Both the position numbers and the translations under genes were made by a program. This document shows, in pieces, positions 1 through 64,000 of a stretch of 64,000 nt of DNA. Each line of letters starts with the position of its first letter. Position 1 is the stretch's first letter. This DNA is from the human T2T-CHM13v2.0 reference genome, Homo sapiens. The DNA is taken from the NCBI RefSeq assembly GCF_009914755.1, contig NC_060935.1. The stretch is one strand, 5' to 3'. The notes under the pieces were generated by a model. That model was not told the DNA's origin. It saw only the letters and a program-made list of their open reading frames with translations, and made no database searches.

Positions 1-1115
1 TTACTTCTTCCTTTCTAATTTGGATGTTTCATTTCTTTTTGTTGCTTAATTGCTCTGGCTAGAACTTCCAGTACAATGTTGAATAGCAGTAGCAAAAGTA
101 GGCATCCTTATCTTATTCCTGATCTTAGGGGAAAGATTTCACACTTTCACCATTGGGTATAATGTTAGCTATGAGTTTTTCGTAAATGTCCTTTATCATG
201 GTGAGGAAGTTCTTTTCCATTCCTAGTTTCTGAGACTTTTAGTCTCGAAAGGTGTTGGATTTTGTTAAATATTTTTTCTGCATCAATTTGAAATGCTCTT
301 ATGGGGATTTTTCTTCATCCCATTAAGGCAGTATATTACACTGATTAATTTTTATGTTGAACCAACAGTGCATTCCTGGGATGACTCCTACTTGGCAATG
401 ATGTATAATCCTCTTCACATGTTGATGGATTTGGTTTGCTAGTATATTGTTGAAGATTTTTGCATCTACATTCATAAGGGATATTCGTCTGTGGTTTTCT
501 TTTCTTGTGATGTCTTTATCTGTCTTTGATATCAAAGTAATGCTGAATTCCTAGAATGGGGTAAGAAATGGTCTCCCTTTCCATTTTTTGAATGAGTTTG
601 ATAAAGATCAGTGCTAATTCTTTGTCAGATGTTTGGTAAAATTCACCAGTGAAGCCATCTGGTTGTGAGCGTGTTTTTATTGGGAGGTTTTTGATTACTT
701 ATTCATTCTCTTTATTTACTAATGGGCTGTTCAGATTTCTATTTCCTCTTGAGTCAGTTTTGGTCGTTTGTGTTTCTAGGAATTTGTCTATTTCATCTAG
801 ACTATCTAATTTGTTAACTTTCAATTGTTCATTATATTCTCTTACAATTTCTTTTTTTTTTTCTGTAAACTCTTTTGTAATATCCCCACTTTCATTTCTG
901 ATGTTAGGAATTTGAATCTTCTCCCTTTTCTCTTTGTCAGTCTAGCTAATGGTTTGCCAAGTTTGATGATCTTTTAAGGCCAATAACCAACTTTTGGTTT
1001 CCTTGATTTTCTCTACTGTTTTTCTATTCTCTACTTTTTCCACTATAATCTTTATTATTTTCTTCCTTCTGCTAACTTTGGGTTTAGATTGTATTCTTTT
1101 TCTAGTAGCTTAAGG

Positions 1116-1634
1116 CAGCAGTCCCCTACCCTTTTAGCACCAGGGACCAGTTTTGTGGAAGACAATTTTTCCACAGACCGTTGGGGAGAGGATGGTTTCA
1201 GGATGATTCAAGCACAATACATTTATTGTGCACTTTGTTCCTATTATTATTACATTGTAATATATAATGAAATAATTATACAACTCACCATAACAAAGAA
1301 TCAGTGGGAGTCCTGAGCTTGTTTTCCTGCAACTAGACAGCCCCACCTGGGAGTGATAGGAGACAATAACAGATCATCAGGCATTAGAGTCTCATAAGGA
1401 GCACACAACCTAGATTTCTTGAATGCACAGTTCACAATAGGGTTTGTGCTCCTATGAGAATCCAATACCACCACTAATGTGACAGGAGGCAGATCTCAGG
1501 TGGTAATGCAAGCAATGGGGAACAGTTGTAAATACAGATGAAGCTTCACCCTCTGCTCACCTCCTGCTGTGTGGCCCAGTTCCTAACAGGCCACAGACCA
1601 GTACCAGTCTGTGGCCCAGGGATTGGGGACACTG
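1116..1634. mobile_element. MER1A-like hAT-Charlie DNA transposon (~520 bp)
   Basis: Terminal inverted repeats CAGCAGTCCCCTACC...GATTGGGGACACTG and internal GGGACCAGTTTTGTGGAAGACAATTTTTCCAC, which I recognise as MER1. Confidence 0.8.
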
Positions 1635-1847
1635 ACATACATTGTAAAGTTAGGTTATTTATTTGAGATCTTTCTTCTTTTTTAAAGTAGGCATTTATAA
1701 CTATGACTTTCCCTCTGAGCACTGCTTTTGCTGCATCCTATAAGTTGTGGTATGTTGTTATTTTATTTTCATTCATCTCAAAGTGTTTTCTTCTTTCACC
1801 TGTAATTTCTTCTCTGGCCCACTGGTTATTTAAGAATATATTGCTTA

Positions 1848-2219
<372 letters not shown>

Positions 2220-2511
2220 TCATGTTAATTGGAAAAGACACTTTGTACAATTTCAATCTTTTAAATGTTATTGAGACTTGTTTTGTGGCCTAACATAGGG
2301 TCTATCCTGGAAAATGTTCCATGTGCACTTGAGTAGACTATGTATTCTGTGGTTGCTGGATGGAATGTTCTTTTTCTTCATAATTTTTTTAAAAAGAAAA
2401 TAATCACAATGGGTAGTACAAATTTGGGATCTAAAGCCACTGTTTTCTTGTTGGGGGAGGAGGGCATTTTGGTGTTGGGGGTTTTTTTGTTGGTTTTGTT
2501 TGTTTGTTTGC

Positions 2512-2817
2512 TTGTTTTTTGAGACAGAGTATGGTTCCATTGCCCAGGCTGGAGACCAGTAGCACAATCTCAGCTCACTGCAACCTCCACTTCCTGAGTT
2601 CAAGCAATTCTCTTGCCTCAGCCTCCCGAATAGCTGGGATTACAGGCATGCACCACCATGCTGGGCTAATTGTTGTATTTTTAGTAGAGACCGGATTTTG
2701 CCACGCTGTCCAGGCTGGTCTCGAACTCCTGGCCTCGAACTCCTGGCCTCAAGCAATCTGCCCACCTCAGCCTCCCAAAGTGCTGAGATTACAACTGCGA
2801 GCCACCACGCCGGGACT
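2512..2817 (-). mobile_element. Alu
   Basis: Antisense Alu consensus with a small internal tandem duplication (CTCGAACTCCTGGC x2). Confidence 0.9.
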
Positions 2818-2931
2818 TGGAGTGTTCTATATAAGTCAGTTATGTCTAGTTTATATACAGTGTTGTTCTAGTTGCTCTATTCATTATTGAAAGTGGGATA
2901 TTGCAGTCTCCAGCAATTATTGTAGGACCGA

Positions 2932-3645
<714 letters not shown>

Positions 3646-3948
3646 CATCAACTGGTGACTGGAAAACATACTGTGGTACATGATAAAAGGAACCAACGAC
3701 TGATACATGCAACAACATGGATGAACCTTAAAAGCACCATGTTAAGTGAAAGAAGTCAGACACAAAAGGCTATATACTATATGATTCCATTTGTAAGACA
3801 TTATGGAAAAGCCAAAACTAGGTAGGGAAATTAGTTTCCTGATGACCAGAGGGAACTTTTTAGGGTGATAGAACTATTCCTTATCTTGATTTTATGGTGA
3901 TTACCCAAGTATAGACATTTGTTAAAACTCATAAAACTGCACACCCTA

Positions 3949-4332
<384 letters not shown>

Positions 4333-4431
4333 CTACCTTCTCTGTACCTTAAAAGGTTCCATTGCTCTCAAAATCACACACTGCACATTTGTCATACTAA
4401 GTAGTCTCTCATTTTCAACTGAAGTTAGTGA

Positions 4432-4718
<287 letters not shown>

Positions 4719-6120
4719 AAAACAAGATCTTTGTACTTGTAAAAAAAAAAAAAAAAAAAAAAAAAACGGAGATACTTCTTTATTTTTAACCACTTTCTTT
4801 TTTCTTTCATATTTTTAATATTCTTTATCATATTTGAATGAATTTGGATGGAAGTTAATCTATCATGGATCTTGCACTTAATATCAGAATTTTTCTTCCT
4901 TATAAAATTTTGAAGTAGCAAAACAGACATTTTACTCTTAATTGATCCCACAAGTTATGACTAATTCTCAAGTAGACATTTTCTTAAGAGATTAATGGTC
5001 TAAGTCGAATTAAATAACTACAAGTTAAATATAGTTCTTAAAAATTCTTTGATTTAATGTTTAAACTGCTATTCTGCCAAATAATTCTATAAAGATTGGA
5101 ATTATAGAAGATAATTGAATCTCTATTATTCTGCCTAGGTATTCTTATTTAAATTTGTATAAACATTTGTTGGCTCCTAAAGAATAAAATGTTCTTCCTA
5201 AAGTTATCTAGCTAACACACTCTTTTATTATTAATATGAACTATCAGTTTATTTTCTATTTATTTAAATATTTGAAACTTAACAATTACGTTTGCAAATA
5301 AAGTTCACATCTTTCAATTATCATTAATTATTGTACTATTTTATCCTGGAATAATATATGTGTATTCACCAACTGAGAGAAATAATTTCAACATATAAAG
5401 CATGAAAGGAGATTTTTCAGTTCAAGTGACTTTTAAAATATTTACCTATGTCTGAAAATGAATGTCCAGATATTAATGATAAATCCAAATGAGCTGCCTT
5501 GTTTGTATTCCTGATGTAATTACACTGGTTAAATATTATGTTCCTTTCTCAATCACAAGACCATTGATTTGCAAAATTTCAGAGATGTCAGAATGACACC
5601 AAAATAAGCATTCAACTATTTACCTTCCAAAGGCCAAAACCCAGGTGAAACAGAAGAATTTGGCTGAGTTGGAAGGCTGAAACCAAACTTCAATGCCTAC
5701 TGACTCACAAAGGTTCTCATCTAGATTAGGAATGATCAGGCAACTGGCTCCCAAGCCAGGGACAGCTCCACAGTCCAGCTCTTCATTGACTCAGTCAACA
5801 AATGTTCATTGAACACCTACTATGCGCCAAGCTTGGTGCTAGGCACAAAGAATCCAGCAGTAAAAAAAAACAGAGTCTGGTTGGAGAGAGAGAAGTAAAC
5901 AATTAGTAGACTATAGTGTATCAGATAGATTTCAATGCATTAATAGTCCCAACTATTGTCCTACCTGTATTCAATACAGGTAGATATGCTGTCCTGTAAG
6001 TTTGTACCCTCCTCACACTCTGACTCTGCTCTGCCTAGGGGTGTGCTTTGGCCAGTAGAATAAATAAGGCAGAAGTGATGTTGTACCAATTCTGAGCATA
6101 AGTTTCAAGAGGCCCTGCTA

Positions 6121-6510
<390 letters not shown>

Positions 6511-6894
6511 AAGAACAATCCCAGGCTAGCCTCTTGAAGGATGAGAGACCCCATGAAGGGGAGCCCAGTTATCCCAACTGAGATGATCCTAAACCAATCT
6601 ATAGTCAGCTGACCACCAAACATGTAAGCCCAGCCAAGATCAGCAGAACTGCCTAATTCACCCATAGATTCATGAGCCAAATTTTGAAAAGCCTTGTTAC
6701 ACAGCAATAGCTAACTGACAGAGTGTTAGTGCAATGATAAAGAATGTGCCCAGTGCCAAGAGGATTCTTAGGAACAGTTGAAAACCCAGCACAGGGAAAA
6801 AAAACACAAGGAAAAATAATAATAGGTAACTAAATGACAGACACTATGCTAAGTAATATATTATCACAATTCTCTATTTTAAGATACAGCATTC

Positions 6895-7720
<826 letters not shown>

Positions 7721-8857
7721 TTAGCTTATAAAGCAGCGAACCCAAGACCTGAACCTAGGTCCATGTCATTTTAAAAGGTAAGGTTTCCATTGCTCTGCTG
7801 TACCACAAGAGAGAGGGGAAGAAAGCAAAAAAAAAAAAAAAAAAATTAGTGAGAGGACTCTTGTTATGGATTCTATGGCTCCAAAATTGAAATTGCTTAA
7901 CTCGGTTGACTTATGTCGTCATTCATTCATTTATATAATCTGCATGTTAAACTTGGGTTCTTGATGTTCATTTCAGACCATTCAAAACCCATGAAAGGTT
8001 AAAAGTGCTATCAGCATGCCAGGGTGAGATGTCCCTAAATCATCTGAACTGAACAGTAAACCTAGGGATGGGGAAAACAGAAAGAGCATTCGGAAGATGT
8101 TTGTTAAATTAAACTGAGTTCAAATTCCCAGATATCCACAGCAGCCCACCTCACCACCACCTCATTGCACCTGCCAGGTTTACAGCAGGGACAGAGAGAA
8201 AGAAGCCAACCTTAACCTGCACCCACCTGCTGGCAGCCCTTCTGCAAACACACCAGTATGTACACAACCTGATCTACACTTCCTGCTGCCCGGCTCTTTT
8301 CCTTTCTCCCTGCCCCTGCTCTTGGAACCCCACCACTTAAGAAGAAGGTGGGGCTGTGAGGTCCAGACACACTCCCTGGCACTGGCCAGTTCCTGCCCTA
8401 ACCTCTCACCTTGGACAGCGATAAATGCCCACAATGTTATCTAGGGTTCTCTGATTGCAAGCAACGGATACAGACTCCAGCCAAGTTATGCAAAGAAATG
8501 GTTAATGAAAGAGTCCAGGGAAGCTCACAGAACTGAGGAAAAAGCTGAAGAATCAGGCTGGGATGGAAGCACAAGCAGGGCAGCTCTGGAAATCTCAGTT
8601 GCAGGAAACCATGAATGGTCTCTCTGGATGTTTCTGCAACTGCGAATCAGCTATAACCAATTTCAGGCTTTGTTGTTGTTGCATCTGCTCTGGATTCCAT
8701 TTCAGAGGCAGAAAAAGTACATAATTGGCTTATTAGCCTTGCCTGGGTTATGTACCCTCGGCTAGGTCATGCCCTTTGCCTAGAGGAGAGCAGGTGTCTT
8801 GGTTGATGGCCCCAGAATACTAAAACAGCTGAGGTGGGACACTGCCAACAAGAAATG

Positions 8858-9330
<473 letters not shown>

Positions 9331-10139
9331 TTAGCCGGGTGTAGGGATGAGTGTGGGAGAGCGCTGAACAAAGTGGGAACCTTCCAGATTGCCTTCCCCA
9401 CTTCCAAGGCAGGCTCCTCATGTGGACCCTGGTAGCTTGCCATCCAGCATTCATCCCCTTGTGATAACGCCTCCCAAAATTCACTTGCAGAGCCCTCCCC
9501 GACTCTCAGCCCACCTTGTCTGGACCTTTGGCTAGGAACCCCCAGTTCCCAGGGAGTGGAGCTTGTGACACAGGCTTAAACCAGAGCGCTGGTCTTATCT
9601 GCTTGGCCACCGTGATTGGTCAGGGTGGTCATGTGACCTGAGCCAACTAATCAGAGTGTACCTCAAGACTGTGGAAGAACAGTGATTGTTTTTTCCCCCA
9701 CCAGACTTCAACCAGATGGTGTAAGGTGTGGAATAGTTGAAGCCATTTTGCCATCCCATGGAGCCTCAGAGCAAAACCACTACTTAGATAAGAGCCTAGA
9801 CTAGGATCTGTAATAACTGGGTCAAGCTGCACTTAAACCTGGTAGATCTCTGAGACTTCCCAGTGACATGGGCCAATAAGTTCCATTTGGCTTCAACAGG
9901 CCCTTCCCTACAACCCACTTACCATCTGGGATGAGAATCGGAGTCTTTTACCTTAGAAGCTATTAAGCCTGGCTCCTCTTCCATCTTACTGATGGGAAAA
10001 CTGAAGTCTAGAGTGATGGAGAAATTATCTAAAAATCTCAAGACTGTAGCCACCAGGCCAAGAACTAAAAGTCTAGGGAGGTTTCCACCATGCCTCAATG
10101 TCTTTCCAGGTGGATCTGTGCCATGGACTTGCAGAGTGA

Positions 10140-10500
<361 letters not shown>

Positions 10501-10579
10501 AAAAGCTGTTGCTTTTGTGGTCCCCCTGGGATCTATCAGTGAAGCAACAGTTTCTGATTTTGTTTTTCACAGACCTACT

Positions 10580-11040
10580 ACATTAGTTTCCTAGACCTGC
10601 TGTAACAAATTACCACAGACTTGTAGCTGAAAACAACAAAAATGTATTCTCTCACAGTTCAGGAGGCCAGAAGGCAAAAATCAGCCGGTGTCAGTTGTGT
10701 TGGTTCCTCCTGGAGGAATCTGTTCTGTGCCTCTCTCCAAGTTTCGGGAGCTTGCCAACAATCCTTGGAGATTCTCGGCCTGGCGCTGCACTAGTCCTAT
10801 TTCTACCTTCTGCCTCCATCTTAACGAGGCCTTTCAGCCATGTGTGCCCACTCTGCGTCTCTGCATCACCAAATCTCCCTCTCCTTACAAGGACACAAGT
10901 CATAGGACTGAGGGCCCACCTTAATCCAGTATGAACCCATTTTAACTCAATACAGCTGCAATAATCCTATTTCCAAGTGAGGTCATATATTCTGGGGTTC
11001 TGGGTATGAATTTGTGGGGGATACTATTCAACACAGTACA
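10580..11040 (-). mobile_element. MLT1 (MaLR) solo LTR
   Basis: TTAGTTTCCTAG...GCTGTAACAAATTACCACA...TCTCACAGTTC...GGACACAAGTCATAGGA...ACTATTCAAC, i.e. antisense MLT1 motifs. Confidence 0.8.
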
Positions 11041-12396
11041 CCGACTATATGCCGGCCATTGTGCCCCATGCCATGAGACATACCAAAGATGTACTGGAAT
11101 GGAGTGGTGTGTCTAATAATGACGTGAGCCCTGGGCTCATATCCATTCAGTGCACACTTCCTGAGCACCTATTGTGTGCAAGGTACTGTGCTAGGGGCCA
11201 GAGGCCTAAGGATGCCTATGATGCAGCCCCAGTGCTTAGAGAGCTCACAGGGCAGGGAAGGAGCCTGGGGTCTGGCAGGGCTATCTATGAACAGTTAGGA
11301 GAGTGGGGTTCCAGTCCTGTCTCACCCTTTCATAAACTGTGTGACCCTGAGCAACTCATTCCTCTCTTGACCTATTCATTCTCTGTAAAATGAGGAGGAG
11401 TGGGCAATCTCTAAGGTATTTTGAAGCCCTGATGTTCTGAGAGCCTTTTTAAATGTGGGTGAAAATGCTTTGTAAACCACAAAGTGCTATATACACAAGG
11501 AGAGGCAGAATAACATGAATAGTTAAGGGAGTAAATCAGTCGGCCTGGGGTTCAAATCCCAGCTCTGCCATTTGTCAGCCCCTATGACCTTAGGCAAGTT
11601 AACTTAACCTCTCCAGACCTCAGTTTCCTCTTCTGTAAAATGGAATAAGAATGCCCAATTCACAGAGGTATCATGGGGATTAGAGGAATTAATCCATGCA
11701 GTGTTGAGGCCAGGGCAGAGCACACAGCAAGTGCCCAATAACTATTAGCTATCATGATCCCTAGACATCCTCTCTACTACCACGGAGCTTACAGTTAGGT
11801 GGGAGATAAAACTAATGGGTGGAAAAGCTACAGACAAAGACCAGATAATGGATCAGTCAGAGGGTTCTCAAGTACCAGCATGGAAAGAACCCTGGGACTG
11901 GTGCAATCCAACCCTAGGCACGTATCTGCCCTTCAACAGCAGGACGGAGAGCAGCAAGGCCAGGGTCACTCCATAGGCCCAAGGACCTAGAAGACCAATT
12001 GGAAAACTCTCTGGGAGTAAGGTGAGCTCATGCAACAGGATAAACTTCTGCTCAGAAGTCAAACTAGCCTGGGTTCAAATCCAGCTCTTACCTCCTCATG
12101 GGTGGCCTTGAACCAAAGACTTAACATCTCTGTGTCTCAATTTCTCCCTCTGGAAAATAAGAATATGATGGTGGACTCTACCTCACAGCATTGTTGTGAG
12201 GACTAACATGTTGTATATAAACCACCTGGTATGAAGCCAATCTCCAATAAATGTTAGCTGCTGGTAACACACCCTCCACCAAGAGGGGCAGACACCATTA
12301 CTCCCAATGGATTAGGACTGGGGAAACATCACTCCTGCTCAGAGATTAATCAGATGCATATTTCGGGAGTTTTGTGAAGTAATGCTTTTTACTACT

Positions 12397-12792
12397 TGTA
12401 TTAGTCCATTCTCACACTGCTACAAAGAACTACCTGAGACTGGGTAATTTATTTAAAAAAGAGGTTTAACTGACTCGCAGCTCTGCAGGCTGTACAGGAA
12501 GCATGGCTGGGGAGGCCTCAGGAAACTTACAATCATGGCAGAAGGTAAAGAGAAATCAGTCACGTCTCACATGGCTGGAGAGGGAGGAAGAGAGCAAAGC
12601 AGAAGGTGCTACACACTTTTAAACAACCAGATCTTGGGAGAACTCTGTCATGAGACAGCACTAGGGAGATGATGCTAAACCATCTGAAACCATCCCTGTG
12701 ATCCGATCACCTCCCTCCAGGCCCCACCTCCAACACTGGGGATTACAGTTCAACACAGGATTTGGGTGGGGACACAGAGCCAGACCATATCA
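12397..12792 (-). mobile_element. THE1D/MSTA-type MaLR solo LTR
   Basis: TGTATTAGTCCATTCTCAC...GGGACACAGAGCCAGACCATATCA with a 5-bp TSD CTACT (12392-12396, 12793-12797). Confidence 0.9.
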
Positions 12793-13669
12793 CTACTCTA
12801 CATCTCAACAGATCCAAAAAGGCCAACACCGTCCAAAGTCAGCCACTGCCCAGGAGCCAGACCAGGAATGCAAGGTGACGCCTCGTAAGTGTCATTGTGA
12901 AAGCGGAGCCAGCTCCGTGCCAATCCCCTGCCTATTTCCCGTTCTTGCCTGAAGAATCCCCTCCCCCCGTTTCTGGCCACACATCTCATGCTTTGGGATT
13001 TGTTTGTCCTTGTTCTGACTCTCCCACTCCCAATCCTTGTCTGGCAAGTGGGCCCTGCCTTTGGAATTCTCCACCCCACCTTTAGCTCATCAGCATGGGT
13101 TCACTCCCTGACAAGTGAATCCTCCACATTGCTGCCCCAGACCCAGAAACTACGCAGTCCCGAGCCTTCCTGGAACCTTCAACATGAGTTCCAGCAACAC
13201 TGAATTGCTCAATAGAGCACTGTTTACATTAGGACTTTCCTCCACAGCCAAAACCAGAATACCATCCTGGAGCGGTTTAAACTGATAGGGGTTATTCATC
13301 TCCTACAGTAAGGCTTAGGCAGCCCAGAGCTGAGAGGGCAGCTTAGCCAAGCTCTAAAGGACTCAGGACAGCTCCCAGCTGTCCTGCCATCCTTAGTTCT
13401 GCCATCCTTAGTTTTCCTCTTCGTAGCTTTTGCCTCATGGCCACAAGATGGCTGCCGCCTTTCCAGACATCAGTTCCACATTATAGGCAGAACAAAGGAG
13501 GGGAAAAAAAAAAAAAAAAAAAAAAAACAGCAAATAAGTCTATACCTATCGCAAAAAGCAAAAACTTTCCCAGAAATCCTCAGCTTACTACTCATTGGCC
13601 AAAATTATGTCACATGGTCACCTCTAGCTGCAAGTAACCAGTTTGAGGTGAAACATGTTGACATGTTGA

Positions 13670-14032
<363 letters not shown>

Positions 14033-14060
14033 AAGAAGAATAATTTAATATAGAGTAAAC

Positions 14061-14561
14061 CAGAGGTCTGCAAACTACAACCAGTGAACCAAATCTGGTC
14101 CACTACTTGTTTAATGTTTAAAAAATTATTGATATATCATAATTGTATTTTTTGAGTACATGTGATATTTTGATACATGTATATAATGTATAATGATTAA
14201 ATCAGGGTAATTGGGATACCCATTACCTCAAACATTTATCTTTTGTGTTAGGAGCATTACAGTTCTTCTCTTCTAGCTATTTTGAAATATACAATAAGTT
14301 ATTGTTAACTATAATTCTTCTACTGTACTATCAAATACTAGAACTTAGTCCTTCTATCTAAAACTGTATTTTCGTACCCATTAACCAACTTCTGTCCATT
14401 CCTCCATTTTTATAAATAAAGTTTTATTGAAATGCAGCTGTATCCATTTGTTTACAATACTACAATAGCAGTGTTGAGTACTTTCGACAGAGACTATATG
14501 GCCCACAGAATCTGAAACACTTACTCTCTGGCCTTTTACAAAAAAAATTTGCCAACTCCTG
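14061..14561. mobile_element. MER58A-like DNA transposon split by an antisense L1 3' end (~14120-14400)
   Basis: CAGAGGTCTGCAAACTAC...AATAAAGTTTTATTG...TTTGCCAACTCCTG termini enclose L1MA-like sequence. Confidence 0.7.
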
Positions 14562-14906
14562 AAATAGATGATTGGTAGCATCTGCCACAAGTACTAGAAA
14601 AGGAAGACATAATTTTTTTCTGGAAATAGCTTATTATTTTCAAAAGAGCATTCCAGTAATAATGAGGAAAAAAAAGATTTTTGCTCTGCTTACATGTATT
14701 TTGTAGTTTAGTGTTAATTTTTACTTTGAATTATATGTGGGATGAATGAGAAGCCTTATAAACTTCAGGGATTAGGGTCAATACGGTTCTTAAATTGGCC
14801 CTGATTTCCAGGCATTCCTACCCATGGTCTGACTTCCATTCATTCCACAACGAGGCACTAGGCACCTACTGTGGCAGGCATTGTGCTAGGTCCTGGATAA
14901 GGACAG

Positions 14907-14995
14907 GATGGACAGACGGATGGATGGATGGTTGGATGGATGAACAGTTGGATGGATGGATGGATGGATGGATGGATGGATGGATGGATGGATGG
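14907..14995 (+). repeat. (TGGA)n simple repeat
   Basis: Imperfect GGAT array visible directly. Confidence 0.95.
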
Positions 14996-15415
14996 GAAAC
15001 TGTGAGAGATAAAGCAAAAGAGAGAGAGAGGAACAGAGAAATTAGACTAAGCAATTTCATGCCTTCTCAATTTTGCCTAGAAAATATGTGTGTGAGGAGG
15101 AAATGCCATTCCAGTAGGCATGTGGGTAAAGGCCTTGTTGCTGTAGCAAAGAGACCCCTTTAGAACTGTGTAGGTATGCAGGAACATAAGTTGATTTCCC
15201 ACAGTCCACAGTGGCAGGTATCTCTGCTCCACAGAATCAGGGACCTCGGCTTTTTCCATCACATTCCTCCACAGCCTCTAAGACGTTGTCCTTGTCCTCA
15301 TGGTCAAGACTGGCTTATAGATGCATTTGGTTTCCAGGTTATGGGAAGAGGAAGAAAAAGCATGGAGGAACACACTCCTAAAGTTTTAAAGACCTAGAAA
15401 GTAGCATATCTCACG

Positions 15416-15792
15416 TGTTGCTATAGACTGGAGGTATCCCTCCAAAATTTATATACTCCAATGGACCCCTAAGCCCCAATATGATGGTATTTGGGGATGG
15501 GTCTTTGGAAGGTAATTAGGTCATGAGAGTGGAGCCCTCATGGTGGGATTAGTGCTCTTATAAGAAAAGACATGAGATCCTCCCCCCACTCCACCCCCAT
15601 CTATGTGCCAGGTGAAGACAGAAGGAGAAAGCAGCCTTCTACAAGCTGGAAGCAGCCCCTTGCCAGACACCAGATCCACCTGGGCCTTGATCTTGGACCT
15701 CCCAGCCTCCAGACTGTGAGAAATAAATGCTTACTGTTTAAGCTGCTCAATCTATGGTATTTTTGTTATAGCAGGCTGAACTCACCAAGACA
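15416..15792 (+). mobile_element. MLT1A-like solo LTR
   Basis: GGTAATTAGGTCATGAGAGTGGAGCCCTCATG...CTTGATCTTGGAC...CCAGACTGTGAGAAATAAATG. Confidence 0.8.
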
Positions 15793-17344
15793 CTTCCCTT
15801 CACCATCCACTAAGTCACATGGTTCATCTACTTAGAAGGAAGGCTGGGAAATGTAGTCTTTGGCTGGGCAACCATAAGACTAGCTACAATCCAATTATTT
15901 TGGATGAATGGGGGAGTGAATTTTGGTAGACAACTAGGAGTGTCTATCACATAGGGTAGGCTCATGAGTCCTTGTTGAACTCAGAGTGAGACAGTCAACA
16001 TCTGTGTGTTCCCAGAAGTTCTCAAGCCGCACAGGTACAGATCCACTGACCCCTGAACCTGGGAAGTTAGTTCTGTTCACTGTGACTGGCAGAAATAATT
16101 TCCTGCTGACATTATTAGTGGCTCCCAGCCAAGGCAAGAAAATGAGACTACACCCATAAAGGAACTATTACAGCCCTTCAGCTGCCACGTTGATGATCTT
16201 ATGCTCTACCTCACACCAAATTCACACCCTGGATAATCACTGTTGGCAAGACCTAAAATTTCACCCTTTGTGGATGGTTTAAACAATTAACATTCCTTAA
16301 AGAAAATTCAAAAGCAAACCATTTATGCAAGGTACACAATTCCCAGGGGCCTTAGACCCCCTAAGAAACATCCCCACCCCTCCTTTCCCTCATAAGGGAT
16401 AAAATGATTAGAATCCAGGAAACTTGCTGTACTGGCCTGTTAACAACCTTAATCCAAGGGAGTGACACTAATGACAGAATTTCAGGTATGATGTGAGAGA
16501 TTGGAGACAGGGGTATACTTTGGCCTCCATAGAGAGCCCACACTGTCCCCCACACACGCAGCACTGACTGCCCCTGGGCCTCTCTCAGCGAAGTGCATCT
16601 GGCCTATATACAAGATATATCTCTTCCCTCCAGTTCAAGGTGGCAGCAGTCATCAGACAAGTTCCTGCTAATGTGCTAAGGAGAAGGCCCTTCCAGATCA
16701 CCAGGGCCTCTCAGGGACAAGTTTGCCCTGTCTGTCACTAAATTGTTTGTCATGGTGAACTCTCGGGCATAAGAGAGGAGAGACTGGAACAGATACGAAT
16801 TGCTCTTAATGAACCAAAACCCACAGCTTCAAAGGAAAATCCCAGAGGTAGACTCTCCAGGTGGGGTTGAGGAGACCAGCTCAGTCCCTCTTGAGTCTTT
16901 CTTTCCCCAAAGGGATATTTTAGTTCCAAAAGTGACAAGGTAACCAGATGGTATCCTCCAGGTGGAGAACAGCCCACAACTAGGAAGCAGAGTCTCATTC
17001 CTTGAGGAGGAAGAGGGGAGTGCTAGTACCCGGGGCTAGTGGAAGAGGGTAGGGTGTGGGCCCGGCTCGTTGTGGGGCAGCTGTTTACTTCACTGCAGCC
17101 TGCAGCCCTCCCATTTCCCTACAGCCCACCCAGGGCTGCGCTCAGCTCCAGTGAAGGTTTGTGCAGTTAGGATCTGAGAGTTTAAGCGTACTATATAGGT
17201 TTTACCTTTTTATTCTGGAAATTTGCAAATGTACACAAAAGTAAGGAAACTCTTATAATGGGTCCTTGTGTATCTACGCCTAGCTACAACTATCAATGGC
17301 TTATCTTATTTAATCTATCAACCTTTTAAAAAAAATCTTTTTGA

Positions 17345-17710
<366 letters not shown>

Positions 17711-17849
17711 TTACCCGTTAATTAAATGGCACTAATTAAATGGTGCTTGAAATATTACAAACATCTATGTTCGACCATACCACCTAGAGTTCTGGGCAAG
17801 AAGGTTGGGACCCACAGGTCAAGCCTAGCCCCTTAGTTTTACCATGAAG

Positions 17850-19450
17850 ATAACTCAGGCCGTCGGAGAAAGTGGCCTGCCCAACGCAGGTGCTAGAGCG
17901 CGAACCAAGAGAAGTCGATCCTCCTGGTCTCCCCGGCTGCCTGGTGAGTGGCAGACCACAGGCTAGACTTCCCAGGCCCCGGCCCTGGAAGGGGCGGGGA
18001 ACCCTCCCCTCACTGCCAGCTGGAAGAATCCGAGCGGTCCCCGCACGCACTTCTGGAAGTGCAAGCCGGTAGCGCGGCGGGCCAGGGATACAGCCAAGTC
18101 CCGGGACGTGCCAGCTGCGGTAACTGAAGCCGGGTCCCGGGCGGGCGGGGGTACCAGGGACAGGAGTAGCCTTGGAAAGAGGAGAGGGCCTCCTCCCACG
18201 ACCGTCCGGATCACCGCCTCTCCGCCGGCACCCCCGGGGCCCATGCCGCGAACAGGCCGGCGAGGCTGGCAAGGTGCCCGGGCCCGGGGCGGAAAGCAGG
18301 AAGTCGATCCCGCGGGCGCGGCCCAGGGTGCGGCGCTGCAGATGCAGCACGGGGTCGCGGGGCGGGCGCCCAGTGCACCGGAGGAGGTGAGCGCCAGGTC
18401 GCCTTCGCGGCCCGGGGACACAGGCAGGGACGCGGGAGCTGATGCGGCTGGACCGGCCGGGGAAACAGTATTTTCTGGAAGGGGTAAGAGATGCTGTCTT
18501 GAGCCTTTGGAATCTCGGATCCGGGCCGCCCAGAGGACCTCGACAGGAGCACAGGGAGGACAAACTGAAGTCCGAGAGAGGCGGCGTGGCCTCCGGCCTC
18601 GGGGAGCGCTGCCGGGGGTCTCGGGCTTGGGAGAGGGCCTGGGGGCGGTGAAAATGGGGGGAAAGGAGGGGACCACAACATTGTTATGGAAGAGTGAGCT
18701 CGGATTGGCAGAGGGACGCGGGGCTGCAACGCGAGTCTCCGGAGGTGGAGGGGTCCAGGCTGATGTAGCGCCGCCCGGGTCCTGGGTCGGGGTTCCGGGA
18801 AGTGGACCTGCGAGCCAAGCCTAGCCAAGTCGGGGGACGGAGGCTCCGGGGCGGACGGAGCTGAGGGTGGGCAGGCGAGGTTGATGGAGCCCTTCCAGGA
18901 AGCAGGGCGAGGCTCAAGCACCCAGAAAAACCTGTGGCTGCCGAGGTCCCCCGCCAGCAGCGGGCAGCGGAGCGCAGGGGCGGGGCTGGGGACTGGCGAA
19001 CTCCGCCTCTCTGGGGCTGTCGCTTTAAGGGCAAGGCGGGGCGTGCGGGCCCTTTAAGGCCACGTGGGGGCGTGTCAGGAAGTGAGTCCAGGGCCCGCCT
19101 CCCGGGGAGTCGGCCTCGGATGTCCGGAGGCTCCTGGGCTGAGCCGGCGACAGAGCCCGGGAAGGCAGCGAGACGTGGGCGCCGGCCCAGCCCCCTCCCG
19201 CGTCCTTCAGCCCCAAGCCCCGAGCCCCTCTGACCCTTCCGCAGCCCTCCCTCCAGCCGCGCCCGGCCTCCGGCAGCTCCCTGTACGCCTCCCTCCCCCT
19301 GCCCGCCCCTCCCTCCCACAGCCGCCCATGACGCCCTCTCGGCACCTCTTCCCACTCTGCCACGCGTCCTTTTCCTGCACCTTCGCCCCGCGTACCTACT
19401 CCTGCCCCGCCCTGCCATTCCTCTCCCCTCCCTTCTCTCTGCGACCCCTC
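17850..19450 (+). promoter_or_regulatory. SLC35C1: SLC35C1 CpG-island promoter / alternative first-exon region
   Basis: Very GC- and CpG-rich. Contains GC boxes, E-box CACGTG 19061-19066, ETS CAGGAAGT 19076-19083 and candidate splice donors (GT at 17944, 18387, 18484, 19082). Confidence 0.85.
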
Positions 19451-19663
19451 CCTGTTAGGCCCCAGCCTCTTCTCCCCTCACAGGTCTTCTCTGTCCTGGC
19501 CTCACCGCCTTATCCTATTCCTCTCCCTTGCCCTGTGTCTTGTCTCAGAGCCCCCTCGGGGTGGGAGTAGGTTGTGGAGCAGCACAACTGGGCTCACCCC
19601 AAAGCAGAACTTCTCAATCCATGAGGACAATGGGGAGGCCTTTAGGCCAGCCCACATGTGACA

Positions 19664-20355
<692 letters not shown>

Positions 20356-21209
20356 TGAAGAACAACTCTTCTAGGCATCCTAGGACTTCATCTGTCCCAG
20401 CTCCTTTGGTGCAGCAGTCATAGGAGAAAGAGCCTGGGGGCACAGAGAGAGCAAGTAACTTACTAAAGGTCACCCAGCAAGTTAGGAGCCCAGCCGGGGC
20501 AAGAACAATAGTAATAATAATAGTAACAACAGCAGCAAAAGCAACTGACATTTGTTGAGTGATTAAAATGTGCCAGGCACATGGATCTTAGCCATATTAA
20601 CTCAGCTAATCTTCATAACAAGATGGGATTATAATCCACATTTTACAGAGGGAAAAACCAAGGCACAGAGAAGTTAACTAACTTGTCCAAGATCACCCAG
20701 CTAATAAGTGGCAGAGCTGGGATCTGAACTCAAGCAATCTGGCTTCACAGTTCACATGCCCGACCACTGTACTTTATTGTTTCTCAAGAGCTCAGGTGTC
20801 CTGATTTCCCAGCCAGTGCTCTTAGTAGAGGACAATACGTCTTTTAATAAATATACCATCACTCTCTGCCAGCTCAGGATAGCGCCTGAGACAGTAGCAA
20901 GCAATATGCTTTGAGAGGCCTCAGCTGTCTTCCTGGACTTGACCCTCAGAAAATAATAATTATTGATGGGGAAATTATGCTAATTATTTCACATATAGCA
21001 TCTCCTTTGTTCTCCCAGAGATCCCCTGGGTTGTGGCATCACTACCAGCGGTCATCTCTATACAAACAAGGAAACTGAGGCTCAGAGATGTTACATTACT
21101 TGCCCACGGCCACACAGCTAGCAAGCAGCCAGGCTGGGATGCAAACCCAGATTGGCCAGACTCCCAGGCCTGTGCTTCTATCCCCTCTGCTCGTCTTGGA
21201 GGTTAGAAC

Positions 21210-21380
21210 TGCAGTATTCAATGCAGTAGCCATTGGCCACTTATTTAAATTAGTTAAAATTAAGCAAAATGTTAAACATTCACTTCCTCATTTGCAGATG
21301 TTACAACCTGATTTTCTAGCCACATTTCAAGGGCTCAGTAGCCAAATGTGGCTGAGGGCTATGGTATGGGACAGCACAGG
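21210..21380. mobile_element. MER3-like DNA transposon fragment (intron)
   Basis: GTAGCCATTGGCCAC...CTAGCCACATTTCAAGGGCTCAGTAGCCAAATGTGGCT motif. Confidence 0.6.
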
Positions 21381-22125
21381 TTAGATGGGCCCATATTTTA
21401 CTGGGCCCCATGCTGCGTTAGAGAGCCTCCAGCATCCCATTCCCTCCGAGTCTTCCCAGGGCTGCGTCATCTAGGAATGGGGTCTTCATTTGAACCTATG
21501 CTGGTTTTTCCTGGTGCTATAAAGTTTATCTTATTTGGCCTACATATCATATTCTTTGCTGATGGCTCAGGGTCCCAGGCTAGATGCACCGGTTGGTGGG
21601 GGAAGGGACCCATCCCATGCCACCTGTCCTAGAAAATGTTTCCCCTTGTTGAGCAGCTGCTGGATCTAGGGCTGCTGGGTCTAAGTCCAAGAGGGGAGAA
21701 GGGAGAAGGTCACAGTTAGAGTAGGGGAAGCTGCAAGACCCCCCCTGCCAGAACTCTCCCAGCCTGCTTCCATTTCCCTCTCCAGGGAACAGGTGTACCT
21801 CCCCTCCTCCCTGTCCTCCTCAGATGCCCCAGGGCTCTCTACTTCATTCCTGCTGACCCTGCCAGGAGTGGCCTCAGGGGTAGAGGCTCCTAGTTGGAGA
21901 ATTTGCTTGCAGGAAGGTGAAGACACTAGGGTAACTGGGCCCAAATCCCAAAGGTAATCCAAGTAACCAGTGGTGAGGTTCTGAGAATGGTGCATTCACG
22001 GGCGTGCCTGACTGGGACAGGGGCCAGGGAGGTGGACGCTCTCTGCCAGCCCAGGACCTGGCTCCCTATCTGCAATGTTTCCTCTTTCTTCCTCCTTGTA
22101 GGGGAAGACGAGTCTCAGGCAACTA

Positions 22126-22552
<427 letters not shown>

Positions 22553-22686
22553 CTAGGGGTGCTGTAGCCAAGCAGGTGAGTGGGTGGTGCAGCCCTCTGC
22601 CCCCCTCACCCTGCCCCCAGCAGGTCTGTGGGTACCCCTTGTGCAAAGGTTCTGTCAAGAAAGAGGAGGGTCGGGCTCTGTGGTTG

Positions 22687-23070
<384 letters not shown>

Positions 23071-24668
23071 TCATTCATTCCACGACTAGTAATTGGTGGC
23101 TAAACACATGCCAGGCACCATGCCAGGCTTTGGGGATACAAGTTTGGAAAAGGTAACCTCAGCTCCTACACTCCTGGAGGGCATGGTGGTGACAGTTACG
23201 CTAGCATAGTAAGGGCTGTGATGGGGCATGCATAAAAGGGGCTGTGGGAGCTCTGGGCAAGGGAGGGGACCCGGGGACAGGGCAGTCTAAGCAGGCCTTC
23301 TGGAGGAAGTTTAGAAACTGGGTTTAGAGGAAGAAGTAGGGACAGAACATTCTAGATAGAAGGAAGAGCACGTGCACTTCTTCATGGCTGGGCCACAGCA
23401 AGACTCACCAGACACAAGGCTGCCCAGTCAGGCCGACTCCACGTGGTGCAGGTCCTAAGAGCTGTGGTGAGTGAGTGGAATTTCTCCTGAAGGCAGTGGA
23501 GAGCCACAGAGAGGCTTCACACCAGGGCACAGCCTGGACCGATCTGGACTTCAGGATGATCATATCAGTTGCAAGGTGGAGAGTAGATTGGCTGGAGTGG
23601 AGGACAGGGAGGTGACCCAGAGAGCTCAGAGTGGTTAAGTAACTTCTCCCAGGCCACTCAGCTTCTAAATTGCAGAGCCTGATTGGAGGCTAAATCCCTC
23701 TGACCCCAAAACTTTCCCCACTGCCCCGTGTTGCCAGATGCTGTGGCAGGAAGTATAACATGCATTGTTCAGCCCCTGGCTTCTGGGAGCATGGGATCTG
23801 GCTAAAAAGACCAGACTGTCACCATGGGCAGGGGCCCAGCAGCCCAGAGCAGGCAAGGGGCTTTGCAGGAAAGCGAGGCAGTAAGAGTCCAGGTTCTGGG
23901 ATTATCAGGAAAGGATTCCCCAGGAGAAGCCAACTTTGACCTTGACAGATGAGTAGAATCCCCCAGAAAGGAGGAGGGTGTTTCTGGCACAGGACATGAA
24001 CAAGGACACTGAGGCCCAGGGTGAGAAGCAGGGAGACGAGCAGGGAAGCTGGGGCGACCATAGGACAGAGGAAGGGCCTGCACCCCCGCCTGCCACGCCA
24101 AGGAGTGTAGTCCTCATGGCAGAAGTGGGGAGCCACGGAAGCTCTTTGAGCAGGAAGTGACACAAGATGAGAGTCTCAGAGTCACTGCCCCAAATGACAC
24201 AAGAGATTCTAACTTAATGTGCCCCATGATGACATCATAGGCTCCCATTCCATGCAAGAAGCAGCCAAGGCTTAGACACTGGAAGTCATTTACGCAGGGT
24301 CACCTTAAATCACATTAACCACTAAGTGGCACTCATTCTTCAGAACTCAGTTCAACTGTTATTTTCAGATGGCCCAGGCCAGCACAGTCGCCCACTTACA
24401 GGCTCTCACAGCACCTTGTACTACTTTATGGACCTCATTACAATTCTTACAATTGTAATTAAAGAAGTAACTGGGAAGATTTGTTTTAATGTCTTTCTCC
24501 TCTGCTAGCAGATAAGCTGCCAGAGGAGGTTTTCTTGCCCTGGGCGGCTCCCATAGTTCATGTGGAGTGCTTTGCCTGCAGTGGAGACTCTGGCTGTGCT
24601 TATTGGAGGGAGGCCTGGGGAGGAACGGGGAGGGCCGCAATACTCAGTCTGTGAAATTTGGTGTCTGA

Positions 24669-25301
<633 letters not shown>

Positions 25302-25449
25302 GCACCACAGGCACCCTGGATGGCCCGGCCCCGGGGCCCGTACACAGGCAGGGCCAGCACAGTAGTGAAGGCGGTCTCCTGGACCCCAGAAGCGTGCTGT
25401 GGTGTGGACTGGGTGCTACTTATAGACCCAATCAGAATACGGTGGTTGA

Positions 25450-25521
25450 GAAGGAACCAGTGTTTACAAGTAATATCAGAAAGTTGAAGGAACCAGTGTT
25501 TACAAGTAATACCAGAAAGTT
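25450..25521 (+). repeat. 36-bp tandem duplication in the SLC35C1 3' UTR
   Basis: GAAGGAACCAGTGTTTACAAGTAATA(T/C)CAGAAAGTT x2, one mismatch. Confidence 0.95.
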
Positions 25522-26363
25522 GCCAAACCCTTCTCTATCCTCTCGTATTTCTGAGTTTTTGTCCTTCCCGAGGGAGCACCCTAGTGAGAGTTGAACCCCT
25601 TCCTTCTGCCTCCAGGGCCTGTCTGCCTCCACATCACTCTGAGGACAGGGACAGGCAACAACCTTGAAGGGACAGCAATGGCAAAGCCACAAAGGCTTCA
25701 CTGTACTCAGGGGAGATGGCCCTACCACAGCCACCTGGAGAGGGTTGGGAAGCCTTCCGTCTGCGGTGGGCAGGCAGCCTCACCCTGGGCCCACAGACCG
25801 GCCTTCCTTTGGAGGAAAGTGTGGCCTGGACTGAGGGAGGAAATGAGCGAGTTCCCTCTGACACCAGCAGATCCCCAGGGGCTGCTGGGCAGTGGCCTGG
25901 GAATGGGGTGGATTGTGAGAAAGTGCTCACCATCTATACACCCTGTATGTCCAGCTTTTGAACACAAGGGAACCATGCTTCTCTTAGAGGTTAAGCAGGG
26001 TCATTAACATCCTCCCCCAGTCCCTAACATCACATTGTCCTGCGTGGCTCCTCTGGCCCTGAGTGGCACCTGTCCCTCTGGTCTCCCAGCACCTGGCCCA
26101 GGTAACAGCCTTCTGAAAGCAGAGCCAAGGAGCTGCTTCTCTCTTCTCCCAGTTCTACCTCCCCAGAAGCCTTCCTCCCCAGGTGGGGCTGATGGAGCAA
26201 GGGTCCAGACTAGGAGCCTTCCACCCCAGCTGTGTCTGGCGCCCCTAGATCTCTGCAAGGGAGGTGTTACAGCTGGTTCTGAGCCGCTTGCCTTGTGATG
26301 GTAAGACACCAACCTTTACATTCTTCCCTGAGGTTGTGGCTGACAGAGCCTGCTTGGCCCCAC

Positions 26364-26738
26364 TGTTAGTCCAGTGAGCTCCTATATCAAAATGCCGTAG
26401 GCCGGGTGGCTTACAAACAACAGAAACGTATTGCTCACAGTCCTGGGGGGCTGGGACGTCCAAGATCAAGAGGCCAGCAGATTCGGACTCCGCTGAGGGC
26501 TGTTTCCCGATCCATAGATGGTGCCTTCTCGCTGTATCCTCAATGGTAGAAGCACAAACAAGCAAGCTCCTTCCTGCCTCTTTTATAAGGACTCCAACCC
26601 TGTTCATGAGGGCTCTGCCCCCATGACCCAATCAGCTCCAAAGGCCCCACCTCCTAATACTGTCACCTTGGGGGTGAGAATTCCAATGTGAATTTGCAGG
26701 GGGAGTGGGGGACACACACAAATTTCGGGGCCATACCA
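26364..26738 (-). mobile_element. MLT1A-like LTR within the SLC35C1 3' UTR
   Basis: GGGTGGCTTACAAACAACAGAAA...CTCACAGTCCTGG...GTCCAAGATCAAG...TTTTATAAGG...CCCCACCTCCTAATAC. Confidence 0.8.
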
Positions 26739-26964
26739 CCCTTCACCACACCCTCCTGCGCTCAGGGTGGCTTGCAGTCCCTGGCCCTTCTGGTGGGCAT
26801 TTGGTATGTCCTTTCTCTTGGGGTGATTTCTGATGTTTTTACTCTATATAGTGAAAAGCTAGGGAGAGCGGGTCTTCTCCCCCCTCCCTCTCCAGTCCCC
26901 TCACAATCCCAGATGGGTTCTAATGCAGCTGCTGGGGCCTGATGCCCTGAGTTGTTTGTGATTC

Positions 26965-26970
26965 AATAAA
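26965..26970 (+). terminator. SLC35C1: SLC35C1 polyadenylation signal AATAAA
   Basis: AATAAA followed ~16 nt later by a GU-rich element (TGTGTGTGTGG); ~1.67 kb after the stop codon. Confidence 0.8.
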
Positions 26971-27005
26971 GAATCCATAAGATCCTGTGTGTGTGGCCTG
27001 AGGGA

Positions 27006-27141
27006 AGAGGCAGCAGGGCTGGAGAGGATTTGTGAACAGGGCCTGGGGGTGGAGGGGAGGTTGGGACCTGTCAGAGGCAGCAGGGCTGAAGAAGGTTTGT
27101 GAACAGGGCCCTGGGGTGGAGGGGAGCTGGGGATCTGTCAG
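27006..27141 (+). repeat. Two-copy ~67-bp G-rich tandem repeat just downstream of the poly(A) site
   Basis: AGAGGCAGCAGGGCTG...TTTGTGAACAGGGCC...GGGGTGGAGGGGAG...CTGTC at 27006 and 27073. Confidence 0.85.
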
Positions 27142-27551
27142 GAAGGAGGGCTCATCCCTGCCTTCACCAAGCCCACCCACCAGCAGGCAGCCTTTCTAGG
27201 AGCTGGTTCTTTCTAAGGATACCAGGCTCCTTCCTGGAAGGTAGGTGACCAGACTTGAAGTTTCCTATTAGTCGTAATTGCCATTTACTGGATGCTTGTT
27301 GGGGGCCATAGGCTGTGCTGAGTGTTGTACATCCACCCTTGTGAAGTTGAGAAGTTGTGAAGTTCATCTTCACAACTCCCCGTGGCCCCTTAGGTGGGAG
27401 CCGTCACTGATCTGTTTTTTTTACACATGAGGACACTGAGGCTCAGAGAGGGCCCCAGGAAGGAAGAGGCAGGAGGAGGATTCAGAGTTCTGTGCCTTCA
27501 GAGCTTGGTACTTAACTCTACCCCAGCATTCTGAGTCCAATACCCAGCACT

Positions 27552-27852
<301 letters not shown>

Positions 27853-27902
27853 TACCCAGCACTTTTCTGAGCACCTGTTATATGCCAGGCACTGTGGTAG
27901 GT

Positions 27903-29700
<1,798 letters not shown>

Positions 29701-30191
29701 GTTGTATTAATATGAAGACCCGGATCTGCTTCCAGGGGATTGCACATAAACATGCATGACAGCCCCATAACAGAAGCCACACTGGACATCTGAACATATT
29801 GCCATGAGCAAGCAGAAGGTGGACAGACCAAGTGTGGCGAGTCAGCCAGGTCCTCACAAGGGCCAGGATAGTTGAATAGGCTTACTGAGTGAGCAGAGGC
29901 CTCCAAGAGGAGAATTGGAGAAGAACAGGGAGAAGGTTAAGCTCAGGAAATAGCACAAGTGGGAGTGGTGAGAGGTTTGGGGCTTGGAGCTGGAGAGGAA
30001 ACCAGAAAGGCAGGGTGGGATGTGGGGTGAAGGCCTTGAATGCAGTGGTCAATCAACATGATCGGATTGATGGCTATGCCATTGCCAGGTCCCTAAAACA
30101 GAATGGACATGATCATTTCTGCACCCTTTGTACACTCAGAAAATTGGGACTATTTTCTTAATGCTATTTGCACTTTTTTGAGAGAAATCTA

Positions 30192-30490
30192 AGCTGGGCA
30201 TGGTGGCTCATGCCTGTAATACCAGCACTTTGGGATGCCCAGGCAGAAGGATTGCTTGAGCCCAGGAGTTCAACACCAGTCTGGGCAACAAAGCAGGACT
30301 CTGCTGCTACAAAAAATTTAAAAATTAGCTGGGCATGGTGGTGTCTGCCTGTAGTCCCAGCTACTAGGGAGGCTGAAACAGGAGGATCACTTGAGCCGAG
30401 GAGGTGGAGGCTGCAGTTGATTGCATCACTACACCCCAGCCTGGGTGACAGAACAGACCCTGTCTCTAAAAAAAATTAAAAATAAAAAAA
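30192..30490 (+). mobile_element. AluJ-like
   Basis: Diverged Alu with TTGAGCCCAGGAGTTC. Confidence 0.85.
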
Positions 30491-31000
30491 AGAGAGAGAA
30501 AGATCTAAATTTCAACTTTTTACCAAAAATGCTTAAATGCAGACAAAAGGATGCATGGCTTCGGGCTTCTCAAATATAAACAAATTCATGAGTTAAAGTA
30601 GTTGAGAGAGGGCCTAACTCTTAGGACACAGTTGAACAGCCCTCACCCACTGTGCAGGACTCCACACACACACATACAAAGACACACAGTGTAGGTAGAT
30701 GGGTTTGGATCCACACAGTGCCACAGGCCCCAATTCTCATGCAAATGAAGCCCAGGGATAGCCTGAGCCAGCTGGCCAGCATCCCAGCCAGGTTCCACTG
30801 TCAGCACCGCCCCGCAGCTCATCTCTGTGATATTTAAAGGGGCCAAGACCACCTCCAGGAATGATGTTTCTCTGGCAAGAAAGAAGAGTGATACTTCCCC
30901 CACCCACCCCTGGCCTGAGCCCAGACTGTCTCCCCTTTTCTCTTGTCCCTTTCAGAAGGCGGGGATGTAGATACTGAGCTGCCCAGTTTAAAAAAATAGT

Positions 31001-31333
<333 letters not shown>

Positions 31334-32330
31334 TCACTTCTGCTTTTGAAGAGCACCTGATCAGGGGTCAGGAGACCTAGTTTCCACTTCTTAGAAGCTA
31401 CATGGTCTCAGGCTAGTCCCCTAACCTTTCTGGGCCTCACTTTTCCTACCTGAGATATGGGGATAATCCTTGCCCATCCTCCCACATAAAATGATTGTGA
31501 ATGAAGCATATAGAGTGCTCAGCCTAGTACGGGACAATAGCAAGCTACTGTTACTGTGCACATCAACAAACAGTCTCTTCATTGAGTGCTAACTCTGCCC
31601 AAGCACTAGGGGAGAAGCAGTGGACAAGACACTAAAAACAAATAAACACTCAAATAAATGCAAAACAAAAAGGCAAAGTGTAGATGATTGGGGAGAACCT
31701 TCTCTAGATGGAATATTCACAGGCCTCTCTGAGCATAACATTTAATCTCAGGCCCAAATGGTGGGAGGGAGCCAGCCATAGGAAGAGTGAAGAAAGGGCA
31801 TTCCAGGCAGAGGTCACAGCTCATGCACAGGCCCTGCAAAAGGAAAAGAGTTGAAGGTGGTCAAGGACCAGAGAGAAGGCCAGGGTGGCAGGAGCAGACT
31901 TGAGGAAGCTGATTGGCTGTCTCCACTGGGGTCCAACCTCACAGGGGAGGACAAATCCCAGAAATAGGAAAGGAGGTAGAGATAAATTTGGCAGCTTTCT
32001 GACATTCCTTCAAAATGCTGTTTCCTTTTGATTCCACTCACCATGGGGAAGAGTGGAAAGAGGGGTTAGAGGCTTGGGCTCAGGCAGGGCGTACCAAATT
32101 GAGCACCAGGCAAGGGGTTTAGATTTATTTCCAGTGCCATGGGCAGCCACTGGGAGTGCCATGATTTGATTTATAATTTACGAAGATCTCTCTGGCCCTT
32201 GTGAGGCAAATGAATTGACACCAAAGGCAAGGGTGGCAAGGGCACAAGTAGGGTGACCAGTCAAGAGGTTGTAGTGTGGCCAGGAGAGAAACAGTGGTGG
32301 CTTAGACTAGGGTGGTGGCTGCGGAGATAG

Positions 32331-32663
<333 letters not shown>

Positions 32664-33507
32664 TGAGCTGCATTTTAGAAGTAAAGCCAAGAGACCTTTC
32701 AGAGAGACTGCCTGTGGGGTTGACAGGAAGAAAGAATTCAAGGACAATGCCCAGACTTCTGCCTTACACAACTGGGAATGGAGGTGCCATTTATTGGACA
32801 GGGAAGACTAAGCAGTGAGAGACAGGCCTGGGACCAAGAGTTTATTTTTGGACATGTTAAGTTTGAGATGTCCGCAGACTGGGATGGGACATGATCCAGT
32901 GGGGACGTCAAGTCGACTCTGAGATGTTAGGACTATGGAGGTCTTTGTGAAGGAGAAAGCACTAAAGAAATGGCCTATTCCACATACTATGGATGCCTGA
33001 CATATTACCCCAAAATTTGGCAGCTGAAAACAGCCATTTCATTTTGCTCATGATTTGGGGAAGGGCACAGCTGAGTAGTTCTTGCTTCAAGTCATGTGGT
33101 TGCAGTCAGAGGTTGGCCTGGGCTGCAGTTGTCTGAAAGCTCAACTGGGCTAAACGTCCAAGACCACTCATCACATGGCTGGCAACTGGATGTCGGCTAG
33201 AAGCTTAGCTGGCGCTGTTAACTGGAGCATCTACATATGGCCTTTTCAGTATGGGAGGCTCAGAGTGGTCAGACTTCTTACAAGCTGTTGGCTTCCCCCA
33301 GACTGAGTGTCCCAAGAGGAATAGTTAGAAGCTACCTGCACTTTTCTGCCCCAACTTTGGAGTCACATAGTTTCACTTCTGCCCTTCTCTACTGGTTGAA
33401 GCAATCAGAAGCCAGCCCAGAATCAAGAATAGAGGACAGAAACCCCACCTCTCATGGGAGGAGGCTCAAAGGATAATGAGGCTATGTATTAAGACCACCA
33501 CACAGCC

Positions 33508-33871
33508 TGTTTTAGTCCACTTGAGCCGCTCTAACAAGATACCTTATACTGCGTAATTTATAGACAATAGAAATGTATCGCTCACATTTCTGGAGGCTGG
33601 GAAGTCCAAGATCAAGATGCCAGCAGATTCATTGTCTAGTAGGGCTCATTCTCTGCTTCATAGACAGTGTCTTTTTGCTGCATCCTAACATGGCAGAAGA
33701 GGCAAACAAGCTGGCTCTGGCCTCTTTTATAAGGGCACTAATCTTATTCATGGGGGCTCCATCCTCATGATTTAATCACCTCCTAAAGTTCCCATCTCTC
33801 AATGCTATTGCACTGGGGCTTAGGTTTCAACATATTTATTTTAGGGGAACACAAGCATTCAGACCATAGCA
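33508..33871 (-). mobile_element. MLT1A-like solo LTR (older MLT1-like piece at ~32990-33500)
   Basis: TGTTTTAGTCCA...TCTGGAGGCTGGGAAGTCCAAGATCAAG...CATTCAGACCATAGCA. Confidence 0.8.
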
Positions 33872-34913
33872 TAATCTTTCTATGGTTGTGCATTGATAGC
33901 AGCCCCTCTGTAGCTCATGATATGTAGGAAAAACAAATGGGACGTGTCTGTGTTATTTCGTGTAGCTCAGCCAGGAGCCACATTAGATCTGAGGTATAAT
34001 GAAAGTTTAAGCCCGGTTCTTCACAGAACTCCCAGTGTGCCCTCTCAGTAGTAATAGCTAGAGGTTTATACTGTGCCTTTAAATTTTCCCACCACTTTCT
34101 CACTTAGAGTCATGGACTCTCAGAATCAGAAAGGATCAGGATCATTGAGATTATCCAGCCTAGATATGAGCCTGCCTCCCTTCATGGAATCATCTATGAC
34201 TTCCATTAAGCTGCCTCTAATCAGGACTTTTTGAATATTAATATTATCATATCTACAAAGCATTAAAATTCATTCTTTCAGTAAATATTTTTTGAGTACT
34301 TACCATATGCCAGGCATACCTCAGAGATTGAGACAGACCACAGTTCCTACATTCTTGGAGGTTAGTGAGAGAAGAAGAACAGTCAACAAAAAGACAAAAT
34401 ATAAACAATACATAGCAAGTGCCACAAAGAAGATAAGGCCTAGTTAAGGACTGACGGTATCGAGGGATGACTTTAGATCAGAGGATCAGAGACCTCTCTG
34501 TGTAAAGATGTGAGTAAAGATTGAAATGTGGCAAAGGAGCAGTCAGGAGAAGATCTGGGGTCAGAACGTGCCAGGAAGAGGGATCAGCAGGTGCAAAGGC
34601 CCTGGGGTGGGAGTATGGCCAGCGTGAGTAAGGAAAGGCAAGGCCAGGGTGGCCGAGAGATGCTAAGAGATGAGATCAGAGTATGGGGGTGGGAGTTCCT
34701 AAGTCATAGGATAAACTAGTTAAATTTATTTTGCCTGCAATAAGAAATCAACTGAAATTAGTCACAGTAGTTCCATGCATACCTGGTCACTTTCCGTTCC
34801 TTCCAGCCCCATACGTGCATTCTTCATCTCCCATCAAGAGGTGGATTCTGTTGAATCTTTAAGTCAGGGCTGATCGTGTAACTTGCTCTAACCAGTAGAA
34901 AACAGAAAAAGTA

Positions 34914-35303
<390 letters not shown>

Positions 35304-36638
35304 CTATCAGGAAGCCCAAGCAAGCCGAATGGAGAGGCCACATGGAAGAGAATCGAGGCACCGCAGTCAACAGCCCCTGCTCTCAACCCCACCAGATAAA
35401 CACAGCCGCACAAGTGCCCCTACGTCAAACCTGCAAAAGAATCACCCAGTCCACCCACAGATTCTAGAGAAATAGTAAATTGTTGTTTTAATCCTCTACA
35501 TTTTGGGATGATTTATTACACAGCAATAAATAACTGATACATTAGCCTAAATAAATAGGGCGGGGGTTGTTTGAAGGAAACTGGGGTTTCTTATGGAATT
35601 TCAAGATCAGAAAAGCCAACTGTCAAAAAGAGCAGGAACCAGAATTCTGTAGCCATCAGCAGCAGGAGTTTACAGCCCTCCAGCCAGAGCACCTGTTAAT
35701 GCGTCCCAGTCTAATGTTCAGATCCGACTCTCCACTTCCTGGGAGGAGGGTGTGATTGGGTCAGACACCCTCACCCCCAAGCAAGGACACATAGGTCACC
35801 CAGAGCATTGCTAGGGGGCCCATGGGTGAGCCCCACAGCATGCTGGGACAATAGTCAATGCTGCACCCACTACACTGGAATATTCCTCGCAATCGACTCT
35901 AATGGGTAAAACTAATGTGGCAAAAAAAGTTTTGATTTTTTTTCTGACTTGATCTTTGTTCATAAAATGCTGTTCATCACTGAACTTGCCCAAGCTCCTT
36001 ACTTTGCAGCTGAGGAAACTAAGGCACAAAAAAATTAAAGTCTCTGAGGCCACAAAGCAAAGTAGTGGCTGTGCCTAAAGTAGACCATGAGTCTCCTGAT
36101 CCTAATCACAGACACTTTCTTCCTGCTTAAGGTCATATGCTGATTGGCAAGAGAGCTATTTTTTAAATTAAGCAAACATTTAAATAAACTTTACTGGAGG
36201 TCAGGCATGGTTGAAAGTGTTTCGCAAATATTAATTCACTTAATCCTCATAACAACCCTATGTGGGTACAATTATTATCTTCCATCTCACAGATAAGAAC
36301 TGAGGCACAGAGAGGTTAAGTAATTTGTCTGAGGTCACACAGCTAATAAGTACCAGAACTAGAAATCAAACATAGGCAGTCTGGCTCTCAACTGTAAAAC
36401 CATGTTGCCTCCCTGGTATAAAATTTATTATTTTCATGTTATCATCATAGTAATCCCATAATGGAAGTAAAGTTGAGATTATCTAAAGGTAAAAAAAAAA
36501 GACTAGGTCTTAGGGTCTAAAGATCTAGACTCAAACCATGTGCTAGCTGTGTGGGCTTAGCGAACTCACTTAACCTCTCTCTGATTTTTTTCCTCCTCTG
36601 AAAGAAAGGAAAGTTGTTCTACTTTAAAGGATAACATA

Positions 36639-37305
<667 letters not shown>

Positions 37306-37324
37306 TCAAAGGACTCGCCCAGCA

Positions 37325-37815
37325 TGAAGAAGGAATTAATGAAATCAACTATAACCTAATAGTAGTAGTAACAGAAATTTTAAAATTCTCTTAAAGTTGC
37401 TGCAAAGTGTGACCCCTTCCCCCTTACACTCAAGTTAAAAGGGAATGTTCACAGCCTGTCTCCTCTCTGTGGACAGTGAACCTTATCTATACTCCCCAAC
37501 TCCACATTCCTCAAAGTTTATTACAGGCCCAGCAAGTTCCTGCACAGCTGCAGGGTCACAAGACTGGTAAGTTTAGGTTGCAAGACATGTTTCTCTCAAG
37601 ATGTAAGAAATGTTGTAATGCTGCCTTTGTTTCTTGCTTCTGTAACTCGCTTCCCGCCTCACGTAGTTCCCCCCTTAAGATGTTTAAAAGTAGGAAAAGC
37701 CCTTTGTTTGGGGCTCAGACTTTCTGGACATATGTCCGGCTGGGCCGGTGATCACCTTAATAAACTCTCCTGAAACTTCTTTTCCGTCTCTCCAGTCTTT
37801 GATTGTCCTGCAACA
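37325..37815 (+). mobile_element. ERV1-class solo LTR (LTR15-like), 491 bp
   Basis: TG...CA termini, TATA-like TTTAAAA ~37683 and AATAAA ~37759. Flanks AGCA/AGTG are compatible with a CpG-decayed 4-bp TSD. The family name is from memory. Confidence 0.7.
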
Positions 37816-38349
37816 AGTGCATTGATGACAAAATGGAATGCAGTGCTCAGCCCTCCTGGCCTCCTGCCTGATTCTCTTTGGAGTGCACCACATGGGTGGA
37901 AGAGCTGCCCCCACCACATACAGCCCTCACCCACAGTGTGATGGGTAGAATCAGGACCAGATCTACCGGGAGCCCTCCTCCCACACACCGTGGCTTCTAT
38001 GAAAGGACTAAATTTAGGACCTGAAACCAGCTGAAATGGGGACAGCAGAGCCTGCTGCGCCGCAGCTGCCCATCCAGGTGTGCTGGGAGCGTAGATGGAG
38101 TGTGGGTATGGGGAAGGGAGGGGTGATGGCAGGCTGTCACTACACACCCAGTGGGGAATTGATAACATTAGAGCTGGGAACCAGTTTGGAAGTCAGAGCT
38201 CAGCCCCCTGCTCTGCTGACAAGACTGAGACTCAGAGGAGCCTCAAGAAGGCTGAGGTCACAGTGCGATGGGGCAGAACCAGGACCAGAGCTACCCAGAG
38301 CCCTCCTCCCAGGCCAGTGCCCTTTCCATTGAGTATAATAATACTAATA

Positions 38350-38935
<586 letters not shown>

Positions 38936-39127
38936 TTATGCCCATAATTTTTAAAATAATAACTAATATTGTGTTGGGTACTCGCCACATGCCAGTTGCT
39001 AGTCTAAGAACTTGATATATATTCACATCTGAAACAGGTACTATTAACATCCCATTCACAGGTAAGGAAACCATGGCACAGAGAGGTTAGCAACATGTCC
39101 CAAATCACATAGAAAGGCCTCCCTCTC

Positions 39128-40112
<985 letters not shown>

Positions 40113-40417
40113 TGATTTTCCAGCCAGCCAGTGAGTCCAGCCCTGCTGCCTCCCCAGGTCACAGTACCTTGGGTCCCTGCCTCACCTCATCTTTCATTCC
40201 CCTATGCCAGAAGGAGGGAGGACCTGCCCTTCTTGAGTGCCTAATATGTGCTGGGCCTGAGCTAGCCTCTTTACATCCTTCACTTCATTTAGTCCTAATC
40301 CTGTGAGGCAAGGCCATGTTTCCACTGCATTTGAGATACACTGGTTTTTAGCAGTGTATCCAAAATCACTTAACTTCCCCCATGCCTCTGTTTCCATGTC
40401 TATAAAATAGAGGGAGG

Positions 40418-40760
40418 GGCTGGGCGTGGTGGCTCATGCCTGTAATCCCAGCACGTTGGGAGGCTGAGGCGGGTGGATCACTTGAGGTCAGAAGTTTGAG
40501 ACTACCCTGGCCAGCATGGTGAAACCCCGTCTCTACTAGTTAGCATTTCAAAGTCTCATTTGTTATCGGAATTAACCAGACAAAGAATGGCCATGCACCA
40601 CCACCCACAGAATTGAGAAAGAGCTATCAATCTGTCAATCCTGTCCGTGTCCAGGCTGGGTGAGGTTTCCCGTGTTGAGATTGCAGTGAGCCAAGATTGA
40701 GCCATTGCACTCCAGCCTGGGTGACAGAGTGAGATTCCATCTCAACATAAATAAAATAAA
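40418..40760 (+). mobile_element. AluS whose central ~95 bp are replaced by an 18S rRNA fragment
   Basis: The left arm runs to CCCCGTCTCTACTA (40538). The right arm resumes at GAGATTGCAGTGAGCC (40677) and ends in an A-rich tail. Confidence 0.9.
40535..40679 (-). pseudogene. 18S rRNA fragment (approx. nt 1247-1407, 16-nt internal deletion); non-functional
   Basis: Reverse complement reads CTCAACACGGGAAACCTCACCCAGCCTGGACACGGACAGGATTGACAGATTGATAGCTCTTTCTCAATTCTGTGGGTGGTGGTGCATGGCC...GTCTGGTTAATTCCGATAAC...ATGCTAACTAGT, a conserved eukaryotic SSU segment. Most differences are CpG transitions. Confidence 0.95.
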
Positions 40761-43653
40761 GATGCTGGAAAAGATCCAGTGCCTCCAGGAAGCTGGGGGA
40801 GCCAAGTGGGCTCCTGGCCTTCACTCCTGCTTCAAGTAGGGCAGCTTTGGATGTGTCCCTTCGCACACGGAAGATATGCTTTAGACGTAGTTAGACTAAC
40901 AGGGGTAGGGGGAGCCTTGCACACATTGGCCATAGGATTTCAGTGAGGGGAGTGAGTAGAAGTCCCTGTGGACCAATCTCTGATCTTTCATCCTCGCTGA
41001 CATAGCCACAGTTTTATTCCTTTCTGTTCTGAGAAGACTTGGAGAAGGGAGAGGTGGCACTAAATCTCGATTCATGAGAATGAATTCTGATCATCCCAGC
41101 CTCCTTGTCAGTTATTAGTTTAAGCAGGATTGGCCAGTGAGGTATAAGAAGTCTACTAGTGGCTTCTGGAAAGGTTTTCTAACTCTTCAAAAGAGACACA
41201 AAACAGGAATGTTCCCTCTCTGGTCTCTTGAGGGATGCTCAGCATGATGGCTGGAGCTGTGGCAGCCATTTGGGACCATGACGGCAATCACTTTAGGACA
41301 CCTGAGTCTTCGGTGACATCACTGAACTTTGGAACTAACTAACTTAGGCACCATTTATGCTTCTTTTAATATGTTTTCTCTCCCATGCTGCTGAAGTGTC
41401 TTAGCTGGCTTAGCTCAACATTTCTGTTGTGTGGTTAACACGGTCCTGTTCTAAGCCTTAAGAACCCATGACTAGAACAATGGGATGATGCAGCCCAGCG
41501 GGGCTTGAATTGAAACTATTCACCCAACAGCACCTGTCAGAGCAAGCTCCTGGGCACCTGCCTGGGTTCTCAACCTCCAACCAATCCCCTTCTTTTCCTT
41601 TTACTCTGTACTGTGCTTCTCAACCTATTCCCAGCCTTTCATTGGTTCTATGACTTCCCTGCTTCCCCTTGAACCAACCTAGGCTCCACTCCTGGACTTT
41701 CATCCACTCCTTGGACTTTCTGGTTAATCTGGGAAACAGTTCAGCCCCATTCAGCCTGATCCCAAACTCCTGCCATAATGCCTGCCCATTGGTTTTCCTG
41801 CTTACCTCCTCCCAGAAAAGTAAATGAGACACAGAACCCACACCTGAAACAACATGTATTTGAAAACCCCTGATTTAAAGCATACTCACTTTGGATGGAA
41901 TCTCAAAGGGAGAGAAATGATTTAGAACAATACAATCAATTCAACCACCACCCCAGTGAATCAGTGGGTCCTGGAACCAACCCTATCAATCCTCTAAATC
42001 TCGGGCTCTGGAATGGCATCATAGTCATGGAACTGAACATGAACCAAACCATATTCCATTTGTCTCTGCTCTCAACTCCCAAAACCTACTGGGGTAGGAT
42101 CAACAGAGAAAAACACCGACCTTCATCTCTGTCCTAGAACTGAGAGCTCAAGCCCATCAGAGTTGAACTCTGGGAGGTAAGAGAACGTGCAGAGGATGTG
42201 AAGGTCGTCACCCCTCCTGAGGCCAGGCAGGCAACATGCGTGGGGAAAGAAGCCAGGGTGTGAGGCAACAGTATTGGTGGGACCTGTGAGAAAGTGGGGA
42301 CCAGTGAGACCAGCAAAACGCCAAAAGTCCAAATTTTCAAAAATACTACCAGCTAAACTAGTTTGCCCCACTGGCCTCCAGTTTTCCAGCTTCTAGGCTT
42401 TGGAGTCAGTTGGCCCTGAAATGGAATCCCTGCTCTGCCATCTGTTGGCTATGTGACTTTGCAAGAGCAAGGTAACATCTCTACAGCCTCAGTTTCCCAG
42501 CCACTTCCTAGCTGTGTGACCACAGGCAAATGACTTGATGTCTCTAAGCCTTGGTTGCCTCATCTTAGAGTGAGGATCATCATAATTTCTATTCTAGAGG
42601 GCAGTGCAATGATCGGATGAGATAATGCATGCTGCATTGCTTAGCACATTGGCACACAAAGAGCAAGTGTGATTATTAGATGGAAGCTTCCAGGAGAAAG
42701 AATGGCAGGGCTTTTTCCCCTCTGCTATGTGGGCTCATGGATTCAGCTCTGACGCCTGCCAGACAGCCTTCTAGCCTGCTGGGTGGGAGAGGGCTGTGCT
42801 GGCAGGAACTAGAGATGCCTGGACCTTAGTGCTGCATCCATCTCTGATGCCCTCATCCCCTAAGTGGATCTCCACTCCTTCCCTGCTGCTGCAGTCTCAG
42901 GGAAGATGAAACTTGCTATCATAAGAGTGAATTCCTAATGAAAAGCCCAAAGGGGACAACTAGTTACATAAAGGAGGAAAGCAAGCTGGATGGAGACGAT
43001 GGTAAACTAGACAGTTCTGCATGGGGGAGCCACTCCTCAGCTCTCATCATTTTTTGCCATTTGGGAATGTGGGCCTCAAAGGCTGGAATTTCTAATTTTG
43101 AAAGAGAAGCCGGAAATCTGAAAGTTTATGTGCAATTTCCTGAGTTTAAAAGAAGATTCAAATTTATAAAAGACTGTGCGTGTGGGCTGTGTGGCACATA
43201 TGTGGACCAAATTCAGCCTCAGGCCATCATTTCACAGCCTCTTAGAGGATAAATTCTTTGGAAGCTTATCACATCAGTGAGAGGTCGAGTAGGACACAGA
43301 ACCCACAGGGCAAAGGTGGCAGCATCTCTACCAACCAGAGCTAATGGGATTGTCCCTGTTTTCTGTCCCAGTTCAAATGCCCTTCTTTTTCCACCTCCAC
43401 AGAAGAGAAGCTTCCCATAGGGGATTGGTCTGGCTGCTTCTACCATTTTCCAGCAGCCTGTAAATAAAAAACATTTACAGGCTCTCTGAGTGTGTGAAAG
43501 GTTTTACCGCCCTTCTCTGCTGTGTTGTTGCTAATGAGCAAGGCAGGGAGCGGGAGAGAACTAGAGGAGTTGTGTGACGGTTGCTTTTGCTACTGCTGAT
43601 AATAATAGTTATAATAACAAGTTTTCTGTTACAATAATAATAATAATAACAAC

Positions 43654-43910
43654 AGGCTGGACGCAGTGGCTCATGCCTGTAATCCCAGCACTTTGGGAGG
43701 CCAAGGCCGCTGGATCACTTGAGGTCAGGAGTTCGAGACCAGCCTGGCCAACATGATGAAAACCCATCTCTACTAAAAATACAAAAATTAGCCGGGCATG
43801 GTGGCAGGCGAGCAGTGAGCTTGCAATCTGAGATCGTGCCACTGCACTCCAGCCTGGGTGACAAGAGTGAAACTCTGTCTCAAAAAAAAAAAGAAGAAAA
43901 AATAAAAAAA
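43654..43910 (+). mobile_element. AluS with an internal right-arm deletion
   Basis: GGTGGCAGGCG joins directly to AGCAGTGAGC. Confidence 0.85.
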
Positions 43911-44549
43911 TGAGTACTAACCATTTTGGCCCACAACAGTTTGGTGAGAGCCTTGGGGAATTCTTTGATACCTCAGGATCTGCCAAGCTTGGCTGTATGT
44001 TGAACCAGCTTGCCAGAGTCACCATGGGCCATGCATCCAGCCTGCTGAACCCCCTTCCTCTAATGGCGTCTTCACTTGCTCTTCCCAGGGAAGGCCAATG
44101 CACTTTCTATAAGGTGCCCCGAGTGATTAGAGCCTGCTAGAAAAAGTTGTCTTTGGTGTTGAACAGTTCTCCTTCCTCCTCCCAGGTGAGGCGGGCTCTG
44201 CCTCTGCTGTGTTTCTTTGCCTGGCTGGCTGGGATGCTTTACACTATGGTGGGGGCCCAATAATGGTAGCTTTTAAAGGCCTGGGGTTCTTGGCATCAGT
44301 TTTGCCTCTTTTCGCTTTTTATCTTTTGGTGCCTTTATCAGTTTAGACTCCAGAAAGCTCAACTTGGAGGGCATAAACCAGGAGTCAGCAAACTTTTTCT
44401 GTAAAAGGGTAGATAGTAGCTCCTTTTGATTCTGTGAGCCGTGCAACTTTATAAGTCGCAACTCTGTCTGTGAAGCTCAAAGCCGTGGATCAGATGTAAA
44501 CAAATGAGCAGGGCTGTGTTCTAATACAATTTCACTTACAAAACAGGTG

Positions 44550-45645
44550 ATGATGGATGAACCTTGTAAGCATTATGCTGAATGAAGAAGGCAGGTTCAA
44601 AAGACCACATATTGTCTGATTCCATTTATAGGAAATGTCCAGAATTGGCAAATCTCTATAGACAGAAAATAGATCCCTGGCTGCCTAGAGCTGGGGGTGT
44701 GAGGTGAGGGAAAATCTTCTAAAATTAGATGGTGGTGGTGGTTGCACAACTCTGTGACTAGAATAAAAAGCATTGAATTGTACACTTAACTGGGTGCATT
44801 TTTTGATATGTAAATGATATCTCAATAAAGCTGTTTAAAAAGAAGAGTACACCGATGTTCATAGCAGCCCTATTCACGACAGCCAAAAGGTGGAAACAAG
44901 TATCTGTCAATGGATGAATGGATAAACAAAACGTGATGTAGACCTACAATGGAATATTATTCAGCATAGAGCAGAATGAAGTACTGATACATGCTGCAGC
45001 ATGGATGATCCTTGAAAACATGGGCTAAAGTGAAAGAGGCCAGACATATGAGGTTCCCAGAATAAGCAAATTGATAGAGACAAAAATAGAATAGAGGTAA
45101 CTGAGATCTTGGGGCAGGGGGAATGGGGAGTTATTGTTTCATGGGTACAGAGTTTCTATTTGGGATAATGTACAAGTTATGGAAATGGATAGTGGTGATT
45201 GTTGAACAACACTGAATGTACATAATGCCTCTGCATTGTATACTTAAAAATGGTCAGGCCAGGTGCGGTGGCTCACACCTGTAATCCCAACACTTTGGGA
45301 TGCTGAGATCAGAGGATTGCTTGAGCCCAGGAGTTCGAGACCAGCCTGAGCAACACAGCAAAGCCCCATCTCTCCAAAAGGAAAAAAAAAATACAAAAAT
45401 TAACCAGGCATGGTGGCACACACTTGTGGTCCCAGCTACACAGCTGGGACCCAGCTACACTACTGTTACAACAGGAGGCTGAGGCAGGAGGATGGCTTGG
45501 GCCCAAGAAGTCGAGGCTGCAGTGAGCCATGATCACACTGCTGTACTCCAGCCTGTGTGACAGAGCAAGACCCTGTCAAAAAAAAAAAAAAGATTAAAAT
45601 GGTAAATTTTATGCTATGTGTGTATTTTACCACAATTTTTAAAAA
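44550..45645 (+). mobile_element. Old L1 (L1MB/MC-type) 3' ends, with an AluJ at 45257-45590
   Basis: ATGGATGAACCTTG...TTCCATTTATAGGAAATGTCCAGAAT...TCAATAAAGCTG, then a second L1 3' UTR (GATGAATGGATAAACAAA). Confidence 0.75.
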
Positions 45646-46159
45646 CTGAAGAAAATGAAACAGGATGGAGGTGAGGCAAGGACAGAACATCAGGGTGGCT
45701 GGTGCACACAGAAAGCAAAGTGGAGCATGAGGAGGAAACTAACAAGGTGGATGGAGGCAGCTTATGCAGGGCCGCATGGATAGAAAGGAACGGGCAGATT
45801 CCAAAAAGATCCAGACCAGGGAGCCAGGACCAGGACACTGCAAGGATCCTCAAAGGAGGAGGCCAGTAGAAGAGGACAAAAATGACCAGCAGCATCCCTA
45901 GGAACAGGCTCTGCTCTCCCCACCACACCACCCCTACTGTGCCTACCTGCAGTCAAGGCTGTCCCCCACACTGTCTTGTCCAGAGCATGTGAACAGTCCT
46001 ACCCACCCACCCACACAGACACCCCAGCACCCAGCAGGGCCTGCACACAGTGAGCACTAAGAAATGTTTGTTTCTTAAACAACAAGAACAAAAAGAGCAA
46101 ATGAGCACATCACACTCTATCGTGTAATTGTGCTGGGATTACTTAAGATTTTTCTTTTT

Positions 46160-46592
<433 letters not shown>

Positions 46593-46826
46593 TGAAACTG
46601 TTGGACCTACCCTCTTTGGGATTTTTGGGCCCATTTCTGCTCAGAGCCTACCCCCGCCTTCTCTGCTCATTTGGGATCTGCTGGTTTGACTTGGCCCCTT
46701 AACCCTTGGCCCATCCTGTTCCTCCATTTCCATCCCCCACCACATCAGGTCCTCCTGTCTGGGTCAGATTTTTTGGATCAACCCACATGATCGCTCCCTC
46801 AATCTCCAAGGCATTTACCTCCAGCT

Positions 46827-46990
46827 CCGTAGTTCTCAACTAGGGGCGATTTGGCACTGTCTGGAGACATGTGGCTGTTACAGCTGGAGAGTTGCTATGG
46901 AATCTGGTGGGTGGGGGCCAGGAATGCTGCTAAACATCCTACAGTGCTCAGGACAGCCACCACAGCAAAGGACCGTCTGGTCCAAAATAA
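46827..46990. mobile_element. MER20 DNA transposon fragment
   Basis: GTTCTCAACTAGGGGCGATTT...GTCTGGAGACAT...GGCCAGGAATGCTGCTAAACATCCTACAGTGC. Confidence 0.75.
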
Positions 46991-47769
46991 CAAGATTGAG
47001 AAAAACATACCTGAGCCAGTAACGATAATAACGTGATCATCCTGACCGTCATTCAACAAGAAGCTTCTATGTGCAAGGCACTGTGCGGTGTGCATTACAC
47101 AATTTAGCAATCAGAATCCTTGCAACAGCCTTCAGAGGAAGGTAAGATTACTATCTCCATTTTATAGATAAGGAAACTGCAGCTCAGAGAAGGTAAGTAA
47201 CTTGTCCAAGGCCACACAGCAAATATCCGAGCTGGAATTTGAATCCAGGTCTATCTGACTCCAAATCCCATTAAAAGCCCCTAAGGGGCCCTCAAACACA
47301 CACACTCCTCTTTCTTCCCTTGAGCTTTAAGAATGGTTACTGTTTTCTTGAGCAACAACCTGTAAAATTTCTGTTTTGAAATTAAACAAGGTTACGTGCC
47401 CCTGTTCTGTTGGTTGGAGACCCTCCTCTTGGTTTTGCTTTCTTGTGTTTGCTTTATTTATTTATTTATTTATTTACTTATTTATTTATTTGGGCAGGGT
47501 CTTGTTCTGTCACCCAGGTTGGAGTGCAGTGGCACCATCATACCTCGTTACAGCCTCAAACTCCTGGCCTCAAGTGATCCTCCCGCCTTAGCCTCCCAAA
47601 GTGCTAGGATTACAGGCACAAGCCACCACACCCAGCCTGTTTGTACTTTATTAATATAGAGTCCACTATGGAGGCAGCACCTTGTCTCTCAAGGAGAAAC
47701 TAAGGGCAGCTTTTCTGAGTGGTGGAAGTGAGTAAGGGCTCAGTCCCAGGTGATCTGAGCATAGCCTCC

Positions 47770-48196
47770 TGTGAACCCAGAAAATCTGAGACTGGTCTCA
47801 GTTAATTTGGAAAGTGTACTTTGCCAAGATTGCAGACACGCCCGTGACACAGCCTCAGGAAGTCTTGACAACAGATGCCCAACGTGGGCAGGGCACAGCT
47901 TGGTTTTACACATTTTAGGGAGACATGAGACATCAATCAATATATGTAAGAAGTACATTGGTTCAGTCTGGAAAGACAGGAAGACTCGAAGCAGGGGAGG
48001 GGGCTTCCAGGTCACAGATAGGTGACACACAAATGATTACATTCTTTTGAGTTTCTGATTAGCCTTTCCAAAGGAGGCAATCAGATATGCATTTATCTCA
48101 GTGAGCAGAGGGGTGACTTTGAATAGAATGGGAGGCAGGTTTCCAGCTGGAGTTTTGCTTAGTGATTTTGGGGGCCCAAGATATTTTTCTTTCACA
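47770..48196 (-). mobile_element. MER4A-family ERV1 solo LTR
   Basis: TGTGAACCCAGAAAATCTGAGAC...TTTTAGGGAGACATGAGACATCAATCAAT...TTTCACA, flanked by direct repeat CCTCC. Confidence 0.85.
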
Positions 48197-48825
48197 CCTC
48201 CCGTTCCCTTCCACCATCCCTTGACTCCATGATCTGATGGCCACAGCTGGAAAGGAACATCCCATCTACTCACAGTCAGCTGTGGCGAAGATAAGAAAGC
48301 ACTCACATGCCCATTTATTTGGCCCTTTGTTCGAGGTTACCAGGTCAGGGTGCCAGGCAGGAGGCCAGGCCCAACTTTACTCAATGTCTCCTCCTCCCGT
48401 GCTGTTGGACAAATAGTGCAAGCCCTAGTAAGACTTAACAGAAGGATGCTACTAGCTACTTCCTGCCTCCAGTGAAAACCTGCCTGTGGCTTTAAGAGCT
48501 TAGGTCCCACAGGTCCAGCTTCCTCAATTCCTAGAACCAGCAGAACATTCTCAGAAGGCTTCTAGGGCAACTTCCAGAGAACCGCTATTCTTCACAGGAG
48601 CTGGGTAGCAGGGGATGTCTCTGTGCAGAAACCAAGGCACTACAGGGAAACCCTTGGGGGCCACTCTCTGGAGCTAACACAGCCAGAGAGGGCAGAAACA
48701 AATGGGGGGATTCTGAGCTCACCATGCCAGACCCACCCAGAGCCACCACCTTTTCTTCTTAAACTTCTAAATTAAAGTGTAGCATATATACAAGCAAAAG
48801 AATGAATTATAAAAGAATACAGCCT

Positions 48826-49146
<321 letters not shown>

Positions 49147-49362
49147 TTACCATAAGATGAACACATCATGCAGAACATTATCAACACCCTAAAATCTCCC
49201 CTAGGAGCCCCCACACTATCCCATCCTTCCTATTCAATGGTAACCACTATCCTGATGTCTGATGTATAATACCATAGATTAGTTTTTATTGATTGTTGTT
49301 GTTGTTGTTGTTTTTAATTTATGAGCTCAGAATATTTTAAATATGGACACCAATAGACTAAA

Positions 49363-49661
49363 TTTTTTTTTTTTTTTTGAAACGGAGCTTTGCTCTTTCA
49401 CTCAGGCTGGAGTGAAGTGGCACGACTCTGCTCACTGCAACCTCCACCCCTGGCAGTTTCAAGTGATTCTCCTGCCACAGCCTCCTGAGTAGCTGGGATT
49501 ACAGGTGTGCACCACCATGCCCAGCTAATTTTTGTATTTTTAGTAGAGACGGGGTTTCGCCACGTTGGTCAGGCTGGTCTCGAACTGCTGACCTCAGGTG
49601 ATCCACCTGCCTCTGCCTCCCAAAGTGCTAAGATTACAGGCGTGAGCCACCCCGCCTGGCC
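49363..49661 (-). mobile_element. AluS
   Basis: Antisense Alu. Confidence 0.9.
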
Positions 49662-49801
49662 AGGTAAATTTATTTAAAACATTGTACACACTAAACCAAG
49701 GTACATAATTCAGGTAAATAAAAGACCCCATAACATCAGTGAAAAACTTCATTCAAAGTTGATGTAAATGATGTATTTAGACTTTAGAATTTCTGAGTGG
49801 A

Positions 49802-53097
<3,296 letters not shown>

Positions 53098-53136
53098 TAG
53101 AATTTCTGAGTGGAATACTTGTCTTTTAAAAGTCCT

Positions 53137-53740
<604 letters not shown>

Positions 53741-53809
53741 AATAATAAAAGTCCCGTTCTGGTTCTGAGGCTTATTTCATTTTTTATTTATATTAATAAC
53801 AGTCTGTAA

Positions 53810-55321
<1,512 letters not shown>

Positions 55322-55909
55322 CTTATATAAATATTTTCTTTGGTTTCTGACTTCTTTCAGTTGATATTAAGTTTGTGAGAATCACCCATGTTACTGCTGC
55401 CTGTAACTGTAGGTTTTTTGTATGGTATTCCTAAGTTTGAATACAGCACAATTTTTTAGCTATTCTTTGTCTAATGGACATTTGAGTTATCCCTGATTTA
55501 TTATTATTACTAATAATACTGCTATGAACATTCTTGCACATGTCTTTTGGTGCACATGTGCACGGATTTCTGTTAAGTATATGCTAGGAGTGAAACTGCT
55601 GGGTCATAGAATATATCGTTCATGATTTGTAAGGTATTTGGCTTTTCGAATTTAATATATAACAGACACTTTTTTAAAGTGGTTGTATCAATTTACACTC
55701 CCAACAGCAGTGTATTTTAATTGCTCACATCCTCCCAAACACTTGGTTTTATCAATCCTTTTAACTTTATTCATTCTTGCGGGCCTATAGTGGTACCTCA
55801 TTGTGGTTTTAATTTGTAGCTCCCTAATGAGCTAATGAAGGTGAGTACCTTTTCATGTGTTCATTGCCCACTTAAATATCCATCCTTTGGGGCGGGGGTG
55901 TGTGGAAAG

Positions 55910-56340
55910 TGTCGCAGGTAGCCACTATCTGGGGCCAGTGTTGTGCAGGCAGTAAAAAGAATTTACGAGGACAGTTGTAGGTAAAGAAAGGCAGATTTAT
56001 TAGAGAAAGTATGAAAAGACATTGCAAGGGTACAATGGGCAGGTCAGCAAGAGAGGAGCTGACTACAAAGAGACAAAGGCTTGCTGGGGATTTTATAGGA
56101 TGGTGCTTGTGCTGTGTACTGAAGAGGGCTTTGTGCAGTGCTGATAATGCCAAGGTTGCAGTCAGCTATCAGCCAAGGGACTGGTGATAGCTGGGCACAG
56201 GAAGATTGTGAGTTATTTGCACAGGAGGGCTATGTGTCCTGGGCCACAAAGAAAGGTAGACTTACAGTTTATCTGCTTTTTCTTTTTGCTTTCCTTCAAT
56301 CCCACCAGTCTGACTCCTTTTGCCTAATTAGGACTCTACA
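55910..56340 (-). mobile_element. Solo LTR (family uncertain) inserted in an antisense old L1 (55330-56880)
   Basis: TGT...ACA termini, direct repeat GAAAG on both sides, and a minus-strand AATAAA (TTTATT ~55996). Confidence 0.75.
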
Positions 56341-57225
56341 GAAAGTGCCTATTCAAGTCTCTGGCCTAGTTTCAAATTGGATTGCCTATCTTTTTTTATT
56401 ATTATGATTTCTAAGGGCTGTTGACATATTCTGGATTTGAGCTCTTTAAGAATTATAAATATTATGTAAGTATCTTTTCTCATTCTATGGTTTGCCTTTT
56501 CACTCTCCGAATAATGTTTTTTGATTAACAGTTCCTAATTTTAACACAGTCCAACTCATCAACATTTTCTTTAATGGTTAGTGCTTTTCATGTCTTTTTC
56601 AAGAAATGTTTGTCTTCCCCCAAGGTTGCGAAGATATTCTCCAATACAATCTTCTTAAAGCTTTATCGTTTTACCCCTCACATTAAGCATATAATCTACC
56701 TGGAATTGATTTGTATGTTGTGAGATGGAGTCAAGTTTCACTTTTTTACAATGGAATACCTGATTGACCCATTACTTTCCCCACTTCTTTACGGAGACAT
56801 CTTTGTCGTGAATAAAATGTCCAGATTCATGTGGACCTGTTTCTGGATTCTCAATTCTGACTCATTAGTCTATTGACCTTTCCCTAATTTCATATTGTAC
56901 TTTTATTATAAGTATCATCATCCCCATTTTACAAATGAGGAAACTAAGGCACAGAGAGGTTAATTAGCTCGCCCAATTAAGTAATTTGCTAGTTAATGTC
57001 AGATCTGGAAATGGAACCCAGGGAGTTTAGTTTTACGGTCTGTGCTCTCAATAAGCTTTACTGCTTCTCAAGCTTAACAGTTCCAAGAACAAACATTTTA
57101 CGTCACTACATCAAAATAGGCTTTTGCGTGAAGCCTTGGGAACAGGCATGCCACCTCTGCCACCCTGGATTGGTCCTGGTGTTCCCCGCCCAGCCGCAAA
57201 CCGAACCGCCGCTGTCCCAGTCCTA

Positions 57226-57239
57226 CCACTAGAGGGCGC
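57226..57239 (+). promoter_or_regulatory. CTCF consensus site in a small CpG-rich element (57100-57330)
   Basis: CCACTAGAGGGCGC matches the CCASYAGRKGGCRS core exactly; upstream-module-like CGCTGTCCC lies 7 bp 5'. Confidence 0.75.
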
Positions 57240-57339
57240 GGATAACTTAAACTGGCCGGGGACTTCCCTCCCGCCGCGCCTGGTTACCTTCAGCCAATCA
57301 TCAAATATTTACCCAAAGCGCAGTTCAAAGCCAAAGTAG

Positions 57340-57775
57340 AAAGTTGTCTAATCCAGTCTCCATGCAGGACATTAACAAAAAGAGACAAAACAGGACTGAT
57401 CTATCTGCGTAAGTATCTTCGGGGGAGAAAGACGCCACTCAGTTCCTGGCTAATTCATCTCATCCTTAAAGCACCTTATCCTAAGTCTCTCCAATCTTTC
57501 ACTCTTCCTAGTGTAAACTAGGTTGTTTGGCATCCTCATGACAACCACTCTTTGGAGGTACTTTTTACAAGGTGTACACTAGAGTGCATTATTATGAGAT
57601 CAAAAATTAGCTTTTATTTCTCTCGAAGAGACAATAGTACCCCATTACATTTCACTTCCTTAGCAATGTACAGGTTTCTTTGGTCTCTGTCCAATTTCTC
57701 TGTGTCCCTTTTAAAGTGTAAAAACCCAAAGTGGACTTTGCACTCTAGTATTCTATCTAGTGTCAGATTTACTTC
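57340..57775 (-). mobile_element. CR1/L3 LINE remnant
   Basis: Minus-strand translation RILECKVHFGFLHFKRDTEKLDRDQR resembles the CR1 ORF2 C-terminal motif (LEYCVQFW..HFKKD.EKLERVQR). Confidence 0.6.
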
Positions 57776-57782
57776 CCGATTC

Positions 57783-58066
57783 TTTTTTTTTTTTTTCCGA
57801 AGTCTCACTTCGTCACTCAGACTGAAGTCTGGTGGCGTGATCTTGGTTCACTGTAATCTCCACCTCCCGGGTTCAAGTAATTCTGCTGCCTCAGCCTCCT
57901 GAGTAGCTGGGATTACAGGCACGCGCCACCACACCTGGCTACTTTTTGTATTTTTAGTAGAGACGGGGCTTCACCATGTTGGCCAATCAATTCCTGACCT
58001 CAAATGATCCTCCTGCCTCGGCCTCCCAAAGTGCTGGGATTACAGGCGTGAGCCACCGCACCCACC
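57783..58066 (-). mobile_element. AluS
   Basis: Antisense Alu; TSD TACTTCCCGATTCTT. Confidence 0.9.
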
Positions 58067-58240
58067 CTACTTCCCGATTCTTGAATGTTACACTGTTAAT
58101 ATACTGAAGCAATATGCAATTATTCAATGAAGTATTAATAGTTCATCTTTATCAACTTGACAACACAAACCACAAAAAAACAAAAAAGTAATGATGCAGC
58201 AATATACAACATGCTTAATATTTTAAGTTTTAAAAAAGCT

Positions 58241-58925
<685 letters not shown>

Positions 58926-61126
58926 TTAAAGTTTTAAAACTTAGATGTTTGTGGACAAAGTCTAGAAGGCAACATGAAGATAAGAAATAATTGATTTGTT
59001 AGGTTTTGGGAACTGAGGTTGATTACTTGTTTTTTCATTATTGGCAAAATTTCAAGGACTTTAAAAAAATAAGTAAAATATTTTATGTAGTCAGCAACTT
59101 ATGGAGCCCACATTACATGTAAGACCCAGGGCTGAGCATTACAAGGAAGACAAAACCAGACACAGGTCCTGCTGTTCAGAATAACAGTAGCTGACACAGT
59201 ACAAATGCTTACTATATCCTAAGTGCTATTATCACCCTATTGCAAAGATTAAGAAAGTGAGGAACAGAGAGGTTAACTAGCTTATCCAAGGTCACAGAGA
59301 ATAAAAGCAGAACTAGAATTTGAACTCAGCAACTCCAATGTGCAAAGCCTCAGGTTTAACCATTACATCACACTGCCTCTCATGATAGCTTAATAAGAGA
59401 GCGAGGGGAGGGGAGGGAAGTGACTTTTGATCATTCAACAAATGTTTTTTGAGCACCTACTATATGTTAGGTACCAGAGTACCAGCTGAGAAGACACTGA
59501 AAAGTAAGACAAGCACAGTCCCTGCCTCACAGAGCTCACGGAATACAGATATAGCATTATGGGAATTTAGAGGAGAAAAAGGGAAGAGGACCCATCTCTG
59601 AGGTTAAGGGAGAACCACCTCCTTACACTCTGTTTCATTCCTAGCAAAGCACCAACCTTGTGGAGAGAAGAGGGCATAGGAGAGGGGGAACACAAAACCT
59701 TAAAATAAAAGTAATGAAAGATTGCATCGATTTATTCAGCAAGAATTTGGAAAGGAAATTCAAAAATAAGGAAAGGGTCAGGTAAGCGGACTAGGATAAA
59801 CCTTTAAGAGCCTGCCAATATGAGACTCTAGTTCAATTTTTACTCAAATAATCCTTGAGCGTTAGGTGCCAAGCCCTGAGCTAGACTTCAGACATACAAC
59901 TGTATGTAAATAAGCCACAGCCCCTGCTCTCCAGGAGTTTATACTCTAATGGGGCAGAAAGACTTTTAAGCAAGAAATTTCAGTATTGTGTGCCAAGACA
60001 AGTGACCAAAAAGAAGCACAGAATAAGATGGGGCACTATTCAGGTTGGGATCAGACAGCAAGAAGGTGACATCTATACTGAACAATGATACAGAGCAAAC
60101 TGGAGTTAGAAACAAAGATGGAAGAGGGAGTGTGATCTAGACTGCTGGAACAGCTCGTGAAAAGCCCTGGAAATGACAGAGAATGCCTAGGATTGCAGTG
60201 ACACTGGTTTAGAGAGTGGTGCCAATTAATGCCACTAAATTGCAGACTAAATTACTAAATGCTTTCATCACTCTGTCCCAGGTCCAGGAAGGGTTCCAAG
60301 CATGGGCTCAACCTAGGGTCAAGTTGAAACAGACTGTTTTCCACCTGATAACCCCAAAGCTGCAGCTTGACTAAGCCGTCTTAGCCCAAGAGGGTTCCAC
60401 CTGGCGTCCCAGAAGAATGGGGACAGTGTCCTCCACATCTCTGAACCCTACCCGGAATCCAGTACAGTGCTTTGCACACACTGGATCTACTAAACAGACT
60501 AAAAGAAAATAAATTCATCTGATGGCATAATTACTATCTCAATTCAAGTCCCCCACATTCCCAGTCCTTACTCCCAAATCCTCTACTGCTGCATATTAGG
60601 GCACTCCTTCCCCGTCCTTAGACTCTGCCACTTGGAATTACCAAGGATCTTCGCACAAAGAGAAGTATAGCTTCGTGGATAAAAGCAGAAATTTCGAAAT
60701 CAGAATAATCTGGGTGAAATCCTCTTAGCAGCTTTATGATATTGAATAAGTCACTCAACCTGCGGCACCCTCCGTTTTCTTCATCTGTGAAACGAAAACA
60801 ACAGCAGCTTTTTCACTGGGGTTCGCTAAATGAATGTAACTGGGCTGAGTTGAGAATAGTAAATGAGACCGTCTACGTAAGGAGATGATCATGTCTCTTG
60901 CCATATAAAGTGCACTTAATAAATGGCAGCTGTAGTAGAATGATGTAGATGGTGATGGTGACGATGTTGGTGATAATAGGAAGGTCAGCTGTCAGTCTTG
61001 CAAGTCACTGGCTGTAGTCACAGCAACCCCTACCAGCCCAGGCAGCTTCTTCTAGAAGCAGGCCCTGAACAGGACGTGGGTAAGAGATCCGCTGTCCCTT
61101 GAGACTTGGCCTACTCCCGGCACTCC

Positions 61127-61163
61127 GCGGACAGCCCCAGCCTGCGGACAGCCCCAGCCTGCG
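61127..61163 (+). repeat. 17-bp perfect tandem duplication GCGGACAGCCCCAGCCT
   Basis: Copies at 61127-61143 and 61144-61160, followed by GCG. Confidence 0.95.
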
Positions 61164-61175
61164 TCACTTGTCCGC

Positions 61176-61207
61176 ATGCCAGCTCCACCCGGGCGGACCC
61201 ACACATG
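61176..61207 (+). CDS. CRY2: CRY2 alternative first coding exon (MPAPPGRTHT-W)
   Basis: ATG CCA GCT CCA CCC GGG CGG ACC CAC ACA TG|GTAGGA. Phase 2, the same as the main exon 1, so in frame with exon 2. Matches my recollection of the short CRY2 isoform. Confidence 0.65.
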
Positions 61208-61417
61208 GTAGGAACGTGAGGGGGCGGGGCCTGTTCCGGCGCCTCTGGGCCAATCGCCAGGTGGAAGGCACTCAGCCAATGGCAGAGGGGCTCTGGGGCC
61301 CTGTGGGCGGGGACTAAGGGTGGAGTTGCGGCGTCATAGGTCACTGGGCGGGCTATGGGCGGGGTCCACGTCGCCTACCGGGGCGGAGCGGGGGTGGCTG
61401 GAGCAGTCTGGACAGTC

Positions 61418-61632
61418 ATGGCGGCGACTGTGGCGACGGCGGCAGCTGTGGCCCCGGCGCCAGCGCCCGGCACGGACAGCGCCTCTTCGGTGCACTGGTT
61501 CCGCAAAGGGCTGCGACTCCACGACAACCCGGCGTTGCTGGCGGCCGTGCGCGGGGCGCGCTGCGTGCGCTGCGTTTACATTCTCGACCCGTGGTTCGCG
61601 GCCTCCTCCTCAGTCGGGATCAACCGATGGAG
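61418..61632 (+). CDS. CRY2: CRY2 cryptochrome-2 coding exon 1 (gene continues beyond the window)
   Basis: [72 protein letters not shown] is the photolyase/cryptochrome N-terminal signature. Donor TGG AG|GTGAGG at 61632/61633. In-frame upstream ATG at 61355. Confidence 0.97.
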
Positions 61633-63549
61633 GTGAGGGGACCCGGGGCTGGGTGGCGGGGACGCAGCCAGGACCCTGACCCTGGGGTGACCGGCGAACA
61701 GCACGATCCCCCCAACCCCGCCACGGCTGGAAGGCCAGAGGGGAGAAGCCGAGACCGGGGAAGTAATTCGTCATGGTCCTAACGCGCCGGTGGGCCAGGG
61801 TTCAGCCTCTGACAAAGCGCGTTCGCACTGTTACCCCTTTGAGCCTCACAACTGCCTGTGGAACGGAGATCATGATCCCCGTTGTACAGATGAGACCCTT
61901 GAGCCCTGGAGACCCAAAGTCGACCTGCCCAAGGACTTGTAGCCAGTGAGTGGCAGAACAGGGGCTCCTGGTCTAGGGCTCTTACGGTCTACTCAGGGAG
62001 GGGCGGAAGGGAGATAACGTAGTGTGAGGGCGGGACGGGTTTTTGCTCGCATTCTTCAAGAGCCCGTTGCTGGGCTCGGGGAGATCACTCCGAAGCCTCT
62101 GGCTCGTTTGAATCCGCCCTACCACCCATCCTGGCTACCCTGCACCCAGACCGTCCTGCCTCTAGGGGTGTCAAGTGACCCTGGCTTAGCATTAAATAAG
62201 GTCTTCTCCCCTATATTATAAATAAAGAAGCCAAAGGCGTCTTCAGGTGGAGTCGCTTTATGTTCAAAGCTCCAGAGAATCCAGGGGATTCTCCAAAATG
62301 TTTTAAGCCCTGCTCTGGAGCTTTGACCTCGATAGAAAAATTTAAAAGAATCCAAAGTGTCACCCCGTCATCCTCTTGTCATGATTTTAGAGGACAGTAG
62401 AGCCATTAGAGATGAGACTTTTATGAACTGTTGTGGTAAGGTTAGGGAGCAGGAAAGCCATGATATCAAGGGCCCCTCTGATGACCCCCCAGGAGATGGA
62501 GTCGACATGATCATGGAAAAAGATGAACAGGTCGTTAGTGTATTTTCACTGTAAACAGTATTCAAACTAAAGAGTTTTGAGACATAATGTACCCATCGCT
62601 CTTCAGAACACCTAGTGGCAGTCGCTCGGTTTGTTTGCATTGTTCTGGGGAATGTTTGCTTGTGGCCTTGTTGCATCGATGGACAGGGTTATTTCCAGGA
62701 TACCGTGGCTCTCGGCACACCATTCTTTTCTCTCCAAGGTGTGTGCCCTGCTAAGAGAGTGAGTGCTGCTAGCAGTGGGCCTGTTCAGTGTCCCCTCCTG
62801 CCCAGAAGGAACAACTAAGGAGTCCTGTGGAGAGCCTGCCCACAGTTTTCAGGCTGCCTTATTGCTCTGTCTCTGCTCCAGTTTTCTACAGATAGGAGGT
62901 TGGGTTTGACAAGCATCATCAAATGACCATCCCTAGTGTGCACATTAAGCCAAGCCTCAGACTTTGCCCTGCACCAGTCGGAGCCAGGCAAATGGAATCC
63001 GACTACCTTCTTGTTACATTGTCACAGAGTTTCTTCTTTTATTGGGTTTTGGGGGACATTGCATAGTACTGCCTACTCTTTTTTGATAGGGAAGATTAAA
63101 AATCAACAATAAAATTCCCGTTGATTAAACTCCAGTTTGCTAGGAACCAGGTGTTTATGGATTTTTGTGGGTCATCATTTTGTGATCGTGCTATCAATCT
63201 AGTGAAGAAGAAAAGGAATGTGGCTCAGATGCCTGAGTCAAATCCTGAAGTCAGAGGCTGTGTAAGAATGCAGATATTAATTGATCACTTAATAAGTGCC
63301 TAATATCTGCCAGGTACTGCTCTAGATGTTGCTAGGGATACAGCAGTGAATAAGCAGATGTGTCTGTGCTCCAGAACTCCTGGAGCCTACATTTTACCAA
63401 CAAACAACCATAATTTAGTGAAACGAAGTGCCATGAGAAACATAAGTTAAGGGGACAGACTAGAGCAGTGGTTCTCAATCTTGGCTGCTGTGCATTGGAA
63501 TCCCATAAGGGTCTTTAAAAGATACCTGGGCCCCTTTCCCCCAATTCTA

Positions 63550-64000
<451 letters not shown>

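What the first reader, a model, noticed from the sequence alone, without database searches (positions are those of the whole stretch)
40418..40760. 18S rRNA cDNA patch inside an Alu, ending at the RT-blocking m1acp3Psi1248: candidate fossil of RNA-templated break repair
Seen: about 95 bp of an Alu (A-rich linker and start of the right arm) is gone, replaced by 145 bp of antisense 18S rRNA with no poly(A) or TSD of its own. Both junctions share microhomology: ACTA (Alu CTCTACTA / antisense 18S ACTAGTTAGC, 40535-40538) and GAG (antisense 18S GTGTTGAG / Alu GAG-TTGCAGTGAGC, 40677-40679). Known: the U in 18S GAC-U-CAAC (human U1248) carries m1acp3Psi, which blocks or miscodes reverse transcriptase. 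Here the rRNA match stops at CTCAAC, i.e. nt ~1247-1250. Inference: a broken Alu 3' end primed on mature rRNA via ACTA, was extended until the hypermodified base, and rejoined via GAG. Candidates are Pol theta RT/MMEJ or endonuclease-independent L1 ORF2p. The antisense orientation argues against an ordinary Alu-to-rRNA template switch during TPRT. CpG decay shows the event is old. With one event, coincidence cannot be excluded.
Basis: partly seen in the sequence, partly recalled or inferred. Interest (0 to 1): 0.85.

Follow-up and report, generated by a model that had tools for sequence, protein, structure and literature searches.

The report
18S rRNA patch inside an Alu
A 145-base copy of ribosomal 18S RNA, in reverse orientation, replaces the middle of an old Alu repeat and stops exactly at a chemically modified RNA base that blocks copying enzymes, so it is probably a fossil of DNA mended by copying mature ribosomal RNA.

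Summary
It replaces 94 bp of an AluS-like element. There is no poly(A) and no duplication. ACTA is shared at the left junction and GAG at the right. The rRNA-sense 5' end falls at U1248 (m1acp3Psi), within 2 nt.

This is the only such boundary in the T2T genome (1 place), so 18S alone gives no enrichment test.

At 28S m3U4530, three independent RNA-derived 28S fragments begin at or 1 nt after the modified base (11 places). Three control windows gave no true boundary. Of 29 tailed 28S 3'-end retrocopies, 0 pass m3U4530, and the longest starts 1 nt after it. No 18S 3'-end retrocopy exists, as the m6,2A1850/1851 block predicts (0). m1A1322 gave none.

Best reading (about 0.6): a broken Alu end primed on mature 18S rRNA, a reverse transcriptase (L1 ORF2p more likely than Pol theta) ran to the modified base, and microhomology rejoined the ends. 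A DNA template or coincidence remains possible.

The parts
40419..40538 (+). Alu left arm (AluS-like), intact up to ...CTCTACTA, just before the A-rich linker
   Evidence: Metazoa_SRP hit at 40419-40535. The alignment to 11 full Alus of the window ends at CTACTA.
40535..40538 (.). Left junction microhomology ACTA, shared by the Alu (end of left arm) and antisense 18S (complement of 18S 1404-1407). This is the inferred priming site.
40535..40679 (-). 18S rRNA nt 1247-1407, with the sense on the minus strand. It has 10 substitutions, 7 of them at CpG.
   Evidence: BLAST to L002, numbering from Rfam on L002, global alignment, CpG count.
40584..40585 (-). Site of a 16-nt internal deletion of 18S (about 1342/1344-1357/1359). 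Its placement is ambiguous by 2-3 nt because of flanking TT.
   Evidence: In the Rfam consensus structure the missing stretch covers one helix strand plus a small hairpin.
40547..40551 (-). Cluster of the only three non-CpG substitutions in the patch (18S C1391T, G1394A, C1395A), 9-13 nt from the priming junction
   Evidence: 3 of 125 non-CpG sites are changed, all of them here.
40677..40679 (.). Right junction microhomology GAG, shared by antisense 18S (complement of C1247-U1248-C1249) and the Alu right arm. The modified base U1248 is opposite 40678.
40677..40745 (+). Remainder of the Alu right arm, resuming 94 consensus bases after the left arm ends
   Evidence: Alignment to 11 window Alus.
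40746..40762 (+). Decayed A-rich tail of the Alu. A weak flanking repeat lies at 40402-40412 and 40751-40761 (10 of 11).

Best explanation
This is an old germline repair scar that was templated by mature 18S rRNA.

Inferred sequence of events:
1. An AluS-like element already in place was broken at or near its A-rich linker.
2. The top-strand 3' end (...CTCTACTA) annealed through 4 nt to 18S rRNA at UAGU 1404-1407.
3. A reverse transcriptase extended it for about 155 nt towards the 5' end of the rRNA.
4. Synthesis ended at m1acp3Psi1248, whose N3 substituent blocks base pairing.
5. The new 3' end (...GTGTTG, or ...GTGTTGAG) paired through 1-3 nt with the Alu right arm 94 bp downstream and was sealed. 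The intervening Alu sequence was lost.

The enzyme is most likely L1 ORF2p, acting either at a pre-existing break or at its own nick with internal priming. Pol theta is the alternative.

Shown directly: the anatomy, the end points, the microhomologies, the uniqueness and the age.
Shown for 28S, and so by analogy only: RNA-derived rRNA insertions in this genome stop at a base modified on its pairing face.
Inferred: the RNA template at this locus, the enzyme and the order of steps.
For: (1) The patch lies wholly inside mature 18S, and its rRNA-sense 5' end is at 1247-1250, on the 3' side of U1248. This is the side from which a reverse transcriptase would arrive.

(2) m1acp3Psi1248 is one of only four human rRNA modifications on the pairing face. 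With the TGIRT enzyme it gives a modification index of 0.885, about half stops and half miscoding (PMC5066629, passages read).

(3) The same rule is visible at 28S m3U4530. A boundary pattern found 11 places, which are 3 independent events:
- chr4 (L039): starts 1 nt after m3U, runs to the mature 28S 3' end and carries an A-rich tail.
- chr2 (L040): 137 nt, no tail, starts at or 1 nt after m3U.
- A duplicated family (9 places; the C8 copy, L041, examined): the 28S 3' part starts 1 nt after m3U and is joined through TT to 28S 2621-2710. It ends at the mature 3' end with no 3'ETS.
Controls 20 nt upstream, 20 nt downstream and 60 nt downstream gave 0, 0 and 2 places. The 2 places are continuing copies with small deletions.

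(4) Of 29 28S 3'-end copies not followed by 3'ETS, 0 extend past m3U4530, and the longest starts 1 nt after it.

(5) No 18S 3'-end copy of 29 nt or more exists (0 places), against 29 for 28S. This is what the m6,2A1850/1851 pair 19 nt from the 18S 3' end predicts.

(6) M-MLV reverse transcriptase stops at the base immediately 3' of m3U (PMC11641110, passages read).

(7) No tail, no duplication, a target deletion and junction microhomology match class 2 templated insertions, which are held to be RNA-derived (PMC5110952, passages read).

(8) The antisense orientation between two collinear Alu parts rules out a simple template switch during the Alu's own insertion.
Against: - Only one event ends at 1248. 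The boundary pattern found no second place in the genome (1 place).
- Few RNA-type 18S fragments cover this region. Of 8 dispersed copies examined, 6 are long DNA-type pseudogenes with spacers and 1 is a chimeric retrocopy starting at 1278. There is therefore no statistical power at this site.
- 28S m1A1322 gave 0 places.
- The shared GAG makes the end ambiguous. If GAG came from the cDNA, the enzyme read through the modified base and one further nucleotide.
- TGIRT reads through m1acp3Psi about half the time. The behaviour of ORF2p or Pol theta on it is unknown.
- Most 28S retrocopies are shorter than 250 nt. A ~155-nt product could have ended anywhere nearby, and I put the chance of a hit within a 3-4-nt window at roughly 1-3% (my estimate).
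- Longo et al. list a 771-bp tailed 3'-LSU fragment at 19q13.2 that would pass m3U4530. I did not examine it.
- The acp3 group is added late, in the cytoplasm (recalled), so a mature rRNA would have to reach the break.
- Nothing in the patch itself (no splice junction, no tail) proves an RNA template.
Confidence: 0.6

Rival explanations
1. DNA-templated patch. A fragment of rDNA or free 18S cDNA/DNA was captured at the break by end joining, or a replication fork switched template to rDNA by microhomology (MMBIR/FoSTeS). The end at 1248 is then a coincidence.
For: Microhomology at both junctions and either orientation are also expected for DNA capture or template switching. Dispersed DNA-type rDNA copies are common: 6 of 8 dispersed copies examined carry 5'ETS/ITS1 (PMC5381670, abstract read). 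There is only one event at 1248.
Against: The patch holds no spacer and lies far from rDNA, in a euchromatic chr11 region (finding header). A random end would fall within the 3-4-nt window at U1248 in about 1-3% of cases or fewer (my estimate). The analogous untailed chr2 28S patch and two other 28S fragments end at m3U4530, which DNA capture does not predict. The patch is no closer to the examined pseudogenes (82-83%) than to rDNA (84%).
Confidence: 0.2
2. The patch was RNA-templated, but the end point was not set by the modification. The enzyme fell off by chance or at local structure, or the template was an rRNA fragment already cut near 1248.
For: 5' ends of 28S retrocopies scatter widely: 28 of 29 end before reaching m3U4530. 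The chr12 18S chimeric retrocopy ends at 1278, not at a pairing-face modification. The junction ambiguity spans 1247-1250.
Against: Three independent 28S events share the same precise coincidence, against 0 true boundaries in three control windows.
Confidence: 0.13
3. One-step origin during the Alu's own retrotransposition, by template switching or twin priming that involved 18S rRNA.
For: L1 reverse transcriptase does switch to rRNA. The chr12 locus joins 18S 1278-1425 head-to-tail to a processed UHRF-type mRNA copy. CpG decay of patch and Alu is similar (7/10 against 9/11).
Against: A switch to sense rRNA would leave the 18S in the same orientation as the Alu. Here it is antisense between two collinear, same-strand Alu parts. 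Twin priming inverts the 5' part of the element itself, which is not seen. Non-CpG divergence of the patch (3/125) is lower than that of the Alu arms (10/167).
Confidence: 0.04
4. The locus is a copy of a retrotransposed or duplicated Alu-18S chimeric source.
For: None found.
Against: Only the locus itself matches across both junctions, and the boundary pattern has a single place.
Confidence: 0.01

Closest known systems
Class 2 templated sequence insertions (Onozawa and Aplan; PMC5110952, passages read)
   Same: A patch copied from a distant locus sits at a break. It has no target duplication and no poly(A), and it shows a micro-deletion and microhomology at the junctions. These insertions are thought to be reverse-transcribed RNA.
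   Different: The template here is rRNA ('rRNA' and 'ribosomal' each occur 0 times in that review). The event is fixed and old rather than polymorphic. The end coincides with a modified base.
L1-mediated tailless retropseudogenes (Noll et al. 2015, PMC5322556; passages and Table S3 read)
   Same: There is no A tail. Priming is internal, through complementarity between the target site and the RNA. The authors list 5'-truncated 18S (2) and 28S (10) examples in human.
   Different: Those were selected for flanking duplications, whereas this locus has a 94-bp target deletion. It is not among their listed coordinates. The paper does not mention modifications ('modif' 0 times).
SINE28 / 28S 3'-end retrocopies (Longo et al. 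2015, PMC4994717; section 9 and passages read)
   Same: These are rRNA copied by L1 machinery. Their eight fragments of 535 +/- 20 bp correspond to the copies found here that start 1 nt after m3U4530.
   Different: They are 28S, sense, tailed and primed at the 3' end. The authors treat the 535-bp class as segmental duplicates and leave open why only the 3' end is captured. Modifications are not considered ('modif' 0 times).
Endonuclease-independent L1 insertion and Pol theta RNA-templated repair (PMC8195485 and papers citing Morrish 2002; search listing and abstracts only)
   Same: A DNA 3' end at a lesion is extended on RNA and the ends are joined by microhomology.
   Different: Neither enzyme can be assigned from sequence alone. 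I found no report that either is stopped by rRNA modifications.
Chimeric retrogenes made by L1 template switching (Buzdin and colleagues; recalled, no paper read)
   Same: L1 reverse transcriptase jumps between cellular RNAs. The chr12 18S-UHRF-type locus found here is of this kind.
   Different: The parts of such chimeras share one orientation and one tail. The window's 18S is antisense and internal.

Membership tests
Class 2 templated sequence insertion | Inserted sequence is a copy of a distant genomic or transcribed sequence | tested here: met
   18S 1247-1407; the rDNA lies on the acrocentric chromosomes and the locus on chr11.
Class 2 templated sequence insertion | No target-site duplication and no poly(A) at the insert | tested here: met
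   Both junctions are direct, and 94 Alu bases are deleted instead.
Class 2 templated sequence insertion | End-joining marks: microhomology or micro-deletion at the junctions | tested here: met
   ACTA (4 nt) and GAG (3 nt) are shared at the junctions.
Class 2 templated sequence insertion | RNA intermediate | tested here: inconclusive
   The end at m1acp3Psi1248 and the 28S m3U4530 analogues support it. The patch has no splice junction or tail to prove it.
L1 tailless retropseudogene | No oligo(A) tail, with internal priming by complementarity to the target site | tested here: met
   ACTA pairs with 18S UAGU 1404-1407, and there is no A run.
L1 tailless retropseudogene | Flanking target-site duplication | tested here: not met
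   There is a 94-bp target deletion and no repeat at the patch borders.
L1 tailless retropseudogene | L1 endonuclease-type nick site at the priming junction | tested here: inconclusive
   In an intact Alu the primer strand would read ...ACTA/AAAA. The A run fits, but the upstream part is not T-rich. The consensus is recalled.
Chimeric retrogene by L1 template switch | Both parts in the same transcriptional orientation, sharing one 3' tail | tested here: not met
   The 18S is antisense to the Alu and internal to it.
DNA-type dispersed rDNA pseudogene (Robicheau et al.) | Carries spacer (ETS/ITS/IGS) or near-full rDNA units, often near centromeres | tested here: not met
   Only 18S 1247-1407 is present. 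By contrast, L031-L033 and L035-L037 span 5'ETS to ITS1.

The most novel reading that the evidence does not exclude
Modifications on the pairing face of mature human rRNA leave nucleotide-exact footprints in the germline genome. The sites are m1acp3Psi1248 and m6,2A1850/1851 in 18S and m3U4530 in 28S. They stop the cellular reverse transcriptase that copies rRNA into chromosomes, and so set the 5' ends of rRNA-derived insertions, this Alu patch included. This would explain the ~535-540-nt ceiling of 'SINE28' copies and the absence of 18S 3'-end retrocopies. It would also show that fully matured, cytoplasm-type rRNA has served as a template for patching germline DNA breaks.
Probability: 0.5. 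Interest if true: 0.75.

Novelty: new variant of a known kind. Interest (0 to 1): 0.6.

Why it matters
If the reading is right, the end of a genomic insertion records the chemical state of the RNA that templated it. That gives a sequence-only way to tell RNA-templated from DNA-templated patches. It also shows which maturation stage of rRNA reached the chromatin.

It answers a question left open in print: why only the last ~500 nt of 28S are retrocopied (Longo et al. 2015). It also predicts simple experiments using TSR3- or SPOUT1-deficient cells and purified ORF2p or Pol theta on native against unmodified rRNA.

For this window the practical consequence is small. The locus is an old, neutral scar in an intergenic Alu between SLC35C1 and CRY2.

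I found no paper linking rRNA modifications to retrocopy ends in these searches:
- 'm1acp3' + 'reverse transcriptase' + 'pseudogene': 2 unrelated papers.
- 'SINE28': 10 papers.
- '28S' / 'retropseudogene' / 'modified nucleotide': 15 of 520 listed.
- 'templated sequence insertion' + 'rRNA' + 'microhomology': 0 papers.
Subscription journals are not covered.

Tried and rejected
- Full histogram of 18S fragment ends: not feasible. BLAST-type searches score only 40 of 243 candidates, and pattern listings stop at 100 rows, so the tandem rDNA arrays swamp them. Of the 100 rows listed, 94 are array copies. I used boundary patterns instead, which exclude rDNA by demanding mismatches just outside the boundary.
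- 18S control window 20 nt upstream of U1248: not run. Only the downstream control exists. It gave 5 places, all continuing long pseudogenes with a 1-nt deletion. Three of them lie in L035-L037. The other two were judged from the matched strings only.
- m1A1322 boundary: 0 places. I mapped the site from the recalled spacing of neighbouring methylations, and it falls on position 1322 when the 2 nt missing from the Rfam start are added.
- chr4 and the chr8-family 28S copies as one event: rejected. Their flanks are not collinear, the junctions differ, and most shared differences also occur in other retrocopies. Three non-CpG changes are shared by these two alone, which is near chance expectation.
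- chr8 family as a decayed rDNA unit: rejected. It has no 3'ETS after the 28S end.
- Supplements: Robicheau's zip was listed but not opened. Longo's Table S1 is in a PDF that cannot be read here, and it may hold LSU coordinates that bear on the m3U and m1A counts.
- Primate orthologues: no primate genome is held, so the event could not be dated by presence or absence.

Full report
**What is there**

Window 40419-40762 is one AluS-like element whose middle has been replaced.
- The left arm runs from 40419 to ...CTCTACTA at 40538. Rfam sees it as an SRP-related hit at 40419-40535.
- The right arm resumes at 40677 (GAG-ATTGCAGTGAGCC...) and ends in a decayed A-rich tail.
- Against 11 full-length Alus of the same window, 94 consensus bases are missing. 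These are the A-rich linker and the first part of the right arm.

In their place sit 145 bp that Rfam calls eukaryotic SSU rRNA on the minus strand (72.3 bits, E 8.8e-19).

I took an rDNA unit of the same genome as reference (L002, chr13; 18S = L002:255-2123 by Rfam, 1869 nt). BLAST and a global alignment place window 40535-40679 on 18S 1247-1407, antisense. They give 135 of 161 identities, 10 substitutions and one 16-nt gap. It lies between 40584 and 40585 and removes 18S about 1342/1344-1357/1359.

ACTA at the left junction and GAG at the right junction are each shared by both partners. The unique rRNA part is therefore 1250-1403, and the rRNA-sense 5' end lies somewhere in 1247-1250. U1248 is L002:1502.

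The patch has no A run and no duplicated target. Only the locus itself matches across both junctions in the whole genome.

**Age**

- In the patch, 7 of 10 aligned CpGs are decayed.
- Only 3 of 125 non-CpG sites differ, all within 18S 1391-1395 (window 40547, 40548, 40551).
- The Alu arms show 9 of 11 CpGs decayed and 10 of 167 non-CpG differences against the 11-Alu consensus.

The event is old, tens of millions of years by CpG decay (my inference). It is no older than the Alu. No primate genome is held here, so presence/absence dating was not possible.

**Polarity**

If sense rRNA was the template, the primer must have been the top-strand end ...CTCTACTA-3', pairing with UAGU 1404-1407. Synthesis then proceeds from 1403 towards 1248.

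The modified base therefore lies exactly where a reverse transcriptase coming from the 3' side would meet it. A template switch during the Alu's own insertion would instead leave the rRNA in the same orientation as the Alu.

**Is the modification a real block?**

Clark et al. 2016 (PMC5066629, passages read) state that human rRNA has four modifications on the pairing face: m1acp3Psi and m6,2A in 18S, and m1A and m3U in 28S. With TGIRT, position 1248 gives a modification index of 0.885, about equally from stops and miscoding.

For m3U, M-MLV reverse transcriptase stops at the base immediately 3' of the modified U, which sits in a 'triple-U' at the peptidyl transferase centre (PMC11641110, passages read).

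**Genome-wide test at 18S 1248**

A 30-nt piece of 18S (1281-1310) has 239 places with up to 3 mismatches. Of the 100 rows listed, 94 are tandem rDNA copies.

I examined 8 dispersed copies:
- Six are long DNA-type pseudogenes running from 5'ETS into ITS1.
- One (chr12) is 18S 1278-1425, 100% identical, fused head-to-tail to a processed UHRF-type mRNA copy.
- One is this locus.

To find boundaries without the rDNA background, I used a pattern that demands mismatches at four positions just outside the boundary and allows 3 mismatches in all. rDNA and continuing copies then fail.
- At U1248 the pattern finds 1 place, this locus.
- A control 22 nt downstream finds 5 places, all continuing long pseudogenes with a 1-nt deletion.
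- The upstream control was not run.

So 18S offers too few RNA-type fragments for an enrichment test. The locus stands alone at this site.

**Test at the other pairing-face modifications**

I took 28S from L038 (28S = L038:887-5969 by Rfam). I placed m3U4530 at the first U of the triple-U, 30 nt after the A-loop UGU (recalled numbering). This is consistent with its distance to the 3' end and with the 'triple-U' statement.

The boundary pattern there gives 11 places. They are three events.
- chr4 (L039): 28S from 1 nt after m3U to the mature 3' end, followed by an A-rich tail. It sits just behind the poly(A) of another Alu.
- chr2 (L040): a 137-nt internal 28S piece with no tail, starting at or 1 nt after m3U. 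This is the closest analogue of the window's patch.
- A family of 9 places on chr8, 12, 13, 14, 15, 21, 22 and Y. I examined the chr8 copy (L041); the others were judged from near-identical matched strings. The 28S 3' part starts 1 nt after m3U and is joined through a shared TT to 28S 2621-2710. This is what a stalled cDNA jumping to another part of the template would give. It ends at the mature 3' end without 3'ETS.

The chr4 and chr8-family copies have non-collinear flanks and different junctions. Most differences they share are also present in other retrocopies, so those are old 28S states. Three non-CpG changes are shared by these two alone, about what chance predicts.

Controls 20 nt upstream, 20 nt downstream and 60 nt downstream of the m3U boundary gave 0, 0 and 2 places. 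The 2 places are continuing copies with 1-2-nt deletions.

m1A1322 gave 0 places.

**3'-end retrocopies**

A pattern for the mature 28S 3' end not followed by 3'ETS finds 29 places, nearly all with A-rich tails. I fetched all 29.

Their 5' ends lie at Rfam coordinates 4546, 4641, 4656, 4663, 4746 and then 4854-5029. None of the 29 passes m3U4530 (coordinate 4545), and the longest begins at 4546.

The same design for the mature 18S 3' end finds 0 places. This is expected if m6,2A1850/1851, 19 nt from the end, stops the enzyme. Other reasons, such as an inaccessible or untailed 3' end, are not excluded.

**Relation to print**

- Longo et al. 2015 (PMC4994717; section 9 and passages read) described 37 3'-LSU loci. 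[quoted passage not shown] The authors asked why only the 3' end is captured. The word stem 'modif' does not occur. They also list a 771-bp tailed fragment at 19q13.2 that would pass m3U4530. I did not examine it, and it counts against a strict block.
- Noll et al. 2015 (PMC5322556) describe tailless L1 retropseudogenes, including 2 from 18S and 10 from 28S. This locus is not in their Table S3, and modifications are not mentioned.
- Onozawa and Aplan 2016 (PMC5110952) define class 2 templated insertions, which this locus fits.
- My searches found no paper linking rRNA modifications to retrocopy ends.

**Verdict**

I put these odds on the alternatives:
- About 0.6 on an RNA-templated patch ended by m1acp3Psi1248.
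- About 0.13 on RNA-templated with a chance end.
- About 0.2 on a DNA template.
- About 0.05 on the remaining readings (0.04 for a one-step origin during the Alu's own insertion and 0.01 for a duplicated chimeric source).

L1 ORF2p is the more likely enzyme, because tailed, L1-type 28S copies show the same stop. This is an inference, and Pol theta cannot be excluded.

Noticed in passing
L039 (G000:C4:79226505-79227026), L040 (G000:C2:191027247-191027383, minus strand), L041 (G000:C8 about 46418937-46419545); 9-place family: Three independent RNA-derived 28S fragments begin at or 1 nt after m3U4530. The chr8 family joins 28S 2621-2710 directly to the part that starts after m3U, through a shared TT. 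Its copies flank the rDNA arrays on chr13, 14, 15, 21 and 22 and also lie on chr8, chr12 and chrY.
   Followed up: yes
29 places listed (L039, L042-L069): Tailed retrocopies of the mature 28S 3' end. None passes m3U4530. Their 5' ends cluster at Rfam coordinates 5004-5011 (5 of 29) and 4956-4971 (6 of 29), and these clusters are unexplained.
   Followed up: partly
whole genome G000: No copy of the mature 18S 3' end (29 nt or more) lies outside rDNA context, against 29 for 28S. This fits a block at m6,2A1850/1851.
   Followed up: partly
L034:2987-4574 (G000:C12:20429886-20431473): 18S 1278-1425, 100% identical to rDNA, is fused head-to-tail to an intronless copy of a PHD-SRA-RING (UHRF-type; recalled as UHRF1) coding sequence. 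The reading frame stays open for 520 aa. Upstream is an A-rich target. This is a chimeric retrocopy of the template-switch kind.
   Followed up: partly
window 40584/40585 and 40547-40551: Inside the patch, 16 nt of 18S are deleted, flanked by TT on both sides. The only three non-CpG changes sit together 9-13 nt from the priming junction. Either could be a polymerase slip or error made at synthesis, or a later mutation.
   Followed up: no
L031, L032, L033, L035, L036, L037 (chr20, chr15, chr2, chr13, chr14 x2): Long rDNA pseudogenes, 82-84% identical to rDNA, run from 5'ETS through 18S into ITS1. They are DNA-type copies of the kind Robicheau et al. described.
   Followed up: partly
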